Below, one piece after another: positions 1 through 64,000 of a stretch of 64,000 nucleotides of DNA. The notes beneath the pieces were generated by a model. It was not told the DNA's origin, made no database searches, and saw only the letters and a list, made by a program, of their open reading frames with translations. Each line of letters starts with the position of its first letter. The first letter of the stretch is position 1. The position numbers and the translations under genes are program-made. Origin of the DNA: Epithemia pelagica (lineage: Eukaryota; Protista; Bacillariophyta); contig OX337231.1 in the NCBI GenBank assembly GCA_946965045.2, positions 1,798,001 through 1,862,000 on the forward strand, written 5' to 3'.

Positions 1-918
1 TCGTTTTATAGAGTCACAAGATGAACATACCAGGATCATTTCCAACGTGCGTGTCAGTCCAACATCTTGCGATGTTGCATATTCCAAATGAGACTGAAAC
101 GTTATAGCATACGGTGTGACCGTTTCGTCAGGAGTTTTAGAACGTTTGCGTGCATGTTGAGCTTGTTCGGTTGTGCTGAAATATGCCGCCGCGTGGACTG
201 GAACAATTTTGTCTCCCCCTAGAGACAACGCTGTGTCTGGCAATTTGATGACATGGTCGCCATGTGTCGCATACAAGTCAATAACTTCCTTCCCTAAGAG
301 ATTCTGGCCTGTTTGGCTAGCACGAAAAGACACTCTTCCAGCTCGAGAGGTGTAACCCGAGGGCAGGGATTGAGTTGGTCCTTCATTGCCCGAACCAACA
401 GTATGATTGATGTCCTCGTTGTCATTGGGAGCCTCTTTGTCGTTTGCTATTTTTGCTGCTTCTCCGTAAAGATAAAATGAATGAGCCAAAAGTTGGTGAC
501 CAAAGCATATGCCGAGAGTAGGGATCTCTTGTCTAACAAGTTCTTCTTGAATCACATGCTTTAACTTGTCAATCCATGGAACGTTTTCCTCGTAGGCAGA
601 AGAGAGAGAGCCAGGCAAAATTACACCAGAGAATTCACTCCAGGTCGAGGGATAATTCTGAAGCTTGGCGTTGTAGACGTGAATCGATATACTCCATAAG
701 ACGTCATGACGAGCACATTCGGCAGCTTGAGCAATCAAGTCTAGAAAGAGCGCGGCGGTATGTTCTTCTGGTCCATACCCAATGGCATCTTCACATCCCA
801 AGAACGCGAGGTCCAAGGAGTACGATATGCTTGAAGAAGAATCTCCAGATTCTTGACGAAGTATTGGAACGTTGCTGGTTTTGTTAGTGGACGTTGACCT
901 TTCATATTCATACGCCAT
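1..918 (-). CDS. Class I glutamine amidotransferase-like protein (3' end runs off the window)
   Basis: Manual translation from ATG at 918 (MAYEYERS...) stays open to the edge. It contains LAFLGCED, FSGVILPGS, the nucleophile elbow PTLGICFGHQLL, THGDHV and FQSHLEY (H-x-E). Probable GTATGT donor near position 31. It is absent from the ORF track because there is no stop in the window. Confidence 0.85.
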   Translation of the reverse strand, partial: MAYEYERSTSTNKTSNVPILRQESGDSSSSISYSLDLAFLGCEDAIGYGPEEHTAALFLDLIAQAAECARHDVLWSISIHVYNAKLQNYPSTWSEFSGVILPGSLSSAYEENVPWIDKLKHVIQEELVRQEIPTLGICFGHQLLAHSFYLYGEAAKIANDKEAPNDNEDINHTVGSGNEGPTQSLPSGYTSRAGRVSFRASQTGQNLLGKEVIDLYATHGDHVIKLPDTALSLGGDKIVPVHAAAYFSTTEQAQHARKRSKTPDETVTPYAITFQSHLEYATSQDVGLTRTLEMILVCSSCDSIKR

Positions 919-1944
919 GGTGACGATGCCGACTAGACGGGTTCATTGCGTTCATTTCCGAAAAATTCGGGGGAGCCCCTCCATCCGAGGGGGAATCGCG
1001 CATGTCCACTTTCCAAAATTTCTCTTCCTTCATCAACTCACGATCAGAAGATGCCCTGGAGCTACGCGTTCTCTTGATTTGAAATCATGGAACGACCGGT
1101 CGAAACAAACTCATGAACATGTCAGTGTCCACGCTAGTGTGATGGTGGGTTGGGGTTGGGGTGTTGGAAGTTACTTACGCGCTGTAAACCTCGGCGCAGT
1201 CGGATCGAATCGGAAAGTTGGTCACCGGCTCTCGATTGTGCGTGATTTCATGAACGACAAATTTGACCAAGAGAAAGATTTGCAGTCTCGAACAAAGGTA
1301 TCAACACTATTTCTGTCAAGTTTCTCTTTATTCATCCATTCAAGAACGGCATTGGTCGGGTGGCCCGATTGCAGTTCAGCTGCGTTTTGCGAACGACACG
1401 GATGTTCCTGTGTCGCTGAGTGCTCCAAGAAATGTTGGCACACTTTACGATGCTCAGGGACTGAGTACAAAGCTCTATATTGCCTCGCTGCCTTGGTCGC
1501 CAAATGCGCCGCCGAAACTGCTTGGAACGCGAACTACGTCCTTTCGCCACCAATGGACATTCGACACACCAACCCTGTCAATTGACGGTGAAAAGGATTT
1601 ACTGTCACCCAGAAAAGTTGTTATTGCCGGAGCCGTTGCCGCTGCGCTTGCTCGTAGCTTCGGGTCGACTCGGAGCCATCGGGGTTTCATCAAAAACAAC
1701 CCATTCTCCTTTTCACGTTGTCTACTTTATTTTATCTTCGAGAATGACCTGACGAGCTCGTTCTACACTACAGTACCCCGTCGGTCCCTGGTGTCACTGC
1801 CAATAGCACTCTACGTTAGCATATCCTGCTGACCGACAGCCAAAACAACGAACAGCGTAATGCTTTGCAGCAATTATCTTGGCAACAAGTGGTTCAGCTC
1901 GGGTGGTAATGCCATTATTTCGCAAATTATGAGGTACTTTATCA

Positions 1945-4900
1945 TCACTTGCGTTTCCTAGAGAGAGAATGCTTATTGTCCTTGCCGTTGTTGAAAGATG
2001 CTTTGGGTTTAGCAGACTTTTGCTTTTGTTCTAAAGCTTTCCGGTCTGACTTTTTCATATTCTTGATCTTGTTGTCGAGGTTCTTGGCCCTTTCCTTCTT
2101 GATTTGGACCGCAGTCTTCTTTCTTCCATCATCACCCGTGTCAGGCCGCGCGCCACTCGAGTGGGCATTCTTGTGTTTCTTATTGCGACGAGACGAACCA
2201 TCATATGCAGGAGACGACGGAAGGTTCACGCCTTCTACATCATCAAACACACCATTCCGTCCGATACTGCGATTTGTTTTCTTCTGCCACTTTTCATACA
2301 ATTCGCCTAACTTCAACTTATCGTTCTTCACCATCTGACCGCTTTCTAGGCGCATTCGTTTCGATTTTGAATCACCAGACAACTCTGCTCCAACCGTTGT
2401 TTGAACATACTTCCGTTTTGATTTGTCCCATCTCATCATACGTTGGCGTTGGACCAACTCTTCGTTTTCATCACCAACAATATCAAGCATGGCCTCCTCT
2501 AATCTGGCAGCGGCTCCGATCATAGATGACCCGCCATGATTTGAACTACTGTTGCTAGGTTGCATCGCTGCTTCAATCTGCCGTGAGCGATTCGCTTCTT
2601 CGCGATTTGACGTGAAGTCGTTCTCAATGAAGAACGAGGGATCACGGAAATCAGAAGATCTCATGTCCTTCTTTTTCTTGGAACTAGATTCAGCTGAAAT
2701 CTGGAATGCGTTATTGGTTCCAGATAATGATGTCTTTGGTTCCTTCTTCATCCGTTTCCGTTCAGCTTTGGACATTCGCCTTTTTCCTGTAGTGGGAAAA
2801 GTAGGTGTCTCGACAAGTTCGGACGTACGATCAGATGGTGGCGAGTCATTCTTAGCATCAGATGCTACTTTCGTATGCATATCGGGTTCGTCCGTGTCTT
2901 CCATGGCACGCTCTCCTTCTGTATCACTTTCTTGCTGCGCTGTCTCGGTTCCAGCAACAACAAGTTCCTTGTCGCGCACCATACGCATCTGCCTTCTCAT
3001 GTTTTTCATGGCTGTTAATGCAGCACTTGTATCATTTTTCTTCTTGCTGTCTGATGTAGTCCGTCCTTTATCGACCTGGCTCAAAACTCCCACCTGCCTA
3101 CCTCCACCAGTGGCAAATGCTTCAAAAACAGATTCTTTGGGGCGGAACTGAGACAGCGATCGCAGGAATTCTTCTCTGTCCTGGACATTGGCTCTTGAGT
3201 TCAGTGCATGGGGAGACACCGATTCTGTTGAAACACTGTTTTGAAGCTCATGTACAAATATTGGGTGGATTGGAATAGCTCCAGCAAAGACAAGTCCTGT
3301 ATCCGTTTTGTCTGTTGATATTTGCCCATCCAATATGGCTTTGGATCGTTGAACGGCACTTTTGCTCGCTAGAGGTCGAGTGCGACGGTACTGTTTCATG
3401 GCATTCTCACACACGTTTCTAAGAGATTGGATATTGTTTGAAAGGCGGTTAACCTGTTCCACCAATGGCGTCATAATGGATTCAGGGACAGAGCCAAAAT
3501 GAACCATATCGGGAGTCATGTCAGACAAGCAATACGAAATATCAGGTTTTCGATTCTTTGCGGATTCCGGTCCTTCAGAAGTTGTTGTCGCTTGCAAAGA
3601 CGTGGCGGGTCGTCTACCCAAGAATAAATGCAGATCAATCATGTATGGCATCTCCTCTGCAAACACAGGAACGAAGACGATCACGTACACCGTATTGTGC
3701 TGAGTAATCTTGTGGCAAACACAATGGCGTCCCAACAAAACCTCCAAACTCACCTGGATCGACAAGTGCCCACCCATACCCAATACGACCCGCTCGAGCA
3801 GCGCGTCCGGATCGATGGACAAATAGCTTTGGAGCGGGAGGGAAGTGATAATGAATCACATGATCAATCAAGGGGACATCGACGCCACGCGCTGCAACAT
3901 CTGTGACAACCAAAATTGGTTTGGCACCTGAACGAAAGGCTGCCAAATTGGCACGACGTGCCTCACTATCGAGTGATCCATAAATCACTGTTGGTTGCAT
4001 CGTGTTTGAAAATTCTGGTGCAGAAGATATAAGCGACGCAATATACTCCACGTGGTGGCGGGTAGCAGCAAAGATTAGCGTCAGACTGTTTCGTCTAGAC
4101 TTGTCTTCCTTTGTCGAGCTATGTTTTTGCCGATTTTCCTGGATATGGGACAGCAAATGAAGAAGAGCTGCGTCCTTTTCCATACTTCGACATGTGACAA
4201 AGGCCATTCGCAGATCGGCTGAGACCGTGGCTTCTTGATCTAGACGAACAACGGACAAGTTGTCGTCCAAGTTGAGATTGTTATGTTGTTGAGTAAACTC
4301 CACCAAAACTTTTGGTAATGTGGCACTCAGTAAAATCTTTTGGCTGGTTGGTGAGACTGACTTTGCGATTTGTCGAATTTGCTGCGCCAAGCCCATTTCT
4401 AAAAGACGATCGGCTTCATCCAGCACCAGCGTCGTACATGACTGAAGTGTGAAGTCAGTAATTTCTGTCAAGTGATGGGCCAAACGCCCTGGTGTTGCAA
4501 CAATAACGTCCGGCTGCGAGGCAAGCAATGAAAATTGCTTCTCCATGCCTTCACTTCCATGAATCCCAATAAACTTTAAGTCTGTCTGGGCACCCATTTT
4601 CTGGACTACACGGAGTGTTTGCAAGGACAATTCTCTCGTTGGAGATAAAATTACTCCCCTAACACCCCTTTGCTGCGGAAGACTGCCCGACTCTTCTTCT
4701 TGTCGCCTTTCTTGTAGAATCTTCTCCAAAAGAGGAATAACAAAAGCCGCTGTCTTCCCACTTCCAGTCCGAGCCATGACAACTGCGTCCACCCCCGTCA
4801 ACAACACAGGTAGAGCTTGTCGTTGGACCGGTGTGGGTTGCTGATATCCCATCTTCTGGATCCCTTTGTAAACTTCTGGAGACAGCTTCAATCCCTGGAA

Positions 4901-4945
4901 GCTTCCCGTTCCTTTCATCTTTGATTGAGAAGAAGTCGCCGTCAT
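1945..4945 (-). CDS. DBP10: DEAD-box RNA helicase DBP10/DDX54 (60S biogenesis), 2 exons
   Basis: Q motif PTPVQ, ARTGSGKT, LSPTREL, LDEADRL, SATLP, HRSGRAARAG. The GT-AG intron 3657-3753 joins DP|EEMPYMIDLHLFLGR. The C-terminus has the DBP10-type WDKSKRKYV and YEKWQKKT motifs. Confidence 0.93.
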
Positions 4946-5167
4946 GTTGATTCAACTGTTCCGATGGAAGTCATCGTCGTTGTGGGAATTGGGGGTCTCT
5001 TGTAAATTTTGTTGGCTGTCGCAAATCACGCGCAATCGACTTGCAGTCCGGTCGTCGGACGTACGTCTTCTGCGACCAAAAAATAGTGCCTACCGGCTTA
5101 CTGGAATCAATCGAGAGGCTGAATAATCCATTGAAGGAGAAGGTGGACTTCTTGATACTATCAACAG

Positions 5168-5284
5168 GTATGTCTGTTAAAGGGTGACGAGGCTGTGGTT
5201 GAATTCAAAAACCGATGTAGCATTCTATTCTTTATTCAGAATCGCTTTCCATGAACTCATGCATTTTCTTTCACTCTTTTCCAG
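5168..5284 (+). other. Probable 5'-UTR intron of RPS15
   Basis: cag|GTATGT donor at 5168, a polypyrimidine tract, and CCAG acceptor at 5284, 30 nt upstream of the ATG. Confidence 0.6.
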
Positions 5285-5313
5285 GTCTGATCTGATTTAT
5301 TACACTGAACAAA

Positions 5314-5757
5314 ATGGACGCAGAGAAGGTAGCAGAGCTTCGTAAGAAGCGTCAATTTCGCAAGTTCACATTCCGTGGTATTGAATTGGATGCCTTGTTA
5401 GATTTGTCCAACGATGAATTGATGGACTTGGTATGCGCTCGTGCGCGTCGTCGTATGTCTCGTGGGTTGAAGCGTAAGCCGATGGCCCTCATCAAACGAC
5501 TTCGACAGGCCAAGAAAGAGGCGCCACCAGGCGAAAAGCCTCGTGGTATCAAAACTCATTTGCGAAATATGATCATTGTCCCTGAAATGATTGGATCTAT
5601 TATTGGTATTTACAATGGAAAAATGTTTTGCGGTGTGGAGATGAAACCCGAAATGGTGGGCATGTATTTGGGTGAATTTGCCATCACATACAAACCTGTG
5701 CGACACGGACGACCTGCTGTCAGTGCCGCACACCAAACTAGATTCATCCCTCTTTAA
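5314..5757 (+). CDS. RPS15: 40S ribosomal protein S15 (uS19)
   Basis: [49 protein letters not shown]. Confidence 0.97.
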
Positions 5758-5950
5758 ATCCATTCAAAGCGATCTCTTTTCCTCCATATGCTGTTCACCA
5801 AGCTATGCTTCGCATGTCATGTCTTTCTATTCGTTAGTTTGTCTTTTATCGACTATATACACGACTGCGCACATGCACGGTATTCAGTAACTAACCATCT
5901 AAAACAGCCTTTTTGCTCCTAAGTTGGTCACAATCGTGCGCGAAAACCAT

Positions 5951-7029
5951 TCATTTCGGCTCTCCCGCTTTCTTCTTCTCCTCTGCGACAAAGTCATTGA
6001 AGGCTTGAGTGTAGTCCGGATGCCATCGCGAGAGCGGTGGTCGATCTTGAACAATGTCTTGCGATGTCCAGGTAATCCGCAAGTTGTCTGTGAACCGATC
6101 TACTTCGTTGTCAGGGCAAATGACATAGAAGCGTCCCTTATCCAGCTCTTCAATCATGAAATCAACTACTTGAGACGGCATCCATGCTCCAGAAGCAGGC
6201 TTCTCTTCATGGAAAAAGACAGAATCTTTATCAAAAGTTTCCGGATCTTCCGCTTTGGCACGTTGTGACTTGAGCAATATGCTGGTGTTCACCCATCCAG
6301 GAACCAAGAGGGCAGCTCGCAATTTGCCGTCTTCTGTCGTTCGCTTTTTCATGAATGAATGCTCCAAACCCTCAGTGTAACATTTCAGCGCAGCTTTGCT
6401 CATGTTATAGGTCAAATTACCAGGAGGCATGGTGATGCCTTGCTTGGATCCAGTATTAATGATAATTCCAGGTTCCTTGGATTCCTCCATCTTTGGAGCA
6501 AAGATCATGGCACCGTGGCTGAAGTCGACCGGGCACAATACAAGAAACATCAGAAGAAGCATGAGATAATAAAATCAAGCGATGATGGTCAAATATCGGA
6601 AAAGACTTACATCGGACCATACAAGTTCACTGCCATTGTCCTCTCCACAATCTTAAGATCCGTGAACGGATCACCACCAGACCCAACACCGGCATTGTTC
6701 ATCAAAATGTGGCAGTTGCCATTGCTGAACACTTGATCCATGACCAATTCAAGCGCTTCGGGGTTCGTTACGTCTACGACTTCAGCCAAAATAAGTTGAC
6801 TCGGGTTAACCCCGGCTGATGTGGCTTCGTGCTTTACAAATTTTTGAGACTCGAGCAATTCGGCACCGTCAATATCCAGCATCCAAACGTTCATTCCTGA
6901 AAGAGCAAATTTGAGGCTGGCTGCTCTACCGATTCCACTACTGGCACCAGTGACAACCGCCGTGTGACCAGGCTTCATCAAATCAGATATCCGCGGCCCT
7001 GAATTACCCGCTTTCGAATCGTTCGGCAT
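5951..7029 (-). CDS. Short-chain dehydrogenase/reductase (classical SDR), 2 exons
   Basis: TGASSGIG, NNAG, NTGS and catalytic YNMSK. The intron 6519-6610 (GTAAG..CAG) joins YGP|IHG in frame. Confidence 0.92.
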
Positions 7030-7331
7030 GGTTGTATCTTTGTCAATGCGGCTTCTTTGCAGAAAAATGAGAAAACGGGAGGAAATTCCCGGTAATTTGT
7101 TTCGGTCGCAGTTTTATCCTCCTGAAGCTATCATGGCAGATCATGGCTATTAGAACTGTCTATTCGTAGGCTGGGAATTTTTCACGACCGCTGTGGTTCA
7201 TTGATTATTCGCCAACTGATACTGATGAATCGCAGACTTCCGAGTGTCCCATCAATGAGCTTGGGTTAGTTTTCCTTTTCACGATGGGCCTTAACATCAG
7301 AGGCGTCACAATGATATCAAGTTCACCAGGG

Positions 7332-8523
7332 TTATGATTGCGGGAAAACTATGTCGACATCCCTCCTAGACCTCTTGTGATTTTCTTCCACTTTTCCGTG
7401 CACACTACCAGATCGATTGAAGGAAGACCACCAAAAGATTGGATCCCAATTGGAATCGCTTCGTGAAACCAGCATCGGTCGATCTCGTCTACCTATATGC
7501 CAACCATAGCCGGCAAATATAGCTGCGTAAAAGAGTCCAATGGAAGTTCCAACGGGAGGAGCAAAACGCGAAATGCCAGATATCATTGTACATTTTTGCC
7601 AAAGAGCCGAAGTGACAACCACAGCGGATAGAAAAATGCCGACAACCCGCAGATTGGTGTTGGTGGTTTTCTTTTTCTCGCCGAGCATAAAGGCATCCAC
7701 AAAACCCATCCCAATCTTGTTCATGTGGCCCGTAGCAGCCCATGTAATGACAGCTGTTTCATCGGCAGACACCGCGTTGACGAATCCAAACCCAAGTCCG
7801 AGAAAAAGTCCCATCCAGCGGTCGGCCACAGGCAATACATGTCCCAGCACATCCGCCACGGCAAACATAGACAACACTGCAAGTGAGACATGCGCAAAAA
7901 GTTGACGCCGCCCATACGTTTTTGAACTGTTTTGATTTCTAATAGAAAGAAATCTGTAGAATGCAGCTCCGGCAGTGTAACTCATGACTGTACTGGCGAA
8001 AAATGCCGCGTCTCCGCTGCCAAAGTTACAGAACAACCTTGTGTTAGATATTTGCTCCATCGCCCAACATATTTTTAACCTCACAGAACCAAAGTATGGA
8101 GGAAATAACTCACAATCGTAGATCCACCAAAGACATACAGAATCGCATCATGTTTCCAGTCATCATGCTTGCATAAAATCCAAACATCTTGAACGTGACG
8201 ACATTGGCCACTGCTCCTCCCAAAACCAAGAGATCCGCCAATGTCGCTTTGGCCTTCTTTCCATCGCTCTTTGATGTTGCCAATATCGTTGGCTCGTTTT
8301 CATGTACAATCTGTTCAATTTGCTTCGGTACGTCAATGGACTGTCTTTGTTCATCCACCAAAACTCGATTTAGCAAAGTTTCTGAATACTGATGTGGTAT
8401 AGAAGCATGTATTCTTCTCTCCTCAGATTTTGTACTCGTTGCGAGAGGAGAAACAAATGGAAAGGACTCGGCAGTCCAAACCACGAAGAGAAAGCAGACC
8501 CACATTGCCATTGGTAATCTCAT
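7332..8523 (-). CDS. DUF1275/YoaK-family membrane protein with signal peptide, 2 exons
   Basis: SMMTGN and WAATGH repeat motifs with several hydrophobic helices. N-terminal signal with a TAES-F cleavage-like motif. Intron 8017-8113 (GTGAGT, CTAAC branch point, GCAG). Confidence 0.75.
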
Positions 8524-9383
8524 GTTTGAATATGGTCGTACTTAGACAGGTTTCCACTCAGCTTAATGTCGCTTTTAAAAAGTAAGACTTCGGAGGGCTT
8601 CCATGATGTCTCTCTCTAATTTGTTGGTGCCGGATGAACTGCGACGAATTTAGGACGAGATTCTCTAGAACAGAAGACAGAAGATTCGATTGGACCTGCA
8701 GATCGGCGTCTACCGGTAGCTGGTCAAATCATCGACGTCTCCCTCCCCAACTTCCATTCCAGAGTACCATTCAAGGCAGATGATGTGAAGAAAGTGAGGA
8801 TTCAGAGAGAGTACGTGGCCGACAGCTTCCGAATGAGACGTGGCGTTTTACCGCGACCGCTCTGTTGCTACCTCTGCTATCGGTATATCAATGCCACCAT
8901 TGCTTAGTTACGCTTTGACTGCTCCGTCTACTCCTCCTCCTAGGAATTGTGTCAAATAATCCTACTAGTAGGAGCACGAACGCATCTCCGTTTTGTGGGC
9001 ATATACCATCAATAATGGCCAACATGAAACCACCAGAACCTCCACATGGACGGAATCCACTTCTTCTTGTAGCTTTGCTGAGGTTTGGGACAATGATTGC
9101 TTTGTACGCAGCCTTAAATGACACACATTCCACGCCATGTTTCTTGGGCACAGCGTCCCGTCAATTAGCCAGCCGAACGGCCTGAACTGATATCAGCTTT
9201 TTTGGGAAGCCCATTTTGCTTGTCGAGAAAAGTTTTATGATTGAGACACACAGCGACTCAAGAGCTTTTAAAATGTGATTAAATAAACGACCCAATTCCC
9301 ACCAAAGATTTTCTTAGCGCGATCTCTCATTTTTTCATTCGTCGCACTTTTCGGGTCGACGATCCTTTCTAGTGTTGGAAAGA

Positions 9384-10379
9384 ATGGAGGATGAAGTGGA
9401 AGATTATTCCACTTCCGCTGAGAGAACACAACGCCCTGTACAAGCCAAGTATGAGCCAGAACGTCTCGTCTTTTTGTTGACACGAAAGAGGGGCAAGAGT
9501 ATATCCAATGGTGGATTTGGGATCGTATTATCCAAGACGTGGACAACATCCGACAAAGCACAGACAAAGAACAATGAACCGGACATTCACTTGGAATCTG
9601 TTGAATCGCAATGTACGAACCATCCGTCAGGTAAAAGCAAGGAAGTAACGTCTTCCACCAATAACCCAAAATGCAATGGTCCACGACAAGATGACCTGAA
9701 ATCAAGCGTTGTCACGACGACAAAGGAGTATTTGCTCATTGAGGAAGTTCTGTTCTTGTATGAACGAGGTATACTGGAAGCTGTCGACGAACGTGGCATT
9801 GTCATGAGTATGGATCAATTGTACTCGCTTTTGAACGATTCGGGAACCATGTCTCTCCGGACGTATCTTTCCTATGCTCATTTGCGTCAACAAGGCTTTC
9901 GCGTGGTCCGACACAGTCCTGAACGGCGGAGAATCCTACTGGCGATGGAGCATGAAGAAAATATGAGAAGGCGTAAACGACAGAAACTTGCTGCAGGCGG
10001 CACAACGCTCGGCAACGACGACTGGAAATCCTTTGCAGTCTTGAAACGTGACTTTAGAGAGGCTTCCGCCAAAGCGGCTCCACCATCCTCCATGGATTGT
10101 AGCAATGCGACGCCAGTGCTGACATGGGACGTTTACCCACCTGAACAAACTTTTTCTCGTTCCGCCCCTGGACTGCCACAATTCTCAGTCTTGGTTTCGT
10201 CGTATTCACAGGCATTTATATCGTTTCCGCAGATTGCCGAATGCATTCGATTGAATCATCCAATTCCCATAAAAATCGCGACTGTTTCCGATGGTGGAAT
10301 TGTTGTTTTATTTGGGGTCACTGAAGAGGGTATACCGCGTTTGCCAAGCGCGACAGAGAAACCAAATGAAGGCGATTGA
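9384..10379 (+). CDS. TSEN54: tRNA-splicing endonuclease subunit Sen54-like
   Basis: YLLIEEVLFLYERGIL and YLSYAHLRQQGFRVVRH match the Sen54 N-terminal motifs. First in-frame ATG at 9384. Confidence 0.7.
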   Translation: MEDEVEDYSTSAERTQRPVQAKYEPERLVFLLTRKRGKSISNGGFGIVLSKTWTTSDKAQTKNNEPDIHLESVESQCTNHPSGKSKEVTSSTNNPKCNGPRQDDLKSSVVTTTKEYLLIEEVLFLYERGILEAVDERGIVMSMDQLYSLLNDSGTMSLRTYLSYAHLRQQGFRVVRHSPERRRILLAMEHEENMRRRKRQKLAAGGTTLGNDDWKSFAVLKRDFREASAKAAPPSSMDCSNATPVLTWDVYPPEQTFSRSAPGLPQFSVLVSSYSQAFISFPQIAECIRLNHPIPIKIATVSDGGIVVLFGVTEEGIPRLPSATEKPNEGD

Positions 10380-10596
10380 ACGCCCATTCTTTTCCACTCT
10401 TTGGGACAGCAAGAGAGTCGAGTGTTGATTCGTGATACATCCTGTCAACCTGGTAATGGCACCTACAGGTAAACACAGATCCCTGTGGTGGAGCACTTCT
10501 ACAGCACGAACCTAACGTATATGTGGCGTTACCACGTGTTCTTTTAATCGTTGCTTTTCATGGCGATTGGTAAATGTACAACAAGGAGTTATCTCA

Positions 10597-11950
10597 TCAA
10601 TACCGTTTTGAGACCATGTCTCCCAAGGCAATTTGAAGCTCCTCTTCTTGCTTCTCTCGTACCGTCTTAGCATCAACGCTTGCGTTAACAACCTGACGAT
10701 AATCTCGTGGGTGGCCATGACCCGGAGCAATGATTTCCCAGTCCAATTGTTGGAGATATTGCAAGCTCCGAGCTTGGGTTCGGAGATCATCACCATACCT
10801 AGGAAACCCAGTCATTTTGCCACCACCACGGGGAGTCCAACCGTACGTGTCTCCTGTGAACAAAATACCAGGTTCGCTGTTACTCGGTCGTCGGTAGAGT
10901 GTGATGCTGCCTTGAGAATGGCCAGGAGTGTGTAATACGACGACTGGTTCACTTGTTGACTCTTGCCAGTTGGAAGGCAGGACTTCACCGGAGAGTTTGT
11001 AGGCTGTTGAGCCGTCCGTACTCTCTCGTTCTGCCAGAAGAATTTCAACTTCTTCGAGAGTTGTGTCCCCTACCCAATTGTTACGGAGTTCAGCGGAATG
11101 CAATATCCGTTTCAAGTTCCCGTGTCCATTTTCTTGCCAGTACTGAGCCCATTTGTTGTGATCAGCCGTATCATCAACGTGGCTGAGGAAGAGGTAGTCC
11201 GGTCCACCTGGTCCTGTCAAGCCCTCCACATCTTTTACTGCTGAGGAGCTGAACTTTGGGGAGTTGACCATGATCCATATCTCTGTTCCTTCAGAGGTTG
11301 AACTTCGCAGCAAGTATGGAGTGGCACCAAAGGATCGATCATTGTGATGCCCCAACCAATAAATATCGTGCAGTTTCTCATCATCTAAAAACTGGCGAGG
11401 AAATGGAGCCTCCGATCCAGACCTCAACTGCATTTTCTGAACGAGTTGTTCGCTTTCGTCACTCCATCCAGTTTCGACTTGTTGCTTCTCCTCTGCGGAC
11501 GAAGCTCGGTGTCGCCACTCCGCCAGCGTCTCCAAGCGAATGGCAGCCACCGGACATGCCGCCAACGCTGATCGAGCCTTCATGATTTCTTCATCTGTCG
11601 ATGGCTGTTGATGTACCACGTGATATCCAATGGATTCTGAAATAGAGAAAGTGGAGGGTGCAAAGTTGCTACATGCCGCACAATTAATGCACTGTCATTA
11701 AAACAGCAATACAATAAACAGGGTTAGAGAGAGGGAGGGGCAATTGGAGCAAGATCAACCACTCTTCCAACTTACCCGATCGTTCACGTAGATCAACGTT
11801 CTCGTCGAGACGTTGTGGTTTTGCCATCGACAAAGAAGATCGTAGAAAATGTTGTTTCCGCGGCGACGTTACAAACGCATCGGCATACCACCCCAAACAA
11901 GCAATCGTCCATACACAGAGAACCAAGATCACCGAGTCCGAAAGCTTCAT
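10597..11950 (-). pseudogene. Plastid-targeted ferredoxin + metallo-beta-lactamase-fold protein, with an apparent frameshift near 11791 in this sequence
   Basis: Exon 2 (10597-11691) reads CINCAAC..FAP...ACPVAAI then SHVDDTADH, HTPGHSQGS, LFTGDT and PGHG. Exon 1 has a signal peptide + ADA-FVTSP. The intron 11692-11775 needs the frame YVNDR|CINC, which is one base out of frame with the leader (ENVD-c-YVNDR). An assembly error cannot be excluded. Confidence 0.7.
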
Positions 11951-12289
11951 AGTCCAATGTCCCGCTTGTCAAACAAACAGATATTTGAAAGTTTTGTCCT
12001 ATCTTTTTGTGAGGATTGGTGAAGAGTGAAGATCCGAGGACACCTCATTTCTGCAGTGGATCACTTTCGAAGCAGAAAGAAGACGTTGCCCTGTTTTGTG
12101 CCCCCAGGGAGCTGGGGTAATCCTGAGCAGGTCGCTACCTTACCAGTCAGGTACTGACTGTGACCTATAGGAGTTACCGAACGCTTTTTCTGAATAAAGA
12201 ACACTCTAGCGACAAAAGATGATATACTGACTGCTAGTACTATTAAAACCCACCACCACCCGGTTCATAACCGCTACATATTTGTACTG

Positions 12290-13228
12290 CTAGTCATCTT
12301 CCACTTCGATCTGAAACACTTTCGCCTCACCATTTTCAATCTTCATCTGAACCAGATTCACCACTGCTCCAAACACCTTGTGATGCCCATCCAGATCTCC
12401 TCTGTATTTCTCCTTTAAGATATTGTAATGTTTCAGTAAATTGTTGACAGTTTCATGTCTCGCCCTGGCATCAGCCATCATCTTGTCTTGATAGTCATTT
12501 CTTCCAGTAGGTGTGACAAAGTAGCATCCAGAATCGTTGTAACCACCATCAGCAATCACTTTCTCATTCGGTAGTAGCTCTTGAACAAGCCAGTCTCTGG
12601 CAATCCGTAGGTCTGGCCAAGCGCCACAAGGGAATGCACCATTCCACCACACTATCCAGCCAGTTTTCAGGCAGATTCCCACCTCATACCTCACACCTGC
12701 TCCCTTAAACTTGTGCGAGTACCATTTTGGATCAAAAGGTGACGGCTCCAAAATCCTGAAGTCAGTACCATCCAAACTAATGAAACAGACCTGTCCAGGT
12801 ACACCACAATCAAACCTATTGTCCCATACAATCTGTTATAAGAACAACAGCAATGGTCAGATATGAGGAGGACGACTTCATGGCAAATTCATGTAGGGCC
12901 ATGTACTTACATAATTAAGACCACTATACAACAAATTTACAAACACTTTGACCCACTTCCTGTAGGTCTTCCTCGTTGTTTTGGCTATTGAGACCATAAC
13001 ATCCTCTGTAGCATAGACTTTCAGAAAAGCCAGTGTCCACAACAAATGACGAGGCGATGCACCTTTGGGCAATGAACTGTCCAGTTCATCCCACACATGA
13101 ACACAGAGCAAAGGAGACATTCCAAAGTAAGAACGAAAAGCACGTGAGAAATCAAGTGAGTGTGAGTGTCTTGCTCTACCAAGCATTGGCAGAGCCAAGT
13201 TGATGAATGTTCGTTGTGTCACCAACAT
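12290..13228 (-). CDS. Harbinger-type DDE transposase (DDE_Tnp_4-like), 2 exons
   Basis: SLDGTDF, WYSHKF, VIADGGY and RARHETVN supply D-D-E. The intron 12833-12910 (GTAAGT..ACAG) is in phase 0. No stops in the spliced product. Confidence 0.9.
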
Positions 13229-13566
13229 GGTGGGAGAAAACCGCTTTGGAAAATTTATGTTTGCTCAGTGTGTGTCGCGATGCTGACCACACCTTTACTC
13301 TGATCTCGGTCTGTCTGTGTGTAGTACTGTCAGTTCATTGGAACAGGTTTTTTGGAATTTCATCATGTTCATTTGATTGGCTGGTCAGTTGAGCAGCGAC
13401 ACTAAACTTTGTACTGTTCTACATATAGTGACCAATTCGAATTCGTGTCCGGTCATTGGAACCGGCCTGGAACGGTGCAGAAATCGATTCAAAAATCGTT
13501 TTCATTCAAAAACTGGAATTTCTGAATGGCCCTACCTCACCAACATCCTATTACTTTCTACATCTT

Positions 13567-13731
13567 AAGCGACCCACATATTGCCCTGATCTTGGGTTAA
13601 CTGTGGGTCGCTTGATTATATCATTTGAACCACGTTTTTTTAAAACCGACCCAGGACACCTTATAAGTGCCCAATTCACTTGGACGAACGACCCACGGTT
13701 GACCCAAGGTAAGGGCAATACGTGGGTTGCA
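13567..13731. repeat. Pair of inverted 45-bp units, each itself a hairpin, between the two transposon ORFs
   Basis: Unit 1 (13567-13613) has the 12-bp stem aagcgacccaca/tgtgggtcgctt. Unit 2 (13687-13731) is its reverse complement at 37/45 identity. Confidence 0.88.
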
Positions 13732-13923
13732 CTACTTTCAGAATTGGAGCCAAATTGGGCATGGCCTCCTCGATTGAAAAATGGAGTCCATGATGAAAAC
13801 CGACCCAGTCCGGATTTTGGTGAACTGTTTTTAGGGTCATAATTAGTTTTCGTGCGAACAGACCAGTCTGGTTTTGCACTCCCTCGCGCTTTTTTTTTAC
13901 GTACTAATAGTACCTATACTCCG

Positions 13924-14996
13924 ATGACCAGGTCTGCCCGCAACACTTTGGGCGAGGGTGCCCTACTTTCGTGGGATTCAAAGTCGAAAGATGCCGAATT
14001 CCTTGACAAAATCGTGTCAGAAGGCTTGATTCTGGAGAGCGCCACACCCAAATCTGTGTGGTTGGAACACGCTGTTTTCCAAAAGCACAAATTGGAATCA
14101 TTCAGGTCGGCACTCAACAAAGCCAAAAAAAAATACCAAGTCCACTTGAAGGATCAACATGAGAGAGAGACTGGTCATGAGTTGTTGGGTCGTGGTGAGA
14201 CGGCCCCATCTATGGATGGAAAGGTAAGGAACCCCAATGATGGAGATCTCAAACCAGCTCCTTCTTTGTTTGGGTCGTCCAAAGGACAAGGTAAGTGGCA
14301 GTGTACACTGTTTGTTTGATTGTTGAGTCACTGTCCTTACCTGTTGTGGTTTATTGTCTTTTATGACCAGGTGTTGCTGCCAAGGTCGCTCCTGAGTCTG
14401 TTGTCAGTGACGATGCTATGGTGAAGAAAAGGGCGGCAGGATCCATGCCATTACAGGAGACACTACAGGTACAACTACAACAAAAGAGGAAAAAGACGAA
14501 TGAAGAAGACAGTGGTAATGACATGATGAGGAATTGGGAGCCTCCTCATGTCTTGACACAGTGGGTCGACGACAAGAAACAGCGTCATTTGGTGATTTTG
14601 GTGGTGTTGCCTACAGGTATTGCACATGAAGACACAACAAATTGCTTGATTGAAGTGGATCCGAGCCAGCTACAGGTACATGTGAAGGTAATTTGGCCTG
14701 ACAACGCAACTCATATCCATTATCTAACCCAACACATGCACAGAGAGTGGCATGTCGAGGAGAAAAACCTACGAATGAAACTTGCTTTGGAAGACGCCAT
14801 GAATCAGATGCGAAAAAGAGAAACAGACTTTGTCAGGTCAAAGTTTTCTCTTTCTCTTCCTTTCATGGTCCAAAGCAGGTTCGACTACGAATTTATGTAC
14901 GACACAACAAACGGATTCAGAGCGTTGTTGATTTCCCTACATGAGCCGGACGCACAATTTGAAGGCGGCATGAAGCACAAGATGGTGCGTCTGTAA
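13924..14996 (+). CDS. Accessory (ORF2) protein of the Harbinger element, 2 exons
   Basis: Lies inside the TIRs, divergent from the transposase. The intron 14291-14370 (GTAAGT..CCAG) joins the two ORFs in phase 1. It has a helical basic N-terminus and a KRKK NLS-like patch. Confidence 0.82.
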
Positions 14997-17818
14997 ATTA
15001 ATGTAGTATGATTTGGGGCGGTTGCAAAAACCGGGTGGTGGTGGGCCTAAATCTTTCTATTAGTTCTCTATTTGTCCATGTTCTTAGTTTAGGCTATAGT
15101 ACATCGATTAAGCGTTCTGGTCGTGTTCCGCTTTGTAGTCAGACTTTGCCTGGAATGACAGCGAGCTGCTCAGGATTACCCCAGCTCCCAGTTCCGAAAG
15201 CGTATAAAGAGGGGGGGTGATTACAATGTTTCCCGTTTGTCTTTGTCGGGTCTCGAGGGCAGACAGACCACGTACTTTGTCCGCAAGATGGCTCCGTTGA
15301 AGATTTGGCTTCGGGGTTTGCTGGAGAGGGGGGATAGAAGACGATGATGAAGAACGACGAACTCTCCTACTCCTACGAAGTAATATGAAGTCTCAAAATC
15401 AACTCTTTTGTGAAGCCAGCGGTCGAGTGACGAGTGACTCCCTCTTCGATCGGGGAAATGTCGCTACAAGCTTCAAAAGTACAATCTAGGAGTACAAGTT
15501 CTCGTACGCCACCATTCAAATCCATTGAAAGCTTTGTTTGGCGTTTACGCCTTTTGCGAAAGTTCAAAGCAATAGACTAAACAATATGGATTTTACTTCT
15601 CCACATGATAGCTGGAACCATGAGATGAGCTACGAGTTTAAGCTTGACATTCTTTTTCATCTTCTCTCTCTCTGGTTCTCTACTGCGAAACTACCATACA
15701 ATTTGAACGACGGAGTACCAGGTACAGGCTCGCTGGTTCCTTTCGCCCAATTCTAAAATCGCAGCACCAGAGACCAGAGGTTCTCCTCGCGATCCAGAAG
15801 AACTTTCCCTTTTTTCATCTGATTCATCCTGGATTCTCGGAACTTTTGGCCAGCATTGGCACGAGATATTGCTATTGCAGATTGCATTCCGTTGTCCGTA
15901 TCTGGGACTTCGGTCATTATTTGATAATTCTGAGTCGCGTCCCTTTAGGCTTTCATTAGTGTGATTGGTAGAGTATATTGTACAATAGTATCGAGAATGG
16001 CTGGTGATGTTGACATGATGGGTTCAATAAAAATAATGAGAAGGACAGAAACACAAACTGTCATCTGAATCCCGATAAACCACACCCAGTTTTTTGGTCG
16101 CTTTCAGTCGCATAAGAACTGACCCCATCTGCATTACCACGCCAGTCAGCACCCCATGCTGCCGCTCAGGACACGTGTCAAGGCACTTGTATCAACTGCC
16201 GCTCCCAACTGTCAACCGTCACAGACAAACGTTTCGTTGGTTCGCACAATATTTTGCCCACACACCAAAATGCCCCAAAACAAACAACAAACCACAACGA
16301 CGGCAATGGCAATGGCAGATCGACGGAAGGCCTAGGAGCCAATACATAATGTGAGTACATCTGCGAGTTCCACAACAGATCCACTTCAATTTGCCTCTGT
16401 TCTTAGCCTGTCCAGTTCCCCTGTCAATTCCCTCGCTCATAGTCAGTCCAATCATCTACTCCTAATAAGATCATCGTTCTGCACTTCACCAACTGTAGTT
16501 TTGTCTGTGATTGTAGGTCTTTCCTCTAGACATCCACTTTGTTTTTCTTCCTGCTGATTTCAGTTTCATCATCATTGTGGGAGAAGAAAGATAGCAGAGT
16601 TACTCTTCTATTGTTCGACACTGAGAAATGAAACAGGCCAGATACGGCATGTTGAATTGAAGGCATTGCAGATTGTAGGGGCAATGGCTCAAAATCAAGA
16701 GGGCCATCGCATTCTTACATAGTAGTACATTCTAAAGTAGCGAATGGTGTTAACTATGATTGGAGCTGCAATGGACGTGCTTGATGGCCTCTATCCATCC
16801 AACGACGTCAATGGGTGAGACAAGTCCTACTAAACAGATAGATGAAGGATGACGATGGACGATTGAATTGCAAAAATAAACAACAACAGACTACTTCTAA
16901 GATGGAAGAATACTCTGCCCTACGCAACAGTCATACTCTTTCATTTCTGCTTGCCCTTTCCCCGGTCAGGCGATCCAAGATCATTGCGCACGAATGGTGG
17001 TTTGTGTTTTGACGAACAATTGGAAAATGAGAAAAGGGATCAGCCTCCCAGTCTGTGACTTCCGAGCTGGTCTTGCGCGAGGTGCGAGGTGCGAGGTGGC
17101 CAATTTTATGATAAATGATAGTGAGAAAAGCATGTTGTTTGTATAAATATCCAATGCTCCATGGATTACATAGGTTAGTCTAAAATGGCCGGGGGGCGTG
17201 CGTGATTGAAAGGTACCCGGAATTTCAAAAACAGATGGGATTAAAAAACTGGGTGTGTATAATCGGGAGTAATCAGACATCAGACATGAAGAATGCAGAT
17301 GTGTTCAATTGTTCGCTATGTCACGCGCCATCATGCTGCTATCACGTGTCACGTGTTATCTTGTCCCTCGCGGAGACAGCAGGTGAGAATTCGCACACTA
17401 AGGATTGGGTTATTGCCACGGAATATTTTTTGTTCTGCGAAAAGCAAAACAACACGAGCTTTGTTCTTGCGCGTTTGAAGGCTCTCCATTTTGTTCTTTT
17501 GACACACACGCTGTCAACGAGAAGCCAATGACTGCCCTGGACCATAATAAGGACAGTTTATCGACATTACTGCTGAAAGCGATCACTTCTCAATTGTGTT
17601 TTTGTTGGTAGGTGATTGCATCGTGGACCTGTAATGCACTTTTGTTGATAACATAATCGCAACTGTTGCTTGGTTCGCATCAGAACAAAGAAAGTCCGTG
17701 GGGGAATCTCACGCGTCCTTGGTTTTTGCTTTGCCCCCTTCAGTTTCGCAACATGGAATACCATCAATCTAGTCACAGCAATGATGAAATGCTGAGGTTA
17801 CGACGGAAAAGACGGAGG

Positions 17819-19747
17819 ATGACCATGAACCTCGTAACGATTGCAGCTGCGTTGTACAACCCCCTCTCGGCGGGAGTTGTTGGACTTCAAACAAAGACAG
17901 CAACGAGGACTCCTAGAAGAGTTCGTAGCCCGTTGTTTTTCCGCACAAGTAGCATGGACGGCACTGAATCGTTCTCATCCTCGGCAGTTTTGTCACCAAG
18001 TATTCTTCGAACAAGCCCTTTGCCTTCATCGAAAACAACTCGCTCACACATGCCAACGTGGCTTTCATCACCAAAGCATCATTTGGCAGAGCATAACCTC
18101 AGCAAGTTACAGTCCGGATTGCGTGACTCGTACTTCACGGAAAACGAAGCACTCAAACTACTATATGCGATTGAAGAAGCCGCTGGGAATGACGCGCAAA
18201 AAATTGCAGGCGCCGCTGAGTTTTGTTTGATGTTGGTTGAAACCATGGAGCTCGGCTTAGATGCCCTTGTCGCTGCTGCCTTTCACTACTGCAGTTGTGT
18301 CACTGCTCGAGAACAACAATCGACAGTGTTGGGTGAGCGTTTTCACATGGCGAGTTTTGGAAACCATGTTGTTCGAATCGCGAAGGATGCAGCACGTTTA
18401 AAGGAACTTGAAATCGTTGCGGCTAGAATTGTGCAACAGAAACAGCAACATGCGCAACAGGATGCGGAAAATCTGAGAATGCTCATGCTCTCTGAGAGCA
18501 AAGATTGGAGAGCGCTTGCTATCCGCTCCGCCGCCTGTCTTTATCGCCTTCGTGGAATACTAGAAAGTGATCATTGGACAAAATTGGATCCTGAAAAGGT
18601 CCGCGTGGCTCGTGAAGCTTTGTGGATTTATGCACCCATGGCGGGTAGCCTGGGAATGCACCGATTAAAGAATGAACTAGAAGGAGCCGCCTTCCAAATT
18701 CTTTACAGACGACAATACCAAAAAGTGACTTCCCTGAGAACAGATCTTGTTTCTCCCGGCGGTCCCACAATTCAAGAATCCATGAACAATGTTTTAAATC
18801 ATGTACAGGAAGAGATGACTCTAATGTTGCAAGAAGACGAGCAGTTCGCTGCTCATGTCGAAGACTTCACCGTGAGTGCAAGGGTGAAGGAACCGTACAG
18901 CATGTGGTGTAAGATGATGAGCCACGGATACAAGACGATTCGACAAGTTCCGGACGCTATCGCTTTACGGATTGTACTCAACGCAAAACCCGACGGGGAA
19001 GAAGAACCACTAGAAACGAGGCGTGCCCGTGAGCGTGCTCTTTGCTACTATGCCCAAAAACTTTGTATTGACAAATGGAATCCTCAACATGCCAACCCAC
19101 GCTTCAAGGACTACATTGCGAAACCAAAAGCAAATGGCTACCAAAGTCTTCACTACACCGCTCGAGCATCGCATGAAGACGATGACTGGAGTTTAGAAAT
19201 TCAAGTTCGATCTGGAGACATGCACAAGGTAGCCGAATTTGGACTCGCTTCCCACTGGGAATACAAATCGCAAAAGAAGTCGTCCTCGGTACCCAAAGGT
19301 ACATCGAGGAACGATTCGTCCGATGATTATCTTCGCAAAGTCAAGCAGTGGCATTGGGAACAGTCAATTGGAGCTCCAGAAAGCGAATCGAAAGACGGTA
19401 ACGACTCCAGCGTTTCAGTTGATCCATGGTTGGAGGCTGATAATTTGGATGATCTGTGGCAATCGCGGGTTCGATCGGATCGTATCCGAGCCAGGACACG
19501 ACTGCAGCCGTATATAGAAGCCTTGACTAGCACCCAGTCGGATCTGACTCGAGACTTTGTGTTTGTGTTCTTCGAACCACAAGGATCGGTCCTGTCTCTC
19601 CCAGCTGGAGCTTGTGTGGTAGATGCATTGCGCAAAGGTTGCAATGGCCCTGCATGGGAGCATTTCTCTGCAACCAACTTGAATGGACGACATACTACTG
19701 TCACAAAGCGGCTCTCAAATGGAGATGTCTTGACGTTGGCCAAATGA
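17819..19747 (+). CDS. RSH: RelA/SpoT homologue, (p)ppGpp synthetase with degenerate HD domain and C-terminal TGS-like domain
   Basis: ARVKEPYSMWCKM, DAIALRIV, KDYIAKPKANGYQSLH, EIQVRS..MH..AEFGLASHWEYK and the TGS-like LPAGACVVD...LSNGDVL. The HD site reads AAFHY. The start codon is uncertain because in-frame ATGs also occur upstream. Confidence 0.92.
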   Translation: MTMNLVTIAAALYNPLSAGVVGLQTKTATRTPRRVRSPLFFRTSSMDGTESFSSSAVLSPSILRTSPLPSSKTTRSHMPTWLSSPKHHLAEHNLSKLQSGLRDSYFTENEALKLLYAIEEAAGNDAQKIAGAAEFCLMLVETMELGLDALVAAAFHYCSCVTAREQQSTVLGERFHMASFGNHVVRIAKDAARLKELEIVAARIVQQKQQHAQQDAENLRMLMLSESKDWRALAIRSAACLYRLRGILESDHWTKLDPEKVRVAREALWIYAPMAGSLGMHRLKNELEGAAFQILYRRQYQKVTSLRTDLVSPGGPTIQESMNNVLNHVQEEMTLMLQEDEQFAAHVEDFTVSARVKEPYSMWCKMMSHGYKTIRQVPDAIALRIVLNAKPDGEEEPLETRRARERALCYYAQKLCIDKWNPQHANPRFKDYIAKPKANGYQSLHYTARASHEDDDWSLEIQVRSGDMHKVAEFGLASHWEYKSQKKSSSVPKGTSRNDSSDDYLRKVKQWHWEQSIGAPESESKDGNDSSVSVDPWLEADNLDDLWQSRVRSDRIRARTRLQPYIEALTSTQSDLTRDFVFVFFEPQGSVLSLPAGACVVDALRKGCNGPAWEHFSATNLNGRHTTVTKRLSNGDVLTLAK

Positions 19748-20143
19748 ACAAATGAATGAAATATATATGAATGAAGTATCGATGTATTACTATGAAACAT
19801 GAAACAACTACTGCGAATAAACAGACTTGAAGAATAATACTTATAAAATAGAAACCAAATTCTCATGGTAAACCACAAAAACCGAATCTAGGATTCGTCT
19901 ATTTTGCACTGATGTTGAGCAAAGTGTCTTCTCTCAACCTCAAACACAAGACAAAATATTTCAAGACATAGATGTGATAGTGGAAATTTCACCATTACTG
20001 TAGTCATAACAGTAGAAGATTTCGCATATCATACCGATTTTTAAGCTAGGAAATTTTGCAAAGAAGAAAAAATGTCCATTTGACGACGAAACTCGCGCCA
20101 TCATTTCGATGACAAGGCACTTGATACTCTACGCGTTGTAACA

Positions 20144-21661
20144 ATGAAGCGCTCCGGTAGATCGTCCTCACCAGAAAAGCGGCGAGTATCAATAGAAGAA
20201 GGCAACCCGAGAGAAAATGCCAGTTCTCCTCCACGAACACCAGCGCAGTCCCTTATGTACACAAGTCCACCTAACGGATACCATCACTATTCGCCCGGCC
20301 AGAATTCTGAGCAGGAGGATGACCATCATTTGATAACAGTGGGAGCGTCGAACACTTTTCTTTCGCGAAAGTCAAATGGGAATTTTTCCAGGCCGAAGAG
20401 GAAAGACAGGTCGTCGGCGAGGAAAATCAAACGAAAGGGTGGTTCAATGTGGAAACGTTTTTATCGATGGATCAAAGGCGTTGTACCCTCCTTCAGCTCG
20501 CTGATATTGGCCGTTGTTCTGTGGTATGGATTAGGCGTCTTGAGCATTGGAACATCGAAGTTACTGCTGATGGACAACGACAACACAAGAGGGAACCACC
20601 ATGGTAGACACCGCGATCCTCTCATTGGAGGGGTTCCACCTCTTTTTCTTAGCTTGCAGCAACTTATCATTGGAGCTGGGTTGCTTCGGTTTTTGCTTGA
20701 GATCCGCTGTCTAGGCTCTGTTGGGCCCGTTCCTTGGCCTTTACCACCGCCGAATGTTCTAGGACACGGACGGCAGATTCGGCAAGTCACGACATCTCTT
20801 TCATCAATATGCACAGACGTTTTTCCTCCCCTTCATCCCCAACTAGTCCTCGCAGGTATATTCTTTGCTGTTGGATTTTTGACGACCAATTTTGGGTTCT
20901 CAGGGTCATCTGCCTCTTTTGTTGAAACGATAAAGGCGGCAGAGCCCATCACAAGTGCTACAGTCGCTGTATGGTCTGGCATTGAAGTCTTGAGTCGGAA
21001 TGAAATCCTTGGCTTGGCTGCGGTCGTTCTCGGAGTTGTTCTGTCCACTGTCGGAAATGCTAGTAGCTCTGAAGCATCAGATACTGATGGCAATGAAAAT
21101 CATGTGTGGAAGTCCTTCCAGGCATGTGCAGTAGTCCTGGTTGCAAATCTTTGCTTTTCATTTCGTGGTTTGTACCAAAAGCTTTTCCGGGCTACCCCGG
21201 AAGGAAGCTCACAGGTGATTGACGATTTGAACTTGCAGTTCCGAATGCAGCAGACGGGTGTGGCCCTCCTTTTTGTCCCTGCGATTTTGTGGGATGGTCG
21301 CAGAATACTCGGTCATTTATGGACACTTCAAGTAGAGCACGGATTGTGGAGCAGTGGAGTTACGAGCCGATACATCGGCTTGGCTCTGTTGAACGGTTTT
21401 GCCTTTGCGTCGTACAATCTTGCTTCGACGTACATTTTGTCACGCATATCGGTTGTATACCATGCAGCACTTAATTCTGTGCGACGAGTGTTTGCCATCA
21501 TTATCACAAGTCTGTACTTTGTTGTTCCAATAACGTTTCTTGGTGGCGTTGGTATTTTGGTTAGTTTTGCTGGCTTTATGTACTTCGCGCACCATAAAGA
21601 TCAGCGTCACCGTCAACCAAAACCACTTTCTTCATTACTACCGGTGAGTTTGGTGAAATGA
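20144..21661 (+). CDS. Triose-phosphate/nucleotide-sugar transporter family (TPT/SLC35E-like)
   Basis: Multiple TM helices with SFVETIKAAEPITSA, ANLCFSFRGLYQK and HAALNSVRRVFAII. Confidence 0.88.
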   Translation: MKRSGRSSSPEKRRVSIEEGNPRENASSPPRTPAQSLMYTSPPNGYHHYSPGQNSEQEDDHHLITVGASNTFLSRKSNGNFSRPKRKDRSSARKIKRKGGSMWKRFYRWIKGVVPSFSSLILAVVLWYGLGVLSIGTSKLLLMDNDNTRGNHHGRHRDPLIGGVPPLFLSLQQLIIGAGLLRFLLEIRCLGSVGPVPWPLPPPNVLGHGRQIRQVTTSLSSICTDVFPPLHPQLVLAGIFFAVGFLTTNFGFSGSSASFVETIKAAEPITSATVAVWSGIEVLSRNEILGLAAVVLGVVLSTVGNASSSEASDTDGNENHVWKSFQACAVVLVANLCFSFRGLYQKLFRATPEGSSQVIDDLNLQFRMQQTGVALLFVPAILWDGRRILGHLWTLQVEHGLWSSGVTSRYIGLALLNGFAFASYNLASTYILSRISVVYHAALNSVRRVFAIIITSLYFVVPITFLGGVGILVSFAGFMYFAHHKDQRHRQPKPLSSLLPVSLVK

Positions 21662-21885
21662 ACTTGATACTGTTGAATTCCTGGTCAGACATACAACCGA
21701 AAGGAGCTTTATGACCAGACGAGGATCGGTCTGGTTGGGGAATGCCCAGATGCGGAAGATTGTCGAGAAAAACTCTGCTTAAATGCATAATTCATACCGA
21801 ATCCATGCAGGCCACGAAATGCAAGCAGTACTCCTGGTACATAGACGATGACAACTATCTCTATTATTCCAAACTACATCGTGTA

Positions 21886-23354
21886 CTACGCCATACGGAG
21901 TTGGTAGTCGCCGTTGGCAGTAATATACCGTACCCATGGTAATGCTTGGTATCCTGAACGTTCGATGATTTTTAGGTATCGAACTTGAATTCCCGAAACG
22001 GTAAAGTACGGAATTTCAAATTTGACTCGAATCGGCGCCTTCCAAGCATTTTCTCCCTTTTTGCGAGCATGATCGTCTACATCAGAGGCCGAGATACTCG
22101 GTAAACCGAAATGAGCCCGCATCAAGTACTCGCGCCCGCCATGGAATTGCTTGATGGTCCATACAACTGCATCTTGATCTGGCAAGTATGTCACTTGACC
22201 CACACTCGATTTGAACGAAGGTGAATCCACATCAGGGGGTACAGGAATGATAATTTCGACATTGTTTGCGACTGAGCGAGATTTGAACTGAGACCGTGTC
22301 TTGACCATGTATTCAATACGAGATCCCTTGTGTGGTTCTACCACAGCCTCAACCCAAATCAGCGGTTTGACATGTGTATTGAGACGGTATGTCATGAGAT
22401 CAAATTCTCCATCGGGAGGGATGAAAGAAATGGTTCGATCATTCTCAAAGCGGGCCAACCGCACGCACTGATGAAACTTGATATCCTCCAACTCCACTGC
22501 CTTTCCGCGCGCCTGATTTGTGCGTCCTGTGGCTTCAAACATGAGTTTGTCGTTCAAGCCAAGTTTGAGCTCAGGCATGCCACTGAGAAACGATTTCATT
22601 TGAACGGCACCGAGAATCTCGGAGTGGAGGACCGTTCCGTTCGCAGCAACAAGCAAGTTCAGTTTCTCAACGACATCGAGAAAGATTTCATTCTTTTTGT
22701 GCTTAATGCCTTCCGCACGCCAAGACACAGCATTTGTCAGGGCTACAGGCGGTTTGGAAGAGACATCGGTTGCGGCACGATTGGCACCTTGGGTGATAAA
22801 GGAGCGCAGAATAGTACTATCAAGAGCTTGTGGCAAACCGTGATCCATGGTCTCATCTAACAGCTCATAAATGATTACAAAATTGTCACGGATACTCTCT
22901 TCCTCTACAGTTCCAAAGTAATCCTTGAAAACTTGGGCCAAGCGGAACAGAAAAGTCATGATAAGCGCCACATTCGAGTTCCGTGTCGTCACTGCGCAGA
23001 GGTACAGGTTGGAGAGCTGTGAAGAGGTGAGTATCGACATTGTGGCATTCTGGTGCAAATGTATCGAAACAGTTCAGGAAGGAAGGAAAAATGACAAAAA
23101 TAACATACCGAAACATAAACAAACGATTCTCCTGTACTGCTGCTACCAGGATTTGCTTCCACACTGTCTTCAAAGAACAAGTCCCCTTCAGCATTGGTGT
23201 AGAATACAGGTTTTTGTTGTTCTTCCGGCGTATCATTCAAATACTTTCCAAACCGTTCAATGGACTTGCTAAGACTGGGTACATCACCACGGTAGTTTCG
23301 GCTGATGATGCTTTTCCCTTGCAGATCTGTGATGAACACTGCTGATAGTACCAT
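21886..23354 (-). CDS. AP1M: AP-1 adaptor complex mu subunit, 2 exons
   Basis: MVLSAVFITDLQGKSIISRNYRGD, EESIRDNFVIIYELLDE, NAVSWR, NEIFLDVVE and YQALPWVRYIT. Intron 23017-23108. Confidence 0.96.
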
Positions 23355-23654
23355 CTTTCTTTCTTGACGTTTTATACAGTCTTGATGCAGCAAAGCAACT
23401 CGAACAACAGCAAGTATCGCTCACACCGACTGCCGACGTCCTTCTATGTTGGCAATTGGCAAGATTCTGCGGCTCGTTGTTGGGCGGTTTGCGATGACCA
23501 CCGTGACCGACATTACTGACTACTCAACGAAAATGATCTTTTTGTCGGTAATGTCGGTAAAAAGTTTAGTACCTCTACCTGCCGTCAGCTCCTCTAGAGT
23601 AGTCTAGGTAGCGCCGCACTAGCCTTTCGTGTTGTAGGAGTAACATTTGTCACC

Positions 23655-24965
23655 ATGTACCGGAGAGCCGCTTCCATCCTTTCGCGGCAACCAGCAAGAT
23701 TATTCCACCTATCACTTCGGATTTCATCTCCGAAAGATCAGCGTCAAATATTTACTCGAAGTACCACATCTGCAGCTACGCAAGACCTACCTGCAGACAA
23801 ACGAGAAATGGGCGTTGAGCCAAGGTCTGTTGAGAACGAAGATGCCTGCGCCAGCGCAACCCTGCAAGATTCCCTATCAAAAAAGAAGAAGAAGAAGAAG
23901 AAGCAAGGAAAGCTTGCGAAAGAACCAGATCATTCGACTGGTGAGCCATCAGTTATGAATGGAAGACCCGGGAAAAAGAAATTGCGCAAGCTTAGATATC
24001 AGCAAAAAGAGCTGTCGCCATTTGACTTCTGTTTAGTTTCAGCAAAGAGCTCTGTTTTCACTAATTCGACTCTTCTGGGGCCTAGCTTCGCCTCTTTGGA
24101 CACACATAACAATGGAAGTTCATCTTCATCAGGGGAACGAATCCTGGAGGTATCCACAGTCGGCAGTTTATCTCCCAACACGTATGGCCAAAATGATGCT
24201 GTCAAAGACACCAAGAAAAACGACAAGCATCAGGTATACGTGCAGCCTCTTCTAGTTCTCGATTTAAATGGGATTCTGTGTCATAGAATCCGGCACAACC
24301 GGACTCCCAAAGTTCCCAAGACTGCCTATCGCTCGTCGTCGCTCAATGTTGCTCGGACACCAGTGGTACCCCGAACAGACCTTCATGAGTTCCTGTCATT
24401 CCTTGATCGACACTTTACTTTAAGTGTTTGGACGTCAGCCAAAAATAAGACAGCGACATCACTAGTCTCAGCTCTATTTCCCAGTGATGTTGCGAGTCGG
24501 CTACTCTTTGTTTGGGCTCAGCACCACTGCGATGTCGTTGGATCGCCGGACACTGATGAAACAGATGATGAACAACCGGTGTTCGAAAAGAATCTGTCCA
24601 AAGTTTGGAAGGAGTTCCCTCTTTGGAATGCAAACAACACGTTGATGATTGACGACTCCCCGGAGAAGTGTACTCAATGGCATGCTAATGCTGTACACCC
24701 CCCTCCACTAAACGGACAAGTATCTACTTGGAGTGGGAATACCAGTCCGGATGAAGAGAACGAGAGACTTCAAAGATTATTCTTTAATGATTTGGTGGAG
24801 TTTTGGAGAAATCACACCCTTGTACAACGGTGGGATGAAGAAAGTGGGGATGCAACGACATCTCTCATTGAGTTACATGGTGGGAATGAGGAGCCATTGC
24901 ATGACTCGAATGGATTGCTACAGCATTTGAAAGATAACGCCACAGGACACATGGGATGGAAGTGA
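23655..24965 (+). CDS. FCP1/NIF-type HAD phosphatase-domain protein
   Basis: LLVLDLNGILCHR, RTDLHEFL, LSVWTSA, FEKNLSKVW and TLMIDDSPEK. The Arg/Ser-rich N-terminus resembles a mitochondrial presequence. Confidence 0.8.
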   Translation: MYRRAASILSRQPARLFHLSLRISSPKDQRQIFTRSTTSAATQDLPADKREMGVEPRSVENEDACASATLQDSLSKKKKKKKKQGKLAKEPDHSTGEPSVMNGRPGKKKLRKLRYQQKELSPFDFCLVSAKSSVFTNSTLLGPSFASLDTHNNGSSSSSGERILEVSTVGSLSPNTYGQNDAVKDTKKNDKHQVYVQPLLVLDLNGILCHRIRHNRTPKVPKTAYRSSSLNVARTPVVPRTDLHEFLSFLDRHFTLSVWTSAKNKTATSLVSALFPSDVASRLLFVWAQHHCDVVGSPDTDETDDEQPVFEKNLSKVWKEFPLWNANNTLMIDDSPEKCTQWHANAVHPPPLNGQVSTWSGNTSPDEENERLQRLFFNDLVEFWRNHTLVQRWDEESGDATTSLIELHGGNEEPLHDSNGLLQHLKDNATGHMGWK

Positions 24966-25101
24966 AGTTATTTGTTCTTCGGGGAAGTTTGATTTGATTT
25001 CCCACCACTGAACTTCGTCCCACTTGCGTTCGTCTCGTAATAACTACTGCCAGCCACTGCCCTTGAACCTTCCATACCAAACATATGTTTTGTTCTACAT
25101 A

Positions 25102-27455
25102 TCACGGTATCAAAGTTTGGGTTGCATCAGCGTCTTGTTGGCCTTCCACAGTTTGTCCATTCGACGTTTCACCATCGGACATCTGTTCTTGTTGACTTGA
25201 CTCAACTGCAGTTGAGGACGCTTCCATGGACTCAAGCATGATATAGCCAGAGTTTTCATCTCGTTCCGCTTCAGTCGTGTCGATCGTCTCAGTCTCAATA
25301 TTTCCATACAACTTGATCAAGAAAAACAGGCCAGCGAGACAACCTATAGATCCAAAGACCAGAAATATACCCACACTGATCCAGAGGGTGTACAGACAGT
25401 AAATCATGTAAGTGATAATTGATTTGTCAAGACTCACTTCAAAGACAAACAATGCGTAGATTGCAAAGTAGGCCGCAACGGATCCTCCCGAAAGTAACGA
25501 TAACCACCACCATCGATGATTCTCCAGTCTAAGCTGGATACAGACCAATAGAACGGAAGTCGCAGCGGCAATCCAGAGAGCAAGCAAATAGACCACTAAC
25601 GCAACTCCGAATACATAGTAGTACTGTCGTAACCACAAGCTCGTCATGGAAAAGAAAAGTTCCACGTAAATGGCCCCGAACGGTAAAATGCCAGCGATAA
25701 CCAAGGCCACGAATGGTCTTTTCCAAACGCTCGACTGTACTGGAATCTCCCTTGGAACTGGATTCGTGTGTGTGGGAAACTCCATCACATCTTGCAAACT
25801 CGCTATGTAGGCCCCTAAGAAAATGAGGGGAATCAAACCGAAAAGCCACCCAGAGAGAACTATCAGGACATCCAGAATCGGCAAACTCGCCGTTGACTGA
25901 CGAAAAAATAAGCAAATGTTTAGAAAGCAAAACGAGAGAAAGAAGCCACCCGGAATCATAAGCGCAACCATTCCCACACATCTCTTCAATTGCCCAGAGT
26001 CGGCACCAAACGAAGAATAGAGGCGGTAACTGACATAACCAGAAACGCACCCCGACAGGTTAAACGTCACAAGGAACGCGTTTGGAACAGAGCCCGCCAC
26101 AGCTTGGCTAACGCAGCCAAGTGATGCCATAACCACAACAGCGAGCGTCGTCACGATGAGCTGTATTCCTGTCCCAACAAAAGCACAGTGCAATCCAGGC
26201 ATTGTCGCCGGGGGTCGAAACACATCAGCATGCAAACAGCGCCAGTTTCGTTCCTCTTGTATCTCTCGTTCTTGTAAAGCAATATCCTGAGCTGAAGGTG
26301 AAACGGTTGTGGATTCGATTTCTTCGGTATTCAATGACGTGTATCGACGTCTTGACGCCCACAATGAGCGAAACGCAGTTGAGATGGTCTGAGCCTGTGT
26401 CTCGGATGGTCGTTTGTTGGAACGGATCCAGATGGCCACAAGCATTGAGCTGAGAAGAACTGCAACGACGAGAGAGTTGGAGACACTTGTCCAATGAAGT
26501 TTTGCTGGAACCCAATTGTCATTGGTAAGGTAGATCTCCCAGCGTTGGCCCCAGGGTTTGCCCCTGTTCCTCCAGACAACATCGTAGGTAAACAAGATCG
26601 GCTTGTTCGCAACGAGCTCCTGTTGTCCGACCACATTATCCAAGGACAGGTGTGTCCGATACGGACACGTCAAAAGGCGTTTGTTGGACCCTTCCGCGCT
26701 GGTACCATCCCAGGAATAGTTTCCTTCAAACTTGTGATTAATCGAAAGAGGTTGAACCGCGAATTCTGTAATGCGGTAGCCCGGCCGATTGTCTCCGGTA
26801 TCCTCTTGCTCGTAGTCAATGACCAGATTAAAATGGTTGAATATATAGTATATGTACGATGACTCAGAGGAGTTACCGGCAAGAATATAGCCAATAGGAA
26901 ATCCATTTGCAAAATTTTCGTATTGTATCGGCCAAGATATAATGGAGGCTGATGGAAGGTGATCCAGCAGCCAGTTGTGATGGTATGATTTACTAATATA
27001 CCACTTCATTCTCTCATATTCTTTTCCAGAGAAGTTTACTTGGCATACCTGAATCCCAAAAGAGTCGATGGACGACAACAGAGTGAACGTCAATCACAAA
27101 TCGACCGGTAGAGATAGAGAGAAGGGAAAACACTCACCTTTGCGCAGTATGTTTCTGTTTTCATGAAAACTTCGAAAGGGGTTGATTGGAGTCTACTTCC
27201 CTCTAGGAATTGGCCAAGATCTTGAGATTCTCGCAATGGACCACCTTCTGGTTGACAGAACGGCAGGTGATAATAATCCATAGGAATCTGCGTTCGAGTG
27301 CTTGTGACGGCGTCTACACGAACTGGAACTTGCTCGCCTTCCTGATAGGTTCGAGGAGCTATTCCAGGACGATACGACGCCCCCATTACCATACGGTCAT
27401 TTCGCGATAGAAGTAGCAACACTACGCTGGCAGCAAATCTCATTGCCCATGCCAT
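25102..27455 (-). CDS. TM9SF: Nonaspanin / endomembrane protein 70 (TM9SF), 2 exons
   Basis: Signal peptide, DYYHLPFCQP, IFNHFNLVIDYE, WTSVSNS, WRCLHADVFRPP, AGILPFGAIYVEL and ENHRWWWLS. Intron 27049-27137. Confidence 0.93.
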
Positions 27456-27700
27456 GGTCTTAAACAAAAATCCGAGATACGGACTGTAGATGGGGCTCGT
27501 CCCCAGGGATGATTTTTCGCACGATTGCAGTAGGTACGCGCACCTGGGTCGCACCTGTTATCTCATTCTTTAGACGTGTAATCATGAGGATCATATCGCA
27601 TGATTCCTGTTGCAACGACATAATATTTTATAAACCAAACTCTACTACTCCGATGCATAAGCTAGAGACGACTACTACTAATGTGAATGGAAGAACCCTT

Positions 27701-28499
<799 letters not shown>

Positions 28500-28935
28500 C
28501 TTTTTGAATCACTCCTGTCGACAAAGGATCTCTATCTCAACGGTGTTCGTAAGCGAGCTGTAGGATGTATGGGGCAGCAATGAGAGCGACGGTGGGAGTT
28601 GGGAAAGGCCTTTTGGGGTTACTGGGACGAATCAAAAGATCTGACATATCTTTTTCTGACGTAATATTCCTGAATGTATTGTCCTCAATCCCGTGGTGGT
28701 TTGAGGGGTGGGGAAATGAAGAATGCCCAAACTTGGGGGATTCTCCCAATGGATTTCCTTGAAATTCCACGTAGAAGGCGTGAGCGCGGGCCGCTTTTCT
28801 CTATGTATTAGAAATAATTAGAAATGATTCCCACGCGGCAGATCTTACTTTTGGGGGTTGAGGTTGAGGGTTGGAGTCTCACAAAAAGTTTTGATGTAGT
28901 ATCGAGGATAATACGGAACTGGAACATCGAAAGAT

Positions 28936-31014
28936 ATGGAGGGATCAGTCATGGTCAGTTCCTCCTTGCTAAGCATGTCCACTGGAATGCTCGTCAGTGG
29001 ATTCTTGGACTGGGAATTATCGGTGGATAGAACTGGCAGCAAGGCGGCGGAGCACCGAGAGGAGCAGACGAAACAAATTGATCTCAGTACTTCTACGAAG
29101 ATGTCCGAGGTCCTTCGGGATAAGAAGAATCTCGGGTTAGGAAGGACACCAGAGCAACAAGAAATGTCTTTTACAAGTAAATCCTTGTCTGGCGCCATCA
29201 GATTCAAACACGAAATGTGGCCACAATATGATCCAACAACCCGAGATCCGACCATCAATGAGCGGTCCAGGAGCTACACCACTTACGAGAATGGCCGAGT
29301 CATTATCTCAGATTCTAAGGTTCATTGACAAAGAGAATCAGAACCGAACCTCGGACCAAGGAGAACCATGTTGTGTGCTGTACGATGCAGATTGCGTCCA
29401 AGCTAAGCTCTTTAGGTTTCTTGAGGAATGCATGGCATTTCAAAAGGCTGGCAAAAACATGGAAGTTACATTGGGCTACCATTACACGAACCAGATGTAT
29501 TTGTCGACAATACGAGAGCATGGGTTGCTTACGCGAGCCGAACGCCGACATCGTAGGATTCGTGTTCAAGACAATGGATCCTCGTTCGGCGATGGAATCT
29601 ACACTATAAGTACGGCCAACAACTCCGTCGATTCACTAGAGGTAGAAAAGCTCACAGTATCTCCGTGCGCGGAATTCAGAGTTCGAATCGGTTTGCGTTT
29701 CGTGGATTTCGCGCTCATTTGGACGCTGGTCTTTTCGTGTTGCGACTTACTGGAAACACAAAGAAAAGCAGCCTCTCCTCGAACGGATTCAACTCACGAT
29801 CTGATTCTACGGATATTGACACTGACTGCCCTGACTCGCTGACCCAACAACGTGGTATTGGCAAGGATCTCTTGGTATTACGAAAGTCTACGCAGTGTCT
29901 CGTTATCGGAGAGTTCAAACCGAATTCTTTGGATCGGTCGGAGATGGCTGAACAGTTCCTAGTAACACATGGCAAAATTCGGAAAATAGTAAAACAAGTT
30001 ACTCGCACAATTCAAAATGGAGACGTGTCCATGTGGGATACACATGACACGAATGATTACTTTGGTACAGCAAATTTGTCAGGCACGAGGATTGCGCCAA
30101 AACGTGAGGTTTCACCAAAGTCGATTGCATTCGACTATCCTTAGCGGAGCTCTGGCGGAGGGACAACAAGAAGATACAATGAGTTCATCTGATCATGTTA
30201 TTCGACGTGGAACTTTGCGTTATGGAGCTCCACGGCAAGGCCTCATGTTGACAAGCATAAACGGTTGCACAGACATGTTCCCATCCAATCAACTTGCTGC
30301 CGATGAGGAATGCAGCATATGCTTTGAAAAACTCAAAGGCAGTTGCAACTTGGTGAAATTGAAACTCTGCCCACATGTGTTTCACCAGGAGTGTTTACGG
30401 GAGGCACTCCGATTTGATCCAAAGTGTCCAGTATGTAGAAAGAATACTACAGAACCTCAAGGCAAAATGCCATCGGGTAAAATGACGATTGAACTAGACA
30501 AAAACTTAGCATGTGAGGGCTATGAACCAGGAACATGGCTGATACGATATTCAATGAAAGCTGGGGTTCAAAAAGCCTACCACTACAATCCCGGTGTCCC
30601 ATATCCATCTACGGTACGCAAAGCATTCATTCCCAATACAAAAGAAGGACGAAACCTATTGAAGCGCGTTACCTATGCATTCAGTCGAGGCCTGACTTTC
30701 ACCGTAGGAACCTCTCTAACATCGGGCAAAGATAATGTTATCATATGGTGAGTAGATGCGCTGTTTTGGCGACCCTTGCTTCAGTTCGGTACATGGCTCA
30801 AGAAAACGTTTTCAACAGGGGATCTATCCATCATAAAACAAGTAGCAAAAGAGGACCTTATGGGTACCCAGATCCTGGCTATTTCATAAATTGCAACGAG
30901 GAGCTTGACGCTTTGGGAGTCCCTTCACATGACGACTCTTCCTTGCAAATTGTGTTTGCAACGCGATGTGCAACGAGTGTCAATTTTGGCTTCCTGTATG
31001 AGGACGAATTGTAG
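28936..31014 (+). CDS. Multi-exon PARP-like ART domain + RING + Deltex C-terminal (DTC) protein; the joins are partly uncertain
   Basis: The ART-like part has GYHYT..I..HGLL..G..FGDGIYT / SNRFAF..GLFVLRL..G / DLLVLRKSTQCL. The RING reads CSICFE..CPHVFHQECL..CPVC. The DTC reads PQGKMPSGKM, AFIPNTKEG, FTVGTSLTSG..W|GSIHHKT and GYPDPGY. Intron 30748-30818 is firm. Introns 29177-29270, 29606-29679 and 29989-30082 (or 30070) are inferred. Confidence 0.72.
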
Positions 31015-31304
31015 GGCCGCGTTCTGCTTTACGTCTCGAATGACAGAATCCGAAACCTTTTTCTGAACTCGGAAGTTTCTGGAGGGTTCTTCATGACTGC
31101 TTCATGTTGAATGGAAATTTCGTCCAAGACCTTTGAATATATTTCCATCCCGCAAATGTAAAACCAAGACCCATCTATCTTCTTATCCTTGGATCCAACG
31201 GAATCGAGACAATAGATGAATAGGGAAAAAGTGGTAGAGTTGATTGGTGACGAAAAGACAAAGCGCCATATGATATAATACCATACTGGCTGGTCGCGTA
31301 GGAA

Positions 31305-33896
31305 TCAGGTTTTTCGTAAAAAGAAGGCGTCAATAGTTCCGTTTGTAGACTTTGTTGTCCGTGATTTTTTCTGTGCCCTGCGACTAGTGGTCGTAGAAGT
31401 TCGTGACCGATGCCGGACAATTGATGAGCTTTGGTTGTGAGGGTGCAGTTGTTGTTCAATTTCTGTCCGGATATCGGCTGGGAGTTCGGCCAAGACTGAT
31501 GGGTCGATGGAAGAACTAGAAGTAGAGTTTGTAGCAAGACTTGGAGCAAAGGCGCAAACCTCGTGAGGGTATGCTTGTAGCTCTTGTTCGACTTCAACGC
31601 GAATATCCGCCGGTAGTTCTGCCAAAACAGATGAGTCGATGAAACTCGAGACAGTGGAAGATTTGGTAACATAAGGATCAGCATTTTTGTCTATATCACC
31701 CTTGTCGTCCATGTTGGAACCAGTTTTGTTGTCATGTCTTTGCTGTGTGGTAGGCATGGTTTTAAGATAAAGCTGTGACGAAATCCTTGTCGCAGGAGGC
31801 TCCGTCGATGCAACGTCTTGCGTCAGCTTTCCCGGAGTGCTTAGTATTCTCCGGGAGTGAGCCAAAGGGCTGATCGTCGATTGGACTGGGTCCTCCATGT
31901 CTTGAAAATTGGTCACGGCCAGATTGAGGCGAGTCACATTGATTCTTCCTGGAGTGCAGAATACGAGGGCCTTTAACAAGGGTTCGACGGTTGATTTCAA
32001 TAAATGACGTCTCGCTTGTGGATCTTTGTTGTGGAGGTAGGACTTGCCATCAAACCGACACTGCTTCGATCGTGTGACGAATGGCCGCCGTCGTCTCTTT
32101 TGTCCTTGTGGAGGAACCTTTTGAATTCCATTGACTGATGAAGTTTGTTGAAGTTTGGCGGGGTCCACCACACGAGCGGTACAGCGGAGCGTGGTAGGAA
32201 ATGCTCGTTCCGGATACGGCGACGCTTCCTGACGTTCATCCACAAGTATCGGCAGTCGAACAAACAGGGATTCCATGGCTTTCCAAACGGATTCACGGGT
32301 GACATTGGTTCCTCGTTGAAAGGAATCTTCGACCGAGACTTGTTTCGTCAAACCACCATTGTCGTCCTCGATTTGACTGGTATCCAATCCAAGACACAAT
32401 TCCCGCAGCGTCGTGGCACGAGTCTCGGTCGTGACGTCGCCGACGTCCTGGTGGTGATGAATCTTTTTTCCTTCCCGACGGGACGGAGAGCTTGTAACTA
32501 GTGTTTGTAAGCAACTTTCAATTTGCCATTGAGGAACTTTCAACAAATCATGACACGTCCAAAAGGCCTTTGGCGTTGTTGCTCCCTCTTGCTTTTGTGA
32601 TGATGATTCTTTATCATTTTTTAAGAAATACAACTTTTGGTCGATCGCTCCGCCGGCGCCAGAGTGTGTACATTGCAAGCATGACTGAAGCGCACGGAGG
32701 GTGGCGTTTCCCAAGGAGGGGACTTTTCGCAGAGGCATGGGCAAGAGTATGGATGCACTTCGCCAAGGAAACAACACATTGAGTGAATTCGGTTTGTGCA
32801 AGTCGGAAGTCAATTTGGCCAGGAGAGGTGAGACTGAAACGCCCAGGGTGACGGTAAAGCCTGTCTCTTTGTAAATTCGCTGTCGTACTTGTTCGCATAA
32901 TGCCGCCGCCACTGCCAATCGATTCATGCACTCATTTTGAGCCACACGTGCTAAGGCAGCACCTTTTGTGCCGGTTGTCGGAACATGATGCACACTCTCT
33001 CGAACAGAAGCACTCGTCGAGAAGCCACAGTCCCCCGTGTTGTCAGTACTGTGATGAACCGTTGCACGGGCTCCAGACTGTGCTTCTACCACCACGACTC
33101 TTGCACTAGACTTGTCCTGTCCATATACAAACGCATGGCTGGGCATCGACATGGGACGATCCTGGTTATTCTTGTCCATGACAGCCCCGACCAGGTCGGT
33201 CAAATCGGCAAAATTTTCATCCATCCCCCCTCGTCGTACTGGTACATTGATCGATGGAAAAGATGACTTGTTCCTCGACTGTGTCCATGCCTCGTTGTTT
33301 TCAGAATCTTGCTGTGATGGTTGTTGCTTATCGACCGAGGCTGCCGCTAAATCCTGCCAAGCCTGACGAAAAGAGAGGTAGATGCGACGAGAATGACGGC
33401 GATAGCGTTCTAAATCACTTCCTTCAACAATTAGCAAGGATGAACAAGCGGCATAGGCAGATTCTCGAGATTGCAGTTTCTGCACTCCGTAGTTTCGGGC
33501 GATATAATTACATGTGACAATGATATGCTTTTGTCCAATGGCCACAGGACGGTCTCTCGGTACTCTTCCCTCCACCTCCTCGCATTGACAATAGAAACAA
33601 TCAACATCTAAATGAACAATCGTGCGAGACCACAAATTGGTGCAGTATTCATATATGCTGTTGTTCTTGTTGTTCCAGGCGTTGTTGGCGTTCGGCGAAC
33701 CATTCTGGGCGGCAGTGGTGCCGTGGTCCTTCATCAACGCAAAGGCACCCGCGTCATTCACATCCGGTTCGTCGTAATCGTCGTCATCGTCATGGCTGTC
33801 ACTGCTGCTGTTGTTACTACTCTGACTGCTGACACTTCGATCGCTATCGTATCGATCAAAGGCGTAGTGGTTACCGCTCCAGGAGGCCAAGGACAT
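31305..33896 (-). CDS. POLI: Y-family DNA polymerase iota
   Basis: IVHLDVDCFYCQCE, QKHIIVTCNYIAR, GMDENFADLT, SPLLAKL..HKPN, and two C-terminal UBM-type repeats (ID.SVLAELPADIR.E.EQ). Confidence 0.88.
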   Translation of the reverse strand: MSLASWSGNHYAFDRYDSDRSVSSQSSNNSSSDSHDDDDDYDEPDVNDAGAFALMKDHGTTAAQNGSPNANNAWNNKNNSIYEYCTNLWSRTIVHLDVDCFYCQCEEVEGRVPRDRPVAIGQKHIIVTCNYIARNYGVQKLQSRESAYAACSSLLIVEGSDLERYRRHSRRIYLSFRQAWQDLAAASVDKQQPSQQDSENNEAWTQSRNKSSFPSINVPVRRGGMDENFADLTDLVGAVMDKNNQDRPMSMPSHAFVYGQDKSSARVVVVEAQSGARATVHHSTDNTGDCGFSTSASVRESVHHVPTTGTKGAALARVAQNECMNRLAVAAALCEQVRQRIYKETGFTVTLGVSVSPLLAKLTSDLHKPNSLNVLFPWRSASILLPMPLRKVPSLGNATLRALQSCLQCTHSGAGGAIDQKLYFLKNDKESSSQKQEGATTPKAFWTCHDLLKVPQWQIESCLQTLVTSSPSRREGKKIHHHQDVGDVTTETRATTLRELCLGLDTSQIEDDNGGLTKQVSVEDSFQRGTNVTRESVWKAMESLFVRLPILVDERQEASPYPERAFPTTLRCTARVVDPAKLQQTSSVNGIQKVPPQGQKRRRRPFVTRSKQCRFDGKSYLHNKDPQARRHLLKSTVEPLLKALVFCTPGRINVTRLNLAVTNFQDMEDPVQSTISPLAHSRRILSTPGKLTQDVASTEPPATRISSQLYLKTMPTTQQRHDNKTGSNMDDKGDIDKNADPYVTKSSTVSSFIDSSVLAELPADIRVEVEQELQAYPHEVCAFAPSLATNSTSSSSIDPSVLAELPADIRTEIEQQLHPHNQSSSIVRHRSRTSTTTSRRAQKKSRTTKSTNGTIDAFFLRKT

Positions 33897-34066
33897 GGCC
33901 GCAATTTCTCTGGCAGCTGGGAGCAAGTTTTGCCTGCTACCACATTAGAGGAATGTAGCTACCCAACCTCACTCATCATGAGCACATAACCCATTTTCCA
34001 TTTTGTCTTCCATGTGGAACGCTTTCGCACCCGCCATCACATACATCGTCATCATCCACATTTTTT

Positions 34067-35152
34067 ATGGCCCCAAGATCCAAAGCAACAACAAAAAGAT
34101 TTAAGATGAGGATCTTGCAGTTGCCGGTTGTCTTGGTACTGTTGTCCCTTTGGTGCCTTGCCGAGGCCAAGAAGAAAAAGAAGAAACCAGCGGAAAAGCC
34201 AGTCGTCCTGCCGCAACATCTCCAGCTTTGCGCTGGCAAGCCTCCCTTGAACCCCAAGAAGGACTCCGAGAAGTTGCGTTGGTTGTTGGAGGCGTCTGGT
34301 GATGCTTCCATATCCTTTACGGTTTCACCCCAGCACAAGGCAGCCTGTTGGATTTTGTACGACGATAAGAAACAATCGGCAGGTCGCTCCAAGTACCTGT
34401 TTCTGCAGCGTTACGCATTGGCGACACTCCATATATCCTCCACCAAGAGTAACACCACGGTATGGGACTGGCCGTTGGCTGCCGATGAACCTCAGACGAT
34501 GGCTACACGAGGGCATTGGGGAACAACGAATCACCACGAATGTAGCTGGTATGGAGTCTTTTGCGATTTCTCTAAAAAGGTTGTCCGGTTGGATCTCGGC
34601 TTTTTGAAGTTGGATGGTATTGTCCCTCGTGAGCTTTGGGTGTTGACAGCCCTCAAGGATATTGATTTTCATGCTAATGATCTCCAAGGTGTCTTGCCCA
34701 ACAAGATGCTGGAATCACTTCACAACCTGGAAGGCTTCCGGTTTCACATGAATGGATTCTTTGGCGCATTGCCCAAGGACATTGTGGGGCTTGAGAATTT
34801 ACGTGATCTCATGCTTTTTGGCAACTACATTTCGGGGAGTATCCCCACAGCTCTCGCCGAACTTCAGAAGCTCGAAGTGCTCGATTTGTATGCCAACAAT
34901 TTTGCTGGGCGAATTCCTTCACAGTTGGGGAAACTCCGCAAACTCCAATACCTGGATTTGCACGACAATGATTTGACGGGTTCCATGCCGTCGGAAATTT
35001 GCAAGCTCCCCAATCTCAAGACACTCGTCGCCGATTGTTTGGGTCCCCGAGCTGAAGTTCAATGTGACTGTTGCACCGTTTGTTGCAAGGGGCAGATGGA
35101 TGGTACGTATGTACGCAAATGTGTGGATATGAAAAGTGGGCAAGAAGTATAG
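34067..35152 (+). CDS. Secreted leucine-rich-repeat protein (plant/diatom-type LRR)
   Basis: Signal peptide, LQRYALATL, HECSWYGVFC cap, repeated LxxLxLxxNxLxGxIP units, and a C-terminal CDCCTVCC cap. Confidence 0.88.
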   Translation: MAPRSKATTKRFKMRILQLPVVLVLLSLWCLAEAKKKKKKPAEKPVVLPQHLQLCAGKPPLNPKKDSEKLRWLLEASGDASISFTVSPQHKAACWILYDDKKQSAGRSKYLFLQRYALATLHISSTKSNTTVWDWPLAADEPQTMATRGHWGTTNHHECSWYGVFCDFSKKVVRLDLGFLKLDGIVPRELWVLTALKDIDFHANDLQGVLPNKMLESLHNLEGFRFHMNGFFGALPKDIVGLENLRDLMLFGNYISGSIPTALAELQKLEVLDLYANNFAGRIPSQLGKLRKLQYLDLHDNDLTGSMPSEICKLPNLKTLVADCLGPRAEVQCDCCTVCCKGQMDGTYVRKCVDMKSGQEV

Positions 35153-35592
35153 AATCTTTAATGGCATAAGGCTTTTTGTATATCGATAGAAAGTCTTCAT
35201 ATTGCCTCTGGTCAGTTTCACTGGAGATGAACAAGGTAAATGGAAGCGAATCAAATAAGACTTCGTCTATCGCAGCATAAAACAGAAATTTGTGGTTGTG
35301 CATCGGATATTTTTGCGCGGTGATTGGTATTGTTAGTCGTACTATCATTAACTCATTAAAGTAACTCAATGTTCTCGGACGACATGGAACACAATCTCTC
35401 AATAGCATGAATTTAACATTTGCAGAAAACTTCGCGTGTTCACCGTTGAACAGTCAGACTTTTGTCTGTTGTCAAGTAAATAATATGAACAATTTACAAA
35501 ACTCGTCCCAAACTCAGAGTCGTCACTGGATAATTTCTCTCCATATTGCAGTACTGCAGGATTTTCTGTGCGGATGGAAGATTTCTTACGCG

Positions 35593-36750
35593 TCATGCAA
35601 GGTCTTCACTTTCGCCTGGATTGGACAAGTTCATGTGACTCATTTCAGTTTCGGCGTCGTCCGCGGGAACCGAAGCCGACAGACGGGAGTATGGTCCTGT
35701 CCGTGGCGTTCGACCTCGTCGATTGCAGGAAGTAGTCAACAGGAGGCCATTCAACGAAAACATAACCAGCATCAAAAGGACAATTTGGACACCTTTCGCT
35801 GCGGATTCATGTGAGTGTACCGATGGCTGAAAGTTGAGTCCGTTCTCGTCATTGTCCTCGCTTGTGTTGATGACAGGGCGGGAAACCTCGTACTCTAACT
35901 TTTCGGCTTCCTCTTCCTCTTCCTGCAATAATGTCATAGATTGTCCACTGCTGCAAGGACTACAAAAAGGGCCCACCACCAATTTGATGGTTTCATTCCA
36001 TTGCGGAGAACTGGAGAGCAAACAATCGGAGCCTTGAAACATACTTTCAGTCAATGTCCCTCCATTCATGCTGGCACTCCAGCTACACAAATTCTGGTGA
36101 AACGAGGCTGCTCCCATGAACATTTCGCTCATATCCTGTACATTGGATACGTCCCACGTGGTCAGATCCTGATTGAAGACACTGTCTTGAAACATGTGCG
36201 ACATTGTTGTTGCACTGTTTGTTCTCCATCTAGAAATGTCTTGATTGAAACAACTGTTACGAAAGGTTCCTTGAAAATCCTCCACACTGGACACATTCCA
36301 TAATGCGAGTGGCCGATCAAACTCGGAATTCTCAAACATGCCTTTCATACTCTTGACATTGGACACATCCCAGTCTTCAATATCCCCTTGAAATTTGTTG
36401 TTGTTAGAAAACATTCCCTCCATGGTGGTGGCACTGGAAGTGTTCCATTTTGAAAGGTCTTCTTCGAAATTAGGGTAATCACGAAACAGAAATGAAAAAT
36501 CTTCCACAAACCCGACACACCAGTGGCCTATGCGTTCCCCGTACTGCTCTTGGACAGAGGTCCGCTTGTCTCCTCCATGGAGATAACCTCGAACAGCCTC
36601 GGCCAAATCAGACCCATCCGCACCGAAACAAGCCTTTGCGCTTCGCATCGACCGGGTGGTGGCCCCTGACGCATAATGCCTCGCATCAGTGTGCCACAGG
36701 AAAACAAGCGCAAATGTTGCGGTCTCTACGGAATTCCATCGTAACACCAT
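35593..36750 (-). CDS. DUF285/BspA-like repeat surface protein with signal peptide and C-terminal TM helix
   Basis: Repeats WNTSSATTMEGMF, WDVSNVKSMKGMF, WNVSSVEDFQGTF and WDVSNVQDMSEMF. Hydrophobic helix VQIVLLMLVMFSLNGLLL. Confidence 0.88.
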   Translation of the reverse strand: MVLRWNSVETATFALVFLWHTDARHYASGATTRSMRSAKACFGADGSDLAEAVRGYLHGGDKRTSVQEQYGERIGHWCVGFVEDFSFLFRDYPNFEEDLSKWNTSSATTMEGMFSNNNKFQGDIEDWDVSNVKSMKGMFENSEFDRPLALWNVSSVEDFQGTFRNSCFNQDISRWRTNSATTMSHMFQDSVFNQDLTTWDVSNVQDMSEMFMGAASFHQNLCSWSASMNGGTLTESMFQGSDCLLSSSPQWNETIKLVVGPFCSPCSSGQSMTLLQEEEEEAEKLEYEVSRPVINTSEDNDENGLNFQPSVHSHESAAKGVQIVLLMLVMFSLNGLLLTTSCNRRGRTPRTGPYSRLSASVPADDAETEMSHMNLSNPGESEDLA

Positions 36751-37171
36751 GTTCTGCTGCGTCCAATTGTGTGGATCAATGAACTGCTTCGAGCTAAAAG
36801 ATGCAGGATCGAATCAATTGTGCGCTACCTTTTCTCTCAAGGGAGCTTCTTAAATCTTATCGTGGTTAACTGGGAGAAGGAATAAAAAATACTTGTCGAC
36901 CGATGTTCGTCCACACGAATAATGTGACGGCAAGTGGATGTGCGTATTGCGTATGTCGCCTTGTTGACATCCACAGTCGATACTCGTAGAGCACAAAGAC
37001 AAAGGCCTTTTGTATGGAACTTCGTTTCGAAAGACCCAATCTGTCCTTCTCTAATTACGACTGAGAAGCTTGGAGTGCGCAGAGCAAAGCATACAATCTG
37101 CCAAAGTCAATGATGGGGAGTCCCATGGACACAATCCCCCAAGTCACTCAAAAAGCAAGCAAGCGTGTTCA

Positions 37172-37994
37172 GGGTCGGTCTTATCGGCGTGAAATTTCAC
37201 ACATTTCACACTTCTGGCCGACGTTGCCAAGGTGGGTTGTGAAATTTTTGTGAATTTCACACGAGGCAATTTGAGGCCCCCCATTGCAGTTTCACCAAAA
37301 TTTCACAATTCATCTACGTTGACTAGGTGTAATTTTCCCCACAGTACATTAGGACGTTCTTAGCCCCTCCACCCTCCACAGCAATCACACAGCTATTGCC
37401 ACCATGGAGTCGTCGTCCAGTGCACCTCCAGAAGAGGGCCATCGCAACAATCAACTCATCGTTTCGGCCGAACAAAACAATCCGGGGCCACGACATGACA
37501 ATGGCACAAAAAGCAACAATCAACTACTCCCCATCTCTGGTTCTTTCAGTTCTACAGTTCTACAACAAACACAACGATCAACGCCTTGTTTCGGCCGAAC
37601 GAGACAATCCTGTGCCGCGACAACGACAACAAACGCAACAACCAACTATAAGTGAAACCATCACTTATACCAATGACAACAAGCAGCAGTGGTGGTGACT
37701 ACATAATATAGGCTTATAATTAGTAGGAGTAAGTCGGTTGTATGTTTTGCACTTGTATGATTGTTGTTTATTACTCGCACAGGAAGGGTAAGCGCCTCGT
37801 CATGGTGAAAAGGTTCATCGGTACGAGGTACGAGTTACGACTGCGAAAGACTGAGGTTTTGTGTGAAATCGATTTCACACCTATTGCCAATTGCCATCGA
37901 TCGGACCCTTGTTTTTCACACCCTAAAAACTGCGACATTTGGAAGCTGGATTTGTGTGAAATGAGTGAACTTTCACGCTCGATAAGACCGACCC
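37172..37994. mobile_element. Non-autonomous TIR element (PIF/Harbinger- or Tourist-like), 823 bp
   Basis: About 30-bp TIRs GGGTCGGTCTTATCG(A)GCGTGAAA.TTCAC. TCA on both flanks (37169-37171 and 37995-37997). Repeated subterminal TGTGAAAT/ATTTCACA motifs. Confidence 0.88.
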
Positions 37995-38323
37995 TCAGTT
38001 TCTTATATCGGCACGCCAGCCAAACGAAAAAGGCGCCAATGCCTGTCCGTCGGTCCGTTGATCCCGAACAAGATCATGCTATCAGTCTAATCAGTATAAA
38101 CTAAGACTACAAGCCCTTATGTATCCGTTGCTTCGGAAAAACTACTCTTACACTTTGAGGTTATATTGATTCTATCTGAAGTACACAGTACTAAAACTTT
38201 GATGTTGCGTCGCGCTCTTCTCTCTCCTATTTTGCAATCAACAAGACGGCGATGAATGAAGCAAGAAAAGGTTTGGTATTGTGGTGATCTCTATTGAGAC
38301 GTTGGAAACAGTAAAGCAGAAAA

Positions 38324-40030
38324 ATGGAGAAAGATGCTCTGACAAAGGAGGTCTTGAGGCCCAAAATTGACCATAACATCCCAGGAGATGAGATGAAATG
38401 GCACCAATGGATGCGATATCGATTCTCCAAGAAATACCCCCCTTATTTACATCGCTTGTTAATGAATCCGAGTGATCGCATGCACAAGTATCAGGTGCCC
38501 CGTGTTGCGACGTATCGATCGGTTAGCCGGCACGATTATTTTATGCGAAATGCCTTGCACATTGCTTGCGCGAACAATGCGCCCGTGAGCATTGTGGAGC
38601 TTTTGATCCATATTTATCCTGGCGCCATGAACGAACGCGACAAATCTGGCCGTTTGCCGTTCCACACAGCCTGTGCACACCATCGCAATCTTTATGTGCT
38701 GGAGTACATGATTGATTGCACAGAAAATCTTATGCTTGAAAAGACCGCGTTTGGAGTAAGTTCGCGCATATACATGATTTTTTAAAAGTTGTGATTGGAT
38801 AATCAACCATTCTCATTTTTGTTTGTTTTGAATTTAATGGTGGCGACTATACAGAGCACCCCGCTTGTCTGCGCGATTGAAGGACGTCAACCATTGTACG
38901 TTTTGCAATACTTGGAAGACCAAGATCCGGATGTGTGGACCGAAAAAGTTCAGTATGGCAAGACACCCCTCCACGTTGCCTGTACACTGGCCTCCGATTA
39001 TACCATTTTGTCGTGGATTCTTGGTCGCAAGCCTTCGGCTGCGGAAGAAACAGATTCCTGGGGACGCATCCCGCTTCACCGAGCGGCGGCGGAGAAAAAT
39101 ACGACTCACGAAGTTTTGCGTTTGCTCATCAATCCAACTTCGATCAAGACGGCTGACAAGGGCGGGTGGTTGCCTTTACATGCGGCCGTGTCAAGTGCTG
39201 TCGGGCTTTCGAATATTCGATACATTTATGAAGCGCATCCAGAAGCAATTTCAACCCCAGATCGTAATGGACGAATGCCCTTGCACCATGCTTGCTCCAA
39301 CATTGACAGTACATTGGACGTGATAATATTCCTCTACGAAGCGTACCCAGATGCTATTCGAAAACCCGACAACCAAAGGTGTCTGCCCCTGCATCTACTG
39401 TGCAAGCGATGTGCGGACCTAGAGTTGATTGCATTTATTTTGGGAAAATATACTGGGGCTGTGGGAACCAAAGATGAAACTGGAGCTCAACCATTTCATC
39501 TGGCCGCAGTTCATGGTTGTTCTATTGATATATTGGATATGCTGTTCAGACTGTTACCAGAAACAATAGAGACCCAGGATAATAAGGGCAACACCCCATT
39601 GCACTTGGTTTGCCAACGTAAGCCAACGTACGAATTGGTTGACGTGTTGGTTGGAAACTTCCCTCAAGCCGTCCAGATGAAGAATAAGGATGAATGTTTA
39701 CCCCTTCATTGCTGTTGCCAAGGCGGTCGCGTTCCGATGCAGATTATTCAGCTGATTATTGATCAGTATCCTGGGGGGCTCACTGTACAGGATAAGCGTG
39801 GTCGCATTCCAATTCACTATGCGTTTGACCGGAAAATGCCTAACATAACGCTGACCCGACTGGCACAACAGTACCCTAAAGGATTACGGGTCCGTGATAA
39901 GGCAGACTGCGCTCCTGAAGATTATTCACCAGACAAGCAGCATAAAAGTTTCCGAAAGGCGCGCATCTGGTACAATCTTCGCAAGGCGTACTGTCCCTGC
40001 TGTGTAAGATCGCTCCCTGTCATTGATTGA
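38324..40030 (+). CDS. Ankyrin-repeat protein, 2 exons
   Basis: About 11 repeats of type GxxPLHxAC. The intron 38756-38854 (GTAAGT..ACAG) joins FG|STPL. Confidence 0.9.
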
Positions 40031-40506
40031 GTGAAATGCTGCCTGTTAATCTCGTTCTATTCATAAATGTCGTTCAAGTCAGGGTATTACTGAAGTTAGT
40101 TGCAAACGTTTGTCGTGCATGGCTTAGTTGGGACTTGGGAGACCGTATGCAATGAGCTATGACAAAGCTGAAGTTTTAACCTTACGAACAGGGTTCTAAT
40201 CCTAGAGCTGTTTACTTTTTGGTAATGCTGCATTCTCTGGCGTTAAGGAGCCCAAGAGAAGAGATGAAGTTAATCTTTCATATAAACTATTACAAGATGG
40301 GTTGTATCATGGTCATCGGACCATGACGGCGACCCGTCTTTCGCATGCTCAACATTCTCCAAGTTAGGAGTAGATAGATAGCCATCCACAATCCACAAAG
40401 TTGCCACATAGACTATCCTTCGTCGACTCCTAGGAGACGTCTCTACAATCTCTATCCTTCCCTATCTTTCACTCCATTCACAAAAACAATCATTCTTGGT
40501 GGAAAG

Positions 40507-41046
40507 ATGGAACCACTGGAAATCGGGGTTATAACCAAAGAGATAATTGTACAGGTTAGGTTTGCGAGCGTTTGATCCTTCCGCACTTCTGATATTGGCC
40601 TCTTCTCAACTTATTCTTTTCACCAGGTGAAAGCCATAAACTCGGCGGCGTTTCCAGTGCCTTACCACGATGCGTTTTACAAGGATATAATCGCCAAGGA
40701 GGGGGCCAATGTGTATGCATCTTGGAAAGGTTCTGTAGTCGGTGCTGTTTGCTCGCAAGTGCAAGACTTGGCAGATGGTCAACGTCAGCTCTATATACTG
40801 ACTTTGGCAGTCTTGGCTCCTTTTCGAGGACGAGGCATTGGGACACAATTGATCGAGTCTGTATTGGAGCACTGCAAACAGCACAGGATATCAAAAGTCG
40901 CACTACACGTTCAAACATCGAATACAGACGCCATTCAATTCTATACCTCCAAATTCAAGTTTATTCAGGGTGAGCTCGTTGAAAACTACTACCGCAGAAT
41001 TGATCCCCCTCACTGCTATCTTTTGTACAAAAACTTGGATGAATGA
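40507..41046 (+). CDS. NAA50: N-alpha-acetyltransferase 50 (NatE catalytic subunit, GNAT), 2 exons
   Basis: LEIGVIT..Q|VKAIN..FPVPY...FY, LYILTLAVLAPFRGRGIG, LHVQTSN and NYYRRI. Intron 40555-40626. Confidence 0.85.
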
Positions 41047-41360
41047 AATTGGCTAGTACTAAGTAGAGGATCACCCTGGCATCGTAACATTTTCTGGGAT
41101 GGGCACAGGAGCTACGAGTGTTAAGGCTCGCACGAGTTACGTTGCTTTCCCTTTTCTCAAATGCTTGACATTCCCCCACATGTCTTACTATGAGATTCGA
41201 CCCGCAAAATAGTGGTAGCTGTTCCCGCCAGAATTGTCGGCATGCGTATTTGTTACATAAAAAATAAAATACAACTATGGGGCATTTGAGGTCATGGTTG
41301 CGCGAAGAAATCCCCGAAGGCAAAGGATCCTTGAAGATAAAAGGTCGTCTAGTTGCGCTT

Positions 41361-42095
41361 CTAAACAAGGGGACTGGTTCTTTTGCTCATTCTTTGAACT
41401 GGACAATACTGATCGGGGCAACTCTCATGGTCCGACAAAAGGTTGGTTTTGACGCACGAGGCAACTGCATCGAGTTCCGAGTGACAGGACGGGCAGCAAG
41501 AGTCCCATGGACAGAATAACCCGTGATGCATTTCCTCACATGTTTTCGTAGCCGCCACAAAGCCCAGTGCGTCCAGACCGTACAAGTCACAATGTGAACA
41601 TTCAGCCGCCTCCTTGACGCACGACCTCAGCTCAGATACCTCAGCCTCGCACGCTTGGGAGCCGTCGGCAAGTTTGCGTTGTGAGTTGCCATACGATGTA
41701 TCGGGACAAATGAACAGCAAACAGTTGTTGTCCACGCCGAAATAAATTTCGGCAATCTCTCGTGCGAGGCAATTGTGGTAAAAGGACAACTCTGCAACGC
41801 AGGCTTCACCACAGCAATTGACATGCTCACAGAATATGTTGGACATGTCACGACAGCGTTTGGGTTCGAGTGCATAGATTGTCCAATTTTCGTCATTAGG
41901 ATCGCCACAAGCATCAGTACATCCATTGTCCTGAACGCAAGCTTGATACGCATTCAAGGCGTGAGTTGAACATGGATCGCTAGGGTCGTTTGAAGCAGTG
42001 ATGGCCGCTAGTGTTTGCCTTGAGCAAATGAAAAGAACAGCCAAAAAGGTGATGCATCCCCTTGTCCATGCTTGCTTCGCTGCTATTCGTTGCAT
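41361..42095 (-). CDS. Secreted cysteine-rich protein with two homologous Cys-rich repeats
   Basis: Signal peptide, then two units with matching Cys spacing (C..C..C..C..C..C..CC..C..C..C..CP) separated by RKL. Confidence 0.8.
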   Translation of the reverse strand: MQRIAAKQAWTRGCITFLAVLFICSRQTLAAITASNDPSDPCSTHALNAYQACVQDNGCTDACGDPNDENWTIYALEPKRCRDMSNIFCEHVNCCGEACVAELSFYHNCLAREIAEIYFGVDNNCLLFICPDTSYGNSQRKLADGSQACEAEVSELRSCVKEAAECSHCDLYGLDALGFVAATKTCEEMHHGLFCPWDSCCPSCHSELDAVASCVKTNLLSDHESCPDQYCPVQRMSKRTSPLV

Positions 42096-43389
42096 GGTTT
42101 GTTTGTTGCTTATCCTTGGGTGAACTGTTGATTAGCCTGAAAAGATTTACCGACTATCGACCAAAGAAACGAATCTTGTGTAACTCTCCTTTGTATGCAA
42201 TGGGTTTCTTGTTGGCGCTCAAACACCAAAAATTTGAACCGAGGGAAATGGTTGAAGTTATATTATGATTATGAGGGAATCGCATGGCCCTTCACAAATT
42301 TTGATAATCAATCTTAACGTCTAATTACCGTACAAGTATACATACTCGACAACAGACTTCCACATCGTACTCTCAAGAGCTACGGGGACCAAATATATTA
42401 ATGATAAAGTACAACATAGCTACACACCGTCTGGTAGTCAAAAGGGCTTAACAGAAGCATCCATCTTCACGCATGCATCGCTTTCTTATTAAGGCTTCGC
42501 GATACTCTAAGAAGAAATCACATAAAAATCTAAACTGGCAACTGAACCGAAATCTGCAACGACAACGAGAAACATTCCTTACCCTGCCTTTTCATACTGC
42601 TCTGCGAATGTGAGAAGTCCAACGGTCAATTGGAGACCCACATCCAATGCGTTGAGCCTTGGAGTCGAGTTGTGTCCTCGTCAGATAAGCGGCATGGTGG
42701 GCAATGTCAACGCCATCACACCGGTCTTTGTCTGTCCTTTTACCTACCTAGGCACCTCTATGTCATGCTTGTCGGTCCAATGATTTGAGATGGAGACATG
42801 CCTTCAAACAGAAACAAGGACTCATCTGGGGGTCCATGAGCCGTTTAAGCATCTGATTTTCCATCACCGAGGCGATTGATACCCGGTCCTCAAGTCACAG
42901 AGTTGTCATTTGCCATCGAAAGTCATCTTCGTTTCACAGATCATGGATATAGGTTGAGTTGACAGCTTTGGTGGATATACCGTATTTTAATTTGAATCCA
43001 TACGTCAGCAGTCCATAGACAATATTATATATGACCTGGATAATATGCACTCACTCGAATGAATCCTCTAGGTAGTGCTCCATTTAAGGACATTAACTAC
43101 GGAAACGGACTCCTGAACTTCCGTCTTGCCCCGGATTGAAAGATGTTTCTCGTAGTTGCTCGAAGTTCGAAGAGTGGACGGTAGAAAAGGGTGAAAATTA
43201 GGTTCCTACTCTTGCTTGTCACCGGAGTCAATCCTGATGCCCATAGGCAGGTAGAGGAGGTAGCAGGGCATGGATCCCGAGGTACATTAGAGATAAGGAT
43301 AAAATGAATGAGCGTGATCGGCCATCGACCACGTAGGTACCTTGACCTCCCTCCAATGGATCACGGTTGATTACCAGTGGGAAAGGACG

Positions 43390-44988
43390 ATGAGAATTTT
43401 GGCACAAAGTCGTTTAGCGTTCCTGAGAATCAAATCCAGTCCAAAGTTGGTACATGAATCTTCCTCTGCTTCGGCTACTGCTAGGTGGATGACCCCTAGG
43501 CTTTTGGCTTCTACGTCATCGTTGTCTTCTTCGTCTGCGATTGACAGCGCTTGTGGACCACGAACTTCTTTGTCGGTCTTCCGATGTTTTGCGAGTTCAG
43601 CAGATGCTCAACAAGAGCATCCGAGCAGTAAACGAGCTCTCAATGCTGTCAAACTTCTTCCGTCGTACCTTACTGATGCTCGTTCTGTCGAGCAGTATCA
43701 CCCGACGAATGCTCCGAATGGCGCTCTTCAACTGGGTGTTGCCGAGTCGAAAATGTTAGAAGACTTGCTCGTACCAGCGCTGAACATGCCCATTGAGGTC
43801 GCTGGGGACTGTATTTACTATCAGCAAACTCACGGGCGGTTGCCTTGTCGAGAAAGCATTGCAAGCTACATGGAGTCTTTGCTCGATCTACCGAAGTCGA
43901 GGTTAGACGTTGAGGGTCTTGTTCTGGGCTCAGGATGCAACGCTGTCTTGGAGAATTTGTGCATTTGCCTTGCTGAACCAGGGGAAACGGTCATGATCCC
44001 AACTCCATACTACGCAGCCTTTGAATTCGACCTTGTTGCTCGGGCGAGCCTTCATGTCGAACCAGTTCCAACACAAGAGTACACTGAAATTAGCAGCAGT
44101 GACGGCAACCAACAGGGGCAGCATACGGTCGATCCGTCCAAGTACTATCCAACGGCTGCGGCGCTGACAGCCGCTTATGAGCGGTCTTCTCAGGCTGGCC
44201 ATACCCCAAAGATTTTGCTGCTGAGCCACCCACACAATCCCCTGGGTGTATGCTACCCAAAACACGTTTTGGAAGAATGCATTGACTGGTGTAGAACTAA
44301 CATGGTGCATCTCGTTAGCGACGAGATTTATGCGGGGTCTATATACAAAGATGACAAAGCCGGTTTTCAATCTATTCTGCAAGTTGCTGCTGATAATAAG
44401 AACGGCGAGGATGGAAGTCTCGGCCTTGGACCCTACGTGCACTGGGTGTATGCGATGTCGAAAGATTTCGCTTTATCAGGACTTCGTGTTGGTGTTGCCT
44501 ACAGTGAAAACAAAGCCATCCGCTTACCTATGCAGAAATTGAATGATCTCTGTCAAATTTCCTCGCAAACTCAAGTTTGGGTTGACACACTTATGAAGAA
44601 ACACACTGACGAGGATGATAAAAACTCTCCCCTCTGGGTTGATGAATTCAGACAAGAGAATCATCGTCGCTTAAGAGCTAGGTGCGACGCTCTCACTAAG
44701 TGCTTAGAAGACTGCAAAATTCCGTACTTGCCGGCAACCTCGGGTTTGTTCTGTTGGGTGGATTTGTCGGCCTATTTACCAAAGAATGGAAGCGATGCGG
44801 AACGCGAGAGGGCGTTATACTTGGAGATGGTCAAAGAGTTTGGCTTGTTACTTACACCAGGTAACTCAATGCGCAACGAAGAACCTGGATTTTTCCGTAT
44901 TGTGTTCACGGCTGCCACGGACCAAGAGTTCGAACTGGGACTGCAACGTCTGCGCCATTTCGCAAATGTTAAAGGCCAAGAGATGTAA
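43390..44988 (+). CDS. PLP-dependent aminotransferase class I/II, ACC-synthase-like
   Basis: LQLGVAES, IPTPYYAAFEFDL, HPHNPLG, HLVSDEIYAGS, YAMSKDFALSGLRVG (PLP lysine), GLFCWVDL and EPGFFRIVF. Confidence 0.9.
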   Translation: MRILAQSRLAFLRIKSSPKLVHESSSASATARWMTPRLLASTSSLSSSSAIDSACGPRTSLSVFRCFASSADAQQEHPSSKRALNAVKLLPSYLTDARSVEQYHPTNAPNGALQLGVAESKMLEDLLVPALNMPIEVAGDCIYYQQTHGRLPCRESIASYMESLLDLPKSRLDVEGLVLGSGCNAVLENLCICLAEPGETVMIPTPYYAAFEFDLVARASLHVEPVPTQEYTEISSSDGNQQGQHTVDPSKYYPTAAALTAAYERSSQAGHTPKILLLSHPHNPLGVCYPKHVLEECIDWCRTNMVHLVSDEIYAGSIYKDDKAGFQSILQVAADNKNGEDGSLGLGPYVHWVYAMSKDFALSGLRVGVAYSENKAIRLPMQKLNDLCQISSQTQVWVDTLMKKHTDEDDKNSPLWVDEFRQENHRRLRARCDALTKCLEDCKIPYLPATSGLFCWVDLSAYLPKNGSDAERERALYLEMVKEFGLLLTPGNSMRNEEPGFFRIVFTAATDQEFELGLQRLRHFANVKGQEM

Positions 44989-45252
44989 GAGCTACATGAG
45001 TAAATTAAAGGAGATACATCTCCTGATCCTTCTCAACAGACTTGCCAACTCATCGATCGTCAGTAGGATCTTAGTTCCGACCAAGCAGCGAGTAGTCCAT
45101 TGGGTTGGGGTAGAGGTTATCGTTTGTGCGACCGATTCTCATTTTTTCCAGATCTGAGGATTTTGTTGTTGTTGACGTGGTCGGTTTTGTCCTCGGGGCA
45201 AGTGAGAGAAGGTGACCATAATATTATCGTCAACGTCTTCTCCTTGAGCAAA

Positions 45253-46362
45253 ATGGTCTCTCCCCATGGTGTGATATTCCGGCGCTACGCAGGATGGAGA
45301 CATTTGTTTCTGCCCTTACTTCTCTTTGGTTCTATAACATCCAAAGCTTCTGCATTGTCCTTTCAACCACCTGAAAAAACCTCTGTATTGGCTGGCCTTC
45401 TTGGAGGGTTGGAAGGGCCCGGTTACAACTTCCTACCTCAGCCTCCAGTCCAACAACGAGCAGAGGTGTTATTGAAAGAGCTTGACATACAGTCCAGCGT
45501 GGATCCTGTATTGGCCAAAGTTCCTCCTTCAGAGCTACTGAATCTTCTTTCTGCAAGTGTCCCGACCTTATTAAGAGCCGCGAACGGCGTGTTTGGTCTC
45601 GATTATAAACTCCAATGGATACCGCGAGATGACACCAAGTATGCCTACATAGCCACGAAAACATCACAGCTTCAAGAGACCTGCACATCGAAAGTGCCAA
45701 GTCAACCCATTATTCTATATGACGTTGAATCCAATCCTGAATGTCGCCGAGTTCGGGAAGCGTGTAGCATTCTGTCGCTCACCGTCCAATTTCGTTCAGT
45801 TCCTCGGGGAGGAAGACAGTTTGGAGCTGAAATGAAGAGCTATGGTGCGTCCGACGCTCCATGTATTTATGATCCCAACTTGGCCGTGGCTGTCTCCAAT
45901 TCCGACAGAATTATTGATTTTCTCTTTACAACCTACGGATCAGGCGAGGTTCCACGCTCGCTGAAAGCACCAAGCGAGCAGACGCTCCTCAACTGGCAGT
46001 CATTGTCATCATCATTGGCGGTTGGCCTTTTTAGACTCAATGCTGGTGGGCTTTCTGTATTTTCAAACCCTCCGCCTCGTACTATTGACGGACAACCAGC
46101 TTTGACACTCTGGGCATACGAAGGGTCACCCTACTGCAAAATCGTGGCAGAAACCTTGAGCAAACTCGAACTCGAACATAACGTCATATTTACACCTCGT
46201 GGGAGTCCCAACCGTGAACTTCTTTGGAGAAAAGTAGGCCGGTTCCAAGTTCCCTACCTCGAAGATGCTCACACAGGAGTCTCTCTCTTTGAATCAACGG
46301 CCATCGTTGAATACTTGCAAAAGCAATACGGCATTGCTCCTTCTCCAGTTCAATTCATGTAG
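45253..46362 (+). CDS. Protein with two glutathione-S-transferase N-terminal (thioredoxin-fold) domains, probably plastid-targeted
   Basis: LYDVESNPECRRVRE and LWAYEGSPYCKIVAE...QVPYLED...LFESTAIVEYL. Leader ending ASALSF. Confidence 0.85.
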   Translation: MVSPHGVIFRRYAGWRHLFLPLLLFGSITSKASALSFQPPEKTSVLAGLLGGLEGPGYNFLPQPPVQQRAEVLLKELDIQSSVDPVLAKVPPSELLNLLSASVPTLLRAANGVFGLDYKLQWIPRDDTKYAYIATKTSQLQETCTSKVPSQPIILYDVESNPECRRVREACSILSLTVQFRSVPRGGRQFGAEMKSYGASDAPCIYDPNLAVAVSNSDRIIDFLFTTYGSGEVPRSLKAPSEQTLLNWQSLSSSLAVGLFRLNAGGLSVFSNPPPRTIDGQPALTLWAYEGSPYCKIVAETLSKLELEHNVIFTPRGSPNRELLWRKVGRFQVPYLEDAHTGVSLFESTAIVEYLQKQYGIAPSPVQFM

Positions 46363-47021
46363 ACGATCACAATTGCCATCAAGATCTCGTGCGCCCACTA
46401 GCATTTCGGCTCTTCTAGCAATCGCGGAGGACGTTGCGGAGAGCATATGTGGGCAGAGTGCAGATGATGGCTTTGTTCCATGCAGTCGCAACATCGGAAG
46501 AGTTGAGTGTCCAAGACAAAGACTCATCTTGCTGGAAACAAAGTTGTTTTCTTTCTCCTGCTCCTACTCGAGTCTCGAGTACCCCTAGCTAGGAAAAATA
46601 CTTCTAAGATTCTAGTACGAGTAGGCACCATAGCACTCCACCCACGTGTGGTCGCACTCGTGCTCGTACTGGATAATTATTTTTTAACAATCTTGCAGGG
46701 CTATGATAAATGAATTGCCCAGCCATTCACCGAGAAAAGGCCCAACCGAAATCAAAGAGTAGGATACTATTAATTGATGTAGCGATGCGCACCTCATATT
46801 GTAGAAAAGATCCTGGATCGAAGCTCCGTCCGTTGTCCGTTGAGACCATTGGGACTACTCGTACCGGTACAGTAATAAGAGTATTGAAGAACTGCGGCAC
46901 TTTGTCCCCTCTTTCTGGTTCGCGATCACATTGCTGCGCCATAGCGATCGTGATCGCGCAACAAAAAAGGAGCAAATCCATTGTTAAAAAGTTGGGAGTG
47001 CTCTGTTGACATAGTTTCATC

Positions 47022-48334
47022 ATGACTTGGAAGAACAGTGTTGTTAAGAGCATCTCTATGCTTGCTTGGCTTGGAGCCGCTTTGTCCGAGGAGCCGACAA
47101 CAACAAGCGTGTCTCATGCTTCCTGCGAAGCCTATGGTATGCCTTTTGAAAAGGACAGTACATACCACGGAGATCAAGTTTGTGATCGATCCCGACACAA
47201 TGAGTTCAAACAAAACTTGCATCGTGGTAAGTGTTGGCAAGAAGGCTTTCTTGTATGGAGCGACCAGTCTCATTGATATCATGTGCTTTGATGTCATCAG
47301 GTCATACCTTTCAACGTTTGAACAAAAATAAGGACTTTGTCCATGTGCCAAATGAGAAGACCGTGCTTTGCCCCCTAGATGTCCAAGATTTGGTTCAAAG
47401 CGAAGAGAATAGAAATGGTATGGATACAATGTGGATTGTAGAAAACACAAGTTCCGAGCCCATTGTCTTGTCCTTTGTTGGGAGAGATGGTGTTGAGTAT
47501 TCTGCCTCGAATTCCAAAATTACCCCTCCGCAGGATGATCCTCGTGCTTTTTTGAAGCCCAAACAGTGGAAAGCCCTTCATGCCTGGGAAGGACACGTCT
47601 TCCATGTACGCTCGTTTGATTCGGAAACGGGTACTCTTGGACCTGTCCTTCTCCAACATCGAGTGGGACTCATACCAGTTGGAGCTCGAGCTCAAGATCT
47701 ACAGTGCCCCCTGGACGATCCAGAACCTTTGAAGGACAAGGCTCAACGTGATCCCAATTTCAAGCGTACGCCACCCAGGGTAAATCGTCGCTGCAATACC
47801 ATGGACGTTGGTTTCCGTAATATGGCCAATTGTCCATTAAACGCTTATTACATTCACAAAGATTCAAATCAAACAACGTGCAGAGAAGAGTTCAAGTTTC
47901 ATCTTGGCATGAACCCGCTTCCTGGTGATTTCATGTGGCAGTGGGATTCGCGAACCAAATTTGAGCAAACCTTTGTGGGACACTCTTTTGCCTTTCGATC
48001 GGCTGCAGATCCATCCATTTTGGTCGACACGGTAACGCTACAGCCAACCCGTGTTACAGACTGCCCTCTACTGAAGCAGCAGGCTCAGGTCAACAAAGTT
48101 ACCTCCGTTGGTGAGATGGAACAGGTCTTCTTGCCCCTTTCGGATGATGGGGAAGTTTCGAAGCAAGACCAACTTTTGGATACCCTTGCACGTATGGAGC
48201 GCAATGTCGTGGAGAATGTTTTCAATGTTTCCTACGGACTCAATACGACCGCTGCTAATGGAAATCGATCTCGGTCCCGTCCGCTTCGCCATGGCGCAAG
48301 GCTTTATCATCATCATGCTATCAACTCGTTCTAA
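47022..48334 (+). CDS. Secreted hypothetical protein with two VHL-beta-like domains, 2 exons
   Basis: Signal peptide and intron 47227-47300. Two units: ENTSSEPIVLSFV..G.E..WEGHVFHVR and FRNMANCPLNAYYI..TFVGHSFAFR. Confidence 0.7.
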
Positions 48335-48541
48335 GGATCTTAATGCTCTTACATTCCTTTACCCGCTTTACAGCGTTTGTATCTCATCCTGTTTCACTAT
48401 GTTCCACAACAACAGGGATAAATTCATAAGTTAGAAGAAAACATTCATTTACAATAGTTGCATGATTCGCGTTAACAACCACACATTGCTGGACTCGTAA
48501 ATCCCTTCATCGAGATTTCCGTCGATATGCAAGAGAACAAT

Positions 48542-49838
48542 CTATTGTTCGTCACCCCACTCTGGTGTACCCCATTCGAGTACTTGGACTTTGGCCCCTC
48601 GTGCAATTGTTCTCCCTTCCATTCCTACGCCAGCAATGGCATTTTGAGCAAAAAAGGCGGCATCGGGTTGTTTTTCGGGTGACATTCTGCGAAACTCCCG
48701 CAGAGTCAGCAAAGGCTCTTCATACACATGCCCATTGATCTGGTCAGTACACGATTGTTTGCAGCGAGGGCAGCCCTTGACCACGTGAAAGACGACGCCA
48801 TCAATCGACACGACCTTCCATCGATCCTCTTCAAAGGGTTCCATCGTACTGCCCTCCACGACAATGTTGGGCCGAAATCTACTCATGGGAAGTTCGGGAT
48901 GCTTCTTGGCCTTAATTCGCCGATTGAGTTCATTCAAAGAAGCAGTTGTGGCAATGAGAATGGGAAATCCATCGACGAGGCTCACGGGTGGGTTCTCACA
49001 GGCGGGCAGCAACCGTGTCGATGGTGGTGTAAAGGCTTCTGTGGTGGCACGGCGATCCACCGGGGACTGCCTTACCAAACGCACAGGAGCAGTTTTGAAT
49101 TCATCGGGCAACTGATCATCCGCGTCCAAAAGTTTTCGAAAGAAGGACGACGCTTCATCGCCCATGTCTTGGACCTTTACAACGTCATCCCATAGCTTTG
49201 CCAAATGCTCTGTTGTACGTCCATCTTCCCGAGGCACCGCTTTCGTCGAAACTCTGAGACTATCTCCTGGCAATAGATGACTGGTAAAATGGACAAACTT
49301 TTCGTTCCCATTGTCATTTTGGGTATCCCTGACAATCTTTGCGGTTACAGCGGCAAGGCGAGGACATTGTCTTTGTGACAAAAATCGATGAGTTGGCTCC
49401 CCGTCATCGAAGGCTGTCTTCCAAATGGGAAGAGGCAAGGGTGTTATAAGCATAAATTGTCTATCGTCTTGGAAGCCTTTCGAGTCCAACGTTACACTTG
49501 CCACTTCCACGGCTCGCAAGGACTTGACTTTGGGTGTACATGATTAATGAGGATCCTGATACAAGACATGCTTAAGCCTTTATGTAGGCGCTTTACCACT
49601 TACCAGGATAGATAAAGAGACCAGTTACGGTTCCTCTGAATCTTCTATCTGTTGTGTTCTTCGAATCTTTGGTACCTGTGGATGTCTTTCCTGCAACAAG
49701 CAGCCTTTGAAGATGGATGCGTCCAACAATGGTCCGAACTCGCCGAACAATAGGAACGAACAGCACGGCTGTCAAAGCGACAACCACAAGAGATGTTAGC
49801 AACACTACGCGCTCTGATTGATCAAGCCTTTCCATCAT
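48542..49838 (-). CDS. MOSC-domain protein (mARC-like) with N-terminal membrane anchor, 2 exons
   Basis: LFIYP|VKSLR, DRQFMLI, LSQRQCPRL, DGFPILI, RFRPNIVVEG and CPRC..SCTDQ. Intron 49528-49603. Confidence 0.92.
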
Positions 49839-50055
49839 TTTGAATTGTGATTGTGGATCAAACGTGTACGACAGATGCAATGCGAGAAATTGCCCAAGCA
49901 TGTGAACAAAAATGAAGAGGCAAGATACGCTCGCGTCTTTTTCCTCACCATTGGGTCGCTTGTCGGTCGTCCATATTGGTCCACAAGATCCATATCGACG
50001 CGCTCGCCGTGCTCCTGGCGTTAACGCCATACGTAAGGAACGGGTTTTAAGCGTA

Positions 50056-50822
50056 ACGGAGTAGAAAATAAACTACTCCCATAAAAAATATGGGATCAGT
50101 GCTTTGACTCCCATAAACTACTCCCATCTTAACACGGTTTGAAAACTCCCAGTTTTAATTTCGAGTACAAATTTATTCATAGTGAGAATTTTTTGTCATT
50201 TTAGTCGCTTTTCTCGAACTTGAGCGGCCATCCGCGATGACCATGAGAGACAATGAGGGCGGACAATGAAAATGGCATGGATCATCTTCCAATGATGCCA
50301 AACCAGGTCAGAATGGATGAAGGAAAGTCAATTGATCAAGACAGATGGTATGTGGAGGCGAAAGTTGACCAAGGAAAGGTTCAATGTGTCAAAAAGGGTC
50401 AATGCTGTGAAGCAGGCAAAAACATGGTCTGAGAGAGGGAATTGCCGAATGCTCAACAGAGGTGCTGTCAAATCACAAATAAAGACAAAGTCCTATAGTT
50501 CATATTATTTTACACCAGAATGGAAGGTCTTGACATTTGCTGTAGGATATTGAGTGTGTGCGTACTGCTCAAAGTTGGGCCATGGTCGATGGGATGAGAA
50601 AATCACAAAAATCATCCAAGTTTTGATACACGAAACGACTGTTATAATTTCAAAATCAGTGTAGACTATGATATATGAAAATGTTCAAAATTCCACAAAC
50701 TATTAGAATTACAAGTGAAAAAGACAATGACGTCTATATTCCAATTAGTAGATGTCTTCAAAGTTATGGGAGGAGTGTATATACTGCTCGAATTTATGGG
50801 ATCAGTATATATACTGCTCCCT
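50056..50822. mobile_element. Degenerate non-autonomous TIR element flanked by TA
   Basis: 30-bp terminal inverted match of 23/30. TA on both flanks (50054-50055 and 50823-50824). Clustered TCCCATAA/TTATGGGA motifs at both ends and no intact internal ORF. Confidence 0.5.
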
Positions 50823-51247
50823 TACGTATGGCGTTAATCATACCGATATCGATATTTACTTTTACATATTGGGAGCGCCATCTATGCTGGTATGGGTTTG
50901 GCGACTCGTCTGGTTCTGGTTGCTCGTTGGTCTTGGTGGAATGAGCAATTAAGGAGAGTACAATATTTTCTGGTACCTATTGGTAGGAGTGACCCTAACA
51001 AACCTTCGTTCTCGCCCGTTCGACGAAAACTACTTGCAAGGAGATAGTATTATTATGTGCTACGCACGTGCGCAATGCCTCCTACTTAGGAGTTCAATGC
51101 CGACGGATTATGGTTCCGTTAGGCTATTTAAAGGGTTTCTTTTTCCTTGTACACTACAGAAGAAAGAGAAACAAGACTTGCTGAATCTGGAGGCAGAAAG
51201 ATGGAAATGCACTCATACTTCGTCGTTGACGTTGTGTCCTCATTGCA

Positions 51248-52195
51248 ATGGTCCAAGAGAAACATGATACAAGGCAACGGAGGCGGTTCTTACGTCCGCG
51301 TCCTCAATGGGTCGAAGCACATCCCATGGAGAAACGAGGTGAATTCACACGATTGAACGAGCTTGCGCAGGAAAGTGACCCTGCTCGTGGCCACGACAAC
51401 AACCCTAACGAGCCGTTGCTATCATCGTCATCGGAGCCGTTCACATACTTCGAAGCACCACCTAGCTCCTCAACTGGACCAACTGTGGCGTACAATTGTT
51501 TGTTAATACCGGTATTTTTCGCAGTGTGGTGGTATTGGACAAAACGAACAGCACAAGCCGTGACCAAAGGTCTGTTGAAACATGAAATTCGCATTGTCAC
51601 CTGTAAGAGCAGACATGCAAGTATTTCTCGCACCGCTGAAAATGGTGATGAATGCCATCAGGACTCTTCCCCTTATCAGCTCGACACTGACGGAAACTCG
51701 GTCACCAACGGTCACTCTGAGGGAACCAGTGTTGATTCAATGTCGGAATTGCCCCCTCCGCCACCAGCTGTTTCTCTCATGAGAGATGAGTTTGACACGT
51801 GGGAGGACGTTCTGAAAAATTCTTCTTCGGACGAAAACCGTGTCCAGTGGATCACGGCCTCGAAGCGCATGGACATGGAACACAGATCCGTATCTCCTGC
51901 CAAGGGCAAGACGGCCATCAAGAAACAACAACGACTCTCTGGTAAGCGCGTGTGGGTTGAAGAACAAAAGTCTCGTCGACCCTCAGCATCGCCATTGCGA
52001 CGATCGAACGAACGACAAAAATCTCTAAAGTACCTGAAAGAAGCTTTGATCAAGGAATCCCCAGAGAGTTTGGACGAACGAGCTAATATGCACGTTGCCG
52101 ACGAGGCACCGTCCGTCGGTGAACTTGTGTCTTGCTCGTCACCAGCTCGCAAAATAGATGATATATCGCACCGAGAAATCGCCCCTATTTCATAG
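51248..52195 (+). CDS. Hypothetical protein with one TM helix and low-complexity tail; 5' end uncertain
   Basis: 315-aa ORF with the hydrophobic segment AYNCLLIPVFFAVWWYW. No family motif recognised. Confidence 0.45.
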   Translation: MVQEKHDTRQRRRFLRPRPQWVEAHPMEKRGEFTRLNELAQESDPARGHDNNPNEPLLSSSSEPFTYFEAPPSSSTGPTVAYNCLLIPVFFAVWWYWTKRTAQAVTKGLLKHEIRIVTCKSRHASISRTAENGDECHQDSSPYQLDTDGNSVTNGHSEGTSVDSMSELPPPPPAVSLMRDEFDTWEDVLKNSSSDENRVQWITASKRMDMEHRSVSPAKGKTAIKKQQRLSGKRVWVEEQKSRRPSASPLRRSNERQKSLKYLKEALIKESPESLDERANMHVADEAPSVGELVSCSSPARKIDDISHREIAPIS

Positions 52196-52428
52196 CGCAA
52201 CACCTTGGTAATGAGCACCGTGCATAAGGTGTATTTCACGTAATACTCAGATCTTTTCAGTACCTGACTGATGCTAATGATGATCTTTCGGATTAGAGGC
52301 CAAAGCCACAATCTTTGGAAAACTGCATGTACAAACGCAAGGTGTCTTGGTGCTGTATATTACACATGGCGAAGCATCATTTGACACATTAATGTTTATT
52401 AGGATCTGCCTTTGTGCATTGCAATTTC

Positions 52429-53493
52429 TTAAAGTTCCCCGCAGTCTTTGACAATGACAGGTTGAGCGGTGGCGCCACTCTGACTGCCCACGGCCTCAAT
52501 CTTGTCCACCACGTCCATTCCAGCCGTCACCTTTCCAAAGACAACTTTTGTTCCAGCAAAGCGCATGCATCGATTAGGTGTCAAATTCTTATATTGAAAA
52601 AATTCCATTAAATCGATCACAACGATGTATACGTACCATGCTTTCCGTCCAACCAGGGAGTGTCGACGGTACAAATAAAGAACTGAGATCCATTGGTATT
52701 GGGACCCGCATTGGCCATACTGAGAATACCCTTTCCCGTATGCGTGAGTTCAAAGTTTTCGTCCTGTTCACGACAAGTCATCAATTTGAAAAAAGAAAAG
52801 TATGAGAGACAGGCGCTCCGTCGTAATGATCCGACATGTGCATTATCGAAGAGGGAAACAACGTACGTTGAAGGTGCGGCCGTAAATGGATTTGCCTCCT
52901 GTTCCGTTCATGTTGGTAAAATCTCCGCTGTGTATCGGTAAACAAGTCAGTAAGATGGCCGTGAACGGACAAAACGAAGGCTACGACCATCTCTATAGGC
53001 CTTGCAAGCGAAATCATCTGGTTAACTCGAATGTCGACAAACTCACCCTTGACACATGAATTGGGGAATCACACGATGGAAAGGACTTCCCTTGTATCCG
53101 AATCCAGCCTCGCCAGTACACAGCTGCCGGAAATTTTCGGCGGTTTCGGGAGCGACATCAGCCCTCAACTCAAACTCGATACGACCGACATCTTGTCCAC
53201 CGACTTCCATGTCAAAAAACACTGTATGTGTGATATCAGAATCAGAAGTACGTGGGAACACAACACAGCAGGACAAACCCAAATTAGTTCACACTCTATA
53301 GCATATAATTTCATGCATGTTTTTCAGATGCTCTATCTTTCTTACCTTTGGGATTGTTGAAGAGTTCCGTGGTGCGGCTAAAGGCTCGCACCGCCCCAAC
53401 TCCAGAGCGGAAAGCTGTGTGAGAGGATCTCACACCAAAGGCAGCCGTGACCGAGCTGGAAGAAGCAAGAAGTAGACCAATCATGATATTCAT
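52429..53493 (-). CDS. Cyclophilin-type peptidyl-prolyl isomerase with organellar leader, 5 exons
   Basis: NPK|[36 protein letters not shown]|[32 protein letters not shown] and WLDGKH|VVFG. Introns 53222-53345, 52928-53046, 52764-52866 and 52545-52636 are all in phase. Confidence 0.96.
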
Positions 53494-53756
53494 TGGATTA
53501 GCAAAGGAAATGCTGATTCTCAGACGTTGTCAAACAAATGGATATGCAACACAGCATAAAAGCAGATTTCTATGACACTCTGCTCTGCGTTGGTGGTTTG
53601 ATGCTTGGCGAGGATCTTTTTTGGATCTTTTTCGGCGCATACTGACCAACAGATTCGGTCGCGGAAATAAATCTTGCCAGACCCAGCTCATTTTTTTTCT
53701 AGGAGAGAAGCTTCGAAGTCTCGAAGGCTATGGGCACTCGCATTATGACAAACGTC

Positions 53757-54730
53757 ATGAGATCATGCCTTGCCATGATTATTTGCCCTTTACTGGTTTT
53801 CTTCTTCTTGCCGGTGACAACGCCATGGAATTTTCCATGGTTCACCGTAGCCAAGACAAGTGGACGTATCCATTCGCAACACCAAACAGTTCTTCTTGCC
53901 CATGCTGACAATGATAATGATCGAGTAAAGCCAGCCTTGACTCAAATTCCATTTCATCATGTCGCACTGAAAACGAGAAACATTACAACGGCTATTCAAC
54001 TCTACTCTTTATTTGGGTTTGAAGTATACCATAAATTTCGAGCAGGTAGGACAACACACATCACCGAGAATCAGCCATGACATGCCATACACATAACAAC
54101 ATTTCCATCATTGAATTATGCTATGGTATGGATTGACATTTCACTATTGTATGATGCTGCTAATGCGCCATGTACTCGATGTTTTTCTTGATCACAGGCC
54201 CAGCTCGCGCGGCATGGTTGAAAATGCCCGTCTCGTCATCACCCTCACCCACTGGTTCAAAAACCAGCGAAACTCTTCCCAATCAAGCGTTTTTGGAATT
54301 GATTGAGGTTCCTTTGTACATGCTCCAGGAAGAGCCTGGTATGCGCAAACGAGCCTTGGATTTAGGCCAACGACCAGATCTGTTGGGCTGGAATCACATG
54401 GCTCTCGATCTGACAAACCAGATTGCCACCATGGCACGTGAGCCCAATACTACAAGTTTCGACAACCCTTCCAATATATCAGCTTCTGGAACATTGGCTA
54501 TGTATTTGGAACAATTGAATGCTGCAAGCCTCCAGCGATTTGGAAAATCATTGCGTATCGCTCTACAGCCCAAACAACAATTGATTGGCAACGAAGTGTT
54601 TGAATTGGCATTTCTCTACGATGCCGATGGCTGTCTCATCGAACTGCTGCACAAACAAACAGAACTCACTCAATCCATTGACTCAGGATGGGAACCGCCA
54701 TTGGATCTTGAATTTAAAGGGAAAACATGA
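53757..54730 (+). CDS. Glyoxalase/VOC-superfamily protein with signal peptide, 2 exons
   Basis: FHHVALKT, LELIE, NHMALD and FLYDADGCLIELL. The intron 54046-54197 joins RAG|PARAAWL. Confidence 0.85.
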
Positions 54731-54978
54731 ATAGACATCACTGTTTCAAAGTTCCCCTTCTGAGACCAGCTAAACTTGAGACCCATGACGTGCGAGCTAC
54801 ATTCAATCTATTTTATGGGGTGAATTTCAATTCCACGATAGGTAAAGGACTGAATACATGTGCGATTGCTTCCACAATCATCGACTTGAGTCATAGTGGG
54901 AAACTTTATTATCAGTCATATCACAATCTTCACAGTTGTAGAAATTTTTCCCAAGAGGAGAAGAACCCGGTCATTCCC

Positions 54979-55714
54979 TCAGAACGGTGGAGGCTGCGGC
55001 GGCATTCCGCGTCCCATTCCAGGTGGTGGCATACCCCCCGGCGGCGGAGGAGGGGGAATCCCTACACCACCAGCTCCCACTCCATGTACCGGTGCTGCTC
55101 CCAACCCGACTGGCGGCGCCCGATTCGATGCATTTGGCGGTGGCGCCGCATGCATTCCTCTCCCTGCGCCTCGTGCAACTCCCGGTCCACCCGGAGTTAA
55201 TTTCCCTGTACCGGACGGTGGGGGTGGACCTTCAACGGCCAAACTCACAACATTTTCTCCACGAAGCAATACCAAACCCAAACTGCGCTTTTCGGTTCGT
55301 TCTTCAAGAACAGCGGATCCGCCCTTGCTTTTCAACGTACGAAATTCTTCTGCTTCCGACAAAACCAAATTCAGGTGTTTGTCAAAGGCCAGAAACGTCC
55401 CGACGATGCATCGTCCATCGTGCAATGTTACTCGCAAACGATGTTCCACATATCGCAGTAATTTACTTCCTTTTCCGCTTGGCTGTTACAACATTGTCAA
55501 GAGAAAAGAGAGCATAACAGTATATTAGGACACGTTTCAATGGCACGAGTCAATCTCAGCGTGTGGTGCAGAAATTCCATTCATCAGGGTCGTTCCTGAG
55601 GCCGTCGTCGCCTGGTGTCACCCATGGGCTTGGCGCTACGAGGATTTCGACAAGGCTGATGAGATTTCTTCCACGAACATAACATTAATACGACAGATAA
55701 GAAACACACTCACC
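54979..55714 (-). CDS. SNRPB: Small nuclear ribonucleoprotein SmB/B', 2 exons
   Basis: Exon 1 is ATG only (55712-55714), intron 55483-55711, then PSGKGSKLLRY..RLRVTLHDGR..GTFLAFDKHLNLVLSEAEEFR..LGLVLLRGENVVS and a Pro/Gly-rich tail. Confidence 0.95.
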
Positions 55715-56421
55715 ATTTGGATTGATCGACGATGATTGCGGGCAACAATGAACACAAGGTTTGCTGTTTTGAGCTCTTTTTTCAAATTTAAACCTTGAAA
55801 TTTCAGGCTGATGGCATTCACCTTTTCCGCGACCGATATCCTCTCAGGGGGATTGACCTTACAAGCTGAGTTCAGACAGAATGTTCCTGATGTAGCGCTC
55901 CAGTAGGAAATCTACGTAATACGCGCCAGCCATCTTTGTTAATATAGCCCTTATAATTATGCCTCTGTTGTGCAAAGTGCTTCCGAAACTCGACAATCTC
56001 GCGTTCCCCCAGAAAAACTTCGTTTTGTACGAGACTATCGTGCGTGGGGTGCATCCGATGATCATGTTGTTGTGGATGATGCCAACCGTTTGAGCTGTTG
56101 CCCCATTGGTGGTGGTCGAATAACACCCTAAGGTACCTGGATGCAGCTCGGCAACATCTCGAACGGATGGGGTGGCCCTCCACCATGGTCAACACAGTCG
56201 ACTGTTTTTTCGTAATTTTTGATGAAAATCTAGCGTTCGGAAGAAATCACACATAACACTAAAGTTAATAAAATATTTATTTCAGCCACTAGGAAGTCGC
56301 TAGTCGGACGCTAATAACGCAGAACGCTTTCCAGGATTACTCCTCTGGTACAAATTCTACAGGAGTCTACGACAGGAACACACTCCCTGAACTCAGCTTG
56401 TAGAATCCCTTCGGATTTGGG

Positions 56422-56751
56422 ATGGGAATAGGATCGATGTCTCTGGGTGAGTATTCGGCATTGATACGAGAAGCTGGCATGGGACCACCAACAGCTAAGG
56501 CCTTCACAGATGACGCTGTTACACACGTCGAAGTAAAGCTTGTTCACATCTTCCGTCTCGACGAGAAATGGGAAAAGTTCTGCGCCAATGTGACAACGAG
56601 AACACTGGATCTCTCCTTGGCCATGATGCATCCTATAAAAGTGCTGATATATACAACGGCAGCATCGCTTATACTCTATGCCAGTGCGCAACTCATTCGT
56701 GCCATAAAGTCAAGAGATCAGTGCGACACCACCAAGGATTCCAAAACCTAG
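56422..56751 (+). CDS. Small hypothetical membrane protein
   Basis: 109-aa ATG-initiated ORF with one C-terminal hydrophobic helix. No family recognised. Confidence 0.45.
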   Translation: MGIGSMSLGEYSALIREAGMGPPTAKAFTDDAVTHVEVKLVHIFRLDEKWEKFCANVTTRTLDLSLAMMHPIKVLIYTTAASLILYASAQLIRAIKSRDQCDTTKDSKT

Positions 56752-56862
56752 ACTTACATGGCCATTCTTTAGATAGATTATGATCAAAGTTAGTTTTAAG
56801 ACCATGCATTTCAATTATGAAAAAGTTACTATCATAGATAAACATGAATTGTATGAAGCTTT

Positions 56863-58410
56863 CTACACGTTCTTTCTCATGAAGACATTATACCGTCCTT
56901 CATGACGTCCACGGCCATTTTCAATTTCAAGACTGTCTTCATCCACATCCCATCCATACGTGGAAATGGCTCGAGACCAAAACTCCTTATCGACACCACC
57001 CCAGTCATCCCAGAAGGTACACACGGATTGAGAAACCTGCTCCACCATGACGGGGACACCTGGTCTGGCAATGCGTATCATTTCCGAAACCCATGCCGCG
57101 AACCATTCCTCTTGCTTCTGTTGCATTTCCTCGACTCGGTCCTTTTGTTTGTCTGTGTCTTGATGGCAGAGTTTCTTGTACCTCCACCACAGCTCATCTT
57201 CATCTTCCACACCAGTATCAAGAGGATCTTGGAGAGGAGGGACTTGTCCAGTGAAAACCAAATCAAAGGTATTGTCCGGAACCCACGACAACTCTCGTGA
57301 ATCCCCTTGGCAAAATCCACCGTTTACTCCGTCGGCAGGTAACAATCCATCCTTTGCCAATTGGTTGGCCATGATTACAGATTCCGAAGAGTAATCGTTC
57401 CCATACACGACCAAGCCAGAGATACCCTCACTTTCGTCAAGAATTTCCTGCGTCATGACAAGATTGAGACCTAGGCCAGACGCACTCTCGTAGATTGTGT
57501 CGCCGTCCTCAAGATTGTTGGCATAGTGACGCCGCTTCCAACCCGACATTTCCGGTTTGAATTGGTTGTACGTCGTTTCGTCGTCACGGTCATAAGAACT
57601 TCTTCGGAAGTTTTCAAGAAAGTCAGTTTCATTCGTAACGTGGTCTTCCGAAAGAAGAAAGTATTTAGAATCCGGTGACTCGGACAAAGGAGGACACTCA
57701 AAATGCGGGTAAACGCGATGATTGTGAGGCTTGCCATTGGCTCCACCAGGCGTAGATTCATGGCCATGTGTGTTAGGGTTGTTGTTGCTGTGGTTTGGAT
57801 GGGTGGCGTGGCTATTCTCCGGCGATGAGGGATGATGATTGTCCTTGTGAGGAGTATCGGGCTGATGGCTTGGCGGCTTTGGTACGTGGTTGTTAGCGTC
57901 GTGTTTTGTGTTGTCGTGACTGTTGGTGCTTGGTGTTGGGTGTTCTTCATTAGAGTTAGAATTGGGATCTACTGGAGTTGGAGAAGACTTATGATTGGCA
58001 TCATCAGAAGGTCCAACATGTCCGTTATTAGTAGGGTATCCGTGGTGGTTCTTCTTGGAAAGCACTGGTTTACCCCTGTTGCCACTGGCATTCACAGCCT
58101 TCACAATCCAAAATGTAGTGAGGACAATAGTGGCCGAAACGATTGCGGAGTATAGCACATGGCGCATGCTTGGACGAGCTGGTGCCGAGTGTTCTTTTGC
58201 TACGCGTATGAGACCGTCTATTTTTGTGTTGAGCTCCGGCAAAGAGCCTGAAACAAGAGACATTAATTCTTCGTCATCACCTTCGCCATCATCTACGAGA
58301 TCCACAGTTTCGCCGCTCTCGATCTCCATTGCTTGAGGTCGCGCCTCTTTCCCATTGCTGGATCCGTCCGGCTCTTCACCCGTGGGCAAATCCTTATTTG
58401 GCGTAGTCAT
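56863..58410 (-). CDS. Type II membrane protein with His/Asn/Pro-rich stalk and SAM-dependent methyltransferase-like domain
   Basis: TM helix VLYSAIVSATIVLTTFWIV, then a low-complexity H/N/P stalk, then IYESASGLGLNL (motif I-like), FDLVFTG and EMIRIARPG. Confidence 0.78.
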   Translation of the reverse strand: MTTPNKDLPTGEEPDGSSNGKEARPQAMEIESGETVDLVDDGEGDDEELMSLVSGSLPELNTKIDGLIRVAKEHSAPARPSMRHVLYSAIVSATIVLTTFWIVKAVNASGNRGKPVLSKKNHHGYPTNNGHVGPSDDANHKSSPTPVDPNSNSNEEHPTPSTNSHDNTKHDANNHVPKPPSHQPDTPHKDNHHPSSPENSHATHPNHSNNNPNTHGHESTPGGANGKPHNHRVYPHFECPPLSESPDSKYFLLSEDHVTNETDFLENFRRSSYDRDDETTYNQFKPEMSGWKRRHYANNLEDGDTIYESASGLGLNLVMTQEILDESEGISGLVVYGNDYSSESVIMANQLAKDGLLPADGVNGGFCQGDSRELSWVPDNTFDLVFTGQVPPLQDPLDTGVEDEDELWWRYKKLCHQDTDKQKDRVEEMQQKQEEWFAAWVSEMIRIARPGVPVMVEQVSQSVCTFWDDWGGVDKEFWSRAISTYGWDVDEDSLEIENGRGRHEGRYNVFMRKNV

Positions 58411-58598
58411 CGTGGTTTGATGCAGCAACCACTATGTTGGGGTTTCAACCTTGAATCATTCGAGAACTGAGATTCGGTTTGGTCGTATATGCTGCCATTC
58501 TTCGATGGAAGCCATGGAGTGCGCACCTCTCAAACATGGCTGTTTTTGATCCGTTGGATACGAAATCCTCATTTTTGTGACGGTTGGATAAGGCGCAT

Positions 58599-59589
58599 CG
58601 GGGTGGTAAAAAAAAATCGAGGCAAAAATCAAGATCCGAGTTTCGAGGTGGGGTCTTCTACGGGCCTCGAATTCTTAACCTAGAATCTTTCACCACTTAT
58701 ATACAACTGCCTTCAACATAACCAATAACCAAACGAATTTGACAAGAACAATGCACTCTCGAACATCACATGAAAAGAGTATTGTACTATCCGCAGCTCT
58801 AATGGCTTCGGGTCTCTTGTTCAAAAGTCGCAGGCAAAGGATTATTGAAAACCAACGCCTCTTGTCGTCGATCATTCCAAGGACCCGTCGCAGTGTGCAC
58901 AGTATTATCTATGAACTTGGGCCTCTTGCTAAGCGGTACTATCGGATGCCGGTTCCAGCATTCTGGCACCTCCATGATAGGAAATGTTGTTCGGAAGGAG
59001 AAGTCTCATTTTTGGCTAAATCCGGTGAAAGGTGATCTTGTGACGATGCCTGGATGGTGGTGGAACTACTGCTTGAATGGGAGGAATCAACATTTCTTCG
59101 GGTTTGAGGAGCAACAGAAATTGGTGTGGCAAAGGGATTCGTATGCTGTTGGAGACGCCTCTTGTCCTGGAGAAGGTTGACTTTCTCCGTGTAAAATTGG
59201 TGCTCCGACTCTGTCGAGACAAATTTTGTGGTTGCTGGGTTCTCCTCTTCATCTATTTCTTCAGCAATCACATTGTCTTCATGGGAGGACTTTCCATGAA
59301 GACTCATTGTGGTTGATTCTTGATTCTCGTGTTGATTTTAACAAAGACAACAACAAGAAGAGATAGGGATGATGTTTGGAGTTTTGAGGAAACCTCGGAC
59401 GAGAAGCAACCTCGAATCTTGACCTCGATTTTTGGTCGGAGCGCACTTCGGCCCAAAAATTTTCAAAAGTGCGCGTCGGTCAAAAGTCGAGGTCAAGATT
59501 CGAGGGTACACATAACCTATTCATAACCTATTAGACCAACCTCGAAACTCGAATCTTGATTTTTGCCTCGATTTTTTTTTACCACCCCG
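58599..59589. mobile_element. Non-autonomous TIR element, 991 bp, with 51-bp TIRs
   Basis: 58599-58649 and 59539-59589 are inverted at 50/51. Both flanks read AT within GCGC-AT...AT-GCGC. Extra internal copies of the TCGAG..CAAGATTCGAG motif lie at about 59411-59433 and 59487-59506. The interior has only interrupted reading frames. Confidence 0.88.
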
Positions 59590-59939
59590 ATGCGCATCGT
59601 ACCCAACAGGTTAAGCAGGGACCGACGGACGAACGATGAGAGACTAATGACGTCGCTCCCAACAAGATGACAACGACACGTCAGAGTTGGTTGGGGTCAT
59701 CAATGACTCTTATGAGTCATACCCCAACCCATGAGAATATGGAGAAAGGATTCCTAAAGGAGTCATAAGTTTATGAGAAGAAAACTCTTCGGTTGTATCA
59801 CGGATCTGATCACCCATTGATCATCGTGGAGTTCTCTTTTTGTTTTCTTTTTCTCCCTGTTGACCGTGCCAACCACTCGTTCGTTCGCTGTTTGTTTCTT
59901 TTCTGGGTTCTCTTTTTCTTTGCGTTCTCATTACCCGCA

Positions 59940-62300
59940 ATGTTCGATTGGACGGGGACTTCGGAATCCTCGCCCTCTGTGGGGTCAACAGGTGAGTCTT
60001 TTGTGTCAGTTACCGGGGGGGGGGGTGCCCTACGTTTGGGTTCTCTCTTCGGTATCCTGCGGATGGAAGAGTCCGCGTTTGGAGATTTGTGTCGGGGCGT
60101 CATCGGGTCAGGGCAACGCATTTGTTTGCGTTCGGAGTGTAACATTGCCTCCCATTCGGTCAAAAAAGTCAGTTGGGCCCAATTGGTCGGGGATGATTCG
60201 CACTGTATCTTTATCCAAGGTTCCAGTGGTGCAGAAGGCGAAGCCGCAACCAGTGTGTTCGGTTCCCCCGTTCTTCCGGGCTCATGTGTTCGGGATACCG
60301 AATGGGCGGAATTAGAAACGAGCCCTCGGAGTTTAGAAAGCTGGCAAGCTACTTTTGCTTCACTTAAAGATGCCATGCAGAATTCTGGATCCGTTCAAGT
60401 CGACGAGAAGACGGTGGCCGATTTGCTGGAGACCACTAAACATGACGTAAAGTTTGTCTTTATGCCAGCAAGGAAGAAGCATCGGGGCAAGGATAACGAT
60501 ACGAGTACGCCTTCGCAGGCTTACGATCAAAAACCCACTGCCAAGAAACCGATTCCAAAGCCTATTCCTTTCTTCAAGGTGCCCGTTGAATTGGGCTCTC
60601 AGCCTGATAACGCAATTCGTACCCTTATTCAAGGAGCTTGGAGAGACCTGGTAACCAATGTCTCAACTCTCAAGGCTACTATCGAGATCGAGCGTTCCAA
60701 GTTGCCGACTGAGAATGTGGGGGCGGATGCGTATATGGATGAAATTGAGTTGAAGACTTCGGTTTTGCGAGAACTTTTGGGAGATCGACCAGCAGATTTT
60801 GGAACGGCTTCAGCTTTCGGATTACTGTCCCAAGTGATGGAGTCTTTGCGTGATTTGGAGGCATCGATGAATGTTTATAAGGTTCGAGTAGACTCGTTAT
60901 CGGTTGGGTCAATTTCTACTGCGCTGGAACAGCGAATTCAAGTCCTGGAGGATCAAGCACGGTCGTTCGAATCGCTTATGCAAAAGGCGATCAAGGAACA
61001 ACTTGATGACCATTTTACTCGTGGGGAGTTTCGCACTCAGTTCATCGAGCCAACGTTGAAGCTGCTTTCTCGATCGTCTCGAGTGTCAACGGACCCGGGT
61101 GGAAAATGGGAGGATGAACTCACAGGTTTGGCATCCAGAGTTTCGACGTTGGAATCAGCTCAAAGCAATAAACTGTCCTCTGCTTCCGTCAATTTCTTGA
61201 ACCATGGAAGCTCGAACAACTCGTCGGGTCTTTTCCAATGGAATGCTCAAGCTCCCTTGGCATCGACCCCATCAACAACAACAGGAAGTGTGGTGGGGGA
61301 TCTGCGTCAGGAAATGATTGCCTTGAAGGAAGAAGTGGCGCGCTTGAAAGCGGATGTAAAGGATTTGCAGGATCAGGCCGAATCGGACGCCATTGTAATC
61401 GGCTCTATTGTCTTCTCTTCGAAGAAGTTTTGCCAAAGTTGGCTTGTCTTGCATGGGGCCGAAGGAGATCCTCACGTGTTTGTCGATCCTGTATCAATGT
61501 TGTCAATCTCAACATCGGACGCTACCCAGGACGAAGAACGGGCCGCTAACCAGCGAGCAACAACAGCGAAGGTCAAAGACAAATCGCCGTATCATACGGC
61601 CTATATCGCGTCTTTTAGTCTGGAACTACCGCCATTGCTGGGCAAGGGAGGAGATTCATCGCTCACAACTAATTCGCGAGCTTTAGCGGGGGTTCCACGC
61701 TTTGTTGATTTTCACCCACCGTCCGGCAGGGAAGGAATTCAACAACGAATTTTGGATTATATTAAAGACGGGAAGAAGACCTTGCAGGAATCGATTGGCG
61801 ACCTTTTCTCGTTTGGGTCGGAACCGGCAAGCGTCGCTCGAGAACTCTTACTGCTTAGTAAGACGTTCTGGGACGAGCTTTGCCATTGGATGATTCGCTA
61901 TCACCGCGAAATCAAAGAAGAAAGCGACGCTACCGAGCACGAGGTCTGGATACTCATATCGCATTGTGTACGTGCGGTATTTAAGAGTCTGCGTGACGCT
62001 CGTGCTCCCGGTCGTGCATCGTCAACCCCCAGTGGTATGCTGTGGGGAACCCTTCGGGCCCATCAGGTCATGAAGGATTATCGAGGCCACGACTTCAGCG
62101 GCCACCCAAAAATTGCACTAATCTTGCATGAACATCTCATTCGCTTTTCAACGCCTCGCTCAAAATTCGATGAGCTCCAATTGCAATTTGACGAAAAGCT
62201 GGAGAAGGTTCAGCGATCAGTGAACCAAGCGGTGGCAGCTGTGAACAAGAAGGGCAGCAACAACAAATCTACAGGCGAATCCAAGAAGCAACAAGGATGA
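59940..62300 (+). CDS. Gag-like ORF1 of the retroelement
   Basis: Intronless, about 786 aa. N-terminal C-x10-C-x4-C-x4-H motif, several coiled-coil heptad runs, and a basic C-terminus. Confidence 0.65.
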   Translation: MFDWTGTSESSPSVGSTGESFVSVTGGGGALRLGSLFGILRMEESAFGDLCRGVIGSGQRICLRSECNIASHSVKKVSWAQLVGDDSHCIFIQGSSGAEGEAATSVFGSPVLPGSCVRDTEWAELETSPRSLESWQATFASLKDAMQNSGSVQVDEKTVADLLETTKHDVKFVFMPARKKHRGKDNDTSTPSQAYDQKPTAKKPIPKPIPFFKVPVELGSQPDNAIRTLIQGAWRDLVTNVSTLKATIEIERSKLPTENVGADAYMDEIELKTSVLRELLGDRPADFGTASAFGLLSQVMESLRDLEASMNVYKVRVDSLSVGSISTALEQRIQVLEDQARSFESLMQKAIKEQLDDHFTRGEFRTQFIEPTLKLLSRSSRVSTDPGGKWEDELTGLASRVSTLESAQSNKLSSASVNFLNHGSSNNSSGLFQWNAQAPLASTPSTTTGSVVGDLRQEMIALKEEVARLKADVKDLQDQAESDAIVIGSIVFSSKKFCQSWLVLHGAEGDPHVFVDPVSMLSISTSDATQDEERAANQRATTAKVKDKSPYHTAYIASFSLELPPLLGKGGDSSLTTNSRALAGVPRFVDFHPPSGREGIQQRILDYIKDGKKTLQESIGDLFSFGSEPASVARELLLLSKTFWDELCHWMIRYHREIKEESDATEHEVWILISHCVRAVFKSLRDARAPGRASSTPSGMLWGTLRAHQVMKDYRGHDFSGHPKIALILHEHLIRFSTPRSKFDELQLQFDEKLEKVQRSVNQAVAAVNKKGSNNKSTGESKKQQG

Positions 62301-62309
62301 TCCGGACGG

Positions 62310-64000
62310 ATGAACATTGGCGAGAAGGATAACAGGACGAGGGATGAAAGTATATTTGAAGCAAAGACAAGAGAACCAACAACGATTAGTGATGATAATT
62401 TAGACTGTGATGAAATTGATGAAACATCGACACTCTTCCCACTCGGCGTCTTGGAGAAAAAGAACATGGGCCTTCCCGTAGGCTATGGATCGTTGGCGAT
62501 TGGGTTGGTGTGTTTCTCTGTCCCATCTTGGTTTTGGTCAACATCACTCCTGGGCTCTGTGGCGTGGATAGATGTTTGTCACCCCGTCTCTTGGCTCGCT
62601 TCAGTCCAAGGCTCGACACTACCGATGGTGATGGAAGAGAAGGATGCAAGTCCTGACAGAAGAAAGAGAAAGTCCGATGGAAAGCTAAAGACTCCGCCTG
62701 TTTTTGCTGAACGTTGGAACGAGGCTGATGTTATCTTGTTTGATGAGTTGTGCCCGGGGCCCTCCCATGATGTTTGGAAGTCTGTCCGAGTTCAGTTTGT
62801 TGTGTGGTGGAAGAGCAAGTCTTGGAGCGGCCCCCCAAAAGAAGAATCAAGGTGGACCGTTTCGAAACTAAGAATGGAGCATGCAACACTCGGAGGAGTC
62901 ACCACAAGAGTTGACTGGATCTTTGTGGCCTCTCGCTTCATGCACTCAGATCATAAGCAAACCATCAGCTTTTTGGATTGGTGGAAAGGATCAATGGAAA
63001 AGGGATTGAGTTTGACGACGGTTCGTGGCATCATCAAGCCCACGGAGCATGGAAAACCTCGAGCTGTGTCAAAAGTCAAGTCAGAAGATCTGTTGTGTGA
63101 CCGCAAAATGAATTGGAAACTGGATAGGGAGAAGGTTCATATCCTCCCAAGTGTATTTTCTCCAACGGGTCTGGTACAGCGAAAGCTTGTGCCAAAGGAG
63201 TTAGCACTAGCACTGGATTTCCCCTCTGAATTGAGTGCCGGTCGGTCAGACGAGGAACTGTCAGAATTGATTGAAAAGACTGGACCTCTGTTCAAGACGC
63301 GAGTCCAAGTTGTGCGGCTCATCCGTGATTTCATTGAACAGCAAACCTCTGCAAAATCCAAGAAGAGAGAAAGGCCCGAAAGCTCTCGAATGGATTCCAA
63401 GGATGCATCGTCGGTTGTTAGTGCACATGGAATGAAGGTAGACGAAGACGAGCGTGTACCTGATGACATGGAGATACTAACAGACAACGCGCTTCACAAA
63501 TTGGAAAGAGAAGAAGACCGCAATTTAAAAGCAACGAAATCAGACGACGCTGCTATTCCTCACTATTTGTGGAACGATCGAATACTTGATCGTTTCGGGA
63601 TGGTGAACGAAGATGACAGGGCAAGAGGAATCCACGCTCTCGATTGGATAAGACACGGAGCGTTGAGGTACTGGAAACGTTTGGTTTCAGGAAGTTTCTG
63701 GAGTTGGTGGCGCGATTCGCAATCGAGCCTTTCAACATCAGAAAGACAAACTTCAATCGCATCAGGACTCAGCGCTTTACGTCATTCCGCGCTAGCTTCT
63801 TGGTGGGATTGGGATGCAGGGTCGTCCCCCTTTTTCTGGCGGATGCCGGACCCCGATTGGCTCGTTGACATGAGGGATGGGGTAAAACCAATGTGGATTG
63901 GACCCCCACCCAAGTATAGAATACCTCAACGACCTAATCCAGATCCAGCCCATCTCGCGTTAGAAAAAAAGAAGATTGGAAAGGTCCGAAAACGCGGTTA
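62310..64000 (+). CDS. Pol-like ORF2 of the retroelement, N-terminal part (open to the window edge)
   Basis: Manual translation from ATG 62310 gives no stop over 563 codons. It is absent from the ORF track because it has no stop in the window. Confidence 0.75.
   Translation, partial: MNIGEKDNRTRDESIFEAKTREPTTISDDNLDCDEIDETSTLFPLGVLEKKNMGLPVGYGSLAIGLVCFSVPSWFWSTSLLGSVAWIDVCHPVSWLASVQGSTLPMVMEEKDASPDRRKRKSDGKLKTPPVFAERWNEADVILFDELCPGPSHDVWKSVRVQFVVWWKSKSWSGPPKEESRWTVSKLRMEHATLGGVTTRVDWIFVASRFMHSDHKQTISFLDWWKGSMEKGLSLTTVRGIIKPTEHGKPRAVSKVKSEDLLCDRKMNWKLDREKVHILPSVFSPTGLVQRKLVPKELALALDFPSELSAGRSDEELSELIEKTGPLFKTRVQVVRLIRDFIEQQTSAKSKKRERPESSRMDSKDASSVVSAHGMKVDEDERVPDDMEILTDNALHKLEREEDRNLKATKSDDAAIPHYLWNDRILDRFGMVNEDDRARGIHALDWIRHGALRYWKRLVSGSFWSWWRDSQSSLSTSERQTSIASGLSALRHSALASWWDWDAGSSPFFWRMPDPDWLVDMRDGVKPMWIGPPPKYRIPQRPNPDPAHLALEKKKIGKVRKRG

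Follow-up and report, generated by a model that had tools for sequence, protein, structure and literature searches.

The window, that is, the whole 64,000-nucleotide stretch of Epithemia pelagica DNA analysed here, carries on its forward strand what we read as a three-exon nuclear diatom gene. Its intact product would consist of an N-terminal region, a PARP-fold ADP-ribosyltransferase (ART) domain, a linker, and a RING-H2 plus Deltex C-terminal (DTC) module, the allele present in the window being disabled. We put the probability of this reading at about 0.7. The features are given below in window coordinates; L001 is a contig of the sister haplotype, A2 is the alignment of the window with L001, A1 is the family alignment of the ART domain, and X4 is an RNA-like run, presumed to be RNA.

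28936..29605, + strand: exon 1, with the N-terminal extension plus the first ART half, including GYHYT and GDGIYT (ORFs, translations, L001)
29169..29169, + strand: lesion 1, one T too many in a T tract (TTTT, where L001 has TTT; A2)
29369..29998, + strand: PARP-like ART domain, including intron A (A1, model of a homologue, Foldseek)
29480-29482, 29600-29602, and 29869-29871, + strand: ART triad His, Tyr, and Leu (sequence and A1)
29606, + strand: lesion 2, intron A donor ATAAGT in the window against GTAAGT in L001, G>A (A2)
29606..29679, + strand: intron A, 74 nt, phase 0, within the ART domain (X4 joint 29605>29680)
29680..30747, + strand: exon 2, with the second ART half, disordered linker, conserved pre-RING segment, RING, and most of the DTC
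30115..30144, + strand: lesion 3, 8 bp (CACTGCAA) of L001 and X4 RNA absent after 30115, leading to TAG at 30142-30144
30311..30436, + strand: RING-H2, C-x2-C...C-x-H-x2-H-x2-C...C-x2-C (Pfam zf-RING_2, 9.9e-11)
30458..30921, + strand: DTC domain, including intron B (PF18102; DTX2 and DTX3L matches in the PDB)
30748..30818, + strand: intron B, 71 nt, GTGAGT..CAG (X4 contig 29 joint 30746>30818, cut +1, depth 35)
30819..31014, + strand: exon 3, with the DTC end (IHHKT, YGYPDPGY, NEEL), C-terminal tail, and stop codon (Pfam DTC, 1.1e-7)

The motifs on which a sequence-only reading of this DNA had relied, namely GYHYT, FGDGIYT, DLLVLRKSTQCL, and those of the RING and the DTC, are all present on direct reading. 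The RING-H2 has all eight zinc ligands (CSIC...CPHVFHQEC...CPVC), scores 42.2 bits against zf-RING_2 (cut-off 27.3), lies directly upstream of the DTC, and matches RNF4, Arkadia, and DTX RING domains in the PDB. The DTC matches PF18102 (cut-off 25) in both of its parts, at 93.4 bits (1.7e-26) in exon 2 and 32.6 bits (1.1e-7) in exon 3, and against the PDB the region finds DTX2 (6y22) at 6.6e-19 and DTX3L (3pg6) at 2.8e-17. It contains the motifs PSGKM, IHHKT, GYPDPGY, and NEEL. As judged from sequence, the identity of the RING and the DTC can be taken as certain. The catalytic DTC residues of DTX2 are His582 and Glu608 (PMC7615817); in the 6y22 alignment, their counterparts are the leading His of IHHKT (30829-30831) and the second Glu of NEEL (30901-30903), the pair being kept in the diatom DTC. 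One offset of 387, itself inferred, fits both residues in the DTX2 numbering.

The N-terminal domain was recognised through its fold. Pfam gave no match, PF00644 included, to the separate ART ORF pieces of the window, and phmmer of these pieces against the PDB gave nothing meaningful. Among 107 family domains, 45 match PF00644 below threshold only; the highest score of any family member is 20.1 bits (cut-off 26.7). Since no family member reaches the PF00644 gathering score, the ART domain is to be regarded as related to PARPs by fold while lying beyond the curated limits of the family. The A1 profile found only weak ART-superfamily matches in the PDB (DarT, 0.008; ZAP, 0.44), which served for residue mapping alone. 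The fold was tested on P0005:60-245, from the closest full-length homologue, which is 46-51% identical to the window protein. The AlphaFold model of this segment (pLDDT 90.2, pTM 0.86), in which an N-terminal helix and a long C-terminal helix flank the core, matches PARP catalytic domains only, in keeping with the ART fold that had been claimed. All of the top 50 Foldseek matches in the PDB are such domains, with PARP10 (5lx6) the best at 7e-5 and probability 1.00; the top 30 in the Swiss-Prot AFDB all belong to the PARP family, active and inactive members alike. Top matches in the PDB and Swiss-Prot have probabilities of 0.97-1.00, and AFDB clusters and the ESM Atlas return PARPs as well.

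Read in the window sequence, DLLVLRKSTQCL places Leu at 29869-29871 and Gln at 29893-29895. The Leu, at Q-8, maps through the family alignment to the triad residue of ZAP and occupies the third triad position, so that the H-Y-L triad deduced earlier by counting back from the Gln stands. H-Y is present in 106 of the 107 family domains; the His hardly varies, and Gly-x-Gly-x-Tyr and the Gln do not vary at all, at a mean column identity of 28% (A1). An aromatic residue 11 positions past the triad Tyr is, we take it, the match of PARP1 Tyr907. These features, the H-Y-hydrophobic triad, Gly-x-Gly-x-Tyr, and the aromatic residue at +11, are shared with PARP10, 12, 14, and 15, the best structural matches. 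The diatom domain differs from them in its low identity (12-16%, TM about 0.5), in its extra flanking helices, and in having H-Y-T where PARPs have H-G-S/T. With a homologue modelled, the N-terminal domain qualifies as a PARP-fold ART, predicted to be of the mono-ART type (H-Y-L). Owing to the H-Y-T motif, NAD+ may be bound differently, or transfer may not be possible.

The last point leads to a different reading, in which the ART-like domain is a non-catalytic binder of NAD+ or ADP-ribose, comparable to PARP9 and ZAP/PARP13, that guides the Deltex ligase to the ADP-ribosylated targets of other enzymes or only feeds NAD+/ADP-ribose to the DTC pocket. We consider this unlikely. In addition to H-Y-T, it draws on the PARP gathering score that no member reaches, on a third triad position that varies among the fused members (E, V, M, F, I, L, W, A), and on the structural match to ZAP, one of the best (TM 0.53-0.57). 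However, known inactive PARP domains have lost triad residues (Y-Y-V in ZAP, Q-Y-T in PARP9), and against such loss stand the conserved His, Gly-x-Gly-x-Tyr, and Gln of 107 diverged domains. Moreover, the top structural matches are PARP10, 12, 14, and 15, and H-Y-hydrophobic is the signature of these active mono-ARTs.

It is also possible to imagine that the ART acts on nucleic acids in a DarT-like manner, with the Deltex module ubiquitylating ADP-ribose on DNA or RNA ends. DarT is the best PDB profile match (0.008), over the His motif, and Pfam gives weak matches among family members to DarT in two and to Tox-ART-HYD1 in seven. ADP-ribose on nucleic acids is a known ubiquitylation target of DTX enzymes (PMC10810221). 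However, the DarT match is only 28 residues long, the whole-domain structural matches are all PARPs, and neither the window pieces nor the family members examined have a nucleic-acid-binding domain according to Pfam. We regard a nucleic-acid substrate as improbable and retain a catalytic mono-ART, joined to a RING-DTC ligase, as the preferred reading.

The joining itself is seen in the intact allele. In L001, a single ORF from the ATG equivalent to 28936 gives one gene model of 645 codons with two canonical introns, and the allele rebuilt out of X4 RNA-like contigs gives the same protein. Given the 8 extra bases that L001 and X4 have after 30115, both halves share this one ORF of 645 aa. The segment L001:4993-5805 is open throughout, leading from the ART helix into the RING-DTC (MAEQFLVTHGK... 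to ...DNVIIW), and exon 2 as a whole, one ORF in L001, is split in the window by lesion 3. The 5′ start of the RNA-like contig lies at 28896, and X4 contig 29 is unspliced and continuous across 29691-30746. At the intron A junction, homologues read through as GDGIYTSSNP. Intron B interrupts the Trp codon of ...VIIW/GSIHHKT within the DTC, and the DTC profile carries on across it. The intact protein comprises a short N-terminal region, the divergent PARP-fold ART, a flexible linker some 65-75 residues long, and the RING-H2 plus DTC. In structure, Pfam, and database work, the homologues P0005 and P0004 stood in for the spliced window protein; a full-length AlphaFold model (pTM 0.50, linker pLDDT <50) shows no fixed ART-DTC geometry. 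The intact copy is the sister haplotype in the same samples, and it is the form found spliced in the RNA-like run.

Three lesions distinguish the window allele from L001: the extra T at 29169, the donor change at 29606, and the 8-bp deletion after 30115. The extra T, which the X3 contig lacks too, causes the ORF from ATG 28936 to stop at 29328, short of the ART domain; across this site, P0001, an ORF call taken from the L001 allele, reads ...EMSLQVNPCLAPS... At intron A, a spliced contig spans exactly the interval from L001 SNP 29584 minus 30 to SNP 29690 plus 30 and shows a single difference on either side, and the unspliced contig is an exact match to the window allele. Allele-specific splicing of intron A is suggested by these two short contigs; Logan contigs can mix sequence from both alleles. 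A cryptic GT at 29610 was considered as a rescue donor and discarded, as simple arithmetic gives a 70-nt intron and the wrong frame. The 8-bp-deleted form is present in runs X1-X3, at a depth of 77 against about 136 in the flank in X1 and 117 against 327 in X3; over 29982-30103, the two alleles in X1 are at 76.6 and 59.3. The ART and RING frames are separate in the window because its allele lost the 8 bp. With this deletion, the donor mutation, and the upstream frameshift combined, the fusion protein is therefore beyond the reach of the window sequence itself. If ATG 29228 starts translation and the AT donor still works now and then, an ART-only protein could be produced from the window allele.

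Of the gene model put forward in the sequence-only reading, the motifs, the frames, the ART frame stop at 30142-30144, and the next RING-frame ATG at 30179 have held; its intron has not, and the real intron at 29606-29679 and the frame change at 29169 had been missed. The central claim, a PARP-like ART and a RING-DTC in one polypeptide, is borne out alike by the L001 ORF, the RNA-like contig, and the homologues. The alternative of two genes acting in trans, an ART gene ending at 30144 and a RING-DTC gene starting at ATG 30179, fits the window sequence taken alone, and prokaryote-style gene calls on L001 do give two products. However, the second of these calls begins inside the ART domain and runs stop-free into the RING-DTC, the RNA-like contig is in frame and continuous, single-chain homologues are found by the dozen, and the stop and the ATG are only 34 nt apart. 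Contradicted by the L001 ORF and the fused homologues, the two-gene arrangement is highly improbable and was rejected. Finally, a functional window allele whose frames are linked by an intron at 29989-30082 (or 30070) can be given next to no credence: GT 29989 and AG 30081-30082 do exist, and 94 nt gives the needed frame change, but the X4 contig, unspliced here, has no such joint while both real introns appear in X4, the segment encodes the conserved long helix after the ART core (model residues 160-185, HxxLQxxxDxxFN), and the continuous ORF of L001 needs none. The two halves are thus joined within one continuous exon, both in L001 and in the RNA-like contig, and what looks like a split gene in the assembly is a null allele specific to one haplotype rather than two genes or a gene with an unusual intron.

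The fused architecture recurs. Among the 150 best ART homologues, 54 also have the RING-DTC; they include P0004, P0005, P0009, and proteins from Thalassiosira (T. profunda KAL9182764.1) and Skeletonema, and the window protein is placed within an all-fused clade. An objection from lack of co-occurrence, which the sequence-only reading had raised against itself, fails because the homologues share the architecture. KAL9182764.1 and UniProt A0A7S2Y3H6 belong to the same family as the window protein and have the same ART-RING-DTC order. Annotation of the uncharacterised diatom relatives goes no further than hypothetical protein, deltex-like, or RING-type E3 and leaves the ART portion unmarked. The taxa named in word-indexed protein searches were limited to Thalassiosira and Skeletonema, and an ESM Atlas feature search returned no large cluster with both PARP and DTC, which is weak evidence. 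Our literature search, whose coverage did not extend to the 2015 review by Aravind on the natural history of ARTs, found no paper on an ART-RING-DTC fusion, and recent reviews of Deltex, ADP-ribosyl-ubiquitin, and PARP14 make no mention of one.

How does this protein relate to known systems? The PARP14 system couples an interferon-induced mono-ART to a Deltex E3. Human PARP14 and PARP9-DTX3L, like the diatom protein, bring together an H-Y-L PARP-fold mono-ART and a RING-DTC in which the DTC His and Glu are kept, and DTX3L and the diatom DTC both have Tyr, not His, before GYPDP. By analogy, ADP-ribosyl-ubiquitin would be the expected product of the diatom protein too. In the animal PARP14/PARP9-DTX3L system, the activities reside on separate KH-held polypeptides, which additionally carry macrodomains, RRM, and WWE (PMC13224862). 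In contrast, the diatom protein is one chain with a disordered linker, and Pfam found none of these accessory domains (macro, KH, RRM, WWE) in the window pieces, P0004, P0005, or P0009. It may therefore be like PARP9/PARP14-DTX3L in its possible working, not a member of that complex. With DTX1, DTX2, and DTX4, the diatom protein shares the RING-H2 plus DTC and the motifs TSLTSG, IHHKT, GYPDP, and EL; these proteins have WWE domains and a proline-rich region at the N-terminal side, where the diatom protein has a PARP-like ART instead.

In the mechanism that we consider most likely, the ART domain would take one ADP-ribose from NAD+ and attach it to itself or to a target bound to it. This ADP-ribose would then be held in the tethered DTC pocket, the His-Glu pair activating its 3′-hydroxyl, and the RING would recruit E2~Ub, with esterification of ubiquitin to the ADP-ribose as the outcome. 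Acting in this way, the protein would be a self-contained writer of ADP-ribosyl-ubiquitin, performing in cis a job that in animals is divided between PARP14 (with PARP9) and DTX3L. A role in stress, DNA-damage, or antiviral signalling, raised in the sequence-only reading, would be speculation at this stage. It is tempting to go further and to propose, tentatively and at somewhat less than even odds, that diatoms hold a large, fast-diverging, cryptic family of PARP-fold mono-ARTs, about one third of whose best-matching representatives are fused to RING-DTC as single-chain writers of this kind. The presence/absence heterozygosity of the locus, with one allele intact and the other broken three times over, would be in keeping with a gene family under conflict-type turnover such as that of antiviral defence.

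The hybrid modification ADP-ribosyl-ubiquitin has been recognised only recently. Its animal writers, a PARP and a Deltex ligase, are separate proteins, and their cooperation in cells is still debated. A recurrent covalent fusion would be “Rosetta-stone” evidence that both activities act on the same substrate in sequence, and a fused protein of about 550-650 aa would offer a compact tool with which to study or make ADP-ribosyl-ubiquitin in vitro. For annotation, the locus teaches that apparently split genes can be haplotype-specific null alleles. Diatoms were listed as lacking PARPs in a 2010 survey (Citarelli 2010, PMC2964712); the view of diatoms as being without PARP-type enzymes needs revision, the present ART family escaping BLAST and Pfam and being visible through structure only. 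If the proposal is true, signalling by ADP-ribosyl-ubiquitin would be older and wider than the animal interferon/PARP14-DTX3L setting.

The gene under study, a PARP-like ART joined to a Deltex-type RING-DTC (28936-31014, forward strand), is broken in the window into five ORF pieces in which two reading frames alternate, as ORF calls and translation show. All motifs listed by the sequence-only reading are present: GYHYT, FGDGIYT and DLLVLRKSTQCL for the ART, CSIC...CPHVFHQEC...CPVC for the RING-H2, and PSGKM, IHHKT, GYPDPGY and NEEL for the DTC. Its frame limits were also correct: TAG 30142-30144 closes the ART frame, and in the RING frame the following ATG is at 30179. Judged by sequence, it is beyond doubt that the C-terminal half is a RING plus a DTC. 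Pfam matches, all on the + strand, are zf-RING_2 in the RING piece (9.9e-11) and DTC (PF18102) in two ORF pieces (1.7e-26 and 1.1e-7), and the best solved structures are DTX2 (6y22, 6.6e-19), DTX3L (3pg6, 2.8e-17) and then DTX1. In DTX2, His582 and Glu608 catalyse ADP-ribose ubiquitylation (PMC7615817). Alignment to 6y22 shows that both are retained in the window DTC, as the leading His in IHHKT and the second of the two Glu residues in NEEL, while the residue preceding GYPDP is Tyr, as in DTX3L, rather than the His of DTX2.

Four public sequencing runs (X1-X4) cover the stretch. X1-X3 give unspliced contigs in which both alleles are represented, and they behave like DNA. X4 behaves like RNA, since its depth varies between genes and two of its contigs skip exactly frame-preserving segments:

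Introns of the gene
29606-29679, + strand: intron A, 74 nt, first segment skipped in X4
30748-30818, + strand: intron B, 71 nt, GT..AG, second segment skipped in X4

Intron A lies inside the ART domain, and its splicing in the X4 contig joins ...GDGIYT to SSNRFAFRGF...; intron B interrupts the Trp codon between ...VIIW and GSIHHKT in the DTC domain. The intron 29989-30082, which had been proposed to fuse the two frames, is not in use, because the X4 contig spliced at intron B reads continuously, unspliced, from 29691 to 30746. Relative to the window, this contig has eight additional bases (CACTGCAA) after 30115, and the X4 allele, rebuilt from the listed differences, joins the ART domain and the RING-DTC in a single open frame. 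The proposal that both halves belong to one chain holds, by a continuous frame in this rebuilt allele, in the sister haplotype and in single-chain homologues.

When ART exon 1 was used as query, a 99% identical ORF call, P0001, was recovered; its source is a 1.6-Mb contig in an ENA assembly. That contig, L001, aligns to the window with 98% identity over the gene stretch and carries the intact sister allele. At three places of consequence it departs from the window, and with these its gene model is clean, with three exons, 645 codons and two canonical introns:

Lesions of the window allele, from the alignment with L001
29169, + strand: TTTT in the window, TTT in L001
29606, + strand: intron A donor, ATAAGT in the window, GTAAGT in L001
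after 30115, + strand: 8 bp absent in the window, CACTGCAA present in L001

Read from the ART helix across the RING and on into the DTC, L001:4993-5805 contains no stop. The window allele is genuine and not an assembly slip. In X1, 29982-30103 occurs as two variants (depth 76.6 and 59.3), the second having exactly the L001 SNPs, and the 8-bp-deleted form has a depth of 77 against about 136 in the flank; in X3, the values are 117 and 327. The X4 contig spliced at intron A runs from L001 SNP 29584 minus 30 to SNP 29690 plus 30, with one difference on either side, and an unspliced X4 contig over that span is identical to the window allele. These two short, low-depth contigs fit splicing of the GT allele and retention of intron A by the AT allele. 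Between the alleles there are 19 synonymous and 12 non-synonymous changes, among them the window's Arg at the family-conserved Pro of SSNPFAF. The gene copy in the window is a null allele.

Upstream, at 28885, the window is without 14 bp (AACCACAGTCTTTG) found in L001 (3922-3935) and X3; the window allele thus has a fourth structural difference, about 50 nt upstream of the ATG at 28936, likely in the promoter or 5′ UTR. Before 28810, X1 and X2 have a 26-letter loose end (TGCTTGGACTGTGTAATTACCGGTAG) that fits neither allele as aligned and may mark another structural variant on the upstream side.

The ART-like ORF pieces had no match in Pfam or PDB sequence searches. The exon 1 search found 269 proteins at E ≤ 0.001 among 1.84 billion cluster representatives, and 107 full ART domains were aligned (A1). 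Across these, no variation occurs at G-L, G-x-G-x-Y and Q, and hardly any at the His of GYHYT; the consensus is GKPxxVDIGYHYT...GLLT..ER...NGSxFGDGIYTxNNPxxFxxYG..GLLVARL.G...VLxxSxQCxPL. PF00644 is matched by 45 of these domains, every one below threshold. A structure was modelled on residues 60-245 of P0005, the closest full-length homologue (46-51% identical to the window protein), with AlphaFold2 (pLDDT 90.2, pTM 0.86). The fold called from motifs was borne out in this homologue: all 50 best Foldseek matches in the PDB are PARP catalytic or PARP-like domains (PARP10, 12, 14, 15, 4, tankyrases, PARP1, ZAP; probability 1.00, best E 7e-5, TM about 0.5), and the 30 best in the Swiss-Prot AFDB are all PARP-family proteins. 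Most best matches among AFDB clusters are PARP catalytic domains, apart from P0005's own UniProt near-copy, labelled solely 'RING-type E3 ubiquitin transferase (Fragment)', and the ESM Atlas shape search gave PARP clusters (TM 0.55-0.70). We conclude that the N-terminal domain is a predicted PARP-fold ART outside the Pfam family boundary. The triad was rightly read as H-Y-L: counting back eight residues from the invariant Gln leads to the family position that the profile aligns to the ZAP triad residue, and the window has Leu there. Across the family, this third position is Glu in about 40% and hydrophobic in most others, one-residue differences in loop length blurring some calls.

The predicted co-occurrence in homologues was found, as 54 of the 150 top-ranked ART matches align to the window's RING-DTC as well. 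P0004 (683 aa), P0005 (626 aa) and P0009 (557 aa) are complete single chains with Pfam RING and DTC. Relatives come from Thalassiosira profunda (KAL9182764.1), Thalassiosira sp., Skeletonema marinoi, S. dohrnii, MMETSP transcripts and marine metagenomes. Their annotations read 'hypothetical' or 'deltex-like', and none names a PARP. The ART-domain tree places the window protein with P0004 and P0005 (support 99) within an all-fused clade of 11; outside it, fused members and those with the ART alone are mixed, although some of the latter rows probably represent truncated predictions. The MMETSP transcript P0002 (475 aa) has two tandem copies of this PARP-like domain, both H-Y-E, without RING-DTC, and therefore the family also has stand-alone and duplicated ART proteins. 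The full-length P0005 model (pTM 0.50) has confident modules at 40-250 (ART) and 331-597 (pre-RING/RING/DTC), and its linker, 253-328, has pLDDT below 50. The 8-bp deletion falls in the corresponding linker. Within this disordered linker, 48 nt past the deletion, the window has three extra in-frame bases (30163-30165) relative to L001 and X4, adding a Gln in ...AEGQQEDT.... This linker looks like a hotspot for indels.

The neighbour at 27701-28300 (- strand) is ubiquitin fused to nickel superoxide dismutase (Pfam ubiquitin and Sod_Ni on the L001 copy), the ubiquitin part ending …LRLRGG. X4 contigs suggest a spliced 5′ exon for it at 28494-28608, expressed at a depth about 15-30 times that of the ART-Deltex gene. 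On the other side, at 31305-33926 (- strand), is a convergent gene for an 873-aa Y-family DNA polymerase (Pfam IMS) with a faint match to ubiquitin-binding UBM motifs. Transcript 3′ ends of this gene and the ART-Deltex gene probably overlap, since a single 4138-nt X4 contig spans from one into the other.

Both modules are on a single chain, the RING is intact, and the NAD+-site residues and DTC catalytic residues are conserved. We infer a scheme in which mono-ADP-ribose added by the ART domain would next be captured by the DTC, its 3′-OH would be activated there, and E2~Ub bound to the RING would esterify ubiquitin onto the ADP-ribose. The main alternative, that the ART domain merely binds NAD+ or ADP-ribose, is unlikely, with the nearly invariant H and the invariant Y of the triad speaking against it. 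A nucleic acid target for the enzyme is possible, if weakly supported.

By analogy, the nearest system in function would be animal PARP14/PARP9-DTX3L, in which the activities are on separate chains, with macro, KH, RRM and WWE domains (PMC13224862). In contrast, Pfam finds no macro, KH, RRM or WWE domain in the window pieces, P0004, P0005 or P0009. Our literature search, outside which a likely review lay, returned no description of an ART-Deltex single chain. Diatoms were listed by Citarelli et al. (2010) among lineages without identifiable PARP genes (PMC2964712). It is probable, but not certain, that the ART-Deltex single-chain fusion is new to the literature.
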